Positions 1 to 64,000 of a stretch of DNA of 64,000 nucleotides are shown one piece after another. Under the pieces are notes generated by a model. That model searched no databases, had not been told where the DNA came from, and saw only the letters and a list, made by a program, of their open reading frames with translations. The stretch comes from Blastocatellia bacterium (GTDB lineage: Bacteria > Acidobacteriota > Blastocatellia > UBA7656): contig CAVXWP010000001.1 of NCBI GenBank assembly GCA_963765495.1, forward strand, positions 672,001 through 736,000. The letters run 5' to 3'. The position numbers and the translations under genes were made by a program. Every line of letters begins with the position of its first letter. The stretch's first letter is position 1.

Positions 1-734
1 CCGAATCAATCGCGGCAAGCGACACGATAGTCTACGATTACCTCGTAAACCCGGAAGTCCTCGTTCACGCGCGGCAGGGCGTGGAATTGATCTACGTTGG
101 TAAACGCGCAGGCCAGCCTTCAATCTCGCAAGCGGAAATCAACACAATACTTATCGAGCGCGCCCGGTCGGGTCAGGTTGTGGCCCGGCTCAAAGGCGGC
201 GACCCGTTCATCTTTGGGCGCGGCGGCGAAGAGGCCGAAGCCCTTGTTGAAGCAGGGATTGAATGGGAAGTCGTGCCGGGCATATCCTCGGGCGTAGCCG
301 CCGCCGCCTATGCCGGAATCCCTCTCACACATCGGAGGTTCGCTTCGAGCGTCGCCTTTATCACGGGGCACGACGGACGCGGCAAACAGAGACAATCGGT
401 TGACTGGATGAGCGCCGCACGCGCCGCCGATACCCTCGTGATCTTTATGTGCGCCGAGACGATTTCAAAAATCGCTCGTTCACTTATTATCGCGGGCCGA
501 CTGCCTTCCACACCCCTCGCCATAATCAGATGGGGAACCTGCGAGCATCAGGAAGTCTACACCGCTACGCTCGACCAGATCGCGGCTCTGGATGAAATGT
601 CGGGCGAAGCCGGCTTCCGCCTAGAACCGCCCGCTATCGCTATTGTGGGCGATGTAGTGTCGCTCAAGGACAAGTTGCACTGGTTTGGGCGCAGGGCATT
701 CCAGCTTGCGACCGCGCAAACAGTTCAGGTCTAA
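1..734 (+). CDS. cobA: uroporphyrinogen-III C-methyltransferase (CysG/CobA methyltransferase domain), 5'-truncated by the window edge
   Basis: Frame is open from base 3 ([20 protein letters not shown]...). Motifs [18 protein letters not shown] and VPGISS. Adjacent to cysH and a sulfite reductase. Confidence 0.9.
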
Positions 735-747
735 ACGGAGGAAACAG

Positions 748-1479
748 ATGGCACAAGCTGAACAGGAACTCATATCGCTTTCCTACGAACCGGGTCGTAT
801 AAACTGGATAGAAACGGCCGCTGCTCAACTCGAAGATGCCTCGCCCGAAGAGATAATTCGCCGGGCTTACGAAGAGTTCGACGACCGCATCACGATAGCC
901 ACGGGCTTTGGCGCTGAGGGCATCGCTCTCATAGATATGGCCGTAAAGATCAATCCTCGCCCCGATGTTTTCTTTCTCGATACCGGCTTTCTTTTCCCCG
1001 AAACTTATGAACTTCGCCGCAGGGTCGAAGCCCGTTACGGAATCGAGATACGCGCCTTTCAAACATCGCTCACGCCGGAAATCCAGGAAGAAGTGTACGG
1101 CCCGGCGCTCTGGTCGCGTGACCCTGATCTGTGCTGCCGACTCAGAAAGATCGAGCCTCTTAAAGAAGCGCTCACCGGGCGAAGCGCCTGGTTTACCGCC
1201 ATACGCAGAGATCAAACCGCTGCCCGCCAAAACGCTCGCGCCGTGGAGTGGGATCACCGCTGGCAGCTTGTTAAGGTCAACCCGTTTGTTCGATGGACAA
1301 AGCGCGAGGTGTGGAATTACATCGTGAAAAACGACGTGCCTTATAACCCTCTGCACGACGCGGGCTACCCGAGCATAGGCTGCACTCACTGCACTCGCGC
1401 AGTCCGAGCGGGCGAAGACGAGCGGGCAGGTCGATGGTCGGGCCGGGCAAAGACCGAGTGCGGGTTGCACGCCAGCTAG
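748..1479 (+). CDS. cysH: APS/PAPS reductase, Fe-S type
   Basis: FLDTG, CCRLRK, GYPSIGCTHC and C-terminal ECGLH motifs. RBS GGAGG before ATG 748. Confidence 0.92.
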   Translation: MAQAEQELISLSYEPGRINWIETAAAQLEDASPEEIIRRAYEEFDDRITIATGFGAEGIALIDMAVKINPRPDVFFLDTGFLFPETYELRRRVEARYGIEIRAFQTSLTPEIQEEVYGPALWSRDPDLCCRLRKIEPLKEALTGRSAWFTAIRRDQTAARQNARAVEWDHRWQLVKVNPFVRWTKREVWNYIVKNDVPYNPLHDAGYPSIGCTHCTRAVRAGEDERAGRWSGRAKTECGLHAS

Positions 1480-1543
1480 CCTCTGGGATTTGAGATTTGA
1501 TTTCGAAAGAAGAGATTAAACAAAGAGGAGACGAATTTGAGCG

Positions 1544-2161
1544 ATGAGTAAAAAAGGGTTGGTAATCTGGCTGACGGGACTTTCGGGCGCGGGCAAGACT
1601 ACGATTGCCGAGGCGCTTTCAAAAGGCTTTCTAAATCGCGGATTGCGAGTCGAGATTCTCGACGGCGACGAGGTGAGAGAGAACCTCAGCCGGGGGCTTG
1701 GATTTTCAAAGGAGGACCGCGACACAAACGTCCTCCGTATAGGTTTCGTCGCGCGGCTGCTGGCACGCAATGGTGTTATTGTGCTCGCCTCAGCCATTTC
1801 GCCGTATCGGCAGTCGCGCGATGATGTACGCCGCATGGTTGAAAGCGATGGCGCATCTTTTGCCGAAATCTTTGTTCGCTGCCCAATTGATGTGCTCGTA
1901 GAGCGCGATGTTAAGGGGCTGTACAGGCGGGCGCTCGCGGGCGAAGTCAAGAACTTCACCGGCATAAGCGACCCTTACGAGGAACCGCTCGCGCCCGATT
2001 GCGTGGTCGATAGCTCCGCAGAAACCGTGGACGAGAGCGTGGCAAATCTCTTTTCGCATCTCGAGCAAACGGGCCTCGTCACAGGCCAACTCGCTCAGGC
2101 GGAACTGATCGCTTCCGTTGAGCCTGTAAATCGGCAAATCACTTTTGCCGCCGAGGGGTAA
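1544..2161 (+). CDS. cysC: adenylyl-sulfate kinase
   Basis: WLTGLSGAGKTT P-loop, LDGDEVR, FTGISDPYE. Confidence 0.95.
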   Translation: MSKKGLVIWLTGLSGAGKTTIAEALSKGFLNRGLRVEILDGDEVRENLSRGLGFSKEDRDTNVLRIGFVARLLARNGVIVLASAISPYRQSRDDVRRMVESDGASFAEIFVRCPIDVLVERDVKGLYRRALAGEVKNFTGISDPYEEPLAPDCVVDSSAETVDESVANLFSHLEQTGLVTGQLAQAELIASVEPVNRQITFAAEG

Positions 2162-2164
2162 GTC

Positions 2165-3775
2165 ATGAATCGCATCGAAGAGATCAAGAAACATAAGGAC
2201 GGTCTCGATGTGCTGGCCGATGTTTATCGCTATGCCGAGACTGCCAACTCTGCCATTTCGCCTGACGATGAACAGTTGTTCAAGTGGTACGGCATATACA
2301 CGCAGCGACCGGCGGCGGACGGTTTTTTCATGGTGCGCATACGCATACCGGGCGGGAACCTCTCCCCCGCCCAGTTGCGCACCATCGCCGATCTGTCGGA
2401 CGAGTATGGTCGCGGGCTTGCCGATGTCACCGTAAGGCAAAATATTCAACTCCACTGGGTGAAGATCGAAAACATCCCCGACCTGCTCAAGCGTTTGGAC
2501 AGCGTAGGGATCACCACGACCGAAGCGTGCGGCGATTGCGTTCGCAATATACTGAACTGCCCCGTGTCGGGCGTGGACGCCGACGAATTGTACGACACTA
2601 CGCGCCTGGTCGAGCAGGTAAACGAATACTTTCTGGGCAATCGCGATTTTTCGAATCTGCCCCGCAAATTCAAGATCGCCATCACCGGATGCCCGGTTCG
2701 CTGCGTCTATCCCGAGATCAACGACATAGGTCTGTTTGCCGTGCGCGACCCTGAAAGCGGAGACGCGGTCTTTCGCGCCCGCATCGGCGGAGGGCTTTCG
2801 ACCACGCCGCGATTTTCGAAAGACCTCGGCGTTCTGGTCGAGCCCGGTGAGGTGGTTGATTTATGCGGAGCCGTGGCGACGGTCTTTCGCGATGAAGGCA
2901 ATCGAGAGAATCGCAAGCGGGCGCGGCTCAAATTCCTGATCGAGAAATGGGAAATCCCGCGCTTCCGCGACGCGGTAGAAGCGCATCTGGGCCGCAGGCT
3001 TCGCCGCGCGGCTACGCCCGAGGCCGAAGCCATACAAGAGCGTGACCGCTCGCATCTCGGCATCCACCGGCAGCGCGATGCGGGGTCGTCTTACATAGGC
3101 ATCTCCATTCTCGGAGGCCGCACATCGGGGCGCGAACTGAGAAGGCTGGCCGATCTTTCCGAAGAGTATGCGAGCGGTCGCATTCGGACTACGAACACGC
3201 AAAACATAATCCTGCTCGATGTAAGGGAAGAGAATCTGCCCGCGCTTGAACGGGAACTGGACCGCGACGGGGTTGGATACAAGCCTACGTGGTCGCGCAA
3301 GGCAATCATCGCGTGCACGGGCGTGCAGTTTTGCAAACTCGCCATAGCCGAGACAAAGAACCGCGCCGCCGAATTGAATGCTCAACTCGAACAGGCGGTT
3401 GATATGGATGACTCGGTTCGCATAAGCGTCACCGGATGCCCAAATTCATGCGGACAGCACCACATCTGCGACGTAGGTCTTGAAGGCGCGCTCACGACTA
3501 TCGACGGCGTGAAGCGCGAGACGTTTCAGGTATTTCTCGGCGGTGGCGTGGGAGAGCACGAAACCTTTGGCCGCCGGATAGGCGTGCGCGTGCTTTCTGA
3601 CGAACTCTCGGAATCGCTTGCACGATTGTTCACCCGCTATAAAGAAGATAGAAACGAAGGAGAGACGTTTCAGGAATTTTGCCTACGCCATAACAACGAG
3701 GAACTGGCGCAGTTTCTGGCCCGGCCCGCTCTGGCTGCCGGTGATGCCGCGCTGCGACGGCAACAGGAGATTTAG
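2165..3775 (+). CDS. siroheme [4Fe-4S] sulfite/nitrite reductase (ferredoxin-type; sulfite reductase by context)
   Basis: NLPRKFKIAITGC, ACTGVQFC...TGCPNSCG cluster/siroheme ligands. Located in the cys cluster. Confidence 0.88.
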   Translation: MNRIEEIKKHKDGLDVLADVYRYAETANSAISPDDEQLFKWYGIYTQRPAADGFFMVRIRIPGGNLSPAQLRTIADLSDEYGRGLADVTVRQNIQLHWVKIENIPDLLKRLDSVGITTTEACGDCVRNILNCPVSGVDADELYDTTRLVEQVNEYFLGNRDFSNLPRKFKIAITGCPVRCVYPEINDIGLFAVRDPESGDAVFRARIGGGLSTTPRFSKDLGVLVEPGEVVDLCGAVATVFRDEGNRENRKRARLKFLIEKWEIPRFRDAVEAHLGRRLRRAATPEAEAIQERDRSHLGIHRQRDAGSSYIGISILGGRTSGRELRRLADLSEEYASGRIRTTNTQNIILLDVREENLPALERELDRDGVGYKPTWSRKAIIACTGVQFCKLAIAETKNRAAELNAQLEQAVDMDDSVRISVTGCPNSCGQHHICDVGLEGALTTIDGVKRETFQVFLGGGVGEHETFGRRIGVRVLSDELSESLARLFTRYKEDRNEGETFQEFCLRHNNEELAQFLARPALAAGDAALRRQQEI

Positions 3776-3812
3776 ACAGGATTTACAGGATTATGAAGGA
3801 TTAAACAAGATT
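3772..3812. repeat. short degenerate tandem repeat (ACAGGATTT-type)
   Basis: ttagacaggatttacaggattatgaaggattaaacaagatt; same family as 9145 and 27875. Confidence 0.7.
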
Positions 3813-3835
3813 GCCGGTTGAGCCGGGCCGCATCG

Positions 3836-3890
3836 CTTATCAGGTGATAAGGATTAATTATTTGCCGCCGCCCGAAGTTCATGGTATCCC
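3836..3890 (+). promoter_or_regulatory. putative LysR-type operator plus promoter upstream of leuA
   Basis: CTTATCaggtGATAAG palindrome overlapping ATAA-N7-TTAT (3847-3861), then TTGCCG-N17-TATCCC. Near-identical copy upstream of leuC. Confidence 0.65.
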
Positions 3891-3943
3891 CTAACAGGCC
3901 ATAAATTTTTCAAGATCACGAATTTCAAGAAAGGCTTGAACGA

Positions 3944-5518
3944 ATGTCTAACAGGGTAGCCATCTTCGATACCACGCTCAGAGACGGCGAGCAGTCGCCG
4001 GGTTGCAGCATGAATCTTGAAGAGAAACTGCGAATGGCTCATCAGCTTGAAGCGCTTGGGGTGGACATAATAGAAGCCGGTTTTCCAATCGCTTCGGAAG
4101 ACGATTTCGCGGCCGTGCGCCAGATCGCAGGTGAGTGCCGGAACACCCGGGTAGCCGCTCTTGCTCGCGCAACGCGTGAAGATATAACGCGAGCTTGGGA
4201 AGCGATCAGAGACGCCGCCCGCCCGCGCATCCACACGTTTCTCGCCACCTCTGATCTTCATCTCGAATATAAACTTAAGATCACCCGCCAGCAGGCGCTC
4301 GAACAAATCAGCAGCATGGTTGGGCTGGCCGCGGGCTTTACGGATGATGTGGAGTTTTCGCCCGAAGACGCTACGCGCACCGATCTCGAATTTCTTTGCG
4401 AAGCGGTTCGCGCGGCCATCCGAGCCGGGGCTACGACAATAAATATCCCGGACACCGTAGGCTACACCATCCCGCGAGAGTTCACACACATCATCAACAC
4501 TCTGCGCGAGCGCGTAGAAGAGATTGATCGGGTCACCATTTCCGTGCATTGCCACAACGATCTGGGGCTTGCGGTTGCAAATTCGCTTGCCGCTATCGAA
4601 GCGGGCGCGCGCCAGATCGAATGCACCATAAACGGCATAGGCGAGCGCGCGGGCAATGCTTCGCTTGAAGAGGCCGTGATGGCGCTCAGAGTGCGCGGCG
4701 ATCTCCTCCATTACGAAACCGGGATCAATACGGAAGAGATTCACCGCGCAAGCCAGTTGCTCTCAAACATCACGGGCATTCAGGTGCAGCCAAACAAGGC
4801 GATAGTGGGCCGCAACGCATTCGCGCACGAGGCGGGCATACATCAACACGGCGTGATACAAAACAGCCTGACCTATGAAATCATGCGGCCCGAAACGGTG
4901 GGCGCAAAACAGAGCACCCTCGTCTTGGGCAAGCACTCGGGTCGGCACGCGTTGCAGAAACGATTTGAGGAGATGGGCTATACGCTGTCGCGCCCCGACC
5001 TCGATAAGGCGTACAAGCTTTTTACAAAGCTGGCCGATCAAAAGAAAGAGATTTACGAAGAGGATCTGATAGTCATACTGCAAGACGGACTGCGCGAGAT
5101 ACCGGAGACTTTCAAACTCCGCTCCGTAGAAGCGATGGCCGGAACGTCGCCGACTTCCTGGGCCTCGGTCACGCTCGACCGCGACGGCCGACTGCTTTCG
5201 CATACGGGGAACGCGGGCGGGCCGGTGGCCGCCGTCTATTCAGTTATCGATTTTCTTACAGGTATGCGTGGGCGACTGGCTGATTACTCAGTGCATTCGG
5301 TCACACGTGGTAGCGATGCCGTGGGCGAGGTCTTCGCGCACGTGGAATTTGATGGTCGCGTATTCACAGGCCGCGCGGCCTCGACCGATGTTATAGAAGC
5401 CAGCGCCCGCGCTTATCTGCATGCTGTCAATAAAGCTGTGCACGCGCGCCGCCATCAGGCTGGTGAAGCCGGGCGCAAAGAATCACAGGCAAAAGCCTTC
5501 ACGGGAGCGGCGGATTGA
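3944..5518 (+). CDS. leuA: 2-isopropylmalate synthase
   Basis: [37 protein letters not shown]; C-terminal regulatory domain present. Confidence 0.95.
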
Positions 5519-5523
5519 AGCGT

Positions 5524-5679
5524 ATGAACGAATATTCACTTCCGAAATACCACCGTTCCTTAAAGCCGGCAGGAGGGCGCCGCTCTCCTGTCGCGCTCCT
5601 CACCAGCGCGCTTCCCGTACTCGCTAAATCGCTGCTCGTAGTCGTTATTAGCATTATTGTGCTCCGCAGCAGCGGATGA
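5524..5679 (+). CDS. putative ilv attenuator leader peptide (51 aa)
   Basis: MNEYSLPKYHRSLKPAGGRRSPVALLTSALPVLAKSLLVVVISIIVLRSSG*. The run LLVVVISIIVL lies just before the stop and an intrinsic terminator follows. Confidence 0.8.
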   Translation: MNEYSLPKYHRSLKPAGGRRSPVALLTSALPVLAKSLLVVVISIIVLRSSG

Positions 5680-5703
5680 GGGCCAGCGCATACAGGATAA
5701 AGC

Positions 5704-5748
5704 GAAGGCCATCATCCAAAGCCAAAGGATGATGGCCTTCTGGTTTTT
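5704..5748 (+). terminator. attenuator terminator upstream of ilvB
   Basis: 14-bp perfect stem GAAGGCCATCATCC / GGATGATGGCCTTC, 9-nt loop, then TGGTTTTT. Confidence 0.85.
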
Positions 5749-5827
5749 AGCCCGGCAGGTAAAAGCCCTGAGATAGGAACTCTGAGATTGAAACTCTGAA
5801 CGAGACAGAAGAAAAAGAGGAAAACTT

Positions 5828-7573
5828 ATGACGATAACCAACGCGGCTCTCGGAGGACTCGAAGCTCAAGCCGTGCCCCAGACTATGCGCGGCGCGAGGA
5901 TATTGTGCGAAGCGCTCTTGCAAGAAGGCGTCGATACGATCTTCGGCTATCCGGGTGGCGCAGTGCTGCACATCTATGACGAGTTGTGGAAGATGCAGGA
6001 CCGGCTGAAACACATCCTGTCGCGTCACGAACAGGGCGCAGTCCACATGGCCGAAGGCTATGCCAAAGTGACCGGCAAAGTCGGTGTTGCGCTCGTCACA
6101 TCCGGCCCGGGCGCGACAAATGCCGTCACAGGCATCGCAAACGCGTTTCTGGATTCGACTCCGCTCGTAGTCATAACCGGCCAGGTCCCCAGAAAGATGA
6201 TTGGTAACGATGCCTTTCAGGAGGTCGATACCGTAGGCATCACTCGACCCTGCACAAAGTACAACTATCTGGTCGAAGACATTAATGATCTGGCTGAGAT
6301 AGTCAAAGAGGCGTTCCACATCGCGCGAACGGGCCGCCCCGGTCCCGTCGTCATCGACATCCCCAAGGATGTCACCGCTGAAACCGCTCCATTCGTTTAT
6401 CCCGAGCGCGTCCGACTTGCCAGTTATCGCCCCTCGATGCGCGGCGATGCCCGGCAGGTTATGCGCGCCGTCGATAAGATGTGTGAGGCTCGACGGCCCG
6501 TGCTTTACGTGGGCGGCGGGGTCATCCACTCAAACGGCGCGGAAGAATTGATCGCACTTGCCGAAAGGCTTTCGCTTCCCGTAACGCCTACGCTGATGGG
6601 GCTCGGGTGTTTCCCGGCAGGTCATCCGCTCTGTATGGGGATGCTTGGCATGCACGGCACCTACTGGGCAAACATGGCGATTTCAGAATCCGATCTGATA
6701 ATAGCCATAGGCGTTCGCTTTGATGATCGAGTCACGGGCGCGCTTGAAAAATTCGCGCCAGAGGCCGAAGTCATCCACGTCGATATCGATCAGAGTTCCA
6801 TAGACAAAAACCGCAGGGTACAGATTCCGATCACAGGCGATGCAAGAAGCGTGGTCGGGCAGATGCTCGAACTGTTGCCCGAAGCGGCGTGTCGGTCGAG
6901 CGCCGACCGTCTCGCCCCGTGGTGGGAGCAGATAGAGGAGTGGAAAGAGTATGCGCCGCTCACCTTTAAGAATTCGGATCAGGTGATAATGCCGCAATAC
7001 CTGATCCAGCAGCTTTACGATTTGACCGGAGGTGATGCGATCATCACTACCGACGTAGGCCAGCATCAGATGTGGCTCGCTCAATACTATCCGTTCAACT
7101 CGCCGCGACAGTCGGTTACATCGGGCGGGCTGGGCACGATGGGATTTGGCTTCCCGGCTGCCTTTGGCGCGCAGATGGCATTCCCGGACCGGCAGGTGAT
7201 CGCCTTTGTCGGCGACGGCGGATTTCAGATGACATCGCAGGAACTCGCCACCGCCGTGCAGTACAAATCAAACGTCAAGATAGTGATTATGAACAACAAC
7301 TATCTGGGCATGGTGCGCCAGTGGCAGGAGATTTTCTATGACCGGGTTTATGCCGCCGTCAACATGGAATGGCTGCCCGATTTCGTCAAACTCGCCGAAG
7401 CATACGGCGCGACGGGGCTTCGCGCAACCCGCCCCGATCAACTGCGCGGCGTGCTCGAACGCGGCCTTGCAACACCCGGCCCCGTCGTTATGGACATACT
7501 CGTGTCCGAAGAAGAAAACGTCTACCCGATGGTTCCCGCAGGAGCCGGGTTAAAGGAGATGGTGCTCGGATGA
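5828..7573 (+). CDS. ilvB: acetolactate synthase large subunit
   Basis: [44 protein letters not shown]. Confidence 0.95.
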
Positions 7574-8115
7574 GACACACGCTTTCAATACTGGTTGAGA
7601 ATCGTTTTGGAGAGCTTTCGCGCATAATCGGGATGTTCAGCGCGCGGGGCTATAACGTGGAAAGCCTGACCGTGGCCGAGACTCTGGACCCTGACTTTTC
7701 GCGCATGACGCTTGTGACCACAGGCAACGATCAGACCATCGTGCAGATCACCCGGCAACTCAACAAACAGGTGCGAGTCGTTGAAGCCGTGGACATGACC
7801 GGCTTCAAGCACATCGAGCGCGAGATGGTCCTCATAAACGTGAGGGCCGAAGCGGGACCGGCTCGCCAGGAGGTCTTGAGCCTCGTCAACATCTTTCGCG
7901 CAAAGGTGGTTGATGTCTCAAACGACGGGATTATCGTCGAGGCTACAGGGGACTGGAACAAGGTGAGCGCCTTGATCGAACTGCTCAAGCCAATCGGCAT
8001 ACGGCAGATCGTGCGCACGGGAACCGTGGCAATAGCCAGGCTCGCAGAAAAAACAATCGAGCAAGACATCAATGAAGAAGAGATGGTATTTGCCGTAAAT
8101 TCGGAGGGAATATGA
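7570..8115 (+). CDS. ilvN: acetolactate synthase small (regulatory) subunit
   Basis: [19 protein letters not shown]...[16 protein letters not shown] domain. ATG overlaps the ilvB stop (ATGA). Confidence 0.93.
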
Positions 8116-9128
8116 AAGTTTATTACGACAGGGACGCTGATCTCGGCCTGCTGAAAAGGAAGAGAATCACCATCATAGGCTATGGCGCGCAAGGATATGC
8201 CCACGCGAACAATCTTAAGGATTCAGGCTTCGATGTGATCGTAGGTCTGAGACCTGATAGTCCTTCGCGCGCCAAGGCCGAATCTGCCGGACTGACAGTC
8301 GAGGACACGGGCGAAGCCGCCTTCAACGGCGACATAGTGATGATGCTTGTTCCCGACGAGCTTGCGCCAAAGATATACAAGGAAGAGATCGAGCCAAACC
8401 TGCTGCCGGGCAAATATCTCGCCTTCGCTCACGGCTTTTCGATCCACTTCAAAAAGATCGTCCCGCCCGAAGATGTAAACGTCTTTATGGTAGCGCCGAA
8501 AGCGCCGGGCCATCTCGAACGCTACGAGTTTACGCAGGGGCGAGGCGTTCCCTGTCTGCTTGCGGTCAATCAGGACCCTACGGGCGACACGCGCCAGATC
8601 GGGCTTGCATACGCATCGGGGATCGGCGGTGGGCGCGCAGGCATTCTTGAAACAACATTCAAGGAAGAGACCGAAACCGACCTGTTTGGCGAGCAGGCCG
8701 TGCTGTGCGGGGGATTGACTTCGCTGATACAGGCGGGATTCGAGACGCTTGTCGAGGCGGGTTATTCTCCTGAGATGGCCTATTTCGAATGCCTCCACGA
8801 GGTCAAGTTGATAGTCGATTTGATCTATGAGGGCGGCATCGCAAACATGCGCTACTCGGTGTCGAACACGGCCGAGTACGGAGATTTGACGCGAGGCCCC
8901 CGCTTGATTGACGACACCGTAAGATGGCGGATGAAACGCCTGCTTGAAGACATTCAATCGGGCGTATTTGCCGACGAATGGATGGCCGAGCACGAAGCGG
9001 GCAAGCCAAATTTCAAAGAGCTTGAACAAAAGGCGCGCACTCACCCGATAGAAGAAGTCGGCGAGCGACTGCGCGGCATGATGCCGTGGCTTTCGGAGAA
9101 GCGTCTTGTCGATAAGGCAAAGAATTAG
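8112..9128 (+). CDS. ilvC: ketol-acid reductoisomerase
   Basis: [35 protein letters not shown]. Confidence 0.96.
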
Positions 9129-9144
9129 CAGGAGAAATACAGGT

Positions 9145-9234
9145 TTTTGACAGGATTAACAGGATTATGACGGATTAAATGAGATTCTTCTTAATCAGGT
9201 TCAAGCCTCTGGAATCTTGTAAATCCTGTCAAAA
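9145..9234. repeat. inverted repeat element (ACAGGATT family)
   Basis: ttttgacaggattaacaggatt ... aatcttgtaaatcctgtcaaaa. Confidence 0.75.
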
Positions 9235-9260
9235 GATAATCGAATCAATACGGAGGAAGT

Positions 9261-9635
9261 ATGGGTTTTTATGATTGGGACAAGATGAAGCCGGAAGAGA
9301 TTACCGAGCTTTACACAAGAAAAGTTGCCACCGGAGACAACCTGACAGTTGCCAGAATCGAAGTCATGCAATGGGCCGTAACTCAGCCCCACCGCCACGA
9401 AAACGAAGAAGTCATCATGGTGCTCAAGGGGGCATGGCGCTTCTATTTACCCGATGGTGAGATCACGTTGTACCCGAACCAGATGCTCTCTATCCCGGCC
9501 GGGGTGGAGCATTCTTCCGAAGCGCTCGAAGACACCATAGCGATAGATATTTGCACGCCAACCCGGCGCGACTGGGTCTCGGGCGAAGACCGCTTCCTGC
9601 ATCGCAATCCCGATGATTTGCTTTGGGCGGTTTAG
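9261..9635 (+). CDS. cupin-domain protein
   Basis: HRHENEE motif 1 and IPAGVEH motif 2; RBS GGAGG. Confidence 0.85.
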   Translation: MGFYDWDKMKPEEITELYTRKVATGDNLTVARIEVMQWAVTQPHRHENEEVIMVLKGAWRFYLPDGEITLYPNQMLSIPAGVEHSSEALEDTIAIDICTPTRRDWVSGEDRFLHRNPDDLLWAV

Positions 9636-9636
9636 C

Positions 9637-9697
9637 GAGGGATGAGGGATGAGGGATGAGGGATGAAAAGGAAATAGCTAATTCTTTTCATCCTTCA
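9637..9697. repeat. heptamer tandem (GAGGGAT)x4 with a short inverted partner
   Basis: gagggatgagggatgagggatgagggatgaaaag...cttttcatccttca. Confidence 0.8.
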
Positions 9698-9719
9698 ATC
9701 TTCCAGAGGGGATACAAAT

Positions 9720-10874
9720 ATGAAACTGGATATAGCTGTATTGCCGGGCGACGGCATAGGGCCGGAAGTCACAAAAGAAGCCGTAAAGGCACTCGAAAAA
9801 GTGGCCGAAGAGTTTGGCCACGAAGTCGAGGTCAAAGAGTATTTGATCGGCGGACGTGCGCTCGATCAAACCGGCTCGCCTTTGCCTAAAGAGACCATAA
9901 AGGGATGCCTGTCGAGCAAAGCCGTGGTGCTGGGCGCGGTCGGCGGCCCTCAATACGATAATCGCCCGCGCGGTTCAAAACCCGAGGACGGGCTTCTGGG
10001 ATTGCGCCGCGAACTGGGCGCTTTTGCAAATCTCAGACCCGTGATCGTCTATGACGAGCTTTTGGCGGCTTCGCCTCTCAAATCTGAAACGGTCAAGGGC
10101 AGCAACCTGCTCATCGTCCGCGAACTTCTGGGCGGGCTCTACTTTGGCACGCCTCGCGGCTTCGAGAGAAGTTCGAGCGGCCCCTTTCGGGCTTATAACA
10201 CGATGAGCTACACCGTGCCCGAGATTGAGCGCATCGCTCATGTCGCTTTCAAGGCGGCCTTAAAACGGCGGCGCAAAGTCACTTCCGTAGACAAATCCAA
10301 CGTCCTTGAAGCCTCTCAGCTATGGCGCAGCGTTGTCAGCCGCGTAGCCAATGAGTATCCGAATGTCGAGCTTGAGCATCTGCTTGTCGATAGCTGCGCC
10401 ATGCAACTTGTCACAAGCCCGCGCCGGTTCGATGTCGTGCTGACTGAAAACCTGTTTGGCGACATCCTCTCGGATGAGGCGGCGGTGATAGCCGGTTCCA
10501 TAGGTCTGCTCTCGTCGGCGAGCCTTGGCGGGCCGGTCGGCCTCTACGAACCCGTGCACGGTTCAGCGCCCGACATAGCCGGGCAGGGAAAGGCAAACCC
10601 GCTTGGAGCCATAGCATCGGCTGCGCTGATGCTGCGGTATTCGTTCGGACTCGAAGCCGAAGCCTGCGCTCTTGAAAAGGCAATCGAATTGACCATCCGC
10701 CGAGGACTGCGCACGGCAGACCTTGCCTCGGGCGGCGCGTATTCGACTACTACTGAGGTTGGTGATGCAGTGTGTGAAGCTGTTTTCGGGCAGAAACACG
10801 TGGATGCAGAGGCCCGCAGACGCGGAGACGGCGTGAGTCGTTCTGCGCCAAAACATCTGCGCGCAGGCCAGTGA
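9720..10874 (+). CDS. leuB: 3-isopropylmalate dehydrogenase
   Basis: [34 protein letters not shown]. Confidence 0.95.
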
Positions 10875-10904
10875 TTGAGGAGAGCCCAGTGATTGAGGAG
10901 AGCC

Positions 10905-13900
10905 ATGAAAGATGATGTTCCTGAGCGTTTACTCTATGATCCGGCATTTGAGCACGATGCCTGCGGGGTTGGATTTGTGGCCGATATACAGGGCCGCGCA
11001 AGCCGCCAGACTGTTGAGACGGCGCTTCAGGCTATCAGCAATCTCAGCCATCGCGGCGCAGTGGATGCCGACGGAAAAACCGGCGACGGCGCAGGCATAC
11101 TCACTCAGATACCGCGCAAACTGTTTCTAAGGGAGGTTGAAAAACTCGGCTACGCCCGCCCGATCCCCGAAGACCTCGCAGTAGGAACCTTCTTTCTCCC
11201 CCGCGATGATAAAGACATCATAGTCAGTTGCAGGCGGATTGTTGACAATGCCCTCGAGCGTTACGGGCTTGTCCGCTTCGGCTGGAGACATGTGCCTGTG
11301 GATGAAAGCGCGCTGGGAGAGAAGGCCGCCTCGACCGCGCCGCTGATAAAGCAGGTTCTGATCGGTCGCGGATATGTGTCGCTTTACGATTACGAGCACA
11401 CGCTCTATCTGGTGAGAAAAGAGATAGAGAAAAACGGCTTGAGCCTGGATGGGTTCTACGTCTCGTCGCTATCGAGCCGGACCATCGTTTATAAGGGGCT
11501 CTTCGTAGCCACACAACTGAAATCTTTCTATCGTGATTTAAACGATCCCGATTATGAATCGGCGCTAGCGGTTATACATCAGCGATATTCGACAAACACT
11601 TTTCCAAACTGGTTTCTCGCGCAGCCGTTTCGCCTGCTTGCGCACAACGGCGAGATAAACACACTGGCGGGCAATCGCAACTGGATGCGAGCGCGCGAGG
11701 CCGAAATGAGTTCGACCCTTTGGGGGCAGCGAATCGAAAGATTAAAACCCGTGATATGGGAAGGCGGGTCGGATTCCGCGAGCCTCGACAACGCGCTCGA
11801 ACTGCTGACGGCGAGCGGGCGCGATGTGCTCCATTCGATGATGATGCTCGTGCCCGAAGCCTACGAGAGCGCGCCCGATATGAGCGCGGAGGTGCGAGGC
11901 TTTTACGATTACGCGGCGTGCCTTATGGAGCCGTGGGACGGCCCGGCGGCGCTCGCCTTCAGCGACGGCCGGTTTGTGGGCGCGGCCCTTGATCGAAACG
12001 GCCTGAGGCCAGCGCGTTATGTGGTCACAGATGACGGCCGAATCATCATGGCCTCTGAGGCAGGAGCCGTCGAGGTTCCGGCTGAAACGATAGTTGAAAA
12101 TGGAAGACTCGGCCCCGGGAGGATGATTGCCGTAGACACCGAGCGCGGCCTCCTGCTAAAAGACGAAACCATAAAGACCGAGAGGGCCACACGCAAGCCT
12201 TATCAGGATTGGGTACGTCGCTCGATGGTAGTCTGCCCGGCTAATTTTGGTGTCGCGGGCGCTTCGCCTTCTGATGAAGCAGATCTCGCCGTTCGCATGA
12301 AGAGCTTCGGGTACACGCTCGAAGACGTGCAGCGAATCATCGAGCCTATGCTCACGGACGGCAAAGAGCCCGTCGGTTCGATGGGCGATGATACGCCGCT
12401 CGCGGTGCTCTCGGCCAAGCCCCGGGTGCTTTATAACTATTTCCGGCAGCGATTCGCGCAGGTAACAAATCCGGCGATAGACCCTATACGCGAACGACCT
12501 ATCATGTCGCTTGAGACGCTTATTGGCCCGCGCAAGAGCCTGCTCGAAGAGACCGAAGCGCACGCAAGAGTTATAAAGCTCAACAGCCCCGTGGTGACCG
12601 ATGCGTGTCTTGACTGGCTCCGCAGAGGCAACTGTCACGGGCTGCAATCGGTGACGCTTGCGGCGCTTTATGGCAAGCGCGGCGGCGACAAATGGATGGA
12701 GCAGGTGCTCGACGCGCTTTGCGAGCAGGCGGTCGAAGCTGTGAGCGAGGGCGCATCGATTCTGATCCTGAGCGACAGGGGCGCAAGCGAATTTCAAGCG
12801 CCGATCCCAATGCTTTTGGCCGTCAGCGCCGTGCATCATCACCTGATCCGCGAAGGCAAACGCATGCGCGTGAGCCTGATAGCCGAAACGGGCGAGGCGC
12901 GAGAAGATCATCATTTCGCCTGCCTGCTCGGGTACGGTGCGAATGCCGTAAATCCCTATCTGGCCCTTGAGGTCGCGGCGCTTGAAATCAGCAAGCGCGG
13001 TATGAGCGTCCCCGGCGCGCTCAGAAACTATAAGGCGGCGGTCGAAAGCGGATTGCTCAAAATCATGGCAAAGATGGGAATTGCGACCGTGGCGAGCTAT
13101 TGCGGCGCGCAGGTCTTTGAAGCCATAGGTCTTGACGAAAAGTTTGTTGAAAAATATTTCATGGGCACTCCGTCGCGCGTAGGCGGCGTCAGGCTTCGCG
13201 AGATAGCGCGCGATGTTTTGCGCTTTCATCGGGCAGCCTTCGGACAGAGCGAAAAGCCCCGGCTTGAAGACGCCGGATACTATCGCTATCGCTCGGGCGG
13301 CGAGTATCACGGCTATAACCCGGCGGTCTTTCGCGCGCTGCACAAACTGGCGAAATCCGGCACACCCGATGAGTACGCAAACTACCGCGAACAGATCAGG
13401 AAACGGCCTCCTATGGGTTTGCGCGATCTGCTCGAATTTCAAGCCGGGACGCCCGTCCCTCTCGATGAAGTCGAGTCTGTCGAAAGTATCGTTCGCCGCA
13501 TGTGCACTCCCGGCATGTCGCACGGGGCGCTTTCGCGTGAAGCGCACGAAACCCTGGCCGTAGCCATGAATCGAATCGGCGCGAGAAGCAACAGCGGCGA
13601 GGGGGGAGAAGACCCGGACAGATACCACCCCCGCACAGACGGAGACTGGGCCAACAGCCGGATCAAGCAGGTGGCTTCGGCGCGATTCGGCGTCACTCCC
13701 GAATATTTGATCTCGGCCGATGAGCTTGAGATAAAAATCTCGCAAGGCTCAAAACCCGGCGAGGGCGGGCAACTGCCCGGTCACAAAGTCACTGCCGAAA
13801 TAGCCGCGATACGCCATTCGGTTCCGGGCGTGACCTTGATTTCGCCGCCACCCCATCACGATATTTACTCGATTGAAGACCTGGCGCAATTGATCTATGA

Positions 13901-15428
13901 CCTCAAGCAGATCAATTCACGCGCTCGCATCGCGGTCAAACTTGTCTCCGAAGCGGGCGTGGGAACGGTCGCCGCCGGAGTCGCCAAGGCTTATGCCGAT
14001 GTCATTCACATTTCGGGGCACGATGGAGGCACGGGCGCTTCACCTCTTGGCTCCATAAAAAATGCGGGCACGCCCTGGGAACTCGGGCTCGCGGAGACTC
14101 AGCAGGTTCTGATGTTGAACGACCTGCGCGGGCGGGTGCGGCTCAGAGTTGACGGCGGATTGAAGACGGGCCGCGATGTAGTGGTCGCGGCCATGCTGGG
14201 TGCCGAAGAGTTTGGGTTCGGGACGGCTGCGGTCGTCGCGCTCGGATGCGTGATGGCCCGGCAGTGCCACCTGAATACCTGCCCCGTAGGCATCGCGTCT
14301 CAGGATCGGGGCCTGCGCGAGCGTTTCGCCGGAAAGCCTGAGATGGTCGTGAATTATTTCCTCTCCGTGGCCGGTGAAGTGCGCGAGATACTTGCCCGTC
14401 TGGGCTTTCGCTCTCTTGAAGAGATCATAGGACGAAGCGAGCTGCTTGTTGAAAGAACCGATCTGCAATTGCCCAAGCGCGTGAGCCTCGATCTGCTGCC
14501 GATAATCACGCGGGTCGATCCGGGGGGCGAACGCCCGCGTCAATCCACGCAGCGACGAAACAGCGAGCCTGGCCCTTCGCTTGGCGACCGCGTTTCGCTT
14601 GAAACTCAAAAGGCTGTAGCCGAAGGCCGGCCCATCGCGCTCGACTACCAGATCAGAAATACGGATAGAGCCGTGGGCGCGCGTGTCGCGGGCGAAATAG
14701 CCCGTCTGCACAAAAGCGCAGGACTCAGGGACAGGCTGATCGACATAGTCTTTCACGGCACCGCAGGTCAGAGCTTTGGCGCTTTCACAATCTCGGGGAT
14801 GCGCCTGACCCTCGCGGGCGAAGCCAATGACTATGTAGGCAAAGGCATGGGCGGGGGCGAGATCATCATCCGACCGCCGGACGGGGCGCAGTTTGCGTGG
14901 TCCGAGAATGTCATCCTCGGCAATACGGTGATGTACGGAGCGACGGGCGGTTCTCTGTTTGCGGCAGGGCGGGCGGGCGAGCGGTTCTGCGTCAGAAACA
15001 GCGGCGGCATCGCCGTAGTCGAGGGAGTCGGAGACCACGGTTGCGAATACATGACCGGAGGCACGGTTGTAGTGCTTGGAGAGACCGGGCGTAATTTTGC
15101 GGCGGGGATGACCGGAGGCGTCGCCTACGTCCTGGATGAGAAGAGTAGTTTTCAGCGTAACTGTAATCACGAGCTTGTCGAATTGCGGCAGGTTGAAAGT
15201 CGCGGCGATATGCAGACATTGCGCGTGCTTATCGAGCGCCACTATGAATTGACGGGAAGCCCCCGCGCCCGCGAAGTGCTCTGGCACTTTGACAGCTATC
15301 GGCCCCTTTTCTGGAAAGTCGTCACACAGGGGGCCGAGCTTCAGACAAAGCTTGCCGGGGCCCGGACTCATCCGGGCCGCGCGGCCGATGAAGCGATACC
15401 GCTCCGTTCAAAGTCAAATGCCGGATAA
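10905..15428 (+). CDS. gltB: glutamate synthase large subunit
   Basis: EHDACGVGF (N-terminal Cys amidotransferase), HQRYSTNT, AHNGEINT, KPGEGGQLPG, CVMARQCHLNTCP, GXGXG C-terminal domain. RBS GAGGAG before ATG 10905. Confidence 0.96.
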   Translation: MKDDVPERLLYDPAFEHDACGVGFVADIQGRASRQTVETALQAISNLSHRGAVDADGKTGDGAGILTQIPRKLFLREVEKLGYARPIPEDLAVGTFFLPRDDKDIIVSCRRIVDNALERYGLVRFGWRHVPVDESALGEKAASTAPLIKQVLIGRGYVSLYDYEHTLYLVRKEIEKNGLSLDGFYVSSLSSRTIVYKGLFVATQLKSFYRDLNDPDYESALAVIHQRYSTNTFPNWFLAQPFRLLAHNGEINTLAGNRNWMRAREAEMSSTLWGQRIERLKPVIWEGGSDSASLDNALELLTASGRDVLHSMMMLVPEAYESAPDMSAEVRGFYDYAACLMEPWDGPAALAFSDGRFVGAALDRNGLRPARYVVTDDGRIIMASEAGAVEVPAETIVENGRLGPGRMIAVDTERGLLLKDETIKTERATRKPYQDWVRRSMVVCPANFGVAGASPSDEADLAVRMKSFGYTLEDVQRIIEPMLTDGKEPVGSMGDDTPLAVLSAKPRVLYNYFRQRFAQVTNPAIDPIRERPIMSLETLIGPRKSLLEETEAHARVIKLNSPVVTDACLDWLRRGNCHGLQSVTLAALYGKRGGDKWMEQVLDALCEQAVEAVSEGASILILSDRGASEFQAPIPMLLAVSAVHHHLIREGKRMRVSLIAETGEAREDHHFACLLGYGANAVNPYLALEVAALEISKRGMSVPGALRNYKAAVESGLLKIMAKMGIATVASYCGAQVFEAIGLDEKFVEKYFMGTPSRVGGVRLREIARDVLRFHRAAFGQSEKPRLEDAGYYRYRSGGEYHGYNPAVFRALHKLAKSGTPDEYANYREQIRKRPPMGLRDLLEFQAGTPVPLDEVESVESIVRRMCTPGMSHGALSREAHETLAVAMNRIGARSNSGEGGEDPDRYHPRTDGDWANSRIKQVASARFGVTPEYLISADELEIKISQGSKPGEGGQLPGHKVTAEIAAIRHSVPGVTLISPPPHHDIYSIEDLAQLIYDLKQINSRARIAVKLVSEAGVGTVAAGVAKAYADVIHISGHDGGTGASPLGSIKNAGTPWELGLAETQQVLMLNDLRGRVRLRVDGGLKTGRDVVVAAMLGAEEFGFGTAAVVALGCVMARQCHLNTCPVGIASQDRGLRERFAGKPEMVVNYFLSVAGEVREILARLGFRSLEEIIGRSELLVERTDLQLPKRVSLDLLPIITRVDPGGERPRQSTQRRNSEPGPSLGDRVSLETQKAVAEGRPIALDYQIRNTDRAVGARVAGEIARLHKSAGLRDRLIDIVFHGTAGQSFGAFTISGMRLTLAGEANDYVGKGMGGGEIIIRPPDGAQFAWSENVILGNTVMYGATGGSLFAAGRAGERFCVRNSGGIAVVEGVGDHGCEYMTGGTVVVLGETGRNFAAGMTGGVAYVLDEKSSFQRNCNHELVELRQVESRGDMQTLRVLIERHYELTGSPRAREVLWHFDSYRPLFWKVVTQGAELQTKLAGARTHPGRAADEAIPLRSKSNAG

Positions 15429-15550
15429 CGTGTGAGATGAATTGGAAATGCATTTGAATGGTTGGGAAAGCGGCCTATTTAAGCCTCACAAGCCTCGCGC
15501 GTTTCGGTTTCAAAGGTATCCGTAGCAGGATGAAAGGCAAATATTTAGTT

Positions 15551-17164
15551 ATGAAAGTAAGGGTATACGACACTACGCTCAGGGACGGGACTCAGGGGGA
15601 AGGCGTCTCTTTTTCCGTTGAAGACAAGTTGATGATCGCAGCCAAGCTTGATGAGCTTGGCATTGATTACATCGAGGGTGGCTGGCCCGGCTCTAACGTA
15701 AAAGACGCAGAGTTTTTTCTGCGAGCGCGTTCGCTCAAGTTAAAGCACGCGCGGCTGGCTGCCTTTGGCAGCACCTGCCATCCGCGCAATCGCGCCGAAG
15801 ACGACCCAAACTTGAGAGCCTTGCTCGAAGCCGAAACACCAGTGGTCACTATCTTTGGCAAGACGTGGAATTTGCACGTGACGAAGGCGCTCGGCATCCC
15901 TCTTGAAAAGAATCTGGAGTTGATACGCGATTCTATAGCCTATCTGAAATCGAACGGGCGCGAGGTGATTTACGACGCCGAGCATTTCTTCGACGGGTTT
16001 TCCGCCGACCCGGATTACGCGATTCAGACGCTGCTTGCGGCTGAAAGCGGCGGAGCCGATTATATAGTGCTGTGCGATACAAACGGCGGCACGTTGACTG
16101 CACGCCTCACATCTGTCATCCGAGAAGTTGGAAAGAGTGTGAGCGTGCCGCTCGGCATTCACACACATAACGACTCAGACCTTGCGGTCGCAAATACGAT
16201 AGCTGCGGTCGAAACGGGAGCGCGTCAGGTGCAGGGCACCATAAACGGCTATGGCGAGCGATGCGGGAATGCCAATCTCTGCTCGGTCATTCCTGCGCTG
16301 GAACTGAAACTCGGATACGAAACCATAGGGCGTGCGCGACTGGCCACTCTCACTCACGTATCGCGCTATGTTGCGGAACTTGCCAACCTGCCGCATCGCT
16401 CTGATCTTCCTTTTGTAGGCCGGAGCGCATTTGCTCACAAGGGCGGAATCCACGTGAGCGCCGTTATGCGAGACCCCGCGACCTATGAACACATTGACCC
16501 GGAGCTTACCGGAAACAGCCGTCGCGTGCTTGTCTCTGACCTTTCGGGCAAGAGCAACATCCTGTACAAGGCGGCGGAGATGGGCATAGACATTGGCGGA
16601 AATGAAAGCAGTTTGCAGCCCGTGGTCAAGCGAATAAAAGAGCTTGAGCACGAGGGCTTTCAATTCGAAGCAGCGGAAGGTTCGATAAGACTTATGCTCG
16701 AACGGGCCGTGGGCGCTTATCGGGATCACTTCGATTTAGAGGGCTATGAAGTTGCGACCGAACGCGGCGTAACCGGCACGCTTAGATCACAGGCCACGGT
16801 AAAGGTTTCGTTGAACGGGGAGATAAAAGAGGCGTCTGCCGAAGGGTGCGGGCCGGTCCACGCTCTGGACTGCGCGCTGAGACGCGCGTTGAGCAGCGAG
16901 TTCGAATGTTTGAATGATGTTCATCTGACGGATTACAAGGTGCGCGTGCTCGATGCCGACAAGGCTACGGCGGCAAGGGTCCGCGTGCTGATACAGAGCC
17001 GTGACGATACGGAAACGTGGAGCACGGTTGGAGTATCGGAAAACATCTTAGAGGCAAGCTGGCAGGCGCTTGCCGATTCGGTCAACTACAAGCTGCATAA
17101 ATCTCATAGCGGGAATGCGGAGACCGGGCGCGAGCATTTGGAGGAGGTCGCCAATGTCTTTTGA
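15551..17164 (+). CDS. cimA: citramalate synthase (LeuA paralog)
   Basis: [58 protein letters not shown], typical of bacterial CimA. Confidence 0.88.
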
Positions 17165-18101
17165 TAAATCGGAATGGGTCTGGATGAACGGCGAGGTGAT
17201 CAGATGGCAGGATGCCAACGTGCATGTTTCCGCCCACGGCCTCCATTATGGCAGCGGCGTCTTCGAAGGGATGCGTTGTTACGAAACCGAAGAAGGGCCC
17301 GCCGTCTTTCGCATGGACGCGCACTTTGATCGCTTTTACTCTTCCGCCGAGTTTTATGGAATCGAAATTCCTTACACTCGCGCCGAGCTTGAAGAGGCGG
17401 TATGTCAGACCATCTGGCGCAATGATTTCGGCAGTTGTTATGTGCGCCCGATCTGCTATTACGGCAGCGCAAGCCTCGGCGTACATCCGCGCAGCTGCCC
17501 CGTCGAGGTTGTGATTCTGGCGTGGCCGTGGGCGGCTTATCTGGGCGATGATGGTTTGAAGACGGGAGTGCGCGTGACGGTCTCTTCGTGGACCAAGTTT
17601 CACTCGCGAATGATGCCTACGACGGCAAAAGCCTGCGGCGGGTATTTGAACTCGATGCTTGCCGTGCGCGAGGCCATCAAGGGCGGGTATGATGAAGCCT
17701 TGTTGCTTGATGCCGATGGCAACATCGCCGAAGGATCGGGCGAGAATCTGTTCATAGTCCGCGACAACCGGCTATTGACCAATGACGAGCGATCTTCTAT
17801 TCTGCTCGGCATCACGCGCGATGCCGTTTTACAGATCGCCGATGATTTCGGATATGAAGTTGAAGTCGGACCGATACGTCTGGAAGATTTGCTTTCGGCT
17901 GATGAAGCCTTTTTCACCGGCACGGCCGCAGAAGTGACTCCTATACGCGAAGTTGACGGCGCTCAGATAGGCATCGGCGCGCGAGGCCCTGTAACGGAAA
18001 GGATTCAGGAAGCCTTCTTTGCCGCCACCGCCGGGCGGGAGTCGCGATACAGAGACTGGCTCCATTTCGTTGCCCGGCAACCGGCGGAAGTTTGCCTGTG
18101 A
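17154..18101 (+). CDS. ilvE: branched-chain amino acid aminotransferase
   Basis: [54 protein letters not shown] before ATG 17154. Confidence 0.95.
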
Positions 18102-18125
18102 AGTCTCTGCGTCTGAGAGGATTAA

Positions 18126-19079
18126 ATGGAGTTGATGCAACTTGAGATGTTTGTGGCGATGGTCGAAGAGGGCAACTTTCACAAGGCGGCCGAGCGGGTG
18201 TTCCGCACTCAACCGGCCCTGAGTATGGCCTTGCGGAAGCTTGAGCAGGAGATTGGCGTGCCGCTTTTCGACCGCTCTAATCGCAACGCGTATTCGCTGA
18301 CCGATTCGGGAGATGTGCTCTACGATTATGCCAAGCGGCTGCTCAATCTTCGCTACGAAGCCACTCAGGCTCTGGAACAACTGCATAACCTTCAAAGCGG
18401 GCGCATACGTCTGGGCGCAAACGAGAGCACGAGCCTCTATTTGCTTCCGATGCTCATTCTGGCGTTCCGCGAAAAGTACCCCAAGATCAAGATAGAAGTC
18501 TTTCGCCAGATTTCAGCCAAACTTCCGCAGGAGCTTCGCCAGCGCAATCTCGACATCGCCATTCTGTCCTTTCTGCCTGATGATTCCGACCTCGAAGCTA
18601 TGCTTATCCAGCGTGATGAACTGGTCTTGATAATGAGCCCCGAGCACCGGCTCGCAAGCCATGATCGCGTTCACATAAAAGACCTCGGCGCAGAGAGCTT
18701 TATCGCACATAACGTGCGTTCCCCGTCGCGAGAAAAGGTCGTAGAGGCCTTTCGACGGTTCCAGACGCCGCTCAATATAACAATAGAAATTGCCACCATC
18801 GAAACGATAAAACGCTTTGTGATGCGTGGCCTCGGTCTGGCATTCGTGCCGCTGATGTGCGTGCAGGAAGAGGTCGAGCGCGGCGAGTTGCACGTGCTGC
18901 CCGTGGACGGGTTCCGCTATGAGCGCTCGCTGTGGGTGGTGCGCCGTCGCACCGATGCTCATTCTCATGCGGCCAAGGCTTTCATAGAGGTTGCGGGCTC
19001 GATGGCTGAAAAATTATTGCGTGACTGGCAAACGCCCCCTGCGAATGAAGAGAAGCCGGCCCCCAACGTGGTCAATTGA
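18126..19079 (+). CDS. LysR-family transcriptional regulator
   Basis: N-terminal HTH (FHKAAERVFRTQPALSMALRKLEQEIGVPLFDR) plus substrate-binding domain. Confidence 0.93.
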   Translation: MELMQLEMFVAMVEEGNFHKAAERVFRTQPALSMALRKLEQEIGVPLFDRSNRNAYSLTDSGDVLYDYAKRLLNLRYEATQALEQLHNLQSGRIRLGANESTSLYLLPMLILAFREKYPKIKIEVFRQISAKLPQELRQRNLDIAILSFLPDDSDLEAMLIQRDELVLIMSPEHRLASHDRVHIKDLGAESFIAHNVRSPSREKVVEAFRRFQTPLNITIEIATIETIKRFVMRGLGLAFVPLMCVQEEVERGELHVLPVDGFRYERSLWVVRRRTDAHSHAAKAFIEVAGSMAEKLLRDWQTPPANEEKPAPNVVN

Positions 19080-19212
19080 CCGCCCCGCCCTGATGACATA
19101 ATACAATAATGAGGGGCATCGCCAAGAGCCCGACAATTTTGTAGATATGAGCCGTAAAGACTTACGGGTTGAAGCGCAATCCTAACCGGGGCGGTATAAA
19201 TAGGCCAGTACG

Positions 19213-19316
19213 AATAGGCCACGGATGAACGCGGATCAGGCGGATTTACACGGATTAAATCATATAAGGTCTAATCCGCGAAAATCCGCCTGATCCGCGT
19301 TCATCCGTGGCCTATT
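19213..19316. repeat. long palindromic REP-like element (CACGGAT family)
   Basis: aataggccacggatgaacgcggatcaggcggattt...aaatccgcctgatccgcgttcatccgtggcctatt. The left arm recurs at about 63167-63209. Confidence 0.85.
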
Positions 19317-19528
19317 TCTATTTGCTCAATATTCAAATTTAACTCCATCAAGTTCCTGCCAACTCATTTTAGCCCATTGCCTAACTTACGATTTTGTCGG
19401 TCCTTGCCTTTTCATCCAACATGATTGTAGATTTCGCAAGCCTTCCTCTTCTGCCTGCCTGAGCCTTTAAGTCCAGTAACCCCTTTAATAATAATTATTT
19501 ACCATTAGACATTAACAGGCGCGCCTGC

Positions 19529-19544
19529 TGGTACAGATATTGCT
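19529..19544 (+). promoter_or_regulatory. sigma54 (-24/-12) promoter of the glnD-PII-amtB operon
   Basis: TGGTACAGATATTGCT: GG-N10-GC spacing, about 35 nt upstream of the glnD ATG. Confidence 0.75.
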
Positions 19545-19578
19545 CCGCTTACGGGTGGCTCGTTAAATACAATCTGGG

Positions 19579-22362
19579 ATGCAAATGCATATCAACACGG
19601 AAAAGATACTGGTGCATGCAAATGAAGAGTTGGCAGTGGTCGGCCCGGAGACCGGCTATGAAGAGCAGATAGAGCGTTTCAGAAGGTTTTTGAAAGTAGA
19701 GACCGAGCGATTGAAAATCCGCCACCGGTTTGGACTGGGCGGCGGCGAGATCACCAGTGGCAGAAGCTATCTGACCGATCTGATCATATGCCGCGCCTGT
19801 CAACTTGCGGTGTCGGAACTTGGGCCTTCCGACCCGGATTTGAACAATTGCGCGCTCATCGCGCTTGGCGGCTACGGTCGCCAGGACCTGGCTCCGTTTT
19901 CAGACGTAGACCTGTTGTTTCTTTATCCGGGCAAGCAATCGAGGATCGTGAAAGAGTTTGCCGAACGAATTTTGTACATGCTCTGGGATATAGGCTTTAA
20001 CGTGGGCCACAGTTTCCGCTCCATGAACGAGTGTGTGACAATGGCAAAGACCGATCTCCACTCGCGCAATGCGATGTCGGAAGCCCGTCTTGTCACAGGC
20101 AACGCCCATCTGTTTCGCCAGTTTACCAAGAGGTTAGACGAAGCAGTCTTTAGAAATAAGAAAGAGACCGAAGCCTTCTTTGAAGTGATGAAGAGCGAAA
20201 TCGAAGCCCGTTACGCCAAGTTTGGCGGGGCCGTTTGCCTCCAGGAGCCGAACGTCAAAGAGAGCGCCGGGGGGTTGCGGGATTTGCATACGGTGTTGTG
20301 GATAGGTCATGCGAGATACGGCAGCCGGGGGCTTGATGATCTTCGCGCCAAAGATCGTCTGTCGGGCGCGGAATATGCTTCGGCTCGCCGCGCTTATGAT
20401 TTCATAGCGCGCGCGCGCAACGAAGCGCATTTCGCTACGGGACGCAAGACGGATTTGCTGACGCTCGATTTGCAACCGAAACTTGCCGCAAGCTTTGGTT
20501 ATGAACCGAAACGCGGCATGCTTGCCTCGGAACTCTTCATGCGCGATTACTATCAACGCGCAAACGAGCTACACCGATTCGCGGAAAGTTTTGTAACGCG
20601 CGCCGTCGAGATGCGAGATGAGAAACGCGGTTTCGGCTCGCGGGTGAAGCGCATACGTGCGAGCTTCGAGTTCAGGCAGGGAAAAGTTTATCTGAGCATA
20701 AGAAAAGTCCACCGGAGCGAAGACCCTGATTCAGCCAGCTTCGAACTGAGGCAGGGCAGGCTCCACTTGAAGGAAGAGCCTGACGACTTTCGCAGCAACC
20801 CCTTGCGGCTGATGGAAATATTTTCGGTCGCACAGAGCGAGCGCGCCGACCTGAGCGATGAATTGAAGATGACCGTGCGCGATAACCTCTCTCTTATTGA
20901 TCGCGGTTTTCGCGCTTCGACAAACGCGGGGCTCGCGTTTGTCGAAATATTGGAGCAGAAGGGTCACGTCACTTCCGCTCTTCGCCTTATGCACGAAACC
21001 GGAGTATTGGGCCGATTGCTGCCTGAATTTGCGCGAATAACTTTTCTTGTTCAACACGATTTCTATCACAAATACACGATTGACGAGCACACGCTCAAGG
21101 CCGTGGAAGCCCTGGACCACCTTGCGACGGAGAAGAATTCCAAACTCGCGCGGTTCGCAAGAGTCTTTGATGAGGTCGAAAATGCAGCGCCGCTCTATCT
21201 CGGTCTTCTGTTTCACGACATAGGCAAAGGGCACGGCACGGGGCACGTGGCGCGCGGCGTACGCATAGCCGAACGCGCCTGCCGACGGCTCTCGCTCGAT
21301 CAGTTGAGCTGTGAACAGGTGGTTTTTTTGGTCAGGCAGCATTTGTTGATGTCGCATATTTCGCAACGGCGAGACCTGAGCGAAGAGAAACTTGTCGAAA
21401 CATTCTCTTCAACCGTGGGCTCTGTCGGAAATTTGAACATGCTTTTGCTTTTGACCTATGCCGATATTAACGGCGTAGGTCCGGGAGTGTGGAGCGATTG
21501 GAAGGGCGAACTGCTCTGGGAACTCTACACGCGGGCGCGGGCGCACATGACCGGAGGCAGGCGAGCGCGCTGGGATCGTGACCGCGCCGCCTCTTTGAAA
21601 CAGCAGGTTATGCGAGAGATGCTTCCCAGCGTTTTGCCGAGCGAAGTCGAGCGCCATTTCGCCATGTTGCCCGAACGCTACTTGCGAGCCAACCGGGCCG
21701 CTCACATTGCGCGGCACCTGAGACTGATCAAGCGAATGGGGGCCGAGCCTCTGATCGCCGATTGGCGAACCACTCCTGACGGGCATTGCACGGAACTCAC
21801 GATCTGCGGGCACGACAGCACGGGTCTATTTGCGGCCATCGCGGGGACGTTGACGGCTCACGGTATAAACATTTTGAGCGCGGACCTGAACACGCGCGAG
21901 GATGGTCTGGTCATAGACACGTTCAAAGTGTGTGAAGTCATATCTCACGAGCCGGTGGCCGAAGAGCGACTGGCCAGGGTTCAGGAAAATCTGAGAGCGG
22001 CTGTAGAAGGAAAATACGAGGTGGCGGCGGCGATTGAAAAATGGCGGAGCACGGCTCCTCGTCGTTCGAAGCGTCGCAGGCCGGTGTCCCCTGCGGTGCA
22101 TTTCGATTCAGACGTTTCAAGCGCCGCCACCGTTATCGAAGTCCGGGCCGAAGACGAGCCGGGACTGGCTTACAAGATAGCCAGTTGTCTGACCGGGCTC
22201 GGACTCAATATTACGTTTGCAAAGATCGCCACTGAAAAGAGCCACGCGCTGGATGTCTTTTACGTGACCGACACAAAGGGCAAGAAACTCGCTCCGACCG
22301 AAATGCTTGATGTCGAATCTGCGCTGGTGGAAGCTCTCGGCGGGAGCGCAAAGTCCAAATAA
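19579..22362 (+). CDS. glnD: PII uridylyltransferase / uridylyl-removing enzyme
   Basis: GGYGR...SDVDLL nucleotidyltransferase, EPNVKESAGGLRD, HD domain FHDIGKG, two ACT domains. Confidence 0.95.
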   Translation: MQMHINTEKILVHANEELAVVGPETGYEEQIERFRRFLKVETERLKIRHRFGLGGGEITSGRSYLTDLIICRACQLAVSELGPSDPDLNNCALIALGGYGRQDLAPFSDVDLLFLYPGKQSRIVKEFAERILYMLWDIGFNVGHSFRSMNECVTMAKTDLHSRNAMSEARLVTGNAHLFRQFTKRLDEAVFRNKKETEAFFEVMKSEIEARYAKFGGAVCLQEPNVKESAGGLRDLHTVLWIGHARYGSRGLDDLRAKDRLSGAEYASARRAYDFIARARNEAHFATGRKTDLLTLDLQPKLAASFGYEPKRGMLASELFMRDYYQRANELHRFAESFVTRAVEMRDEKRGFGSRVKRIRASFEFRQGKVYLSIRKVHRSEDPDSASFELRQGRLHLKEEPDDFRSNPLRLMEIFSVAQSERADLSDELKMTVRDNLSLIDRGFRASTNAGLAFVEILEQKGHVTSALRLMHETGVLGRLLPEFARITFLVQHDFYHKYTIDEHTLKAVEALDHLATEKNSKLARFARVFDEVENAAPLYLGLLFHDIGKGHGTGHVARGVRIAERACRRLSLDQLSCEQVVFLVRQHLLMSHISQRRDLSEEKLVETFSSTVGSVGNLNMLLLLTYADINGVGPGVWSDWKGELLWELYTRARAHMTGGRRARWDRDRAASLKQQVMREMLPSVLPSEVERHFAMLPERYLRANRAAHIARHLRLIKRMGAEPLIADWRTTPDGHCTELTICGHDSTGLFAAIAGTLTAHGINILSADLNTREDGLVIDTFKVCEVISHEPVAEERLARVQENLRAAVEGKYEVAAAIEKWRSTAPRRSKRRRPVSPAVHFDSDVSSAATVIEVRAEDEPGLAYKIASCLTGLGLNITFAKIATEKSHALDVFYVTDTKGKKLAPTEMLDVESALVEALGGSAKSK

Positions 22363-22716
<354 letters not shown>

Positions 22717-22764
22717 ATCTGGCCCGAATTCGAAAAACCTATTGAAAAGGAGGAATATTCGCAG

Positions 22765-24426
22765 ATGAGTAAAAAGAGGCTTCTCATTTCGAGCTTCGCG
22801 CTTGGCGCGCTACTGATGTTTGCCATCGCTTTGTTTGCTCCTGTCACATCCGCGCAGGAAGCAGCACCAGCACCCGCCGCCGAAACGGCTCCCCCCGCAG
22901 CCGACCCCTCAGGCGGCACGACGGGAACCGCAAGCGATGTGCCTGTCGCCGACCCCGCAAACCCTACGCTTCCCGAAGTGATGGAATCGGTCGGGCACAA
23001 CCGCGTGGCGATCAACTTCGTCTGGATGTTGATTGCAGGGTTTCTGGTCATGTTCATGCAGGCCGGGTTTGCGATGGTAGAAACCGGATTCACCAGAGCT
23101 AAGAATGCCGCTCACACGATGGCCATGAATTTCATGGTCTATGCCATAGGCTTGCTCGGATACTGGATTTGCGGCTTTGCGCTTCAGATGGGCGGCGTCG
23201 GGGCGGTTGGCGCGCTTGGCGGAACACCGCCTCTCAGCCACGAATTCACCATAGACCTTTTCGGCAAGACGTTCGGGCTGTTTGGGACGAGCGGATTTTT
23301 CCTGAGTTTCGGCGCTTATGATGTGGGAGTCTTTGCGCTGTTTCTCTTTCAAATGGTCTTTATGGACACGACGGCGACCATACCGACAGGCTCGATGGCC
23401 GAGCGATGGAAATTCTCCGCGTTTGTCATCTACGGGTTCTTCATGTCTATGCTTGTCTATCCGTTGTTTGCCAACTGGGTGTGGGGCGGCGGCTTCCTCT
23501 CTACGCTTGGAACAAACTTTGGCCTGGGCCACGGACACGTAGATTTCGCGGGCTCGTCAGTCGTTCACATGGTAGGAGGTGTGGCCGCGCTCGCGGGCGC
23601 GATTGTAATCGGCCCGCGCATAGGGAAGTTTGGCAAAGACGGCAAGCCCATAGGCATTCCCGGCCATCACATTCCGATGGCAATGGTTGGGACCTTCATC
23701 CTCGCATTCGGGTGGTTCGGATTCAACGCGGGCTCGACGCTCGCGGGCACGGACCTTCGCATCGCGGTCATCGCAACAAACACGATGCTCGCATCGGCTG
23801 CGGGCGCGTTCTCGGCGATGCTCTACATGTGGCTGCGATACGGCAAACCGGACCCCAGCATGCTTGCCAACGGAATGCTCGCGGGTCTTGTGGCGATCAC
23901 CGCGCCCTGCGCCTTTGTAAACAGCGTATCGGCTGTCATCATAGGCGCGATAGCGGGCGTGCTTGTCGTGCTGTCGGTCTTCTTTATCGAGCAGAGGCTG
24001 AAGATTGACGACCCCGTAGGCGCGATCTCTGTGCACGGCGTATGCGGCGCGTTTGGCGTAATCTCGGTCGGATTGTTTGCCGACGGCGTGTACGGCGATG
24101 GTCTGAACGGCGTGCCGGGCGGGGTGCGCGGGCTCTTTTACGGCGACGGGTCGCAATTGCTTGCCGAACTCATTGGCGTAGCCACGTGCTTTATCTTCGT
24201 CTTCTCAGCCTTCTATGCCTTCTTCAAACTGCAAGACGCTCTGATGGGTATTCGCGTTCCGGCAGCGGACGAAATAGGCGGGCTCGACCTGCCTGAAATG
24301 GGCGCGCTGGCTTATCCGAGTTTCACAATTTCGCCTGAGATTATCGAGGGCGTGGATGCAGGCACGCTGCTTGACGCTCCTGTGCATAATCAAGCGCCTT
24401 TGAAGGCTTCGCCTGCTGAAAGTTGA
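22765..24426 (+). CDS. amtB: ammonium transporter with N-terminal signal/extension
   Basis: FMQAGFAMVETG, DFAGSSVVHMVGG, GWFGFNAGS, DDPVGAISVHG. Confidence 0.95.
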   Translation: MSKKRLLISSFALGALLMFAIALFAPVTSAQEAAPAPAAETAPPAADPSGGTTGTASDVPVADPANPTLPEVMESVGHNRVAINFVWMLIAGFLVMFMQAGFAMVETGFTRAKNAAHTMAMNFMVYAIGLLGYWICGFALQMGGVGAVGALGGTPPLSHEFTIDLFGKTFGLFGTSGFFLSFGAYDVGVFALFLFQMVFMDTTATIPTGSMAERWKFSAFVIYGFFMSMLVYPLFANWVWGGGFLSTLGTNFGLGHGHVDFAGSSVVHMVGGVAALAGAIVIGPRIGKFGKDGKPIGIPGHHIPMAMVGTFILAFGWFGFNAGSTLAGTDLRIAVIATNTMLASAAGAFSAMLYMWLRYGKPDPSMLANGMLAGLVAITAPCAFVNSVSAVIIGAIAGVLVVLSVFFIEQRLKIDDPVGAISVHGVCGAFGVISVGLFADGVYGDGLNGVPGGVRGLFYGDGSQLLAELIGVATCFIFVFSAFYAFFKLQDALMGIRVPAADEIGGLDLPEMGALAYPSFTISPEIIEGVDAGTLLDAPVHNQAPLKASPAES

Positions 24427-24754
24427 AACCGCGATGAGGAGTAGTGAGATGTAAAATGAGAAGCCTGGCGGATGATGCGGGAAGCCTTTTGAGCGAATGA
24501 TTGGAGACCATCTCTCAAAAGGCCCTCCCGCACGCCGCGCTCAGATGACCTGGAGGCTACCTGTGCAGCGGTCAAGAGAATATTAAGTAACTGCCTCTCT
24601 ATTCGCAAGTAAGGCAAAGAGGTAGAGGCGCGACGCGCTGCCAGGTTGTAAAGCGATAACGCGGTCTGCGGCCCGATTTCTAAATCGGTCGCAGCGCCCT
24701 CTCGCGCAGGCGGCAAGAGTCTCGAAAGCTCTCCCCCGGCCTGCGAATACGGAG

Positions 24755-26161
24755 GTGAAAATGGTATCCGCTTACAATCGAGCATTGCGCACTCTTTGCA
24801 GCGCAGGACTTAGTTGCTGCTTAACGATAATGATGATAGGGGTGATGACAGGCCCGGCCATGGCTCAACAGGCAAGCGCGGACAGCCGAATGATCAAACC
24901 GGCTGGGAATACGGTTGCGCCCGCGTCCGCCGTCAAACCTCTGGATACAAACGCGAGCCTTCAAGAAATGCTCGTGACCATCAAGCGATTGGAAGATCGG
25001 GTCAAGGAACTGGAATCGAAACTCAATAAGTCTGACTCGGAAACCTCGGAGAGCGTCAAAGCCGTGAAGACCGTGCAGGAAGATGTATCGAAGATTCAGG
25101 AAGAGAGAAAGGCGGAGGCCGAGAAGAATTCGGGGTTCCTGTCCTTCTTTCAAAACACGGAGATCTCGGGTTTTGTGGACGCTTACTATACCTATAACTT
25201 CAACCGTCCGACAGGCGACACCCAGCTGCGAAACTTCGACACGAAACACAATCAGTTCAGCTTTCAGATGGCCGAGCTTGCGCTCAGCAAAGCGCCGACC
25301 CCCGACAGCCGTCTGGGCTTTCGCATGGACCTTGATTTCGGCCCGACCACTGAAATAGTTCACTCTTCGGAGCCGGGCGGCCCGGAGGTCTTCAAGAACA
25401 TACAACAGGCTTATATAAGCTATCTCGCGCCAGCGGGCAACGGGCTGCAAATTGATGTAGGCAAGTTTGTCACTCACGAAGGGGCCGAGGTCATCGAAAC
25501 AAAAGACAACTGGAATTACTCGAGGTCTTTGCTCTTTGCGCTGGCCATTCCCTATTACCACTTCGGAGTGAGAGCCACCTATCCCGTAAACGACAAACTT
25601 ACGCTGACCGGTCTTGTCGTAAACGGCTGGAACGATGTGGTTGATAACAACTCGCGCAAATCCTATGGCGCGAGCGTCACCGTAAAACCCAATTCAAAGC
25701 TCACGATAATTCAAAACTACATCGGCGGGCCGGAACAGTTTGGCAACAACGACGACTGGCGGCACGTGTTTGATACGATAGTGACATACACGGTCAACCC
25801 GACGGTCAGCCTGATGGCCAATTACGATTACGGCTATGACCGATTCGCGGGCGCGCGCGTTCACTGGCAGGGCGTAGCCGGGTATGCGCGCTTTCAGGTA
25901 AACGACTGGCTGGCATTTGCGCCGCGCTTTGAGTGGTATGACGACCACGACGGATTCACGACGGGCGAGAGCCAGGCGCTTAAAGATATAACGATCACGA
26001 GCGAGCACAAAATCAGCAAGGGCTTGCTCACACGCATGGAGTATCGCCGGGATTTTTCAGACAAGGAGTTCTTCATCAAGCCAGTTGACAGGTTTGTAAA
26101 GGCGCAAAGCACGTTCTCTTTCGGACTTGTTTATGCCTTCAGCTCGAAAGGCGATCAATGA
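24755..26161 (+). CDS. putative outer-membrane beta-barrel porin with N-terminal coiled coil
   Basis: Signal peptide, coiled coil, ISGFVDAYYTYNFN, GKFVTHEGAEVIE, NWNYSRS, VNGW; beta-strand-rich, ends GLVYAF. Confidence 0.75.
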   Translation: MKMVSAYNRALRTLCSAGLSCCLTIMMIGVMTGPAMAQQASADSRMIKPAGNTVAPASAVKPLDTNASLQEMLVTIKRLEDRVKELESKLNKSDSETSESVKAVKTVQEDVSKIQEERKAEAEKNSGFLSFFQNTEISGFVDAYYTYNFNRPTGDTQLRNFDTKHNQFSFQMAELALSKAPTPDSRLGFRMDLDFGPTTEIVHSSEPGGPEVFKNIQQAYISYLAPAGNGLQIDVGKFVTHEGAEVIETKDNWNYSRSLLFALAIPYYHFGVRATYPVNDKLTLTGLVVNGWNDVVDNNSRKSYGASVTVKPNSKLTIIQNYIGGPEQFGNNDDWRHVFDTIVTYTVNPTVSLMANYDYGYDRFAGARVHWQGVAGYARFQVNDWLAFAPRFEWYDDHDGFTTGESQALKDITITSEHKISKGLLTRMEYRRDFSDKEFFIKPVDRFVKAQSTFSFGLVYAFSSKGDQ

Positions 26162-26294
26162 TGAAGAAGCGGCAAGGCAGGTCCATAAATCCGAGTCTTT
26201 TGGGTTCCGGCAAAGAAGCGTTTTGAAGAGTTTGAAGCAAGGCTGCCGATCCAAACAGTCGGCAGTTGGAAAAATGAAAACGTAGGAGGAAAGA

Positions 26295-27704
26295 ATGAAT
26301 CCAGAAAATGTCTTGAAATTCGCTGCCGACCAGAAGGCAGAGTTTGTGGACCTTCGCTTCACCGACCTTGTAGGGGCCTGGCATCACCTGACGTTCCCAA
26401 TCGAAGAGTTGACCGAGAGTTCCTTTGAGGACGGTTTCGGATTTGACGCATCGAGCCTGCGCGGATGGGCCGCGATAAACGAGAGCGATATGCTCATGAT
26501 CCCGGACCCCACCCGTTACTGGATAGACCCGTTCATGAAGCAAAACACGCTCTGTTTGATCACAGAGATAGTAGACCCGCTGACCAAAGAAGGCTACTGG
26601 CTCGCGCCTCGTGCGCTTGCCCGTCGCGCCGAAGAGTATGTGAAATTCACGGGTCTTGCCGATACGGTTTACTTCGGCCCGGAAGCGGAGTTTTTCATCT
26701 TCGACCGCGTCGCCTTCCACAACGAGAACAACTCGTGCGGTGCGCTTGTCGATAGTGATGAAGGCGCGTGGAACTCGGGCGCGGATAATGAAAACAGTGG
26801 CTATCACATCCGGCACAAAGAGGGCTACGTGCCGCTTCCCCCGCTCGACGCTCTTCAGGATATAAGGTCAGAGATCGCTACAGTCCTGAAGCAGATGGGG
26901 CTTTCCGTAGAATGCCATCACCACGAAGTTGCGACCGGCGGACAATGCGAGATCGATTTCCGCTTCTCGTCCCTGATCGGCACGGCCGACAATTTGATGA
27001 TCTTCAAATACACGGTCAAAAACGTAGCGCGCCGCCACGGCAAATCGGCCACCTTCATGCCAAAGCCGCTTTACGGCGACAACGGCAACGGCATGCACTG
27101 CCACCAGAGTCTGTGGAAAGACGAAAAGCCGCTCTTTTACGGAGACGGTTACGCCGGGCTTTCAGAGATGGCGCGTCATTACATCGGCGGCATACTCAAG
27201 CACGCCGCAGCCATCGCCGCGTTCGCCGCGCCGACGACCAACAGTTACAAGCGACTCGTGCCGGGATTTGAAGCGCCCGTGAACCTGGCTTACTCTCAGC
27301 GCAACCGCTCGGCAGCCGTGCGTATCCCGACCTATTCTCAGAGCCCGAAGGCGAAGCGAATCGAGGTACGATTCCCCGACGCCTCCTGCAATCCGTACCT
27401 TGCGTTTTCAGCCATGTTGATGGCGGGACTCGACGGCATCCAAAACCGGCTGGAACCGGGTGAGCCTCTGGATAAGGACATCTATGACCTTCCGCCGGAG
27501 GAACTGGCCGAGGTTCCGAGCCTGCCCGGTTCGCTCGATCAGGCGCTGGCGGCGCTTGAAATAGATCATTCTTTCCTGCTCAAAGGAGAAGTATTCAGCG
27601 AGGCATTGATACAACGATGGATAGATTATAAGCGAGAACGCGAAATAAACCCCGTGCGCATGCGCCCGCACCCGATGGAGTTCGCGCTCTACTACGACAT
27701 CTAA
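26295..27704 (+). CDS. glnA: glutamine synthetase type I
   Basis: [36 protein letters not shown], adenylylation-site Tyr in DKDIYDLPP. Confidence 0.96.
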
Positions 27705-27723
27705 ACGGGGGTACATATTGAAT

Positions 27724-27810
27724 GTAGGGGCAGACTTGTCCCCGCCCGAATTGGCCGTTGGAGCGACGGCAGCTACGCACTTTTCGGGCGGCCACAAGGG
27801 TTGCCCCTAC
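27724..27810. repeat. GTAG-type REP doublet
   Basis: GTAGgggcagacttgtcccgccc ... gggcggccacaagggttgcccCTAC inverted pair. Confidence 0.7.
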
Positions 27811-27874
27811 CGCTACCTTTTTTCGGATTTGACCATAGAGTGTTCATTGCGTGATAGGTGATGCAGTGCATTTC

Positions 27875-27935
27875 TTAGACAGGATTAACAGGATTTTCAA
27901 AGATTCGACAGAATTCTCTTTTCAATCCTGTTGAA
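27875..27935. repeat. ACAGGATT-family inverted repeat
   Basis: ttagacaggattaacaggatt...aatcctgttgaatt. Confidence 0.7.
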
Positions 27936-27993
27936 TTTTTTTACGCATCAATGCTTTCCCGGCGGAGAAAACCAAAGGCTCCGGTAAATATCT

Positions 27994-28048
27994 TTATCGG
28001 CTGATAAGGATTACTTATTTGCTCGCGCATCAAGAGTCGTGTTATCCA
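27994..28048 (+). promoter_or_regulatory. putative LysR-type operator plus promoter upstream of leuC
   Basis: TTATCggctGATAAGGATTACTTATTTGC...TGTTATCCA, matching the leuA upstream motif. Confidence 0.65.
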
Positions 28049-28107
28049 CTCATGGGGATTTCCAGGAGAGGTGTCTCCAAATACCAGATAACAGGAACAC
28101 TTGATTT

Positions 28108-29517
28108 ATGCCACGCACTCTATTCGAAAAAGTCTGGAGCGGTCACATAGTCTTTGAGGAGCCGGGCAAGCCCGCGCTTCTTTATATTGATTGCCATCTG
28201 GTTCACGAAGTCACGTCGCCTCAAGCCTTTGAGGGGCTGCGGCTGGCCGGACGCCGGGTGCGTCGCCCCGATCTGAATCATTCCACGGTGGATCACAACA
28301 TCCCGACCACGAATCGCACATTGCCGCTTGCCGACAGCGTGGCGCAGACACAGATTGAAACCCTTGAGCGCAACTGCCGCGAGTTTGGGATCACGCTTTA
28401 CGGGCTGGACAGTCCCAATCAGGGGATCGTCCACGTCATCGGGCCAGAGCTTGGACTTACGCAGCCGGGCATGACGGTCGTATGCGGAGATTCCCACACG
28501 GCAACTCACGGAGCCTTTGGGGCGCTTGCCTTCGGCATAGGAACAAGCGAAGTCGAGCACGTGCTTGCGACTCAATGTCTGATTCAATCCCGCCCAAAGA
28601 CTTTCAAGATAAGCGTTGAGGGAAAGCTTGCCGGTGGTGTGAGCGCAAAAGACCTTGTGCTTTACATCATACGAACCCTGGGGACGGATGGAGCGACCGG
28701 CTATGTGATCGAATACGCGGGCGCGGCGGTTCGCAATCTCACAATGGAAGAGCGCATGACGGTCTGCAATATGTCGATTGAGGCGGGTGCTCGCGCCGGT
28801 ATGATCGCGCCTGACGAAACCACCTATTCTTATCTTGAAGGACGCCCTTCGGCTCCGCAGGGCAAGGCTTTCGAAGAGGCGGTCGAGTATTGGAAGAGTC
28901 TGCCTACGGACGAAGGCGCTCAATTTGATCGTGAAATCGAGTTGGAAATATCTTCGCTGGCTCCGCAGGTAAGCTGGGGGACGAGCCCCGGCATGGTCAC
29001 GGATGTAACCGGAGCTATCCCCGACCCGGAATCTTTCTCTGATGAAAACTCTCGCAAGGCCGCGCGCCGCGCTCTCGAATATATGGACCTCAGCCCCGGC
29101 ACCGCGATTGAAGAGATCCGACTCGACCGCGTATTTATAGGCTCCTGCACAAACTCGCGCATAGAAGATTTGCGAGTGGCGGCACGGGTAATCGAAGGCA
29201 AAAAGGTAGCCTCGCCGATCCACGCTATGGTGGTTCCCGGTTCGCAACAGGTAAAGCGGCAGGCCGAGCGAGAGGGCCTGGATCAGATATTCAAACAGGC
29301 GGGTTTCGACTGGCGCGAGTCGGGTTGCAGCATGTGTCTCGGGATGAACCCGGATATTTTGAGCCCCGGCGAAAGATGCGCCTCTACATCAAATCGAAAC
29401 TTCGAAGGTCGTCAGGGGCGCGGAGGCCGCACGCATCTGGTAAGCCCGGCAATGGCGGCAGCGGCAGCCGTCGCGGGCCACTTCGTAGACATACGCGAAT
29501 GGGAAGGAGTTGAATGA
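28108..29517 (+). CDS. leuC: 3-isopropylmalate dehydratase large subunit
   Basis: [51 protein letters not shown]. Confidence 0.96.
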
Positions 29518-29521
29518 AAAG

Positions 29522-29598
29522 TTTTGAATTTTGAGTTTTGAGTTTTGAGTTATTTTGAATAACTCAAAACTCAAAACTCAAAATTCAAAACTCAAAAC
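29522..29598. repeat. inverted heptamer arrays (TTTTGAG / CTCAAAA)
   Basis: ttttgaattttgagttttgagttttgag...ctcaaaactcaaaactcaaaattcaaaactcaaaa between leuC and leuD. Confidence 0.9.
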
Positions 29599-29603
29599 TT
29601 TTT

Positions 29604-30197
29604 ATGGAGCCTTTTATAAAACAGACGGGTCTGGTTGCGACTCTTGATCGAGTCAACGTAGACACGGACCAGATCATACCAAAGCAATTTCTGAAGCGAA
29701 TCGAGAGAACCGGGTTCGGAGAGTTTCTCTTCTTCGACTGGCGATTTGATGAAAGCGGGTCGCTCAAGCCCGATTTCGAGTTGAACCAGCCGCGATACAA
29801 AGGCGCTACTATTTTGCTTGGCCGCGCCAATTTCGGTTGCGGCTCCTCGCGCGAGCACGCGCCGTGGGCCCTGCTCGATTATGGTTTCCGCGTAATCGTC
29901 GCGCCGTCGTTTGCCGACATCTTCTACAACAATTGCTTTAAGAACGGAATGCTGCCGGTGCGACTCTCTGAGGCGGAAATAGAGGAGCTGTTTCAGCGCG
30001 CAAAAGAGAACCCCGGATACCAGTTGACTGTCGATCTCGAGCGGCAGGAAATCACCGACGAGCAGGGCAATCATTACAGCTTCGAAGTCGATTCACACCG
30101 CCGCGAGTGTCTGCTCAAAGGGCTGGATGACATCGGCCTGACCCTTCAGCACGAAGACAAGATCAAGGCCTTCGAAGCAAGCCACGCTAAGGGATGA
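29604..30197 (+). CDS. leuD: 3-isopropylmalate dehydratase small subunit
   Basis: [36 protein letters not shown]. Confidence 0.96.
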
Positions 30198-30397
30198 GGG
30201 ATGAGGGATGAAACGGACTCTCACGAATCACCCCGATACCTGAAGCGCATTTCGGTATGGTTGACCAAAAAGGAAGCCACGAATTATCACAAATTATTCG
30301 TGGCTAAATCTTACTGGAAGCGACTCTACTGAGCCGCTTTTTACTGAGTTGTTACATTACAGTCCTTTTCATCCCTCATCCCTCATCCCTCATCCCT
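30191..30397. repeat. inverted heptamer arrays (GGGATGA / TCATCCC) around about 150 bp with an internal palindrome
   Basis: gggatgagggatgagggatgaa ... gccacgaattatcacaaattattcgtggc ... ttcatccctcatccctcatccctcatccctc. The arrays supply the stop codons of convergent leuD and ilvD. Confidence 0.85.
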
Positions 30398-32074
30398 CAA
30401 GAGGTCCGTCACGGCTCCGAGGCTGCTGCTCGATACCAGATGAGCATATTTGGCAAGGACTCCGCGAGTGTAACGTGGCGCGGGCGGTTGCCAGGCGGCA
30501 CGGCGGCGAGATAATTCTTCATCCGAGATGTTGAGTTGCAATAGGCGCGCTTCGGAATCAATAGTGACCGAATCGCCTTCTTCGACAAGCGCGAGGCCGC
30601 CGCCCACCGCCGCTTCCGGCGAGACGTGACCCACGACCATCCCATATGTGGCTCCTGAAAAACGCCCGTCCGTGATCAGCCCGACCGAATCTCCAAGACC
30701 CTGCCCGATGATTGCCGATGTGGGCGCGAGCATCTCTCGCATCCCGGGTCCGCCCTTTGGCCCTTCATAGCGAATGATTAGCACATCGCCCGCTTTGATT
30801 GCGCCCGATAAAATCGCCTTCAGGCAGGTCTCTTCGGAATCGAAGACGCGAGCCGGGCCGGTTATCCTCGGGTTTTTCACACCCGTTATTTTGGCGACCG
30901 CGCCTTCTGTAGCGAGGTTGCCCTTTAGGATCGCAAGATGCCCCTGCGCGTATACGGGATCAGTCCAGGGGCGAATAACATCCTGGTCTTCTCGCGGCGT
31001 GTCGGGCACGGCGGCGAGAGATTCTCCGATAGTCTCTCCAGTGATAGTCAGGGCGTCGGCGTGGAGCGCGCCGTTTGCGAGCAGTATCTTCATCACCTGC
31101 GGAATGCCGCCCGCCTTGTGCAGGTCCGTAGCCACGTATCTGCCCGAAGGCTTCAGATCGCACAGCACAGGTACGCGAGCGCGTATCTCTTCAAAATCAT
31201 CTATCGTCAGCGGCACGCGTGCCGCGTGAGCCATGGCGAGCAGATGAAGCACGGCATTGGTAGAGCCGCCTATGGCCATGACTACCGCTATAGCGTTTTC
31301 AAAGGCTTTGCGCGTCAGAATGTCTTTTGGCAGAATCTGCCTGCGGAGCGCCGAAATCAACACCTCGGCCGAAAGCACCGTACTTTCGCCCTTTTCGCTG
31401 TCTTCGGCAGCCATTGTCGAAGAACCCATCAGGCTCATTCCCAGAGCTTCGATAGCCGAAGACATCGTGTTTGCCGTAAACATTCCTCCGCAAGCCCCTG
31501 CGCCGGGGCAGGCGTGGCGCTCGACTTCGAGTAGCTCTTCGCGGCTGATCTTGTTTGCGCTGTAGCTGCCAACGGCCTCAAAGGCGCTCACGATTGTGAG
31601 GTCCTGATTGTTGTAGCGACCTGCTTTGATCGTGCCGCCGTAAACAAAAATCGCGGGGATGTTCAGACGCGCGATGGCCATCATCGCGCCCGGCATGTTT
31701 TTGTCGCAAGCGCCGATTACAAGCAGCGCGTCGACGCTTGCCGCGTTCGATACAGTCTCGATGGAATCGGCTATGACTTCGCGCGAAACGAGCGAATATT
31801 TCATGCCTTCGGTCCCCATCGAGATGCCGTCGCTTACGGTGATGGTGCCGAATTCCTGAGGCATAGCGCCTGCCGCGCGCAGGGCACGGTTTGCGCGTTC
31901 GGTCAGGTCATTCAATCCCATGTTGCACGGCGTTACAGTGCTATAGCCGTTGGCTACGCCTATGATTGGTTTGTCAAAATCACCATCGCCAAAGCCTGTG
32001 GCGCGAAGCATAGCGCGATTAGGCGTGCGCTCTAACCCTTCGGTGATGGTCTTACTTCGGGCATTATCACTCAT
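30383..32074 (-). CDS. ilvD: dihydroxy-acid dehydratase
   Basis: [53 protein letters not shown]. Confidence 0.96.
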
Positions 32075-32165
32075 GGTTTTTCCTCAAGTTGATATTGGTT
32101 TGATTTGCTTCAACCATGTAATACCCTATCTGCGCGTGAAACGAAAGCGAAGTATGGATTCACGA

Positions 32166-32219
32166 TAGCCACAGAGAAAGGATTCTAAAAACTCTATGTC
32201 TGCGGTGCCTCTGTGGCTA
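32166..32219. repeat. palindromic element (CCACAGAG family), possible terminator
   Basis: tagccacagag...ctctgtggcta. Confidence 0.55.
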
Positions 32220-32222
32220 ATA

Positions 32223-32981
32223 CTATCCGCACAGGACTGAGCCGCCGTTGACGTTGAGCACTTCGCCCGTAGTGTGGCGGGCAAGGTCCGAGGCCAGAAA
32301 CAGGATCGGCCCGGCGATGTCGTCGGCTGTGGCCACGCGCCGGAGCGGGATGGCTGAGAGGATGCCTGCGATTTCGCGCCGGTTGTGCAGAGGTTCCGCA
32401 GACATATCGGTGTCAACCCAGCCGGGCGCGACCGAGTTCACCCTTATTCCAAACGGTCCCAGTTCGCTTGCGAGCGATTTCGTGAGAGAGATTATCCCGC
32501 CCTTTGACGCGGCATAGTGCGAATGAAAAGCTTCGCCTCGCTGGCCCGCTGTCGAAGAGACCGTGATGATGCTGCCCGACCGCTGTCGCTTCATCACCGT
32601 CGCGGCGAAGTGGCAGCAGGCATATACGCCCTTCAGGTTTATATCAATCGTCTCTTGCCATCCTTGCTCGTCGAGTTCATCTATGGCGCTGCCGGTCCAG
32701 ACGCCCGCGTTTGCGACTACTATATCAACGCGGTCAAACTCTGAAAGCGTCTGGTCGAATAAGGCTCGCACATCCTCGAAGCGCGAAACATCCGCCTGCA
32801 TGGTGATCGCTCGGACGCCAAGCAAGCGAGCCTGTTCTGCTATGGCTTCGGCTTCGGCTTCGTGCTTGAAGTAATTCAAGACCAGAGACGCCCCGCACTC
32901 GGCGAACCTTATGGCCGTAGCCGCGCCGATGCCCCGCGACGCGCCCGTTATCAATGCGACTCTACCGCTCAAATCTATCAT
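32223..32981 (-). CDS. short-chain dehydrogenase/reductase (FabG-like)
   Basis: TGASRGIG, NAG, YAASK, VNSVAPG. Confidence 0.92.
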   Translation of the reverse strand: MIDLSGRVALITGASRGIGAATAIRFAECGASLVLNYFKHEAEAEAIAEQARLLGVRAITMQADVSRFEDVRALFDQTLSEFDRVDIVVANAGVWTGSAIDELDEQGWQETIDINLKGVYACCHFAATVMKRQRSGSIITVSSTAGQRGEAFHSHYAASKGGIISLTKSLASELGPFGIRVNSVAPGWVDTDMSAEPLHNRREIAGILSAIPLRRVATADDIAGPILFLASDLARHTTGEVLNVNGGSVLCG

Positions 32982-33053
32982 CTTTCCTCCTGTGATATAG
33001 ATACACGTTTACTCTCTTCGGACGTGAAACAGGCTGTGGTGGCCGATCTGGTG

Positions 33054-33329
33054 TTAACCGCCCGCGATTGCCGGGACTATCGAAACCTCTGCGCCTTCGG
33101 GCACTCGCGTTGCCAGATTGTCAAGAAAGCGCACGTCTTCGCCGTCAATATAGATGTTTATGAAGCGGCGCAATTCGCCCCCCTCATCGCACACACGGGA
33201 TTGGAAACCCGGATAGCGCGCCTCAAGTTGAGTGATCAAGTCTCTCACGGTCCCGGTTTCGACTTCGACCTCTTCGAGGTCGCCTGTGAGCTTGCGTAGC
33301 GGTGTCGGTATGATTAGCTTGAGTGACAT
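33054..33329 (-). CDS. MoaD/ThiS/CysO-like ubiquitin-fold sulfur-carrier protein
   Basis: 91 aa; [22 protein letters not shown]-terminal PAIAGG. Confidence 0.92.
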
Positions 33330-33361
33330 TATGATTCTCCTTTCAATCGAAATGGTTTAGA

Positions 33362-33460
33362 GATGAAGCGTGATCCGTGATTTTCAGCGGGCTTGCTTGT
33401 ACCAGACAATTTGCAAATCTGTTCCGGTCACGCATCACGCATCGCGCATCACGCATCACG
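33362..33460. repeat. inverted heptamer arrays (GCGTGAT / ATCACGC)
   Basis: gatgaagcgtgatccgtgat ... tcacgcatcacgcatcgcgcatcacgcatcacg. Confidence 0.75.
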
Positions 33461-33464
33461 TTAA

Positions 33465-34703
33465 TCAGGCAGTGGCCGCAAAGCCCGAGATCACGCTTTC
33501 GAATTGAGCGAGGCGAGGCTCGATTACTACGGGCGGCCCAAGCTCGACGGCCTCCTGCGTCTTCAGCCCGTTGCCTGTGATGGCGATGACCGTCACTTCA
33601 TCGGGATTGATGCGCCCCTGCTCGATCAACTTTATGGTCACGGCGACCGTAACGCCCCCGGCGGTTTCCGTGAATATGCCTTCTGTCTCGGCCAGTAATC
33701 GGATGCCCGATCTGATCTCGTCATCGGAAACATCTTCGGCCCAGCCGCCGCTTTCGCTGATTACACCCGCAGCATAGTAACCATCCGCCGGGTTCCCAAT
33801 CGCGAGCGATTTTGCAATCGTCGCAGGCTTGACGGGGCGGATGTCGCGCGATTTGCGCTTGACGGCATCGGCTATGGGGTTGCACCCTGTTGCCTGCGCG
33901 CCGAAAATGCGCGTCTTTACTTCTTCTTCGAGAAGCCCGAGCCGTTCAAGCTCTTTCAGCCCCTTGTGAATCTTTGTGATGAGAGACCCCCCTGCCATCG
34001 GCACTACTACGTTTGCCGGGGCGCGCCAGCCTAGCTGCTCCGCTATCTCATAACCGAAGGTCTTGGAGCCTTCGCCGTAAAAAGGTCTGAGATTGACGTT
34101 GACAAATCCCCAGGGATGCCGCTCCGAAATCTGGGTGCAGAGACGGTTCACATCGTCGTAATTGCCGCGCACGGCCACGACTCGCGCTCCATAAATCGAG
34201 GTCGCGGTGATCTTGCTCTTTTCCAGATTTTCAGGGATGAGGATGTATGCGGGCAGACCGGCGGCGGCGGCGTTTGCTGCTACCGAGTTTGCCAGATTGC
34301 CGGTCGAAGCGCAGCCGACCGCTTCGAGCTTGAACTCCTTAGCTTTATTTATAGCGACTGCCGTGACCCGATCTTTGAAGGAAAGAGTGGGAGAGTTGAC
34401 GCTGTCGTTTTTGATGTAGAGACGCGAAAGGCCAAGCCGTTTAGCGAGGCGGTCGGCCCGCACGAGCGGAGTCCCGCCGCTTGTCTGGCCTACGACGGGT
34501 TCTGAGTCCAGAGGCAAAAGCTCGCGGTATCGCCAGAGTGAGGGCGGGCGCGAATAGATGACTTTGCGTGTCAGCGCGCGTCCAATCGCTTCGTAGTCGT
34601 AATCAATTTCCAGTGGCGCGAAACAATCCGCGCATCCGGCTGAAGGTTCTTTCGGGTAGCTGCGCCCGCATTCCCGGCATCTCAATCCGTTGACAAAACT
34701 CAT
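33465..34703 (-). CDS. threonine-synthase-like fold-type II PLP enzyme (possible O-phosphohomoserine sulfhydrylase)
   Basis: N-terminal CRECG...CADC Zn-ribbon, PTLSFKDR PLP lysine, CASTGNLA, ITGNGLKT. Directly upstream of the sulfur carrier and downstream of SAM riboswitches. Confidence 0.85.
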   Translation of the reverse strand: MSFVNGLRCRECGRSYPKEPSAGCADCFAPLEIDYDYEAIGRALTRKVIYSRPPSLWRYRELLPLDSEPVVGQTSGGTPLVRADRLAKRLGLSRLYIKNDSVNSPTLSFKDRVTAVAINKAKEFKLEAVGCASTGNLANSVAANAAAAGLPAYILIPENLEKSKITATSIYGARVVAVRGNYDDVNRLCTQISERHPWGFVNVNLRPFYGEGSKTFGYEIAEQLGWRAPANVVVPMAGGSLITKIHKGLKELERLGLLEEEVKTRIFGAQATGCNPIADAVKRKSRDIRPVKPATIAKSLAIGNPADGYYAAGVISESGGWAEDVSDDEIRSGIRLLAETEGIFTETAGGVTVAVTIKLIEQGRINPDEVTVIAITGNGLKTQEAVELGPPVVIEPRLAQFESVISGFAATA

Positions 34704-34793
34704 CTGGTTTCCCTCCTGTCTTAAGAGCCGCGCGGTTTCAAACGCCGCGCGGGTTAGGGCTACAGGTTAGAGCTACAGCCACGGGCAGCAGAG

Positions 34794-34830
34794 CAAAAGA
34801 AAAAGCCCCGCGCCAAACTAGCGCGGGGCC
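34794..34830 (-). terminator. intrinsic terminator of downstream riboswitch copy 2
   Basis: Minus strand GGCCCCGCGCtagtttgGCGCGGGGC followed by TTTTTCTTTT. Confidence 0.85.
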
Positions 34831-34849
34831 TGCTTTCAGTCTCCGGGCT

Positions 34850-34895
34850 GTTTAGCAGTTTTTTTCGTGGAGCAAGTAGCCTTAAATCGCCACGT
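34850..34895 (-). ncRNA. SAM-II-type riboswitch aptamer, copy 2
   Basis: Minus strand CGTGG CGATTTAA GGCTAC TTGCT CCACG AAAAAAA CTGCTAAAC: P1 helix, GAUUUAA, UUGC, A-rich linker, GCUAAA pseudoknot strand. Confidence 0.8.
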
Positions 34896-34905
34896 ATCTG
34901 ATTAA

Positions 34906-34945
34906 GAAAGAACAAAAGCCCCGCGCTAAACCAGCGCAGGGCTTT
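34906..34945 (-). terminator. intrinsic terminator of upstream riboswitch copy 1
   Basis: Minus strand AAAGCCCTGCGCTggtttAGCGCGGGGCTTTT GTTCTTTC. Confidence 0.8.
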
Positions 34946-34961
34946 CGAAAAACTCTCTCGC

Positions 34962-35009
34962 GGTTTAGCACATTTTTAACGTGGAGCAATTTGCATTAAA
35001 TCACCACGT
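34962..35009 (-). ncRNA. SAM-II-type riboswitch aptamer, copy 1
   Basis: Minus strand ACGTGG TGATTTAA TGCAAA TTGCT CCACGT TAAAAA TGTGCTAAACC, matching SAM-II architecture. Confidence 0.82.
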
Positions 35010-35025
35010 CCAGCTTCGAAGTCTC

Positions 35026-35054
35026 AGACTACACCTCTCGACTGACGATGTCAA
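35026..35054 (-). promoter_or_regulatory. sigma70-type promoter for the riboswitch-controlled operon
   Basis: TTGACA-N17-TAGTCT on the minus strand, just upstream of aptamer 1. Confidence 0.7.
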
Positions 35055-35059
35055 CAAGC

Positions 35060-37945
35060 TCACTGATTTTTTTGCGATTTTGTTTCTGCGCCCGCAAGCG
35101 CATCAAACCGTCGCTTTGTTTCATTTGACCAGCCGGGGATCAACTCTGTAACTGTGCCTTTGTCGTCTACGATAAACGACATCGGGACCGACACCTCTTC
35201 CGTAGCGTACAGCTTTTCGATAGCCGGAACTCCGCCTACATAAACCGGATAGCTGACGCCTTTCTGCGCGAGGAACCCCTTGATGTCAACACCCGACTCC
35301 GTATCGACGCTCAATCCGATCAGATCGATGCCGCGCGCCGTAAAGCGCGAGCGCAGCTTTTCAAGCTCGGGCATTTCGCGGGCGCAGGGCGCGCACCACG
35401 TAGCCCATACGTTGATGAGCAGACGGCGACCGGGGCGCAGTTGTTTGCGTAGAGTGGTCGCCCGCCCGTTCGCAGTCTTCAAAGCCAGATCGGGCGCGGG
35501 GCGGCCCACGGCTATTTTTAGTCCTCGGGCGAAGCTTTCAACTCGCGTCAATGGATCGGGCAGGTTCGCGCGTTTTAAGGCAAACGGTTCGGCGGTTCCC
35601 GCGCCCTCGCGCAGCAACAGGTTTGAGCCTGCTTTCGTTTCTGCCTCGAATCGTTCGGTCTTGCCGTTTGGCCATGTGACTTCTATCCACTCGGCGCGCT
35701 CGTCTCGGCCTAACCCGAAAAGCAATCGCGGGTCGTTTTGCGAGATGAAGCCTGAGCCGCCGCTCTTGATCTTTGTCAGCGTACCGGCTGATGTCTTCAC
35801 GCGCACCACTGCGCCGTAAGCATCGCGCCCTACATCCTTGCCGCCTTCGAGCGATATTCGCAAATAGTTGTTTGCCTGCCCTACGTTATTGCGAAAGAGC
35901 AGGTGCGAATCACCCTGAATGGTTGTGATGAAAACGTCGAGGTCCCCGTCATTATCGAAATCGGCGAAGACGCCTGCGCGACCGTCGCTGATCGAATCTA
36001 TGCCGGAGACGCCTGATACATCCAGGAATTTTTTTGTGCCGAGGTTGAGATAAAGCGGATCTCGTTCGTACCCGCTGAAGGAGAATCCCTGCTCGGAAAT
36101 CAATTGATTCTGATCATTGCGGAGCGCGCCTTTTTCTTTGCTTGAGTCATTTGTCTGCGTCACGACCTGACGCCAGAAATGACTTCAGGTGTCTTTCATC
36201 GACTTGCCCGAGATAAACCCGTTTGGCGAGTACAAATCTTCCCACCCGTCATTATCGAAATCAATAAAGCCGCCGCCCCAGGCCCACCCGCCTGAAAATC
36301 CGCCCACTTCCGATGTTACGTCGCGGTACTTTCCGTTGCCGAGATTTTCATAGAGGTTGTTGCCCGCGGCCAGTTTCTTCAGCACGTTGTCTTTCGAGCT
36401 CGAATTCGGAAAGAGCCGCGACAGAATGCGATTGCCCGCGGTCGAAGACATGTTTGTGGCGTGAAGATCGAGAAGACCGTCGTTGTTGTAATCCCCGAAT
36501 GCCACCCCCATGCCGTTGCCGGGGTCGAGCACTCCCCGCTCTTTCGCCTCGTCAACAAAGTGGTCGCCTTTGTTTATGTACATGGCTTTTTCGCCGAAGT
36601 CGTTTGCCACGTAAAGGTCGAGGCGACCGTCGCCGTTTGCGTCAAAGAACTCAGCCGCGTAACTCCACCGGCGGTCGTCAACCCCCCACTTCGCGGCCTC
36701 TTCGCGGAAGCGGCCTTCGCCCTGATTTATAAAGAGCAGATTGGGCGTGCCGTTCGTAGCGCGAAACCAGGAATCCGGCGTCACCTGTCCGTAACGGTTA
36801 TAACAGGATACGTAAATATCGGGGCGACCGTCGCCGTTCACGTCTCCGGCCACGGCGCTGAAGCCTATGCCCTGTATCGAAACCCCCGCTTCGAGCGAGA
36901 CATCCGAGAATTCGAGCTTGCCGTCGGGGACCATTCGATTTTCCAGGAGGATTTGCGAACCAACCGTCGAGATGAATATGTCTTCGTCACCGTCGCCGTC
37001 ATAGTCGAGCACAAGCGGCGCGACCCCGGTGGCCAGGCTCTTTACGCCCGCTTCGGTCGAAGCATCTCGGAAACGCCCGTGACCGTCATTCAAATACAGG
37101 TAATTTCGATCAGGCGCGGTCACAAACAGATCCATCCACCCGTCGCCGTTGAAATCAGAGGCCGCCGCTCCGTGCCAGATGAAGCCGTTGTTGCCCGCCG
37201 AGCCGTAAGAGGGAAGCGTGGCTGCTACGCCTGCGGGCGCGCTCACCTCAGAGAAAACATCCGTAGTTGCGACCATCGAATCGAGGCTCGCAAGTTCGAA
37301 TGAATCAAACTGCCATCTTCCTTTTGCCGCGCGTCGGGCGTTTACGTATGTGACGCCCCGCGCCCATTCGCGCTGGCCCTCGGTGTTGCGGCCTATCACA
37401 TAAAACGCGAGGCGGGCGCGACCCACAGGATTTGCCTCCTCAGGCGAATTCTTTGCATCAGCCGAGGCGGGCGGATTGAAATTAGCCTCTTTGACCTTGA
37501 AGCGAACATCTTCGATTTCGGCGAAGTGATCAAGAAATCCCGACCAGTCTTTAAGGAAACTTTCTTTCGTCATCGTGCGAAGCGCGGGTTTGCCCTCTTC
37601 GCCGTTTACTCCCCAGTCGCGCATGGCTATCCACTTGACCTGATTCTTGACAGGCAACGGCCGGGAAGGGAACGGGGCAGCCTGTAGCTTGTCGGAGAAG
37701 AATTCCGCAGTGCGCTCCGCGTTGCGATCCCGCGTTGCGACCGACAGTTCGAGCATATCGTTGGCGAGCGATTCGGATAAATCCTCGACCTGCTCAAGGC
37801 GTGTGATCTCGCCTGCGGGTGGCGATTTCTGTTCCTGCGCGCTTGCTTTGCGAGTGACCACTGCCGCAAGACAGAGCGAAAACGCGAGGCAAAGACACAA
37901 CAGCGCCCTGCCTGAACGCGATGAGAGCAACTTTAACAACTCCAT
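35060..37945 (-). CDS. secreted FG-GAP repeat / ASPIC-UnbV (CRTAC1-like) / TlpA-thioredoxin fusion, 961 aa, with predicted selenocysteine at codon 587 (TGA 36187-36185)
   Basis: ORFs 36185..37945 and 35060..36163 are in the same frame and separated only by TGA plus 7 sense codons (KDT*SHFWRQVV). Six DxxxDG repeats lie before the TGA and one after. WATWCAPC near the C-terminus. SECIS-like hairpin immediately 3' of the TGA. Confidence 0.78.
36145..36184 (-). promoter_or_regulatory. putative bacterial SECIS element
   Basis: AGUCAUUU-CU-G-GCGUCA-[GGUCG]-UGACGC-AG-AC-AAAUGACU: 8-bp lower stem, 6-bp upper stem, G-led apical loop 18 nt after UGA. Confidence 0.75.
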
Positions 37946-38001
37946 AAATTCAATCCTTTGATAGAGGGTCTTCTGAAGGGATTCGAGTCCGTAACACCCA
38001 A

Positions 38002-38030
38002 TTTATAGCTTTCGGGTTGCGCAAAATCAA
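38002..38030 (-). promoter_or_regulatory. putative sigma70 promoter of the FG-GAP selenoprotein gene
   Basis: TTGATT-N17-TATAAA on the minus strand. Confidence 0.5.
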
Positions 38031-38049
38031 GTCACTCTGCCTGAGCGTT

Positions 38050-38077
38050 TTGACAAAGCCGAGCGGCGAATTATAAT
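38050..38077 (+). promoter_or_regulatory. sigma70 promoter of the Tat-protein/amidase pair
   Basis: TTGACA-N16-TATAAT. Confidence 0.7.
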
Positions 38078-38106
38078 GGTCCGGCCAACTACCCCAAATA
38101 AGAGAG

Positions 38107-38481
38107 GTGGAATCAGTGAGCAAGCCATCTGAGAAAGATCAGCACAGAGAAGCCCGTCGAAACTTCGCAAAGACGCTGGCGGTCGTTGCCGCAACTCCGT
38201 TTGTGTCGCGCGCAGCCCCGGCTGAATCGGGACAACCAGTATCGGCCAGGGCTTTAGCTTTGCAAACTAAAGCACCTGAAAAGCATTCGCCGACAGCCGA
38301 GGCTCTGGGCGAGGCCGTGCGCTACCAGTACGGCAAGTACCTCGACGAAGATCAACTGGACAAAGTGAAGGGCAGCATAGATCGAGGGCTGCGCTCGGCT
38401 GAAAGGCTCAAACAGTTCAAGCTGAAAAACAGCGACGAACCGGCATTCACCTTCAGCGCCGATTTACCGTCAGCAAAATGA
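38107..38481 (+). CDS. small Tat-signal protein, probable amidase partner subunit (start may be GTG 38116)
   Basis: ARRNFAK twin-arginine-like motif plus hydrophobic stretch; C-terminal LKNSDEPAFTF; directly precedes an amidase. Confidence 0.65.
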   Translation: MESVSKPSEKDQHREARRNFAKTLAVVAATPFVSRAAPAESGQPVSARALALQTKAPEKHSPTAEALGEAVRYQYGKYLDEDQLDKVKGSIDRGLRSAERLKQFKLKNSDEPAFTFSADLPSAK

Positions 38482-38527
38482 GGCGCGCAAGCGCTCAAGC
38501 GTCACACTTACTTGAGGAGCGATTTTC

Positions 38528-39961
38528 ATGCAAAAAGGTATAACCGAAGACATACTCTACATGTCGGTGCGCGAGCTTGGCGCAATGATCCGCGCGCGGC
38601 GGCTTTCACCCGTGGCGCTCGCCGAAGCATATCTTGATCGCCTTGAAAGCTTCGGGCCAAAGCTTGGCGCAACCGTCACCATCACGCGCCAGATAGCCCT
38701 GGATCAAGCCCGCGCCGCCGAAGACGATTTGCAGCGCCGACGCTATCGGGGGCCTCTGCACGGAATCCCTTACGGCGTGAAAGATTTGCTTGCCACCAGA
38801 GGAACCGCTACTACGTGGGGCGCGACTCCTTACATAAATCAGGTATTTGACTACGACGCCACGGTCGTCAAGAAGTTGCAAAACGCGGGCGCGGTAATGG
38901 TCGCAAAACTCGCTATGGTAGAGCTTGCGGGCGGGTTCGGCTATAACAACCCCGACGCTTCTTTCACGGGGCCGGGCAGAACCCCCTGGAATAAAGACTA
39001 CTGGTCGGGTGGATCGTCATCCGGTCCGGGCGCGGCCACTGCGGCGGCTCTGGTAGCCTTTTCGATAGGTTCTGAAACATCAGGTTCGATCATCACGCCA
39101 TCGGCCTTTTGCGGCATATCTGGACTACGCCCGACATACGGGCGAGTGAGCCGCCACGGGGCTATGGCCTTAAGCTGGACGCTGGATAAGCTTGGACCCA
39201 TGTGCCGCACGGCAGAAGATTGCGGTCTTGTGCTTGCGGCCATCGCGGGGCGCGACCCGCTCGACCCGACAAGCGACCCCCGGCCTTTTACCTATCCCGA
39301 GCGCCCGCAGCCGGCGGCGCGTGGGCGGGCGCGGGGCAAGCGATTTCGCATAGGCGTGATCAAAGGGTCAGCCGACCACGTACAGCCCGAGGTGAAAAAG
39401 AATTTCGAAGATTCGATTGAGGTGCTGAGACGATTCGCCGATGTGGAAGATGCGGTAGAGTTTCCCGACATGCCTTTTGGCCCGGTCGTCGGCACTATTG
39501 TTGACGCGGAAGGCGCAAGCGCTTTTCGAGAACTCCTGGAGAACGGCGGCGCGCGCCAGTTGAAGGCGACCGCCGACCGATGGGACGGTTATTCGGGAAC
39601 GGCAGTGCTGGCCATAGATTATCTTCAGGCGATGCGAATACGCGGACCGATGAAGCTTGCTATGGATGAACTATACTCAAAGTACGACGCGCTCGTAGCG
39701 CCGTCACGCGCCACGGTTGCTTATCCGATAGGGGTTGATTTTGATAAAGCATACACAGGTGTGGGCGGCGGGCCTCCAGTGATCCCGGCGGGCAATGCCG
39801 TAGGCCAGCCGGCCCTCTCTGTGCCGAACGGGTTTGGTGAAAATAATTTGCCTACAGGGATTCAGTTCACAGGCCGTGCCTGGAGTGAAGCGCGACTTGT
39901 CCAGATAGCGAGCGCATATCAAGATGCGACCGAATGGCATAAGAAACGTCCGCCTGTTTGA
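38528..39961 (+). CDS. amidase signature family enzyme (GatA-like)
   Basis: GPLHGIPYGVKD, SGGSSSG, IGSETSGSI (Ser-cisSer-Lys triad region). Confidence 0.9.
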   Translation: MQKGITEDILYMSVRELGAMIRARRLSPVALAEAYLDRLESFGPKLGATVTITRQIALDQARAAEDDLQRRRYRGPLHGIPYGVKDLLATRGTATTWGATPYINQVFDYDATVVKKLQNAGAVMVAKLAMVELAGGFGYNNPDASFTGPGRTPWNKDYWSGGSSSGPGAATAAALVAFSIGSETSGSIITPSAFCGISGLRPTYGRVSRHGAMALSWTLDKLGPMCRTAEDCGLVLAAIAGRDPLDPTSDPRPFTYPERPQPAARGRARGKRFRIGVIKGSADHVQPEVKKNFEDSIEVLRRFADVEDAVEFPDMPFGPVVGTIVDAEGASAFRELLENGGARQLKATADRWDGYSGTAVLAIDYLQAMRIRGPMKLAMDELYSKYDALVAPSRATVAYPIGVDFDKAYTGVGGGPPVIPAGNAVGQPALSVPNGFGENNLPTGIQFTGRAWSEARLVQIASAYQDATEWHKKRPPV

Positions 39962-39995
39962 AAATAATCACAACCAAAACAGGACCGCTCAATTC

Positions 39996-40066
39996 CTTTG
40001 CGAACCTAGCGTCTTTGCAAGGGACAGGTTCACGCGCAAAGACGCTAAGGCGCATAGTTCGCAAAG
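39996..40066. repeat. palindromic REP-like element between convergent genes
   Basis: ctttgcgaac-ctagcgtctttgc ... gcaaagacgctaag ... gttcgcaaag. Confidence 0.7.
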
Positions 40067-40129
40067 CTTTTTTTATTCGGCAACCAAGAATTCTTTAACA
40101 CCTTTGCCGTTCTTTACCTCAATCGGGCA

Positions 40130-43100
40130 TTAGTGTGACGCGCACACGTCATTGCACACAAACGGCAGAGAGGCTACGCCGCCCGGTGCCGGGTTCTTCA
40201 CAATGATCGGTCCGGGCAATCCCCCGCATATATTCCCTTTGAGCAAAAGTTTGTTGAAGGAATTCGTATTGCTTTGAAAATCTCTGAATTTGATTTTCTT
40301 TGGTGCGGCCCCTCCGACTGTTGCCGTTGCTCCCTGCTTGAAATTGCTTCCAGTCACTGTGAGGATAAACGCGCCGGTCGACTTTCGATTGACCCTGCAC
40401 CCGTTGACGATGGCAATGTCGGGTGGGTTTCCGCCATTGCCGTTACCACCGGTCGTGCAGGTAAACGTCACCTGGATCCCTTGCTCGTTTCCAAGTATGT
40501 TGCACGTCTGTCCCGCTACCAACGCCGACAGGTTCCTGCTCGTCCCTCCTGGGCCTGTTACGAAGATTCGGAACACCTTCCCTGCGTTAGCACTCCCGAA
40601 GTTGAATAACGCATCTATCGTGTCGTTCTTCAAGATCGTGAATACCGTCGCCTGTACCACTGTCCCGTCTTCGGCTACTGCAAACACCGATGTCACTGCT
40701 CCCGGCGTCAGGAAGCACGATCCCACTATCAGGATGTCCTGTGGTACCGCACAATTCCCTGATGACGGCGACGCACTCAACACTACCGGTGCTCTCACGC
40801 CAAGGTTCACTGCGCACACCGACGTCCTCGTGAAGTCTCCAAACACATTGTTGTCTCCATCCGTGAACGTCGTTGTCACTATTACTTCCACTACTCCTCC
40901 ACAGCATCCCAGCGGGAAGGCCGTGCTCGTCGCTGCTGCTCCGGCTGATCCGAAACTCACGGTCGGGAAACTCGCCGTGATCAGGTTCTTGCTCACTGGC
41001 ACCACGTTTGCCAATACGATCGGCACTTCCGTCGTCCCGTCTCCCTTCACGTCGACTTCGCATACCGCCTCGACCGCTGTCGTCACTGTCTTTCCGGGTC
41101 GTACTATCGGTATTCCTGTCTCCGTTCCGATCCCAGAGCAGATCGTCGTCACTTCATTTGGCAGGAATCCACATCCGACTATCTCTACTCCTACTGCGCA
41201 GAGTCGGTCTACTATGTCTGTTCCTGCGTTCGGTGTCCCGGCTCCTGCCGGTACTACCACCAGATTGCAGGTCGGGTTGGGCGGCTCTCCGCATCCTACT
41301 CCGTAGAAGCACACCTTCCCTCGATTGTTCTCATCCTGACGCAGCGGCGTGCAGTCTCCGTTTCCTTCGAATCTCAGGTCAAATGACGGTTTGGCAAACG
41401 TCACCTGTCCCTGCGAATTCACCACTGCATCAACTCCTGTGTTGAACAACTCGTAGATCTCCGGCTCCGTCCCTTCTCCTATCAAGCACGGGCAGATCGC
41501 TCCCACCTGCGCCTGATCGCAATTCGGGATCACTCCAAAGTGGCCGTCGGGCTGTTCGACTTCTCTGGCCAGACACGACAGGTTTGACGCGCACAGTCCT
41601 GGCGGGTTCAACGGATCGCGGAACCCTATGGTGTAGCCCACAAGCACCGGGCGATCCTTCGTCCCTAGCAGGTCCATCCTGCAATACTCGAAGCAGAAGT
41701 TCCCGCTTCCCGGATTGCGCGGCGGGCATCCTACGATTGTCCCTGTAACCGGTTCCACCGTGTAGCGCAGGTCGGTCGGCCCTTCCTGTCGGTCGAACGG
41801 CACGGCGTTGTTGCCTATCGGGTTTGCAGGATTGAAGGCCTGCGCCTCGTTCTCGTCGCAGCCTGTTCCATCGTCATACAGCGTCACTGAGAACGTGTTC
41901 GACGACATACACTGCGCGAAGTTTACTTCGTCGACTCCGATCGTGCCGAACTCTGGCACGTTGATCCATCGAATCTTGAACGAGTTGATGTTGGCAAATC
42001 CCAGTGCCATCACAGGGAAGGTGCCAAAGTCTGGTCCCAATCCAAAGTCTGCCCCACGAGTGTCGGGGTTTAGGTCGACCCAGGCCGGAGCGATTCTCGG
42101 AGGACCGGCTCTGAATATCAGCACATTCGGGCTTGGCGTAGGATCGCCCTCGCCGAAAGTGATGTTGCCGTTTGAGTTCCAGAAGAAGGCGTTCCAGACA
42201 TCGACGCCGTCTGAATCGCAGTTGGCTCCGATTGTCGTCCCGCCACCAAAGCAGAACTCGAATCCGCCTTCAAGCGCCCCATCAAGGGAGGGGTCGCCTG
42301 ATCCGTCATTGTCATCGCCACGGAAGGGCGTGTTCTGATCGTCTCCTCCGGCTACCTGATGGCTCGGATCGAGATCTTCAAATATGATCGGCCCTGCGAA
42401 ATCATCATCGCCAAGCACGGTCTGGGTCACACCAAGCGGGCTCCCGTCTGCTAGCGGTATCGCAAACGGGCTTGTTCCCACAAGTCGGTTTGTCTGTCGA
42501 AGGAATCCAACTGCCAATCCACTCAAGCCAGTCGGCAGCAAATTCACCGTGTCTATCGGTGCTTGATAGTAGATGTGATCGAATCGATCCGAATCTCCAT
42601 CTCCTACATTCCCTCCACTGGCTGGCGGGTTCGGGAACGAGTTCCCTCGGTAGTCCACATAATCCGCTCGCCGATCCATCGGACACCAGTCGGGGAAGCA
42701 CAACACTTCTGTCACAAACGGCGAGGCTCCCGAGTCGGCTGCCGGCGCTCCTCCGCTTATCACATACACGGTTGACTCCTGGTTTACTGCTATCCCAGAG
42801 TGCGAGGAGAAGTCTATCTGCATATCTATATGCTGGGTTATGGGGATGTTGCCTGCCAGCGCGTTCGTTCCTATGCTCGGGAGGTCTGGTCCGTTGCCTA
42901 CGACGAAGACTCTCCAGTTGCCAAAATCGCCTCCCCCGTCTGCTCGCCCGTCTGCAATTGGAAGGATGCCGCCTACATTGGGATCAATCAAGGCCACGGC
43001 CTCTCCTGAGCACATGTCAAAGGCCCCGCCGCAGTCGGCGAAACTGATCACCATCGAAGGCAATCCGTCTGGGAAGGTTGAGGTGGCCTTGAATCTGCCC

Positions 43101-44554
43101 TGAGCAAGGGACTGAATCCCGGTGTTAGAGGCAGAGACGGCTGCATAAAGCACGTTGCAGGGCCCGCAGGTGATAGCGACGATGTTGCCGAAATTCGTCG
43201 AGGCCCCGGTGTAGTTTGTCAACCTCGTCGAGCCGTTGGTCAGGGCCGTGGTCGAGGTGATTGTCGACGGGGTCGGTATCAACGGGATCACGCGGTTGAT
43301 GCGGCCCGTGTCGCCGCAAACGGTGCGTTTGAGTTCGGTAGCCTTGAAGATGGCAGCGCCTTCCGAACCGGTCCCCGTGCTCGGATTGAGAGTGACGAGG
43401 TTGACCAATTCGAAATACAAGCTGCCGTCATCATCGACGGCCACGCCCGCGACGTTTGAAAACTGGCTGCGGAGCAATTGCCGGACGTTTGTGAACTGAA
43501 CGAATCCGCCAAGCGCATCCGAATTCTCAAACAATCCTATTGCAAAAATGCGAGTACGGATGGGTTGATTGGCGGCATTCGAGGCTCCGCCTTCCGTGTC
43601 GTGAGTCGAGAAGTAAATCACCTCTCCGTGTCGCGCCTCAGGAAACGCATCCGTATCGCACAGGTCAAAATTAGAGTCAGGTCCTTCGGAAAAATCACCG
43701 AGGTCAGCTACGGGGTTAACGGCGATACCGGTTATGGTCACCTGATCGTCTGTGAAATCACCCGCAGTTGGATTCAAAAGCGTGAACCCGTTTGTCGTCC
43801 CTGTTGTGACCAGTTCGGGAACGTTGATGATCAGAATCGTATCTACAAGAGCATCCCCAAAAAAGTCTATGCCGATATAGAGATTGCCGACCGAATCACC
43901 ATAATAATAAATATTGAAGAAGGGATGGCCGTTGCCGCGTGTGTGCTCAGAGATTGCTGCCCGAGTCAAAACGAAATCGATATCAGGCTCAACTTCCGAG
44001 AGATCGTCAATCTTGACGCCGCGATCAACAGCACAATCTTCGCGACCGTCCCAGTCGGCTACCAATGCCACCTCAGAAAACTGAGTGTCGCGTCCGCCGA
44101 CCGTTGTGATGACGGCAGCCGACAAGGCGGCGTTCTCATTCAAAACGACAGGTTGGCCGATCAGAGGCGGGCTAGAGCGGCGAGACTGGCGGCCAGTGAC
44201 GCTGATCTTGCCGTCAGCAGGTCTGGCGATAGAGGCATTGGATCTACCGGCAATACCGGCTGCGATCTGCTGCCTGATAGCCCCGAGTTTGTTTTTAGGA
44301 ACGCGCTTGATGCCGAGTGCATCAAGGGTCGCCTGAGGAATCTTATTGTTGTCGCTTGAAGGCTGAGGAGCCACGGTAGTGGTGGGCTCGACAACCGGAG
44401 CAACAGGACCGGAGGAAGCCGGTCTTGAGGCAAGAGAGGCAATTGGGGGAGTTGAGGCACTGGAGGCCGAGGCGCGAAGGCCAAAGATCGGCACAGCCAG
44501 TGAGACAACTGCCACTGCCAGCACTGCCATCATCACTGCTCTTTTCGTTTTCAT
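40130..44554 (-). CDS. very large secreted Gly/Asp/Cys-rich protein of unknown function with C-terminal Ig/IPT-like domains
   Basis: Signal peptide MKTKRAVMMAVLAVAVVSLAVP after RBS GGAGG. About 1474 aa, many Cys. A nidogen-like segment (NSNGNITFG...IAPAWVDL) and a C-terminal LTVTGSNFKQGA. Confidence 0.75.
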   Translation of the reverse strand: MKTKRAVMMAVLAVAVVSLAVPIFGLRASASSASTPPIASLASRPASSGPVAPVVEPTTTVAPQPSSDNNKIPQATLDALGIKRVPKNKLGAIRQQIAAGIAGRSNASIARPADGKISVTGRQSRRSSPPLIGQPVVLNENAALSAAVITTVGGRDTQFSEVALVADWDGREDCAVDRGVKIDDLSEVEPDIDFVLTRAAISEHTRGNGHPFFNIYYYGDSVGNLYIGIDFFGDALVDTILIINVPELVTTGTTNGFTLLNPTAGDFTDDQVTITGIAVNPVADLGDFSEGPDSNFDLCDTDAFPEARHGEVIYFSTHDTEGGASNAANQPIRTRIFAIGLFENSDALGGFVQFTNVRQLLRSQFSNVAGVAVDDDGSLYFELVNLVTLNPSTGTGSEGAAIFKATELKRTVCGDTGRINRVIPLIPTPSTITSTTALTNGSTRLTNYTGASTNFGNIVAITCGPCNVLYAAVSASNTGIQSLAQGRFKATSTFPDGLPSMVISFADCGGAFDMCSGEAVALIDPNVGGILPIADGRADGGGDFGNWRVFVVGNGPDLPSIGTNALAGNIPITQHIDMQIDFSSHSGIAVNQESTVYVISGGAPAADSGASPFVTEVLCFPDWCPMDRRADYVDYRGNSFPNPPASGGNVGDGDSDRFDHIYYQAPIDTVNLLPTGLSGLAVGFLRQTNRLVGTSPFAIPLADGSPLGVTQTVLGDDDFAGPIIFEDLDPSHQVAGGDDQNTPFRGDDNDGSGDPSLDGALEGGFEFCFGGGTTIGANCDSDGVDVWNAFFWNSNGNITFGEGDPTPSPNVLIFRAGPPRIAPAWVDLNPDTRGADFGLGPDFGTFPVMALGFANINSFKIRWINVPEFGTIGVDEVNFAQCMSSNTFSVTLYDDGTGCDENEAQAFNPANPIGNNAVPFDRQEGPTDLRYTVEPVTGTIVGCPPRNPGSGNFCFEYCRMDLLGTKDRPVLVGYTIGFRDPLNPPGLCASNLSCLAREVEQPDGHFGVIPNCDQAQVGAICPCLIGEGTEPEIYELFNTGVDAVVNSQGQVTFAKPSFDLRFEGNGDCTPLRQDENNRGKVCFYGVGCGEPPNPTCNLVVVPAGAGTPNAGTDIVDRLCAVGVEIVGCGFLPNEVTTICSGIGTETGIPIVRPGKTVTTAVEAVCEVDVKGDGTTEVPIVLANVVPVSKNLITASFPTVSFGSAGAAATSTAFPLGCCGGVVEVIVTTTFTDGDNNVFGDFTRTSVCAVNLGVRAPVVLSASPSSGNCAVPQDILIVGSCFLTPGAVTSVFAVAEDGTVVQATVFTILKNDTIDALFNFGSANAGKVFRIFVTGPGGTSRNLSALVAGQTCNILGNEQGIQVTFTCTTGGNGNGGNPPDIAIVNGCRVNRKSTGAFILTVTGSNFKQGATATVGGAAPKKIKFRDFQSNTNSFNKLLLKGNICGGLPGPIIVKNPAPGGVASLPFVCNDVCASH

Positions 44555-44686
44555 CTTCTGTCCCTCCGAAACGCTGTGGGGCTTCATAACCTGCGACCAT
44601 CACTCCCGAAACACAACCCGGCCCGGGTCGTTTCTGTAAACTCGGTTTCTTAGAATCAAGTCTATTACTGAGGGTCTTATAAAGAC

Positions 44687-44702
44687 TGCATATAATATGC
44701 CA
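44687..44702 (-). promoter_or_regulatory. putative sigma54 promoter of the large secreted protein
   Basis: TGGCATATTATATGCA on the minus strand, GG-N10-GC. Confidence 0.55.
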
Positions 44703-44957
44703 CACACTGGTAAGGTCTTCTGTCGCGGCAAATTCGTGTTATGGTTTTTTCTATCTGGATGGAATTAAAGGGCTGGAAGCATTGGCCTACGAAGTGAACC
44801 GACACTAAAGGTTGCCCCGAGCATGGATACAAAGTTTACGAAAAGTTGTCAAGAAAGTATACAGACGGTACTCAATACCCATTCGATCAGTCAGAAAAGG
44901 CCTTATTTTCTTCTACAATCAGGTGTTCATAAACACAGACGGGGCTTATCTCCTGTG

Positions 44958-46154
44958 TTATATAAACCACTTATTATCCATAAATTGGACGCATATGCGC
45001 TCAAATCCATCCTTTCCGACATAGCGGTTGCGTAATATCGCAAAGCTTTCAAACCCTCTGACAGGGCAAGTGAGTCTGACGATATCAAACTCAGGCGGCG
45101 CAGCCCTGACACAGATGCGAGCGCCGCTGCTGCTGAGATTTTCTGTTCTGCCCATCTCTTTTGAGATTGGTTTCAACGTTTCGGAGAAATATTCGACTGT
45201 GACAATCTCAAGGCGTTCGACTCGCGATATCCTTCGACGTTCGGTACCTCCCCATTTCCCTGTGCGGAATGAGGCCCAGGGTTTTTCGAGATAGCCCGCG
45301 GGCGGATGTTCGCCGATGAACTCAATACCTATCACCCTCGCTCCCTGTTTTGATCGCTCTATGCGCCGCACCAGCCCATAGACGCAATAAGTTGAAGCCG
45401 AATAGCTGTGTGTGCGCAGTTTTACCGGTAAAGGGACCGTAAGGTGTAATACCATTCCGTGTCGAACTCTTCTGTGCAACTGAAATGTGAGTCCGGTCCG
45501 GCTTACATCTATAGTGTTTGTCATCTCGTGCCACTTGCCGGATTTGCGGTCGTGGCCTGTGATGCGCGCAGGCACTGAGAGTCTGAATCGCTCGCATCGG
45601 CGGCGATTGTCGTTGGCCAGATTCTTCGTTGATTCTGTATAGACACCTTGCTGCGCCGGAATATGATTGATGTTTATGGCGGTCTGAGCGGCTGGCGCAG
45701 CCGCAACCGAACCGGCAGCGGGGCGCGCAGGCGGATTAACGCCCGGATTGGTTCTCTTTTCGATGTTGTTTGAAGATGTCCCCAGGCTGATCCTCGGAAG
45801 CACGGAATTGTCGTACTCGGTCCTTCGTCCGAAGTTGGCAAGAACGGAAAAGGCCCACGATGCGCGGCTAAAGGCTCGCTCCATCCTCACCATCAATTTT
45901 TCAGGCAGACTCGTGCTGATTCTGTATGAAGGATAGAGCAGAGCAAGAGCGTGCTGATAGGCGCACCTTATCTCTTCCTGCGTAGCGGCGCGTTGCACCT
46001 CCAGAACCTGATAATGTGTAGCGGAACTCCCAATGTTATCGAGGAACCTTTCAAGTTCCAGATAGTACGCGCTCAATTGCTCGGCAGTATATTCCGGCTC
46101 AGCCGTATGAGGCAAAGCAGATGGAGGTGTCACAAGTATCTCGTTCAAAATCAA
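44958..46154 (-). CDS. degenerate J-domain plus tandem PilZ-domain protein
   Basis: THYQVLEVQRAATQEEIRCAY...RRTEYD (J-like, HPD absent). RRRCERF...DVSRTG and RRRISRV...NLSSSG PilZ motifs. Confidence 0.75.
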   Translation of the reverse strand: MILNEILVTPPSALPHTAEPEYTAEQLSAYYLELERFLDNIGSSATHYQVLEVQRAATQEEIRCAYQHALALLYPSYRISTSLPEKLMVRMERAFSRASWAFSVLANFGRRTEYDNSVLPRISLGTSSNNIEKRTNPGVNPPARPAAGSVAAAPAAQTAININHIPAQQGVYTESTKNLANDNRRRCERFRLSVPARITGHDRKSGKWHEMTNTIDVSRTGLTFQLHRRVRHGMVLHLTVPLPVKLRTHSYSASTYCVYGLVRRIERSKQGARVIGIEFIGEHPPAGYLEKPWASFRTGKWGGTERRRISRVERLEIVTVEYFSETLKPISKEMGRTENLSSSGARICVRAAPPEFDIVRLTCPVRGFESFAILRNRYVGKDGFERICVQFMDNKWFI

Positions 46155-46667
46155 CTCCTCAACCAGGCTCGAAAAGCAATCGTGTTGTGGATGCTAGGGG
46201 CAGTCAAAAGAGGCTTTGCTTGAAATTCACGCCCATTATGATCTGTATATCTGATTTGTCAATCGTGATATTTTACAGCCTGCCGATGAGACTACCCAAA
46301 GGGGGCAGGGAAGCCTTCATCTCAGCAAGAATTATAAGAGAATATTGAAAAGTTTCCGGCAGCCTGCGCCCGGGCCGGGCGCAACCGGGTGTCAGTGAGT
46401 GTTCAAAAAAGCCACAGAGCTGTGCCCGGCTCGACAAGAAAGCCCTTTCTGTCTATATGTCTTTCTGCGGCAGGGCAGGTCCCAATCCGCACACCCGGAA
46501 GTGGAAAACGATCTCGGTCTCTCTTGCCCAGGTAGTCTGAAATCGCTGTCGAATCGCTCATGTAAAAAATTGTAATTGCAGACCCGTTTGCTTGCTCACG
46601 GGCTAAGGGGTGGCTAATAATTTCGCGTGTGAAAAAGTTTGTAGTTTGTACGGAGGAAAGGTAATCC

Positions 46668-47177
46668 ATGAATTCAAGAAGATTGTTCGCATGTGTGATG
46701 CTGCTTTGCCTCGCAACCCCGTTGCTGGCTCAGGAAGGAGGCCGTGGCGAGGCCGAGGTAATGATCAAAGGAAAGAAAATTTCTGTTGATTACGGTCGCC
46801 CCGACCTTAACGGTCGCGACATTTTTTCGCTCGCCCCGACCGGCACCGTCTGGCGGCTGGGCAAAGACAAGGCTACAAAGCTGGTGACAACCGGCGATTT
46901 GATGGTCGGAGGCAAAGCGCTCCCGGCCGGGCAATACTCGCTGTGGGCAAAGAAGACCGGCGATAGCTCCTGGGTGCTTGAGTTTCACCCCAAGGCAGAT
47001 GTCTGGGGCGCGCCCGCGCTCACCGCAGGTTATGTGGCCGAAGTGCCTATGAAATTTGAAAAAGTGGGCGACTCAGCCGAGATGCTCACAATCGCCCTGG
47101 CAGAAAACAAGGGCAAAGGCTGGATAAAGGTTCACTGGGGGAACGGAATGCTCTCTGCTCCTTTTGACGTGAAGTAA
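46668..47177 (+). CDS. secreted DUF2911-like protein
   Basis: Signal peptide, ISVDYGRP, VWRLG, LPAGQYSLW. Confidence 0.75.
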   Translation: MNSRRLFACVMLLCLATPLLAQEGGRGEAEVMIKGKKISVDYGRPDLNGRDIFSLAPTGTVWRLGKDKATKLVTTGDLMVGGKALPAGQYSLWAKKTGDSSWVLEFHPKADVWGAPALTAGYVAEVPMKFEKVGDSAEMLTIALAENKGKGWIKVHWGNGMLSAPFDVK

Positions 47178-47232
47178 TTTTAGCGCAGACCTACCGACGC
47201 GAAGATCGACTCTACAATCCTCTCCTATGAGC

Positions 47233-47263
47233 AAATGGCTATCACAATGTGGTAGCCATTTTT
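47233..47263 (+). terminator. hairpin terminator after the DUF2911-like gene
   Basis: AAATGGCTATCAC-aat-GTGGTAGCCATTT followed by TTT. Confidence 0.6.
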
Positions 47264-47347
47264 TCTGGTTCTTTTCGGGCGCGGGTTTGACTATCAACGA
47301 CTTGTGCGAACACAATCTCAGATTGTAGACTTCGTGACCTGGCAACA

Positions 47348-48130
47348 ATGAACGAAGAAATAAGCCTCGACAAATATCTGGTCGCCGTCTGGCGCGCAAA
47401 GTGGTTCATTATAATCATGGTCCTTGCGGCAGCCGGAATCGCTGCCTATCTGGGACTCAGACAGCCTGCGCTTCACACGGCGGTGGCGCTTATTGAAGTG
47501 GGCCGGGTTTGGAAAAACTCTCTTGAAGACCCTTACGCCACGGCCGAAATCGCAAACAGCCCCGGATTCTATCAGGAGCTTGCCGAAAAGATAGGTGTGA
47601 AGCCGGGACAACTCAAGCGCAGCGTTCAGGCGGAGGCGGTGACTGCCGGGCCGCGCCGATCGCGTTACCCTATACTTGTCCGCATAACCGCTACCGCCGA
47701 AAGCGGCGAACAGGCCGTGCGGTTTGCCGAGGAAGTGGCGGGCGAATTGCTCAGGCGACACGATGAACTTTTTGATGAAGCCCTTCGCCCCAATCTGGAG
47801 CGCCAGCAGAGGATCGAAGAACGCCTGAAAGAATTCTCGTCGCCGTCCTCATCCGAATCGCGCGACCTGAGGCTCAAGCTCGAAAGCGAACTTGATGAAA
47901 TAAAGGTTCAAAATACCTCTCCGACCTTGACGGAAAAATCTCATCTGGCCTCGCCGGTTGTGCAGGCCTCGACAATCCGCCCTTCCGTCTGGCGAGGGGT
48001 CGCCACTACCGCAATCGTTGCCGCCCTGGCAACCGTCGCCGCCGCGATTCTGTTTTCCATTCTCCGGCCCGTCGGCCAGCCAGAAACCGAGCCGGTAGAA
48101 ACCGAGCAGCCAGAAGCCGCAAGCCAATAG
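47348..48130 (+). CDS. Wzz-like polysaccharide chain-length determinant
   Basis: MNEEISLDKYLVAVWRAKW N-terminus, two terminal TM helices flanking a coiled coil. Confidence 0.7.
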   Translation: MNEEISLDKYLVAVWRAKWFIIIMVLAAAGIAAYLGLRQPALHTAVALIEVGRVWKNSLEDPYATAEIANSPGFYQELAEKIGVKPGQLKRSVQAEAVTAGPRRSRYPILVRITATAESGEQAVRFAEEVAGELLRRHDELFDEALRPNLERQQRIEERLKEFSSPSSSESRDLRLKLESELDEIKVQNTSPTLTEKSHLASPVVQASTIRPSVWRGVATTAIVAALATVAAAILFSILRPVGQPETEPVETEQPEAASQ

Positions 48131-48142
48131 TAGAATAAAATT

Positions 48143-49270
48143 ATGCTGAAGATCGTCAACGTAGTCGGCGCTCGACCGAACTTCATGAAGATAGCTCCTG
48201 TGATCGAAGAGATGCGCCGCCGCCCCGACCGGATAGAGCCGCTGCTCGTCCACACGGGTCAGCATTATGACGAGGCCATGAGCGAGTCGTTCTTTGAAGA
48301 CCTCGGAATTCCCCGCCCGGATATAAACCTCGGCATAGGCTCGGCTTCGCACGCCGAGCAAACCGCACGCATCATGATGGCCTTCGAGCGCGTTATCCTT
48401 GAACATCGCCCGGACTGGGTGGTCGTAGTGGGAGATGTAAACTCGACTATGGCGGCGACGCTTGTGGCGTCGAAACTCCTAACCCGCGTGGCTCATATCG
48501 AAGCGGGGCTGCGCAGCCGCGACCGCACGATGCCGGAAGAGATCAATCGCCTTGTGACCGACGCGCTTGCCGATCTGCTGCTGACCCCTTCACCCGACGC
48601 CGACCGAAACCTGCTCGCCGAAGGCGTTCCGGCCTCAAAGATTCGCTTTGTAGGCAATGTGATGATAGACACGCTTTATCGCAGCCTCGAGCGGGCGCGT
48701 GAATCGAAGATGCTCGAAAGGCTGGGGCTTGAGCCAGCGCGATTCTGCGCCATGACTTTGCACAGGCCATCAAATGTGGATGACCCGAATACGCTTTCGG
48801 GCATACTCGACGCGCTCGATGAACTTCAGCGACACCTGCCGCTGGTCTTTCCCGTTCACCCGCGCACGCGCGCTCGCATAGAAGAATTCGGACTCGCTGA
48901 TCGAATCAGTCGTATGCCCAATTTGATAATGACCGAGCCGCTTGGCTATCTCGATTTTCTTCAGCTTTACAGCAACAGTCGTCTGGTGCTGACCGATAGC
49001 GGAGGCATTCAAGAAGAGACTACGGCGCTCGGCATTCCCTGCCTCACACTCAGGCATAACACGGAGCGCCCCATAACCGTGACCGAAGGAACAAACCGCA
49101 TCGTAGGCAATGACCCCGCGGCGATAAAGCGTGAGGCGCTCATCGCTCTCAACGAGCCCGCAGGTCGCGGTCGTGTTCCCGCCTTGTGGGACGGCCACAC
49201 GGCTCGCCGCATCGTTGACGCGATTGAAGGCTATAGCGGGGGCCGGGGGCCGGGGGCCGGGGGCCAGTAG
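48143..49270 (+). CDS. wecB: UDP-N-acetylglucosamine 2-epimerase (non-hydrolysing)
   Basis: VGARPNFMK, HTGQHYD, GDVNST, HIEAGLRS, TDSGGIQEE. Confidence 0.93.
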   Translation: MLKIVNVVGARPNFMKIAPVIEEMRRRPDRIEPLLVHTGQHYDEAMSESFFEDLGIPRPDINLGIGSASHAEQTARIMMAFERVILEHRPDWVVVVGDVNSTMAATLVASKLLTRVAHIEAGLRSRDRTMPEEINRLVTDALADLLLTPSPDADRNLLAEGVPASKIRFVGNVMIDTLYRSLERARESKMLERLGLEPARFCAMTLHRPSNVDDPNTLSGILDALDELQRHLPLVFPVHPRTRARIEEFGLADRISRMPNLIMTEPLGYLDFLQLYSNSRLVLTDSGGIQEETTALGIPCLTLRHNTERPITVTEGTNRIVGNDPAAIKREALIALNEPAGRGRVPALWDGHTARRIVDAIEGYSGGRGPGAGGQ

Positions 49271-49329
49271 CAAGCGAAGCAGTATGTGCCCCTCCGGGGT
49301 CGAGGGCTTTCCTGACATCAGTGATAATT

Positions 49330-50916
49330 ATGGAATTAAGGGAAACAGGCGAGCCGGGCAACTACGCATCACGCATCACCGATCACGCATCACTTGCGAT
49401 CTTTGTTGCGGCGGTCGCGGTCAGCGTGATGGCGGCGGCGCTTTGCGCGGCAGGCAGGTACAGAGAAGCCGCCGGGGTTACGGCTGCCACGATTGCGCTC
49501 GGCGTACTCTTTTCCGCGCGTGCGTCGATAGAATCAATCCTCATCATCTGGTTTGCGGCATCTCCGCTCGTCTCTTTTTACGTTCAGTTTCCGCGAGAAC
49601 AGGCCATCATCACCTTCGACCGCGTGGTCTTCGCGCTTGTATTGATAATGTTTGGCTTTCAATTGCTATCCCGACTTGAGGACACAGCTACGCGGGAACG
49701 CGGCAATGAGTTTAGTCTTCGTCTATCGCATTTTGAAATGATCTGGGCGTTGTTGTCGGTGCTCGCGCTTCTGAGCGTGACGACGAAATCCGAGGATACG
49801 GGCTACGGCACAAGGGTAGCGATTGATTCCTTCTGGCTGCCTCTGGTCGCGTTTTATTTTGCGCGGCACAGGTTTCGGATGCGAGGCCGCGAGGGCTTTA
49901 TCTTTGCGGCTGCCGTCTGCCTGGGTCTGTTTCTGTTCGTTACGGGCGCATACGAATTTCGAACCGGCACGGACCTGTTTGCCTACAAGGGCTCTCAGAT
50001 CGTGCGCGGAGGCGAGATAAGAGTAAACGGGCCGTTTCTTTCGGATTCCTCCTACGCAGGAATATCGCTTCTGGTGAGTCTGTTCCTGATACCGGCGCGC
50101 AGAATATTGCGAGTTCGCCTGGATACAACCGCGAGGATAGCCTATTTCTGTGCCGTAGCCTCGGCGATAATCGCGTCTCTGCTACCGCTGTTCAGGGCAG
50201 TGTGGATAACGCTTGCTTTGAGCGGCCTTATCATTTTTTGGGGGCTCAGGAAAAGCAAAAAAGATTTCGACTCTGTCTCCGCGTCTCCGCGTCTCCGCGT
50301 CTCCGCGTCTCTCCTTCGCATTCGCACATCGCGCGCGCGCATAGTCGCGCTGGTTCTCGTGCTGCTGTCAGCAGCCGTGATCGGTGTGATGTTCAACGGG
50401 GAAGCGTTAGGCAAGAGGCTTTCAAGCCCGGAGAGCGTTTACAGCAGGCTCGCGACCTGGAAGGCGGCAATCGGAATTGCAATCGAGCGCCCTTTGTTTG
50501 GAGTAGGGCTGACGAATTACAGCGATTACTTTCAAGAGAAATACTGGGGCCATGACCGGTCGGGCGAATCGGTGTTCGACGAGCAGGCCGCGGCCTTTCC
50601 GCATTCCAACCTGTTGTGGATCGTCACCGAGATGGGAGTCTTTGCATTTGCCCTCTACATAGCCGCAAATGTATATATTTTTTTGATGGGCTATCGCGCA
50701 TACAAAAAAGCCGGGAACGTTCGGCAGAGGGCGGCGGCCATCTGTTATCTTGCGCTGGTTGTCGCCTACTGGATACCGGGGCTGACGCTGACCAGTGGAA
50801 TATATTCTGACTTGAACCTCTATTTCTTTTTCCTGCTCGGACTGCTGTTGAATATCTCAAGGACCGAAGAGGGGGATTTGCGCGAACGCAGGGAGGCGAG
50901 GCAAGTCGCATCTTAA
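49330..50916 (+). CDS. O-antigen ligase/polymerase (Wzy_C) family membrane protein; start uncertain
   Basis: Many TM helices; RLATWKAA...RPLFGVG...PHSNLL. Confidence 0.8.
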   Translation: MELRETGEPGNYASRITDHASLAIFVAAVAVSVMAAALCAAGRYREAAGVTAATIALGVLFSARASIESILIIWFAASPLVSFYVQFPREQAIITFDRVVFALVLIMFGFQLLSRLEDTATRERGNEFSLRLSHFEMIWALLSVLALLSVTTKSEDTGYGTRVAIDSFWLPLVAFYFARHRFRMRGREGFIFAAAVCLGLFLFVTGAYEFRTGTDLFAYKGSQIVRGGEIRVNGPFLSDSSYAGISLLVSLFLIPARRILRVRLDTTARIAYFCAVASAIIASLLPLFRAVWITLALSGLIIFWGLRKSKKDFDSVSASPRLRVSASLLRIRTSRARIVALVLVLLSAAVIGVMFNGEALGKRLSSPESVYSRLATWKAAIGIAIERPLFGVGLTNYSDYFQEKYWGHDRSGESVFDEQAAAFPHSNLLWIVTEMGVFAFALYIAANVYIFLMGYRAYKKAGNVRQRAAAICYLALVVAYWIPGLTLTSGIYSDLNLYFFFLLGLLLNISRTEEGDLRERREARQVAS

Positions 50917-50920
50917 TCAA

Positions 50921-53023
50921 TTGCTGACCATTTCTAAAATACGCGAAAAGGTTCGAGGGCTTACGCCGTTTGAGGTCGGAGCAGAGGTGCTGCTTCGCGC
51001 CCGCAGGCGGACCGTCTGCACGATCAGCCGCCTCGCTGATCGCCCGGATACAAGCTACGTTACGGATGAGAAACTGCAAGCCTCGCTTGATGGCGAACCT
51101 GTAGACAGCGTGGCTGCGCACATACGCGAAGGCAACCGCCTGCACCTGACCGCAGGGCTTAATGATCTTGCGCGCACCGTGGAACTCATCAAACGACTCT
51201 TTCCCGATTCGGTTGATGACGCGAAGAGCGAAGCCGATCCGATTCTGGAACATCGAATCAGCGTCTTTAGCCGCGCCTTCGATTTCGGACCTCAGATAGA
51301 CTGGCACGCCGACCCGGCGACGGGCGCTCGATGGCCTTTCAATCACCATACTCGTGTGCCTTACAAGATAGGTCACGCGGCGGATGTGCGCGCGGTGTGG
51401 GAGCTTAATCGGCTCCAACACTTCACAACGCTTGGGCGCGCTTATTTGCTTACGGGCGATGAAAGCTACACCGAGGAATTTCTTATACAGCTTGCCTCGT
51501 GGTACGAAGAGAATCCGCCGAATTTCGGTGTGAACTGGATGGTCGCTATGGAAGCGGCGATCCGCGCGATCAATATCATCGCGGCGCTTGAGATGTTTCG
51601 CGCCTCCCCGAATATGACCGATCAGGCGATTGAGTTGATACTGAAGCTTTTGCTTGCCCACGCGCAATTCATTCGCTCGCACCTGGAATTTTCCTATCGC
51701 ACGTCGAGCAATCATTACCTGTCGAACCTCACAGGGCTTTTTGCGATAGGCATGGTTTTACCCTGTTTCAAAGAATCCGTAGGGTGGGTGAATTACAGCG
51801 CGCCCCGGTTGCTGAGCGAGATGGGTAAGCAGGTGACGTCCGACGGCGTTGATTATGAAGGAACGATTGGCTATCACCGGCTGGTGCTTGAGATGTTTCT
51901 GACCTTTTTCGCGATGAGCCGGGAAAGCAGGATCGAGTTGCCGGTCGAGTGCTGGGGGCGTCTGGAATCCATGTTCGACTTCGTTCGCCACTATTTGAAA
52001 CCGGATCAGACAGCGCCCGTGATCGGCGATTCGGATGACGGACGGCTCATTCGTTTCAAAGAGCGCCCGCCTGTTGACCACTCTTACCTGATGCCGATTG
52101 CGGCGGTCCTGTTTGAAAACGACATCTTCAAGCAATCGAATCGGATTGATGAAGAAGCCTTGTGGTGGTTTGGCGAAGCGGGCCACGATACGTTCGAGGG
52201 GCTTGAGATAAGTGAAATCGGCCCCGTCTCGCAAGCCTTCCCAAATTCGCAGATATACATTCAGCGCGAGGGACCGCTTTATGCCATCATAGATTGCGGC
52301 GATCACGGAGCGGGCGGGCGGGGGTCGCACGCGCATTCAGACGCACTCTCGTTTGAGGTCTACGCCTTCGACCGCACATTCCTGCGCGACCCCGGCACAT
52401 TTGTCTATAACGCGAGCGAGCGATGGCGCAATCGCTTCCGCTCGACCGCCTATCACAACACGGTGCAGGTAGACGGGCGCGACATAAGTCCGATTATGCC
52501 GGGTCATCTGTTCGCGCTTGGCCGCAATGTGCGCCCACAGGTCTATCGTTGGGAGAGCACCGATGAACAGGATGTGCTCGACGCGGCGCACTACGGCTAT
52601 ACGAGGCTCGACGAGCCGGTCACACATCGGCGCGTAATGACATTCGACAAAAGAGAAGGCTACTGGATAATCGAAGATTACTTTACTGGCAGCGGGACTC
52701 ATCAATTCGAATTCTTCTTCAACTTCGACTACGGGCTGGATGTGAATCTCGCGCCCGATCTTCGGATTACGGCAACGGGGGCGCGCGCGGCGATGGCCAT
52801 AATCCCGGCAAGCCAACACGGTTTCGAGGCGAAGTTTGCTACCCGCTGGGTATCGCTCAATTACGGGACGCGCGTCCGCGCTTCTGGTATCATATATCGT
52901 TTATACGCCGGGGTTCCTTTCGAGAATGTGACCTTGATCGTACCCTATAGACTCGGAGAAGAGGCAAGAGTCGAGCGGATAGCAGGGGCCAGGGGCCAGG
53001 GGCCAGGGGCCGGTAAGATTTGA
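50921..53023 (+). CDS. heparinase II/III-like (alginate lyase family) protein of polysaccharide loci
   Basis: WELNRLQH, SNHYLSN, DYEGTIGYH, HAHSDALSF, FRSTAYHNT. Confidence 0.85.
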   Translation: MLTISKIREKVRGLTPFEVGAEVLLRARRRTVCTISRLADRPDTSYVTDEKLQASLDGEPVDSVAAHIREGNRLHLTAGLNDLARTVELIKRLFPDSVDDAKSEADPILEHRISVFSRAFDFGPQIDWHADPATGARWPFNHHTRVPYKIGHAADVRAVWELNRLQHFTTLGRAYLLTGDESYTEEFLIQLASWYEENPPNFGVNWMVAMEAAIRAINIIAALEMFRASPNMTDQAIELILKLLLAHAQFIRSHLEFSYRTSSNHYLSNLTGLFAIGMVLPCFKESVGWVNYSAPRLLSEMGKQVTSDGVDYEGTIGYHRLVLEMFLTFFAMSRESRIELPVECWGRLESMFDFVRHYLKPDQTAPVIGDSDDGRLIRFKERPPVDHSYLMPIAAVLFENDIFKQSNRIDEEALWWFGEAGHDTFEGLEISEIGPVSQAFPNSQIYIQREGPLYAIIDCGDHGAGGRGSHAHSDALSFEVYAFDRTFLRDPGTFVYNASERWRNRFRSTAYHNTVQVDGRDISPIMPGHLFALGRNVRPQVYRWESTDEQDVLDAAHYGYTRLDEPVTHRRVMTFDKREGYWIIEDYFTGSGTHQFEFFFNFDYGLDVNLAPDLRITATGARAAMAIIPASQHGFEAKFATRWVSLNYGTRVRASGIIYRLYAGVPFENVTLIVPYRLGEEARVERIAGARGQGPGAGKI
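52984..53013. repeat. left heptamer array (AGGGGCC)x4
   Basis: aggggccaggggccaggggccaggggccgg. Confidence 0.85.
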
Positions 53024-53030
53024 GGCTGAT

Positions 53031-53432
53031 ATGTCGATTAAGAGCTTTAGAGACCTCAGAGTATGGCAGGCCGGAATGGATCTGGTGGAAGAAATTTATC
53101 GCTTGACGCAGGCTTTCCCTCAGAGAGAAATCTATGGTTTAACCAGCCAGATACAACGCGCGGCGGTTTCTACTTCCTCAAATATAGCCGAAGGTCATAC
53201 CAGAGAACACAGTCGTGAATATCTTCACCACCTGTCTATGGCTCAGGCATCTCTAGCCGAAGTAGAAACACAACTGGAGATTGCTGCCCGTCTGAATTAC
53301 ATCTCACAAGAGCAACCTCAAAAGCTTCTTGAAAAAGAGGGCTCTCTGGGCAGGCAGCTTTACTCTCTGCGAAACGCGCTGACAAAGAATCAAACCCCGG
53401 CCCCCGGCCCCCGGCCCCCGGCCCCCAGATAA
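53031..53432 (+). CDS. four-helix-bundle protein (23S rRNA IVP / Avd-like family)
   Basis: SFRDLRVWQ, FPQREIYGLTSQIQRAAVS, NIAEGH, SLAEVETQL. Confidence 0.9.
   Translation: MSIKSFRDLRVWQAGMDLVEEIYRLTQAFPQREIYGLTSQIQRAAVSTSSNIAEGHTREHSREYLHHLSMAQASLAEVETQLEIAARLNYISQEQPQKLLEKEGSLGRQLYSLRNALTKNQTPAPGPRPPAPR
53395..53426. repeat. right heptamer array (GGCCCCC)x4, inverted relative to 52984
   Basis: ccccggcccccggcccccggcccccggccccc. Confidence 0.85.
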
Positions 53433-53434
53433 GT

Positions 53435-55492
53435 ATGTGCGGTATTTGCGGCATCTATGAATATGGCGTGAGCGACCCGGGCGTAAGCGGGTCGCTAGTG
53501 GCTCGCATGCGCGACACGATGATTCATCGCGGGCCGGATGACAGGGGAGCCTATGTCAGCCAGGATCGCCGCGTTGGGCTCGGGAACCGCAGGCTTGCCA
53601 TCGTAGATTTGTCGCCAGCCGGGCATATGCCCATGCCAAATGAAGACGGGCGCATCTGGGTCACGCAAAACGGCGAGATTTATAATCACGAACTCTTCAG
53701 GCCCTTGCTCATCGAGCGGGGTCACGTCTATCGCTCGCGCTCTGATACGGAAACGATAATACACCTCTACGAAGAACACGGCCTCGATTTCGTCAACCAT
53801 CTGGAAGGCGATTATGCCATAGCGCTGTGGGATACGGGCGAGCGCCGGCTTGTCCTTGCGCGTGACCGCATAGGAGTAAAGCCGCTTTATTACACCATCG
53901 CGGGGGGCCGCCTGATCTTTGCATCCGAGATCAAGGCGATACTCGCGCACCCGTCCGTCACTCGCGACATTGATGAAGAGGCGCTTTATCATTACCTGAC
54001 TTTCCTGACCACACCTGCGCCGCTCACGCTGTTCCGGGGCATCAGGAAACTTCCCGCCGGATGCCTGCTCACCTGCGACGCGCGCGGCGATATTAAAATA
54101 ATTCGCTACTGGGACGCCGTGGTCACACAGGCGGAAAATGATCACGCGCAGGATGAAGAGGAGATCAAAGAGAGGCTCCTCGGGTTGCTTGAAGAATCAA
54201 TCGAAAAGCGCATGATGAGCGATGTCGCGTTTGGTGTGTTCCTTTCGGGCGGGATTGATTCGACCGCCAACGTAGCCCTGATGGACCGGCTGATGAGCCA
54301 GCCCGTCCGCACCTTTACTGTAGGGTTCCGCGACAACCCCGAATACAACGAACTAGAAGAGGCCCGCGCTGTGGCCCGGGAGTATAAGACCGATCATCAC
54401 GAAATCCTGATCAGTCAGCAGGATTTGTTCGACTTTTTACCCGATCTGATCTTTCATCAGGATGAGCCTCTGGCCGATCCCGTGTGCGTGCCGCTCTATT
54501 ATGTCTCGAAGCTGGCTCGCGAGTCGGGTACGACCGTCATACAGGTAGGCGAAGGCTCTGACGAATTGTTCTGCGGCTACCGCGATTACGCCGATTATCT
54601 TGACCTGCACGATAAGGTCTGGAATCGCCTGACGAGACTGCCCCGGCCCGCGCGCCGAATGATCGCCGCATCAGGGCAGGCGTTTTACAGGGTAGGAGCG
54701 GCGCGGATGCTCAACAAGGGGCGCAAGATGATTCCCGATCTTATGCGCCGACTCGTTGCCGGAGAAGAATTATTCTGGAGCGGCGCATTCGTCTTTGATG
54801 AGGTGAGCAAACATCAACTCTTTACGCCCGCAACGCTGCAAAGATTAAACTCAAGCAGCAATGGAGGGGCTTTTTCTTCCTACTCGGTAGTGCGAGAAAA
54901 CCTTGACCGCCTTCTTGCAGAAAAACCCCGTGCCGATCAGCTTGAGCGGATGATTTATATGGAGCTGAAGCTCAGGCTTTCGGAGCTTCTGTTGATGCGC
55001 GTAGACAAGATGACTATGGCGACATCGGTCGAGGCCCGCGTGCCTTTTCTCGATCACAGGCTTGTCGAGTTTGCCATGACGATCCCTCGTGATCTGAAAT
55101 ATCATAACGGCCAGACGAAATACATACTCAAGGAGGCGCTCAAAGGCGTAATACCCGACAGCGTTTTGAACCGTAAAAAACAGGGCTTTGGCACTCCCAT
55201 ACACGAATGGATGTTTGACCGGCTGGGCGGATTTATCGAAGACTCTCTATTCAATTCCGGGCTTCGCCGCCGCGAGTTTTTCGACTACGATTACATAAGC
55301 CGACTCCTGAGCATTCAACGCGCAGGCCCCGTCAACTACTCGTTTTACCTCTGGAGCCTGCTGAACCTGAGCCTCTGGTATGACCGATGGATCGAAGGAC
55401 CGGCGGCAGTAGAAAGCGACGCGGGGGATCGCGGAGACGCGGAGATAAACGATCTTAACCAGCCACAGACTGTCACTACTACAGGTTCCTGA
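53435..55492 (+). CDS. asnB: asparagine synthase (glutamine-hydrolysing) family amidotransferase, likely polysaccharide-modifying
   Basis: MCGICG, HRGPD, NGEIYN, LSGGIDS, GEGSDE, EARVPFLD. Confidence 0.92.
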   Translation: MCGICGIYEYGVSDPGVSGSLVARMRDTMIHRGPDDRGAYVSQDRRVGLGNRRLAIVDLSPAGHMPMPNEDGRIWVTQNGEIYNHELFRPLLIERGHVYRSRSDTETIIHLYEEHGLDFVNHLEGDYAIALWDTGERRLVLARDRIGVKPLYYTIAGGRLIFASEIKAILAHPSVTRDIDEEALYHYLTFLTTPAPLTLFRGIRKLPAGCLLTCDARGDIKIIRYWDAVVTQAENDHAQDEEEIKERLLGLLEESIEKRMMSDVAFGVFLSGGIDSTANVALMDRLMSQPVRTFTVGFRDNPEYNELEEARAVAREYKTDHHEILISQQDLFDFLPDLIFHQDEPLADPVCVPLYYVSKLARESGTTVIQVGEGSDELFCGYRDYADYLDLHDKVWNRLTRLPRPARRMIAASGQAFYRVGAARMLNKGRKMIPDLMRRLVAGEELFWSGAFVFDEVSKHQLFTPATLQRLNSSSNGGAFSSYSVVRENLDRLLAEKPRADQLERMIYMELKLRLSELLLMRVDKMTMATSVEARVPFLDHRLVEFAMTIPRDLKYHNGQTKYILKEALKGVIPDSVLNRKKQGFGTPIHEWMFDRLGGFIEDSLFNSGLRRREFFDYDYISRLLSIQRAGPVNYSFYLWSLLNLSLWYDRWIEGPAAVESDAGDRGDAEINDLNQPQTVTTTGS

Positions 55493-55517
55493 GCCTCGAT
55501 TTTTCCGCCATTTATAA

Positions 55518-56909
55518 ATGTCTACCGAATCGAAAACAACAGATCAACTTGCCGAATCAGACGCAGCCGACAAGCGGGAGAATGACAAGCGGGAGAATGA
55601 CAAGCGGGAGAGCAATGCAGATTCCGTCTCCGCGTCATCTTCCCTTGTCTCTCTCTTACGCGCTCAAATAGGAGAAACGCCGCGCCAGGCCGGGATGCTC
55701 TTTTCGGCTCAAATGCTTTCGACCATCACGGGTCTGCTTGCGAGCATAGTGCTAGGGCGGGCGATGGAGCCGTCCGAGTTAGGAAAGTTTGCCTTCTGTC
55801 AGGGATTCGTAGTCATTGCCAGTCTCTTTTTCGATCTGGGAATATTTCCTGCCGGGGCACGAGTGCTTGCGCTTGCCCGAAATAAAGCGAGCGAGCAAAG
55901 GGCGCTCGGCGCGCTTGTGCTTATGGCCGTCGTAATCGGGGCCGTCTTTTCGCTCTTCATCGCAGGCGCGTCGATTCCAGTCGATCTGATCTTTAAGCAG
56001 AATGTTCGATGGGTGTTCACGGCTACGGCGGTGCTCGCCTTCTTCCTGCCGTTTCAATTGTTGATCGAGCAGAGTTGTCAGGGGTTGAATCAAATTCGCA
56101 GATTGTCTCTGTTCCAGCTTTCGATGACCGGCGCGAACCTGTTGATACTGGTCGGGCTTGCTCTGGCGCACAGCTTGAGCGCAGGATCGGCTCTGGCGGC
56201 CTATTTGACGGGCATCGGGCTGGCTTCGATGTGGACGCTTGCGCGCTTGCGTCCCAGTTTCCGCGACACGTCGCATTATGTCAGGCTCACGCTCAAAGAG
56301 GTGCGCGGCTACGGGTTGAACCTCTATTTCGCGCGGATAACCGGGACGGCGATGACGCGATTCGATGCAATAGTCATCACGTATTTTCTGGGGCGCGCAT
56401 CGGCAGGCCTCGCGCCGCTTGGGCTTTATGCGATAGCGCAAAAGCTTGGCAATCCAATAACCACGATGTCGCGGTCGCTTGCCATCACACGGTTTCGAGC
56501 CTTTACCAGACTCGCCCGCGTGCCTCGAAGGATCACTCGATGGAACGCGACAGTTCTTGTGGCGGCATCGGTGGCGCTCGTCGTTCTGGGGCCGTTTGCC
56601 ATCAACATAGTCTTTCCGAAATATGCCGGAGCGATTCCGCTGCTCGTGCCCTTTGCCCTGTACAACCTCTTTTCAGGTCTCTTCCAGCCTTACAACATGT
56701 TTTTATCTTCCCACGGACGCGGGGCCGAGCTAAGAAACATAGCTCTGATAATCACGATAGCCGGTCTGAGCGGGATGCTCCTGGCGGTTCCTCGATTTGG
56801 AGTGGCGGGCGCGGCGTGGACGGGCGCAGCCTCCATGCTGCTGGATTACCTGCTTCACTTTTATTACTACCAGAGATTCAGGCGCACGCTCGACTCAAAT
56901 AGAGAGTGA
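55518..56909 (+). CDS. Wzx-like oligosaccharide flippase
   Basis: About 12 hydrophobic segments, LGLYAIA motif, polysaccharide-locus context. The N-terminus contains a 15-bp tandem repeat (DKREN x3). Confidence 0.78.
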   Translation: MSTESKTTDQLAESDAADKRENDKRENDKRESNADSVSASSSLVSLLRAQIGETPRQAGMLFSAQMLSTITGLLASIVLGRAMEPSELGKFAFCQGFVVIASLFFDLGIFPAGARVLALARNKASEQRALGALVLMAVVIGAVFSLFIAGASIPVDLIFKQNVRWVFTATAVLAFFLPFQLLIEQSCQGLNQIRRLSLFQLSMTGANLLILVGLALAHSLSAGSALAAYLTGIGLASMWTLARLRPSFRDTSHYVRLTLKEVRGYGLNLYFARITGTAMTRFDAIVITYFLGRASAGLAPLGLYAIAQKLGNPITTMSRSLAITRFRAFTRLARVPRRITRWNATVLVAASVALVVLGPFAINIVFPKYAGAIPLLVPFALYNLFSGLFQPYNMFLSSHGRGAELRNIALIITIAGLSGMLLAVPRFGVAGAAWTGAASMLLDYLLHFYYYQRFRRTLDSNRE

Positions 56910-56994
56910 TGCGTGAAGCGTGATTCGTGACTTTCAGGCCATCACCTTTTGATAGGTTCATGGCTGACTTCACGAATCACGCTTCACGCTTCAC
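56907..56994. repeat. inverted heptamer arrays (GCGTGAW / WTCACGC)
   Basis: tgatgcgtgaagcgtgattcgtga ... tcacgaatcacgcttcacgcttcac between convergent genes. Confidence 0.8.
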
Positions 56995-59900
56995 TCCACG
57001 ACAACTCGGTCAGTCGCGCCGCGCCCAAAGGTCTCCGGGTGGTACATCTCTTCTGCTTTTGGCGGCGGTACTATGAAGTTACCGGGAGTGGTGGCGCGGG
57101 TTACATACGAATAGTTGTGAACACCCTCCCATAACAAAGAGGCAAAGGCTTCCACCCTTTCATCGCGCATGTTCTGATGCTCGAACCACGTACGCGACCA
57201 CCACCATCTGCCTTTGCTCGATTCATCCTTCGGGTCTTGAGGAATGCTGCCGGTCGTGGCAAGCGAAGGGTTCAACGGTTCAAGACCGGCGGGCAGAGGG
57301 TCTGTGAGCGCCACGTGATAGCGCCGGGCCGGGGTCATCATGGTCAATCGCACTCGCACCTTCGCGCCTGCCCTTATATGCCACACGCCGCTTGAATCTC
57401 TGGTTACATCACCGGCATCATCTACGGCTTCGTATGTTCGTTCGACTGTGAAACCGTAATCGGCGGCGGCAAGCATCAGGCTCTCAGGCGCATATCTGAT
57501 TCCAACGCGATAATAAAGGCGACCCGGCCCTTCTTTGTTGAGGATAAGGTTTTGCGCGTCGTTGCTTTCCGTCAGATAGCGCATCGGTATCTCTAAATGA
57601 AATCGCTCGGTGGTGCGGCCTCTGAATTCATGGTCTCCTGCCAGTCGGTCTCCAAGCCAGGCCCGCGCCACAAAATCGGGCGTGACTTTCTCGTAGGCAG
57701 CAAAATACTTGTCGAGTGCAAGCAATATGAAGGCATTCTCTTGAGTGTTCTCCCATCGCCCTTTTGTGCGATGCGCGAGCAGTCCGCGAACGATCTTTGG
57801 GATAAGGTCGTTTGCAGGCTGATCACCTATGAGTGCTTCAAGAATGATGCCGTCGGCGCGGCGCGAAGAGTGCAACAGCAAATACCCTCCGTCGCTGTAA
57901 GAGGTGGTGAAGTGCGCTGTCCCGGCTGTTTCTTCGGCGCGATTGTTGAGGTGTTTGCGAATGGCTGCGACTTCCGCGCTTGAGGCCGCATCGCCGGAAA
58001 GAACAGGCAAGAGCCACCCAACGGCTTCAAGCGAGAGCTTGTCTAATCCGGCCTCGGCGATCAGTCGGCGTGCTCTGGCCGCGTCTCGATCACCCATGCG
58101 ATTGCGCGTGTAGAGGGCATATGCCGTGAGCGTCCTTCTCGTTTCCGGCCCATAGTAGTCGGGCAGACGATTTTCGATTTCGCGCAGATAGCTCTTCGAT
58201 TTTTCGAGCATTGAGGGCGGCACCTCAAAGCCTTTTTCTTTGGCTCGCTCAAGCGCGTGCGCTACGTGGATGCTCACGTAAGGCCACGAAGGGTCGCCGC
58301 GTTTCCAGAATGGAAAACCTCCATCGTCGTTTTGAAGGGCTTCGAGCCGTTTTATGTCGCGCGCTACCGCGCTCACCATCTCTTTTGGCGCGGGCAATCC
58401 TCTGGCCTCGAATGCCGTCAGCACATCTTTGAGCGCGGCTACGGCCAGCACGCGAGATGAAAGCTGCTCGGAGCATTCGAACGGATAGGCCGTAAGATAA
58501 AGCACCGCGTCGGTCAATGCCCGAAGCTGAGTCGATGAGGTAGTGACTTCAAGCCCGCCAAACTGATTGACCACACCCGAAGGCGCTTTTACGGGTTGAA
58601 AGACCGCGCCGCGATCAATCTCTCCATAGGTCGCGAATGCCTCGGTCGTAGCGGGAGTCCACACGGGCAGTTCAACCTCCGCCGCGTCGGCCCATCGCCC
58701 CGATGCGGCTGCGATTTGAAAACGTGCCGTGCCCGGGGATGCGGTAGTTGCCGGAAAGCGAACCTCAAGGCGATCATTGGCCGGAACCCTTACGCGGCGG
58801 CCTGCGCCTTCGATAAGCGAGGCATTTGTGGCGCGAACCGCCACTTCTACATCCATAGGCGTATCGGTTTGATTTTGAATTGCGACGGGAAGCTCGAAAC
58901 GGTCGCCGAAGTTGAGAAAGCGAGGCGCAGACGGGCGGGCCATCAAGGGCAGACGCGCGGTGATTGCCGATTCGCCCTGACCGAAATACTTTTCACCCGA
59001 TACGGCAACGGCCATCACTCGATACCGTGTCAGGTTGTCGGGAAGCTTGACCTTTACGCTTGCGCGCCCCAATGCATCGGTAGGCACCGTGGCTGCGAAT
59101 GTCGCGAGCGCGTTGAAATCTGCCCGGACGCGAATCTGAGCGGGCTGGACGGAGGCCGCCGCCGGTGCTTTCATCTCCATTGCGACTGCCATCTGGGGAG
59201 AATAGGACCTCCCGCCGCCGCCGCCGCGCTCCAAATCAAAAGCCCCGGCAAAGACTCCTTCGGATGAATTGTTATTGCTCTTGCCGATCAGGGTGGCGGC
59301 GCTTGCCAGCAAAACATCTTTGCGCATTTGATAAGTGTTCGCTCCGGGCGGATGTTTGGGATAAAAGGCCGCTACCGGGTCGGCAAGATGATAATCCGTC
59401 AGGGCCAGGATGGCTTCGTCCACCACCACGACGGCAAGTTCGCCGCCGCTTACGGGCGCGCCGGATGCGTCTTTCAACTCGACATCCACTACGGTTTCGC
59501 CGCCCGGCTCAAGCGCTTTATCGCGTGGCGTTGCTGTAACGGCCAGCGTTCGCTCTAAAGGCGGGATTGAAAGATTCAGGTCCCCGGCGGCAAATGCGGG
59601 TCGCTTCGGCAGGTTGTCGAGCGGCCTGCCTTCATCGTCGGTTCGAACGGTTTCGCCTACGATGTCAACCCAGACATAGAGGTTGGGTACGTACTCATCT
59701 GTGATAGGAATTTTCAGCGTATAAGAAGGCCCATCCATGGTGAAGCGTTCGGAAGAGACTATACCCGACCGCCTCAAAGTCATGACGCCCTCGGCGGGGT
59801 AGAAGGGAGCCTGAACCAGAATCTCGGCAGTGTCGCCGCTTTTATACTCTTTGCGATCAGGAATCAACTCGATTCTCTCTTCCGCGACATCGCGTTTCGG

Positions 59901-62900
59901 AGGCAGTTTACCGCCCGCTACCCAGAGCGAAAGCTCGCTTTCGTTCGCTCGCTCGCGGTCATCCCGAACGGTTGCGGTCACGCGATATCTGCCGCCCGCT
60001 TTTGTTTCAAAGGTGCATTGAACCGGGGCGTTCGCGGATGTGATCGAGCACTCTTGCGCATCGACTTCCTTTTCGTGCCACTCGCCGTTTTCATACGTCC
60101 AGTCAAGCTGAACCGCCCGCATTTGAATCGCGCGGCCCGGTACGAGATTGCCGTCCAGATCGGTGGCTATTGCCTGAATGATAAGAGGCTCGCCTTTTTG
60201 AACAAAGGTGCGGGCGCTCTTGATTCCTACATAGAGGTCAGCCGGGTGCACAAGCATAGTGGAAGAGGCTGACCACGTTTGCCGGTTTACATCCGTCACC
60301 CTTGCCTCGGCCGTGACGGTCGAAGGGAGCGCAGGATTGACCGAATCGAAATCTATTCTCAAATTATGTTTGCCCGTAGCGTCGGTCTTTGCAGCAAACG
60401 CCTCGATGTGGTGGTTGCTGTCTGCCGGCCTGTCAAACCACCAGGGAGCCCATTTGCCAAATGTGAAATCGCCGCGATTGGGCGGGATGTATTGAGTGGT
60501 GGCAGAGGTTACCAGCCATTCGACATCCGCATCTGGAAGGCCCCCGCCCGCGTAATAGGCCGCCTTCACCGTAACCTGCGCGTTACCGCCTACGAAGTAA
60601 GGGCCTTCACTTGCGGATGTCGTGACCTCGTATTCCGGCCTGCGAAATTCCTGCACCTGAAAGGCATAAGGAAACACGCCCCCCCTGCCCGAAACGTTGA
60701 CGCCTTCGGCCTCAAACAATATGTACGCGTAGCCGAGATTCATCGTCTTCGGAAGCTTGAATGATGTGTCGAACCCGTCGAGCGCATTGAGCGAGAGCGT
60801 GCCCTTCAGTAATTCATTCTCTCTGGAATCCTTCAGCGTGTAGGTGATTTTCTTCGATACGTTGCGAAGCAATCCGACCTCTTCGGTTTTGCTTTCGACC
60901 ATTCGCCGAATCCATCCTTTTATGTGGACCTCTTCGCCCGGGCGATACACTCCGCGATCACTAAAGACATACCAGAGGCGCGAATCCGCAGGCTCTTTCC
61001 TGTACCACTCCCAATCATTGCCCGCCCAGTAGGCGCGCTCAGGCAGGATAGCCAAATCCTCCCCCTTGCGCGCAATCAGCAAATCCGGCCCCGGCCCCTT
61101 CTGAGCCTTCAGCGCCAGACGGGCCATTCCATCCACCCCCGTGCTTACGGCCGATGATTCGCCCGCGTTTTGAGTAAACACCTGAACCCCGTCAATCGGC
61201 TTGCCGTCTTTTAGTGACGTAGCCCACGCACGCAGATCGGTATCGTCAGAGAAGGCAGTCAGACCGATGCGCGTCGCCTGAACCCATGCGGTAACAGATA
61301 TTTGGCCTCGACCCGGCTGACCTTCGACAGGCTCTACGACAACGATCACCTGCCCAAGCCCGTCTTTGAGCGCGGGGCTAAGGTCTATGGGCGTCTCGAC
61401 CATCTCGTCGGGTTTTGCCTCAACGGCAATATCTTTGGTCAAGATGAGGCGGCCCGGCATCGAAATGGCATTGCGGCCACGCAGGTTGTATAGATTAGTT
61501 GTAAACTGCTGCCAGTGCTCGGGGCCTACGGCGTAGAGGTGAACCTGAAAGCTCTTATAATTCACAGTGAAGACCGAGTAGCGAGGCGGGCCGTTTGGAT
61601 CGAGGATCACAAAACTCTGTTTGGCCGATGTGAGCCGGGGATAAGCCGACTGCACATCTAAGGAGATCGTTTTGTCTTCTTCCAGAGTCTGGCCGAACAG
61701 GTCACCTATCGCTCGATCCAGCGTCACTTTGTATGTAGTTTGCCCGCGAGTGAGCCCCCTGATAAACAGGGTATTGCCGTAAACCTGGGACTTCATCCCG
61801 GGCAACTCAGGCTCTACGCGAACCTGGGATTGCTGAAAGGCTTCCGTGTCGAGCGGATTGCTGAAGTTGATCGAAAACGGCATGAGAGGACGGCATTCTC
61901 CGCTGTTTCCGCAACTCTGACGAACGACATAGAACGGCCCGTAAGTATGAAATGTAAACTCCTGCGCCTTATCGGTCTTGCGCGGCCCTTCGGCAGAAGG
62001 CGTGTCCGGCCCTATCGTGACCGTTATATCTGAATCGGCAGGCAAAGGAGTCTTGGAGTCTGAGCCAGCCGGAGCGACCACGCGAAACGCCAGCCAGCGA
62101 TCTTTTTCCGCCGCATCGACAAGTTCGCTTACTCTCTCGTTGGATTTGATCTCTTCCGGTGTAGCAAGGCGAACTCTGTAGCTGCCTGCCTCGGAGCGAA
62201 TACGAATTGTCTCTACAACCGAGGCGGGATCGATTCGTTGATCGAAACTTGCGAACATCACAGGGTTGCGAACGAATGGAGAGCCGCTCGGATACGCGGT
62301 ACGGAGTTGAGGCGGCGGCGTTTGGAATTTCCAGTTTACCGGAGACGCAAGAACGGCTCCTGTAGCCGATTTCACGCCCGCAGGAATTTCCGCCTCATAC
62401 TCGGTAGCCATAGGGAAACGGTCTGTCGGTTCGAAGAGCAATGTCTTTGTGCCAATCCAGCGCCATCTGCCGGGCGGCGTGGGCGTAAGCCTTACCGGGA
62501 CATCACGCGTGGAAAGTTCATCCTGTGATGTCACCTCTACCATGGGGCGAGAAAAGGTTACACTCAAATGCGGGGCGAGCGGCAGATCGCCTTCGGGCGC
62601 AAACCGCGCCACCTCAAGCGGCCCCGCTGTTTCCAGGTCGGGTTGAGGTGAGGATTCGGACGGCGGGAACGAGGCTAAAACCACACTCCCGGCTTTGCGG
62701 AGGCGGAAGCGAACGATCTCGAAAAGCGAAATCCTGCCGGTCGCCTGTTTCTGTCTTGATGACAGGCACGCGCTTCAGCAGCGACTCGACTTCATCCTCG
62801 GCCAGTGGCACGGCCTGAGAAAGAGGCGCAGCAGGCGGCCGGGTTGATTCTTCTTCACCTTTGCTCAATCGGAATTGCAATCCTTTTCTCATAGTCTCTT

Positions 62901-62997
62901 CCACCTGCGCGCCCGCTGTCGGGGCTATTCTGTCCTGGCTGGTCAAACACAAAAGGAGGATAAAAAGCGTAACGACAAGTTTCTTTTGACTCATCAT
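56991..62997 (-). pseudogene. bacterial alpha-2-macroglobulin family protein, with a frameshift near 62697 (pseudogene or sequencing error)
   Basis: 1897-aa ORF with Big_5/MG domains (DRGVYRPGEEV, EFRRPEYEV) and thioester CSEQ but no signal peptide. The upstream overlapping frame supplies a signal peptide (MMSQKKLVVTLFILLLCL) up to RSLPPP. Confidence 0.75.
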
Positions 62998-63076
62998 ATT
63001 TGCACTTCCTTGTTGGATTTGGGCACCGGCTGAACGACAACAATATACCCCGCCAGGGAATCGCAGAGCCACTCTG

Positions 63077-63264
63077 GCAGTAGGCAGTATGCAGTAGGCA
63101 GTAGGCAGTAGGCATTGAGTTAAGCCAATTCTCAGTCTAATTGCAACTGCATAATCAGCGAATAGAAATAGGCCACGGATGACGCGGATCAGACGGATTT
63201 ACACGGATTAGTTCTTGATTTCAATATAGCTGCCTACTGCCTACTGCCTACTGCTTACTGCTTA
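63077..63264. repeat. inverted heptamer arrays (GCAGTAG / CTACTGC) enclosing one CACGGAT-family arm
   Basis: gcagtaggcagtatgcagtaggcagtaggcagtagg ... aataggccacggatgacgcggatcagacggatttacacggatt ... ctgcctactgcctactgcctactgcttactgc. Confidence 0.85.
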
Positions 63265-64000
63265 CTGGGTTGGATTGCTGAAGCGAGCGCGCATCATCTC
63301 GGTTGCGCGGGCGCGCGATACCTTCATCACTGCGTCTATGCGTTTGTTTACGCTGCTTACCTTCAGCAGAGAGAGCAACTCTGCCGCGTCGGCGTTTTTG
63401 GATTTCTGGGCTAGCTGCGCGCCCCAGAGTATGAGGTTCAAAGCGCCTGCCTTGGTTTTTGCTTCGTCAGCCGTAGGCGCAAATCCGGTGATCGTGAGCC
63501 GTGCCATCGAGTCGTTCAACTCAAGCTCGATAGTGTTTGACGTCAGATCGTGTATCGGCGACAGAGCGTGCGATTCGCTTATTGCATAAAGTATCTCAAG
63601 CGCCTGCTGATCTATAACGGCAGAGCCGGATTTCTTTATGATCTTCATCTGCGACAGCGACCCGTCACGCTCTATCTCGAAGCCGGCCATGATGGTGAAA
63701 TTCATAACCGGCAAATCGAGCTTGCCGCCTTTGTATTGTTCATAGACGCGACCGACAATATCTTCGATAGGCTGTTGATTTATCTGGCCAAAATCGGTAC
63801 TGGCAGGTTCCTTGTCGGCTTCTTTGGCCTTTTCCTCTTCGGCCTTCTTTTCTTTTTCGGCCTTTTCCTTTTCCGCCTTTTCGCGTTCGGCCTTTTCACG
63901 TTCGGCCTTTTCGCGTTCGCGGCGTTCCCGCTCCTTTATCTCTTCGAGCGACTCGGTCTGGCCTGCGACGGGCGCAGACATCCTGCGCGGCGGAGGCAGT
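63262..64000 (-). CDS. hypothetical protein with charged EKAER repeats and a TonB/TolA C-terminal-like domain, 5'-truncated by the window edge
   Basis: Frame is open to the window end. EKAEREKAEREKAEKE low-complexity helix; FEIERDGSL...KKSGSAVIDQQAL. Confidence 0.6.
   Translation of the reverse strand, partial: LPPPRRMSAPVAGQTESLEEIKERERREREKAEREKAEREKAEKEKAEKEKKAEEEKAKEADKEPASTDFGQINQQPIEDIVGRVYEQYKGGKLDLPVMNFTIMAGFEIERDGSLSQMKIIKKSGSAVIDQQALEILYAISESHALSPIHDLTSNTIELELNDSMARLTITGFAPTADEAKTKAGALNLILWGAQLAQKSKNADAAELLSLLKVSSVNKRIDAVMKVSRARATEMMRARFSNPTQ

Follow-up and report, generated by a model that had tools for sequence, protein, structure and literature searches.

Probable tandem SAM-II-class riboswitches, each with its own intrinsic terminator, before a putative methionine-pathway operon of an acidobacterium

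Introduction

The SAM-II riboswitch (metA motif; Rfam RF00521, SAM_alpha), as presented by Corbino et al. (2005; PMC1273637), is found in Proteobacteria or Bacteroidetes and consists of one P1 stem and a pseudoknot formed with the 3' tail. P1 follows a promoter at a distance of a few nucleotides, the methionine-pathway gene is often separated from the aptamer by an intrinsic terminator, and the switch has an OFF logic. The text of Barrick and Breaker (2007) also reports that SAM-II is often followed by intrinsic terminators. An earlier note on the DNA studied here had held that SAM-II commonly occludes the ribosome-binding site, which does not agree with these accounts.

Serial arrangements of SAM sensors have also been described. 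The main text of Sherlock et al. (2022, RNA Biol 19:1059; PMC9481103) counts 44 tandem SAM-II examples, called "pseudo-cooperative", without naming organisms or genes for them, and in some of these tandems each aptamer has its own terminator stem. The tandem SAM-II with a terminator per aptamer was therefore already published in 2022, and the doubled design inferred in the earlier note is not new. In the "bi-mechanism" tandem of Pelagibacter, as described in passages of PMC9481103 and PMC11508383, two serial SAM sensors precede a sulfur/methionine gene; the first has a terminator, and the second is a SAM-V riboswitch controlling the ribosome-binding site. A further system concerns the regulated genes. 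In Streptomyces, homocysteine is produced from O-phospho-L-homoserine by the MetM/MetO route (Hasebe et al., 2024, as cited in PMC13759103), in which the gene of a threonine-synthase-family enzyme lies beside that of a small ThiS/MoaD-type carrier with a Gly-Gly end.

Here we analyzed a leader in a window of 64,000 nucleotides, the whole stretch of DNA under study, from a soil acidobacterium that most likely belongs to the Blastocatellia. Its aptamers share with SAM-II, as given in PMC1273637, the conserved nucleotides and a fold of one P1 stem and a pseudoknot that includes the 3' tail; the close upstream promoter, the intrinsic terminator before a putative methionine-pathway gene and a predicted OFF logic are also shared. 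They differ in their host, in that none of the three copies in the genome passes the Rfam cut-off, and in the C that follows GCUAAA, because of which one consensus pseudoknot pair is missing in this lineage. From the tandems in the main text of PMC9481103 no difference in design was seen: both have two SAM-II aptamers in one leader, an own intrinsic terminator for each and an expected response that is more digital. Unlike the Pelagibacter tandem as described in those passages, both sensors here are of SAM-II type with terminators. In comparison with the Streptomyces route, known here through its citation in PMC13759103, the same two kinds of genes lie side by side; the assignment at our locus is made from family, gene pairing and riboswitch, and the genes would be under SAM-riboswitch control. 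No link between SAM-II and Acidobacteria was found in the titles, abstract openings and passages covered, nor is Acidobacteria mentioned anywhere in the running text of McCown (2017); in that one sense the description of the host as atypical in the earlier note was borne out.

Results

Layout of the leader

The promoter, aptamer 1, terminator 1, aptamer 2, terminator 2 and the gene followed one another on the minus strand at the places where the earlier note had put them (Table 1). Thus two aptamers, two terminators and one promoter were present, with a separate antiterminator target for each tail, and the sole promoter served both units. This promoter was not flagged by a promoter scan of the region, because its -10 box agreed with the consensus at only 3 of 6 positions. 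The pattern TTGACN-16..18-TAnnnT lay in the 75 nt before P1 in 69 of 109 arrays, compared with 84 of 17,250 background windows, and it was found between the units in none of 28 tandems.

Table 1. Features of the tandem leader and of the genes downstream of it
Feature	Position	Strand	Details
Promoter, sigma-70-type	35054-35026	minus	-35 TTGACA 35054-35049; 17-nt spacer; -10 TAGTCT 35031-35026
Aptamer 1 (distal), SAM-II type	35012-34958	minus	SAM_alpha 20.6 bits, E 0.022
Terminator 1	stem-loop 34947-34913, U-rich run to 34903	minus	16 pairs, 9 G-C (terminator scan)
Aptamer 2 (proximal), SAM-II type	34898-34845	minus	SAM_alpha 30.2 bits, E 5.4e-05
Terminator 2	stem-loop 34831-34803, U run to 34795	minus	13 pairs, 9 G-C (terminator scan)
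Start codon of first gene	34703	minus	
Threonine-synthase-family PLP enzyme, first regulated gene	33465-34703	minus	Pfam PALP E 1.6e-69; NCBIfam thrC TIGR00260 289.6 bits
ThiS/MoaD-type small sulfur carrier (MetO-like), second gene	33054-33329	minus	Pfam ThiS E 4.6e-16; NCBIfam SAMP1/MoaD family
Short-chain dehydrogenase (SDR)	32223-32981	minus	Pfam adh_short_C2 E 7.4e-68

Terminator-like sites in a 1.6-kb scan numbered 4, compared with 3.0 ± 2.2 in shuffled sequences, so that their count was not above chance. The remainder of the leader (34800-34704) folded no better than its shuffles (z = -0.94), and this comparison gave no sign of a third structured element or of occlusion of the ribosome-binding site there.

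Similarity of the two units to SAM-II

P1 had the form ACGUGG/CCACG(U) in both units. In aptamer 1, ACGUGG (35009-35004) pairs with CCACGU (34984-34979), the GAUUU loop, the UUGC pseudoknot strand and the A-rich linker were present, and the tail UGUGCUAAACCGCG (34972-34959) is common to the pseudoknot and the antiterminator. In aptamer 2, positions 34895-34890 pair with 34870-34866 and the tail is UGCUAAACAGC (34857-34847); the whole conserved core was found, namely GAUUU after P1, CUUGC before the 3' strand of P1, the A-rich linker and the GCUAAA tail.

A scan of 501 bases showed that SAM_alpha was the best Rfam family at both spots (E values in Table 1), and its alignment spanned all 79 model positions with agreement at GAUUU, CUUGC, CCACG, the A-rich linker and GCUAAA. 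Searching the whole window at the Rfam gathering thresholds gave no match, and SAM_alpha surfaced only when an E-value threshold was used. The two SAM_alpha matches that the earlier note had expected were therefore obtained, although both fell under the gathering score. This cut-off, 36 bits, is a curated search threshold and no biological property; it was missed by all three copies of the genome (30.2, 20.6 and 24.6 bits). The SAM_alpha model was made mostly from proteobacterial sequences.

The best three SAM_alpha matches in the 7.3-Mb genome were the two units of the window and one single copy on contig 12, which precedes a homocysteine S-methyltransferase/MTHFR-type gene. These three copies aligned at 78% mean column identity, and their conserved core nucleotides were identical. 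A weak SAM_alpha score alone proves little, because SAM_alpha matched at E <= 1 in 8 of 14 control genomes, none of which attained the family cut-off. The genome gave no match to SAM-I or SAM-V. The "long loop" form of SAM-II (RF01726) scored only 18.5 and 16.7 bits in the region and was rejected, as were ctRNA_p42d, F6, C0465, ClpQY_promoter, NsiR1 and the Thr and Leu leaders, which matched the terminator hairpins far under their cut-offs.

Alternative pairings of the tails

The complementarities quoted in the earlier note, GCUAAACC with GGUUUAGC and GCUAAAC with GUUUGGC (one G-U pair), were exact, and they extended beyond the quoted stretches to 13 pairs in unit 1 and 11 pairs in unit 2. Tail 1 is complementary to the apical part of terminator 1, CGCUGGUUUAGCGCG (34936-34922), its antiterminator target, and tail 2 to that of terminator 2, GCUAGUUUGGCG (34822-34811). 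Folding of truncated transcripts gave the antiterminator as the minimum-energy fold, which was replaced by the terminator once the 3' arm was complete. In unit 1 the 13-pair antiterminator was obtained for a transcript ending at 34922, and the terminator once the 3' end had reached 34918; in unit 2 the 11-pair antiterminator was obtained for transcripts ending at 34813-34809, and the terminator once position 34805 was included. A simple 7-pair antiterminator was dropped in favor of the helix of 11-13 pairs upon this folding. The full-length terminators were far more stable than the antiterminators, so the choice between OFF and ON would have to be kinetic.

The same arrangement was examined in the relatives. 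A hairpin of -8 kcal/mol or lower followed by a T run was present in 120 of 131 distinct units. The longest contiguous pairing of the tail with the terminator loop and 3' arm had a mean of 7.78, compared with 4.86 for shuffled tails and with 3.37 for pairing of the tail with the terminator 5' arm. For the seventh base of the tail, which is variable, 102 of 120 units showed standard pairing with the opposite base (C-G 51, G-C 23, G-U 19, U-A 6, A-U 2 and U-G 1), and changes in the tails of distal units were matched in the terminator, as for GCUAAAU with GAUUUGGC. Because the tail-terminator complementarity is also present in relatives, it supports a SAM-dependent OFF switch.

Conservation and covariation in relatives

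A model built from the three copies of the genome (R1) scored 74.0 bits for aptamer 1 and 78.5 bits for aptamer 2, and it gave matches in 57 of the 61 genomes of the class. The tandem, taken as a pair 110-180 nt apart in a list read by eye, was found in 35 of these 61 genomes; it was present in 28 of the 37 genomes of the same family and also in two other families, and the whole arrangement recurred in relatives. A collection of loci made with a sequence pattern that fixes GATTT, TTGCTCCAC and TGCTAAA showed that the element is present in many named records across Acidobacteriota. Two loci that matched the pattern without R1 support at E <= 0.01, L077 (Algibacillus) and L081 (an actinobacterium), were taken as chance matches. 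The SAM_alpha gathering cut-off was reached by 1 of 20 R1 matches in 18 other loci.

The predicted structure was then compared with shuffled alignments of 78 distinct sequences, which are kin, so that the counts overstate their independence. The data showed that 90.5% of the cells were paired, compared with 87.9 ± 0.4% after shuffling; none of 500 shuffles attained the observed pairing, and slid partners gave at most 47%. The P1 pair 5-36 was CG in 63 sequences, AU in 10, GC, GU and UG in 1 each, and another combination in 2, and the four inner pairs of P1 were invariant, partly since they are prescribed by the pattern with which the loci were collected. All three pairs of the outer pseudoknot helix, which joins columns 18-21 and 59-61, varied on both sides, with 90.3% of the cells paired. 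The core pseudoknot pairs (UU with AA, GC with GC) never varied in the alignment, which is partly forced because the pattern used for collection fixes these motifs. The predicted pseudoknot pair 25-56 was formed in only 34 of 77 sequences and was unpaired in both units of the window; the register of the pseudoknot was worked out from the Rfam consensus line and the crystal structure. The covariation seen in this alignment speaks for P1 and for the outer pseudoknot helix.

The two positions of the tandem also carried different signatures. Distal units across genera had U after P1 and ended in ...AUGUGCUAAAYCGC, while proximal and single units had C after P1 and ended in ...AC-UGCUAAACAGCCC. This distal signature is not universal, because the distal units of two loci, L011 and L026, were of the proximal type.

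Regulated genes

The first gene codes for a ThrC-like protein with a Cys-rich motif at its N-terminus and is one of four above-cut-off thrC-family genes in the genome. Its product is probably a MetM-like homocysteine synthase, a role suggested by its family, its gene partner and the riboswitch. That partner, the second gene, codes for a ThiS-like protein with the C-terminus ...AIAGG, which is a Gly-Gly end. A ThiS homologue adjoined the ThrC-like gene in 36 of the 52 loci that hold the latter, and many of the other loci end near the end of that gene. The SDR gene is possibly the third gene of the operon, and an SDR homologue adjoined the ThrC-like/ThiS pair in L040, L052, L055 and L075.

The genes downstream of 110 arrays were also investigated. 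A ThrC-like gene followed 50 of them, a Cys/Met-PLP gene 27 and a homocysteine methyltransferase/MTHFR gene 20, and the rest comprised SDR (3), aspartokinase (1), outer-membrane barrel (1), other or none (4) and loci too short to tell (4). Genes of the ThrC-like, Cys/Met-PLP, homocysteine methyltransferase/MTHFR or aspartokinase kinds were therefore preceded by 98 of the 110 arrays.

Discussion

The leader very probably consists of two complete SAM-II-class riboswitches in series, which would repress a methionine-pathway operon by premature termination at high SAM. The computational tests agree with the core reading of the earlier note, in which each of two SAM-II-type aptamers has an intrinsic terminator of its own and contributes its 3' strand to an antiterminator in the absence of SAM. 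We infer SAM to be the ligand. The operon under control would comprise the genes of the ThrC-like enzyme, the ThiS-like sulfur carrier and perhaps the SDR. The 3' tail of each unit, UGCUAAAC plus three or more nucleotides, would have two alternative partners. With SAM bound, the tail and the 3' side of the P1 loop would stay paired as an H-type pseudoknot (P2), so that the downstream G+C-rich hairpin and U run could form and RNA polymerase would stop, near 34912-34905 in unit 1 and near 34800-34795 in unit 2. Without SAM, the free tail would pair with the top of the terminator, made up of the loop, the 2-3 nt of the 5' arm just before it and the 3-5 nt of the 3' arm just after it, and polymerase would read through, because the antiterminator of 11-13 pairs can precede the rest of the 3' arm. 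Since a transcript must pass both terminators, read-through would be the product of two independent decisions, and the pair is predicted to leak less and to respond more steeply to SAM, as in the "pseudo-cooperative" design.

Several other explanations were weighed against two SAM-responsive switches in series. The leader might hold no riboswitch at all, its likeness to SAM-II being a chance property of a repeat element or of an intrinsic terminator that occurs twice; the lack of any Rfam match at the gathering threshold and the number of terminator-like sites, which is within chance, would fit this. However, the element has a promoter on one side and a methionine-pathway gene on the other, its conservation extends through the class and beyond, and P1, the outer pseudoknot helix and the pairing of tail and terminator all show compensatory changes, so that this explanation, already disfavoured, has a negligible chance of being right. 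It is also very improbable that just one unit works as a switch, its partner being a duplicate in decay or simply a terminator or pause site that acts constitutively. Aptamer 1 does score below aptamer 2 in Rfam, and no pair was listed in 9 of the 37 genomes of the family. Nevertheless, P1, the core, the tail and a matching antiterminator and terminator are intact in both units, in 28 of those 37 genomes as well as in two other families, and the tail changes of distal units are matched in the terminator.

Somewhat less improbable, though still quite unlikely, is a SAM-II-like fold that binds a related ligand, for example S-adenosylhomocysteine, or a pair of units that have diverged in affinity or specificity and form a device with two thresholds or two inputs. 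In favor of this, the distal and proximal signatures are kept across genera and both units lie under the SAM_alpha cut-off. Against it, the same nucleotides fit the SAM_alpha consensus in both units, the regulated genes make homocysteine or methionine, as expected of feedback by SAM, and L011 and L026 break the distal signature. A broader proposal, speculative and in our judgment unlikely, is that the units are a subfunctionalised pair setting two thresholds. In it the distal unit, with U after P1, AUGUGC before the tail and YCGC after it, may have another affinity or kinetics for SAM, or may tolerate a ligand such as SAH, and the near restriction of the tandem to the ThrC-like/ThiS operon would point to a MetM/MetO-type route as the main and most tightly SAM-gated entry to homocysteine in Acidobacteriota.

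With two SAM-II-class switches in series as the preferred reading, the structure is real and conserved, and its design was already catalogued in 2022; the understanding of how such switches work is unchanged by these findings. Their importance lies elsewhere. There is a gap in annotation: an acidobacterial lineage of SAM-II is widespread in the class and in many Acidobacteriota records and is rarely found at the Rfam cut-off, and because it almost never attains this cut-off, the methionine regulon of an abundant soil phylum is left unmarked by routine annotation. The riboswitch can further be used as a functional label, which speaks for a role in the synthesis of methionine, not of threonine, for one of the four "threonine synthase" paralogues of the genome and for the ThiS-like protein encoded beside it. 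A ThrC-like/ThiS pair under a riboswitch fits the MetM/MetO route, which, according to the citing text, was first described in Streptomyces in 2024.

The selective use of the tandem provides a natural and well-replicated case for what a doubled terminator switch adds. Among the arrays examined, the tandem was nearly confined to the ThrC-like/ThiS operon, and the other methionine genes carried single units. Of 28 tandems, 23 lay directly before the ThrC-like gene and 3 before an SDR gene; in L055 and L075 this SDR gene was the first gene after the tandem and was followed by the ThrC-like/ThiS pair.

Organization of the leader

A promoter followed by two aptamer-terminator units, which an earlier note had described on the minus strand, was confirmed at the place named there. 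Both units had a common build, consisting of a hairpin ACGUGG...CCACG around GAUUUAA..GC...UUGCU, an A-rich linker, the aptamer 3' strand or tail (UGCUAAAC..), a G+C-rich hairpin and a U run. Aligned with each other and with a further copy from contig 12 of the same genome, the units gave a mean column identity of 78%, or 87% when only the aptamers were compared. The TTGACA/TAGTCT promoter escaped the promoter scan, because its -10 box fits just three of six positions. The terminator-like sites in a scanned 1.6-kb stretch were not above chance (4 vs 3.0 ± 2.2 in shuffles).

Features of the tandem riboswitch leader and its surroundings, with further thrC-family genes of the same genome (G000; C, contig)
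Feature	Position	Strand	Evidence or remark
Promoter	-35 TTGACA 35054-35049, 17-nt spacer, -10 TAGTCT 35031-35026	minus	sequence
Unit 1 (distal) aptamer	35012-34958	minus	sequence
Unit 1 terminator	34947-34913, U run to 34903	minus	terminator scan: 16 pairs, 9 G-C
Unit 2 (proximal) aptamer	34898-34845	minus	sequence
Unit 2 terminator	34831-34803, U run to 34795	minus	terminator scan: 13 pairs, 9 G-C
412-aa gene, start codon	34703	minus	AGGAGGG just before start
FG-GAP/ASPIC-UnbV + AhpC/redoxin-type fusion gene, upstream of leader	35060-36163, stop 35062-35060	minus	domain search
Second FG-GAP/ASPIC-UnbV repeat protein gene, farther upstream	36185-37945	minus	domain search
Further thrC-family gene	C1:834973-835959		above family cut-off
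Further thrC-family gene	C9:575020-575997		above family cut-off
Further thrC-family gene	C4:191151-192119		above family cut-off

RNA family assignment

No Rfam match was found in the whole window at gathering thresholds. When 501 bases were searched at an E-value threshold, the best family for each unit was SAM_alpha (RF00521, SAM-II), with 30.2 bits (E 5.4e-05) for the proximal unit and 20.6 bits (E 0.022) for the distal unit. The covariance-model check proposed in the earlier note thus gave the expected two matches, one per aptamer, but both lay below the 36-bit cut-off. The SAM_alpha alignment spanned all 79 model positions, with GAUUU, CUUGC, CCACG, the A-rich linker and GCUAAA in common; the SAM-II 'long loop' model RF01726 gave 18.5 and 16.7 bits. 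The top three SAM_alpha matches in the 7.3-Mb genome were the two of the window and the contig 12 copy (24.6 bits), and a search of this genome gave no SAM-I and no SAM-V match. Of 14 control genomes, 8 had weak SAM_alpha matches (E <= 1), all of them short of the cut-off, and therefore the score is insufficient alone, and context and comparative data carry the case.

A covariance model, R1, was built from the three copies of the genome with P1 only as structure. Among the matches listed, at 18 loci, 1 of 20 R1 matches attained the SAM_alpha cut-off, at 37.0 bits; the Rfam cut-off overlooks the acidobacterial SAM-II lineage almost entirely.

Passages of Corbino et al. (2005; PMC1273637) define the metA/SAM-II motif by P1 and a pseudoknot; a promoter usually lies only a few nucleotides ahead of P1, and many examples have an intrinsic terminator ahead of the open reading frame. 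A passage of Sherlock et al. (2022; PMC9481103) shows that the tandem SAM-II design is already in print. Titles, abstract openings and some passages of the literature pairing the terms SAM-II and Acidobacteria drew no link between them, and the text of McCown 2017 does not contain the word Acidobacteria. The window element is a well-conserved addition to a known design, not a new kind.

Conservation of the aptamer fold

Base pairing was counted for P1 and the pseudoknot deduced from the Rfam consensus line, using 88 R1 matches in named records (78 distinct, among the matches listed). Of all cells, 90.5% were paired, vs 87.9 ± 0.4% in shuffles. Neither this percentage nor the observed covariation score was attained in any of 500 shuffles, and sliding the partners left at most 47% of cells paired. 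In these 78 sequences, P1 pair 5-36 was CG in 63, AU in 10, GC, GU and UG in one each, and other in two. The outer pseudoknot helix (loop GGC/tail GCC) showed changes on both strands at each of its three pairs, and 90.3% of its cells were paired. Since the alignment was fitted to a P1-only model, this pseudoknot support does not derive from the model. The inner pseudoknot pairs (UU/AA, GC/GC) and four P1 pairs were invariant, in part by construction, as those letters were set in the collecting pattern. The consensus pair of columns 25-56 (C-G) was kept in only 34 of 77 sequences among the matches listed, and is absent in the window, where the tail is GCUAAAC, not GCUAAAG.

Alignment across genera distinguished distal units, with U after P1 and AUGUGC before the tail (window 35003 and 34975-34969), from proximal units, with C after P1 and AC-UGC (34889 and 34859-34856). 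At two collected loci, L011 and L026, both units were of the proximal type, a pattern that suggests repeated duplication or conversion.

Tail pairing with the terminator

The tail-terminator complementarities quoted in the earlier note were exact, and they were conserved in relatives. A strict finder, requiring a perfect-stem hairpin and then a T run, found both in 120 of 138 R1 matches among those listed. In 70 of these 120, all positions of the 7-nt tail could pair with the loop and 3' arm (G-U allowed), and in 20 six of seven did so. The variable seventh tail base formed a standard pair in 102 (C-G 51, G-C 23, G-U 19, U-A 6, A-U 2, U-G 1) and was unpaired in 18. A fold-based finder was applied to the 134 of 138 listed matches with sufficient flank, which gave 131 distinct units; a hairpin of -8 kcal/mol or lower with a T run was present in 120, and most of the other 11 had a visible hairpin that missed the T-run rule. 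Among the matches listed, the longest contiguous pairing of a 12-nt tail window with the loop and 3' arm averaged 7.78 (median 8), vs 4.86 for shuffled tails and 3.37 for the 5' arm. In 89 of 120 units this pairing began at loop position 1, 2 or 3, and in 105 of the 120 it extended over 3-6 nt of the 3' arm. Stems vary by lineage (GCCCCGCGC, CCCUCCGAGC, GCUCUCGUGC), but the tail match is nonetheless retained.

Folds of truncated transcripts had the antiterminator as minimum-energy structure when the 3' end lay at 34926-34922 in unit 1 (13 pairs, one bulge) or 34813-34809 in unit 2 (11 pairs, one bulge). Its strand, UGUGCUAAACCGCG or UGCUAAACAGC, respectively, was paired with the end of the 5' arm, the loop and the start of the 3' arm. 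With four bases more (3' ends 34918 and 34805), the full terminator was the minimum-energy fold; the choice between terminator and antiterminator would therefore be kinetic. A free tail could capture the terminator top before the 3' arm is completed. A tail locked in the SAM-bound pseudoknot could not do so; identical tail bases serve the pseudoknot and the antiterminator. Anatomy, conservation and compensatory changes support this mechanism, already claimed in the earlier note, in which a SAM-II aptamer yields an antiterminator without SAM. Binding of SAM, the two stop sites and a sharper dose response are predicted.

In many ThrC-like leaders, a C-rich motif (CUGCUGCCC or GCGCUGCCC) directly followed the last terminator U run (window 34792-34778, minus strand), also at loci L024, L033, L039, L062, L066, L072, L073, L084 and L091. 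Terriglobia-type leaders had CCCUCC 5' of this motif, which could pair with the terminator 3' arm GGAGGG. The rest of the window leader folded no better than shuffles.

Distribution and promoter placement

R1 matches were found in 57 of 61 genomes of the class (the window's own included) and in 50 of 53 high-quality genomes. Two matches on one strand, 110-180 nt apart, occurred in 35 of the 61 (listed places read by eye): 28 of the 37 genomes in the family to which the window belongs, all 5 in family f5 and 2 of 4 in f6. This sample contained no pairs in families f2, f3, f4, f7 and f8. When named genome records were scanned with a sequence pattern, at least 120 stretches fitted it, and 80 of these were taken as loci. 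Those among the matches listed came from metagenome-assembled genomes (MAGs) labelled Blastocatellia, Pyrinomonadaceae, Chloracidobacterium, Terriglobia, Acidoferrales/Acidoferrum, Solibacteraceae and 'Acidobacteriota'; a few carried the labels Methylomirabilota, Binatia, Dormibacterota, Limnocylindrales, Heliomicrobium or Clostridia, and such labels may be mistaken. R1 did not uphold two further pattern matches, L077 and L081. Two loci of the window's family were the same in sequence as records labelled 'Blastocatellia bacterium' (L007 and L052; L006 and L040), from which the source of the window is probably a member of the Blastocatellia.

Among the matches listed, 69 of 109 arrays had the promoter pattern TTGACN-16..18-TAnnnT in the 75 nt ahead of P1, usually at a distance of 14-23 nt, vs 84 of 17,250 background windows. 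The pattern occurred between the units in none of the 28 listed tandems, which places both switches in series on one RNA.

Genes downstream of the units

The first gene after the leader encodes a threonine-synthase-family PLP enzyme (PALP E 1.6e-69; thrC TIGR00260 289.6 bits), one of four thrC-family genes above the cut-off in the genome, and the second a ThiS/MoaD-type protein with a Gly-Gly C-terminal end. An SDR gene lies on the same strand in the window. Together the first two genes recall the MetM/MetO route to homocysteine, which Table 2 of PMC13759103 cites, and by this analogy may form a route of that type.

Gene context was recorded for 110 arrays among the matches listed, loci picked by riboswitch from related genomes, so that the counts are descriptions, not statistics. 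The gene downstream of the 82 single units was ThrC-like in 27, Cys/Met-PLP in 27, homocysteine methyltransferase/MTHFR in 20, aspartokinase in one, and other or none in four (locus too short in three). For the 28 tandems it was ThrC-like in 23, SDR in three and an outer-membrane barrel protein in one (locus too short in one). The ThrC-like/ThiS pair was kept in 36 of 52 listed loci with a ThrC-like gene; at L055 and L075, an SDR gene follows the tandem and precedes this pair.

In the Blastocatellia MAG locus L042, the tandem pair (602-829) precedes a 1094-aa protein (932-4213) with CarboxypepD_reg and outer-membrane beta-barrel domains, which could be a SAM-regulated uptake receptor. Group II intron domains lay near riboswitch loci in two MAG records (L041 1652-3529; L039 7620-7847).

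The contig 12 copy has an aptamer-terminator build like the window units and its own promoter, TTGACT-17-TATTCT; the gene 3' of it belongs to the bifunctional homocysteine S-methyltransferase/methylenetetrahydrofolate reductase family. Its open reading frame (locus L002, 1624-2463) is only 279 aa long and is followed by an overlapping open frame (2364-3071), while relatives have about 610 aa in a single frame; a frameshift, an assembly error or a split gene may account for this. In several relatives (G001 C94, G006 C67, G007 C134, G012 C105, G016 C19, G023 C129 and L040) the tandem operon lies 3-8 kb from a single-riboswitch methyltransferase gene on the same strand; in the window's genome the two are on separate contigs.

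Follow-up and report, generated by a model that had tools for sequence, protein, structure and literature searches.

A CRTAC1-type propeller protein with a TlpA/ResA-like domain and an in-frame UGA probably decoded as selenocysteine

Does the TGA codon that interrupts a long frame on the minus strand of the window (the whole stretch of 64 000 nt that was analysed) end a protein, or is it translated? As originally predicted, two ORFs of the minus strand share a single frame that is split by this codon: ORF1 (36185..37945; 586 aa) has NGFISGKSMKDT as its last residues and then the TGA, and ORF2 (35060..36163) lies in the same frame, which after the TGA reads SHFWRQVVTQ. The TGA (36185..36187, minus strand) is the sole interruption of the frame 35060-37945. 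Frame and orthologs together delimit a whole gene of 961 codons (35060..37945, minus strand; Met1 to Gln961), whose terminal stop is a TGA too (35060-35062, minus strand). The in-frame TGA is codon 587 and, from its frame and its conserved column, the proposed selenocysteine (Sec) of a D-T-U-S-x-F-W-R motif. We assign a probability of about 0.88 to the reading that 35060-37945 forms a single gene, whose 961-residue product has Sec inserted at UGA587. Of the features that mark bacterial selenoproteins, a frame that reads on past the UGA, a SECIS-like hairpin, Sec machinery and Cys homologs were found; from these, and from the covariation of the hairpin, we infer selenium incorporation at residue 587.

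The ortholog set consisted of the matches at E ≤ 6e-68 among 401 genomes sampled from the phylum (n = 46). Exactly one TGA was found in 45 of these 46 matches (44 genomes), the other having none, and the column of the TGA was identical in all 32 ortholog loci examined. The TGA also falls in the identical column in 14 forms of other architectures, which have 30–40% identity, and the column is kept in 10 further loci from MAGs of Acidobacteriota, Planctomycetota, Verrucomicrobiota and Gemmatimonadetes, and one labelled Proteobacteria. Of the 401 sampled genomes, at least 61 published ones have a TGA form by manual count, and so does one unpublished genome (G087). The two ORF halves adjoin on the same strand in 13 out of 13 neighbourhoods compared; no conserved gene neighbour was found across these 13, hence they give no hint of a substrate. 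Cys homologs, which the original prediction had also suggested looking for, exist but are rare (6/140 rows): Cys is at the Sec column in P0002, P0008, P0011, L108, L116 and L203. P0002 is a 961-aa protein of full architecture that reads DT-C-SHFWRQVV and is sister to a Sec form in the tree; P0011 bears the database name 'CRTAC1 family protein [Planctomycetota]'. At this column most homologs that lack the TGA carry one of Ser, Ala, Arg, Asn, Glu, Asp or Gly, and the residue is therefore dispensable for the role of those proteins.

Downstream of the TGA is a SECIS-like stem-loop, identified by fold and covariation, that spans nt 14–32 counted from the U of the UGA (36156..36174, minus strand; stem GCGUCA/UGACGC), with GGUCG folded as its apical loop at nt 21–25 (36163-36167, minus strand). 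Folding of the 61-nt segment that surrounds the TGA gave −19.2 kcal/mol (z = −3.3), a stability reached by none of 200 shuffles. An extended lower stem in the fold (AGUCAUUU / AAAUGACU; 36145..36184, minus strand) lengthens the hairpin in this window only. The near-perfect 40-nt hairpin of the original prediction is thus found as a strong fold in the window, but its conservation is limited to the upper 6–7 bp: only the stem at nt 14–32 is kept in relatives, and the lower stem is not conserved in the orthologs. Across 41 distinct sequences, 86.1% of the cells of the stem at nt 14–32 are paired, versus 28–74% when the partner column is slid, and the covariation score of the stem was matched by none of 500 shuffles. 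The pair 18-28 is CG in 22 of these sequences, UA in 11, GU in 4 and GC in 1, which amounts to 16 double changes; position 18 falls at the synonymous third position of an Arg codon and position 28 is the first base of a Thr/Ala/Ser/Pro codon. Sense-codon homologs (n = 27), most of which have the same FFWRQVV-type peptide, pair at 3.6 out of 7 stem positions in the same register. Their median local fold is −8.4 kcal/mol versus −11.8 kcal/mol for 55 Sec forms (Mann–Whitney P = 1.2e-5, the sequences being related and so not independent). L071, which has Ser and no TGA, nonetheless pairs 6 out of 7 stem positions. Loop conservation of G22 and U23 is inseparable from protein constraint, because both start a conserved Val codon. 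Searching Rfam with the hairpin gave no match. The bSECISearch model reportedly has a G/U-containing apical loop about 16–37 nt from the UGA; the loop found here contains G and U and, at nt 21–25, falls within that range. SelB carrying Sec-tRNA(Sec) would recognise the conserved 6–7 bp stem-loop, which starts 11 nt after the UGA and has its loop at nt 21–25, and Sec would then reach the ribosome by the canonical route of bacterial SECIS recoding.

The Sec machinery is complete in the same genome, with all four components above curated cut-offs in profile or Rfam searches: selB scored 374 bits (cut-off 242), selA 566 (268) and selD 386 (125), and a tRNA-Sec was found at 71 bits in Rfam and called by ARAGORN as tRNA-SeC, anticodon tca. 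The original prediction had likened the hairpin to the E. coli fdhF SECIS; the control used here in its place is FdhA on contig C10 of this genome, which has one in-frame TGA (ARI-U-HSASV). The FdhA hairpin (GUGCCC-GGUCU-GGGCAU, loop nt 22–26) and that of the propeller gene (GCGUCA-GGUCG-UGACGC, loop nt 21–25) are alike in following an in-frame UGA, in being short and GC-rich and in having a loop that starts with GGUC at ~21–22 nt; the same set of SelA, SelB, SelD and tRNA-Sec would serve both genes. FdhA is an unrelated protein, in which Sec, as part of a U-H-x-P motif, is a ligand of Mo or W (PMC13188914, Table 1), whereas the Sec of the propeller protein would lie in D-T-U-S-x-F-W-R on a propeller excursion. 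Among the 44 ortholog genomes, 39 have selB and the remaining 5 all have selA. For 18 genomes with TGA forms of other subfamilies only, a manual reading of the match lists gave selB in 17 and selA in the 18th (G248). Four genomes of 99–100% completeness (G202, G133, G242 and G252) are without selA and selB, and the homologs examined in them are sense-codon forms. Since selB is present in 296 of the 401 sampled genomes, its co-occurrence with the TGA form is weak evidence when taken alone.

The read-through protein was modelled by AlphaFold with a mean pLDDT of 84.2 and a pTM of 0.84; all features given below are on the minus strand. Residues 1–36 (ALLCLCLAFSLCLAAVV..ASA/QE; 37838..37945) form a basic and hydrophobic N-terminal segment, modelled as a helix (residues 2–33) at low pLDDT, which is likely a signal peptide or membrane anchor; judging by its sequence, the protein is probably exported and the segment cleaved. 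An N-terminal alpha/beta domain (~residues 44–230; 37256..37816) is confidently modelled and has a motif, EDLSESLAN, conserved among orthologs; it gave no Pfam or NCBIfam match, and the protein atlas had only 'hypothetical protein' clusters for it. An FG-GAP beta-propeller with DxDxDG calcium-type motifs (~residues 250–700; 35846..37198) is recognized both by Pfam (FG-GAP_3, E = 1.1e-44 over six stretches; FG-GAP, E = 1.9e-21) and by Foldseek, where the top match is murine CRTAC1 (PDB 9etn_A; E = 2.1e-30, TM 0.74 on target). There follow an ASPIC/UnbV domain (residues 709–767; 35645..35821; Pfam PF07593, E = 5.3e-16, 58.7 bits for a cut-off of 23.4) and a TlpA/ResA-like thioredoxin-fold domain (residues 813–943; 35117..35509; Pfam AhpC-TSA, E = 2.5e-19, and Redoxin, E = 3.3e-19), the latter with Foldseek matches to ResA, TlpA and DsbE structures (E = 1e-11 to 1e-8) and a CxxC active-site motif, W-C851-A-P-C854 (35384..35395), which is invariant in the ortholog alignment (32/32 TGA orthologs). 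Both domains, as well as the final DxDxDG motif of the propeller (D662–D670), fall past the TGA as had been claimed. In the model, propeller strands flank residue 587 on both sides, as expected of a single folded protein that continues past the TGA, and Sec587 begins a short helix within a ~55-residue excursion between blade strands. This fits the propeller loop proposed originally, in a segment (~575–630) whose pLDDT is near 50; because of that low value, the Sec–CxxC distance is not readable from the model. The product would run from the signal-like segment through the N-terminal domain and the CRTAC1-type propeller with ASPIC/UnbV to the TlpA/ResA-like WCAPC domain. Between the last blades of the propeller there would be a flexible excursion, with Sec587 at the start of a short helix.

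Could the TGA be something other than a Sec codon? A sequencing or assembly error, or a pseudogene, has only the bare presence of a stop codon in its favour and is vanishingly improbable: the same TGA recurs in 45 ortholog matches (44 genomes) and in other phyla, a conservation by which sequencing error is excluded, and both halves are conserved at 47–72% identity without other stops or frameshifts. Gene callers split the locus as if the TGA were a true stop between two genes, ORF1 with an incomplete propeller and ORF2 (last blade, ASPIC and TlpA-like domain) re-initiated at a GTG 24 nt downstream, i.e. 8 codons past the TGA; ORF1 is deposited as a 586-aa protein (P0042), and 82 of the best 120 database matches are proteins of 548–650 aa that stop here. 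However, both ORFs are in a single frame in all 45 TGA orthologs, the flanks in DT-U-S-x-F-W-R are among the best-conserved residues of the protein in the ortholog alignment, sense-codon homologs read straight through the column and, according to the model, the propeller requires strands from both sides of the TGA. The GTG itself (36161-36163; nt 25–27 from the U of the UGA) is buried in the hairpin at the junction of loop and 3′-arm, as the original prediction had noticed, and is the codon of the conserved Val of a VV pair. We consider the division into two genes highly improbable. Readthrough of the UGA without selenocysteine, in which Trp, Cys or Arg would come from a near-cognate tRNA under stimulation by the hairpin, is also quite improbable. 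Other systems are known in which downstream structure promotes stop codon readthrough, which counts for this possibility, and in alignments with distant, generic CRTAC1-like homologs a Trp or Tyr falls close to the column; closer homologs, however, carry Cys, Ser or Ala at the column and not Trp. Moreover, selB and/or selA is present in all checked genomes with a TGA form, the four complete genomes without Sec machinery have only sense codons in the homologs examined, and the hairpin matches the FdhA SECIS of the same genome in loop sequence and distance. The original prediction had listed a genome without Sec machinery, homologs never showing TGA or Cys with a hairpin at this position, and an erroneous TGA as findings that would speak against it; the machinery is present, the TGA is kept in 45 of the 46 ortholog matches with a stem that covaries, and error is ruled out by conservation in 44 genomes, so that every outcome favours selenocysteine.

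If selenocysteine is inserted, Sec587 is most likely a redox-active residue. On oxidation to a selenenic acid or selenenylsulfide, Sec587 would be resolved by the CxxC domain of the same protein, and the extracytoplasmic reducing system of the cell would in turn re-reduce that domain. The sequence W-x-x-x-C-x-x-C is kept in all 32 TGA orthologs, and its two Cys are the only Cys of the frame in eight. Among 119 rows, 55 have U and CxxC, 11 have U without CxxC, 47 have neither and 6 have CxxC without U. Five of the 11 U forms without CxxC have U-x-C and six are of U-L-P type. The co-occurrence of Sec and CxxC, plus the U-x-C in forms without the domain, suggests a selenenylsulfide relay; the six U-L-P forms, with neither CxxC nor U-x-C, count against it. 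In favour of the relay, the Ser-containing ortholog L071 is without the entire TlpA-like domain; against it, CxxC is kept without the TGA in six homologs (P0002 with Cys, P0013 with Val, P0014 with Leu, P0016 with Ser, and P0017 and L074 with Ala). Comparison lends support to the originally suggested possibility that the protein's own CxxC recycles Sec: a downstream CxxC is found in 55 out of 66 TGA forms, but supported branches yield only five independent contrasts. In 2–3 of these the CxxC changes in the same direction, and no contrast shows the opposite change (P = 0.25). Proteins of the PilB/MsrAB type have a TlpA/DsbE-like domain fused to methionine sulfoxide reductase domains and serve as a working analogy for the relay, in which a thioredoxin-like domain would recycle the oxidised residue of the catalytic domain fused to it. 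The catalytic domain is unrelated, however, and the weak match to the NCBIfam model NF010625 (15.2 bits, cut-off 522) covers the thioredoxin part only.

Alternatively, Sec587 may be a ligand of a metal or metalloid and not catalytic, with the TlpA-like domain keeping the site reduced so that it can be loaded, as in the case of TlpA and the copper chaperone ScoI. Sec is a metal ligand in formate dehydrogenase and NiFeSe hydrogenase (PMC13188914, section 7), the Foldseek matches include mixed-disulfide complexes of TlpA (4txo, 4txv) whose partners are ScoI and cytochrome oxidase subunit II, and the U-x-C of the five forms without the TlpA-like domain could be a two-ligand metal motif. On the other hand, no further conserved set of Cys, His or Met ligands was found near the site, and eight orthologs have no Sec/Cys residues other than Sec587 and the CxxC pair; we regard the ligand role as unlikely.

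How does the proposed selenoprotein relate to known families? With the CRTAC1/ASPIC-UnbV family it shares FG-GAP_3, FG-GAP and UnbV_ASPIC above the Pfam cut-offs and 9etn as best structural match, and relatives without the TGA are named 'CRTAC1 family protein' in databases. Generic members of that family, in contrast, lack a TlpA-like domain and show Trp or Tyr close to the column, whereas the Sec clade adds the N-terminal domain, the D-T-U-S-x-F-W-R excursion and the thioredoxin-fold domain. The latter resembles TlpA/ResA/DsbE oxidoreductases in its thioredoxin fold with W-C-x-x-C and in its AhpC-TSA and Redoxin scores above the Pfam cut-offs, but here it is fused to a large propeller protein. 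In the NCBIfam equivalog comparison with ResA, TlpA and DsbE it scored 78.7 for ResA (cut-off 170) and 64.4 for TlpA (230), far below the cut-offs, and a third score of 44.6 (123) was below its cut-off too; it is therefore a relative and not an equivalog. Among predicted selenoproteins with a TlpA/ResA-like domain, NF041054 gave a weak match (43.9 bits, cut-off 300); in such families the Sec lies within the thioredoxin motif (PMC13188914, Table 1), whereas here that motif is all-Cys (WCAPC) and the Sec would be 264 residues upstream, in another domain.

The original prediction did not recognise this family as an established selenoprotein family, which agrees with a review of May 2026 (PMC13188914): its Table 1, the scope of our comparison, gives 119 prokaryotic selenoprotein families and has no FG-GAP, ASPIC/UnbV or CRTAC1 entry. 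Likewise, no NCBIfam selenoprotein model matched the protein above its cut-off. The chances seem to us evenly balanced that this gene is the first example of a large and previously unrecognised selenoenzyme family, whose members are exported, have a CRTAC1-type propeller as scaffold and carry Sec outside any thioredoxin-like motif; as we propose, Sec would be recycled either by the TlpA-like CxxC domain fused to the propeller or by a local U-x-C motif. If true, the ASPIC/UnbV/CRTAC1 fold, otherwise without a function, would acquire a catalytic role; the sources consulted assign no function to its propeller, and Sec together with a fused reductase domain would make a testable redox hypothesis for it. 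Many of the public truncated proteins named 'VCBS repeat-containing' or 'hypothetical' would, in the selenocysteine reading, be N-terminal halves of selenoproteins. The family would have been overlooked because gene callers truncate it at the TGA, and pipelines that rely on Cys/Sec pairs would filter it out because most of its non-Sec homologs have Ser, Ala or Arg; a passage by the deep-Sep authors (PMC12013277) states that candidates without Cys homologs may be filtered out. With very few Cys homologs, the family would mark a blind spot in current selenoprotein detection. It would be a frequent selenoprotein of Acidobacteriota; Sec forms occur in Planctomycetota, Verrucomicrobiota and Gemmatimonadetes as well, and the phyla in which such genes were found include several major ones of soil and water.

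Among the sequencing runs listed, none containing the locus was an RNA run; the sole listed run that contains this stretch is probably the sample of origin. About 110 nt past the stop of the gene, a hairpin with a 16-bp stem and a T run (34913..34947, minus strand) resembles an intrinsic terminator by consensus match only, and the gene therefore probably ends its own transcript.

The gene studied (35060-37945, minus strand) consists, as the original prediction held, of a single frame broken by one TGA (36185-36187, minus strand). An upstream ORF of 586 amino acids (36185..37945, minus strand) ends in ...NGFISGKSMKDT followed by the TGA, and a downstream ORF in the same frame (35060..36163, minus strand) begins SHFWRQVVTQ...; read through the TGA, the frame has 961 residues. 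We conclude, with a probability of about 0.88, that this is a genuine Sec-encoding UGA accompanied by a SECIS and that the product is a single exported CRTAC1-like/TlpA-like fusion protein. The interpretation of this propeller-ASPIC/UnbV-thioredoxin fusion as a selenoprotein is supported by conservation of the TGA, by a covarying stem and by the presence of Sec machinery.

Homologs do keep the TGA in the alignment column of residue 587. Four orthologs of other genera (61-72% identity), found among 41 relatives examined, have one TGA each, at that column. Among 401 genomes sampled from the phylum, 46 matches were obtained at E <= 6e-68: 45 (from 44 genomes) contain exactly one TGA and one, in genome G418, contains none. 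Acidobacteriota genomes that bear the ortholog include several complete ones in a single contig, such as G291, G203, G181, G233, G123 and G223. The TGA lies within D-T-U-S-x-F-W-R (U being Sec) in all 32 loci examined, and it occupies the same aligned column in subfamilies at 30-40% identity (780-1417 amino acids, some with TPR repeats). The closest relatives in named genome records (83-85% identity) belong to Pyrinomonadaceae and other Acidobacteriota MAGs; a scan of these records turned up 16 loci having TGA at the column, among them Planctomycetota, Verrucomicrobiota and Gemmatimonadetes MAGs and one Proteobacteria-labelled MAG.

Folding of the RNA 3' of the TGA gives -19.2 kcal/mol (z = -3.3; 0/200 shuffles fold as well), and its hairpin GCGUCA-GGUCG-UGACGC presents an apical loop, GGUCG, at nt 21-25 (counted here and below from the U of UGA). 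Of the near-perfect 40-nt hairpin originally described, the fold and the loop hold in the window, whereas the long lower stem is not kept in orthologs. Covariation was analysed in an ungapped alignment of 41 distinct sequences, drawn from 63 TGA sequences by leaving out duplicates and hairpins in other registers (loci L085, L086, L088, L090, L099-L106, L112 and L113). In this set a covarying 7-bp helix was found at nt 14-32, with 86.1% of cells paired; sliding the partner column lowers this to 28-74%, and the observed covariation score was reached by 0/500 shuffles. The pair 18-28 is CG in 22 sequences, UA in 11, GU in 4, GC in 1 and unpaired in 3. At position 18 stands the third, synonymous base of an Arg codon, and at position 28 the first base of the next Thr/Ala/Ser/Pro codon; CGU was seen with ACG, CGC with GCG, and CGG with either UCG or CCG. 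The link between the two positions is not predicted by protein constraint. Twenty-seven homologs that have a sense codon in place of the TGA pair at only 3.6 of the 7 stem positions; most of them encode the same FFWRQVV-type peptide. Local folds have a median of -8.4 kcal/mol in these homologs and of -11.8 kcal/mol in 55 Sec forms (Mann-Whitney P = 1.2e-5, across non-independent relatives). One exception is the Ser form L071, which has no TGA and pairs at 6/7 stem positions. A second caveat is that G22-U23 of the loop also begins a Val codon. Other subfamilies have a slightly different hairpin register (about 3 nt further downstream in L085, L086 and L090) and loops GGUC, CGUG.. or GUGC, with GU kept 22-26 nt from the UGA. 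Scanning 36000-36300 against Rfam (E <= 10) produced no hit.

The Sec machinery expected under the original prediction is present: the genome containing the window (7.3 Mb, 97.9% complete) has selB, selA and selD, each above the curated cut-off, together with a tRNA-Sec with anticodon TCA. It also carries, outside the window (contig C10:124691-127717, loci L171 and L172), an FdhA gene with one in-frame TGA (ARI-U-HSASV), a canonical selenoprotein gene that serves as a same-genome control. The hairpin after the FdhA TGA is GUGCCC-GGUCU-GGGCAU; its loop, GGUCU, lies at nt 22-26, as compared with GGUCG at nt 21-25 in the gene studied. Given this match in loop sequence and distance, the studied hairpin resembles a SECIS that SelB of this organism presumably reads. 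Co-occurrence with selB is a weak test, because selB was detected in 296 of the 401 sampled genomes of the phylum. Of the 44 genomes bearing orthologs, 39 have selB and the remaining 5 all have selA above cut-off; by a manual count, 18 further genomes have TGA forms that all belong to other subfamilies, of which 17 have selB and the 18th (G248, 75% complete) has selA. Neither selA nor selB was found in four genomes of one genus (99-100% complete), and the homologs examined from these have the sense codons Gln, Ser, Ala and Gly.

Three other explanations of the TGA were weighed and rejected. If the TGA were a true stop, the two ORFs would be separate, coupled genes, the second starting at its GTG; that GTG proved to be buried in the hairpin (nt 25-27), as had been noticed at the outset. 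No terminator-like hairpin occurs between the ORFs, one being located downstream of the real stop (34913-34947, minus strand). We also rejected a sequencing error or pseudogene, given the conservation of the TGA, and read-through of the UGA without Sec. The locus stretch is contained in one soil-metagenome DNA run, probably the sample of origin; a sequencing-run lookup listed no RNA runs with it.

Cys homologs, which the original prediction proposed looking for, do exist: the protein P0002 (961 amino acids, full architecture, from the protein collection's own gene call on an NCBI genome) reads DT-C-SHFWRQVV, has WCAPC and, in a quick tree, has a Sec form as its sister. Cys is also at the column in proteins P0008 and P0011 (the latter from a cluster named 'CRTAC1 family protein [Planctomycetota]', with MCZ6493522.1 among its accessions) and in loci L108 and L116 (Verrucomicrobia) and L203. 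The majority of forms without TGA have Ser, Ala, Arg, Asn, Glu, Asp or Gly. The Sec label changes at least 13 times, at least 6 of them on supported branches, on a tree of 140 rows that is itself quick (223 columns, long branches, matches covering <150 query residues left out) and does not distinguish gains from losses. On grounds of economy, an ancestral Sec that was lost repeatedly seems preferable to a UGA plus hairpin gained repeatedly at one column.

Pfam finds six FG-GAP_3 stretches in the 961-residue frame, followed by UnbV_ASPIC (residues 709-767) and an AhpC-TSA/Redoxin domain (residues 813-943); NCBIfam matches only this last domain, below every cut-off. In an AlphaFold2 model from a 24-row alignment (mean pLDDT 84.2, pTM 0.84), propeller strands flank residue 587 on both sides; residues about 575-630 are modelled with low confidence (pLDDT near 50) as an excursion, and Sec587 starts a short helix (586-595) within it. 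Foldseek matched murine CRTAC1 (9etn_A, E = 2.1e-30) and, for the C-terminal domain, ResA, TlpA and DsbE structures (E = 1e-11 to 1e-8). A signal peptide is suggested by the N-terminus (K/R, then ALLCLCLAFSLCLAAVV, then ASA-QE). FG-GAP/CRTAC1 and TlpA-like proteins are usually extracytoplasmic, and export is inferred from these two features. An N-terminal alpha/beta domain (37256-37816, minus strand; residues about 44-230) is confidently modelled and has a conserved motif, EDLSESLAN; it has no Pfam or NCBIfam family, and a protein atlas search gave only unnamed clusters.

As to the role of Sec587, we put the chances of a redox relay with the CxxC of the TlpA-like domain (WCAPC, C851/C854) at about even. 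In such a selenenylsulfide relay, Sec would partner either the fused CxxC or a local U-x-C. W-x-x-x-C-x-x-C is kept in 32/32 TGA orthologs and supplies the only two Cys of the frame in 8. Among 119 rows (21 others, whose loci did not extend far enough to assess the C-terminal domain, being left out), 55 have U and a downstream CxxC, 11 U without CxxC, 47 neither and 6 CxxC without U. Of the 11 U forms lacking CxxC, 5 have U-x-C (URC, USC, UTC) and 6 are of the U-L-P type. A fused CxxC and a local U-x-C are thus complementary, the pattern that the relay would predict. The TlpA-like domain is missing from L071 (the Ser ortholog) and L076 (a Glu form); in three long forms (Asn, Gln, Asn) an AhpC-TSA-like domain is retained, with no CxxC. 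Exceptions exist in both directions, and phylogenetically independent contrasts on supported branches are too few for a test, at 5 pairs (P = 0.25). A complex prediction of the TlpA-like domain on the propeller, made with a natural Cys ortholog, scored 0.00 (mark 0.32), which counts neither for nor against it. The proposed relay does not explain Sec in the 'D-L-U-L-P' paralogs, which have neither the TlpA-like domain nor U-x-C. Sec587 may instead serve as a metal ligand, a less likely role than catalytic redox chemistry. The paralogs (~780 amino acids) stand in tandem on one contig, each with its own in-frame TGA (L034/L036/L038/L040 on contig C3 of genome G011; L032/L035/L037/L039 on contig C616 of G024). 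The U-x-C subfamily, without a thioredoxin-fold domain, comprises L085, L086 and L090 (Acidobacteriota) and L103 and L113 (Pirellulaceae MAGs), with D-G-U-[RST]-C-[VL]-W or D-[LT]-U-S-C as Sec motif.

The family had been put forward as one not known as an established selenoprotein family, which agrees with the literature searched (available portions of PMC13188914, PMC12013277, PMC13326102 and PMC1794560). It is absent from Table 1 of Zhang et al. (AEM, May 2026; PMC13188914), which lists 119 prokaryotic selenoprotein families; FG-GAP, ASPIC, CRTAC, propeller and Acidobacteri do not occur in the main text of that review, as available. Family terms are likewise absent from the available text of the deep-Sep and BSepDB papers; the 111-family BSepDB list and deep-Sep Table S2 could hold the family. 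The deep-Sep authors state that candidates without Cys homologs may be filtered out (PMC12013277). Full-text literature searching tied no selenoprotein to FG-GAP, ASPIC, UnbV, VCBS, CRTAC1 or a bacterial beta-propeller. The family is probably undescribed so far. In the protein collection, Sec forms appear as truncated 548-650-amino acid proteins (82 of the best 120 matches), called, where named, 'VCBS repeat-containing protein', 'FG-GAP-like repeat' or 'hypothetical protein'. What is new is the family of bacterial selenoprotein, the apparatus for recoding being canonical; the family is unusual in its propeller fold, in having few Cys homologs and in its distribution over soil phyla.

No conserved gene neighbours were found in 13 neighbourhoods of 18-20 kb, where only the gene's own two halves are common. 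Its neighbours in the window (an amidase, a PLP enzyme and a ThiS-family protein) appear unrelated. The ThiS-family small protein (91 amino acids) is encoded directly downstream of the PLP-dependent enzyme (412 amino acids, PALP) at 33054-34703 (minus strand); the pair may be a sulfur-carrier-dependent amino-acid synthesis unit and is not conserved beside the selenoprotein gene in other genomes. On the plus strand, a perfect 12/12 sigma-70-like promoter match (38050-38077; TTGACA, 16 nt, TATAAT) lies upstream of a 124-amino acid ORF (38107-38481) that is divergent from the selenoprotein gene and has no Pfam family. Between the selenoprotein and PLP-enzyme genes are two similar terminator-like hairpins (34803-34831 and 34913-34947, minus strand), ~80 nt apart, with arms like GCCCCGCGC..GCGCGGGGC.
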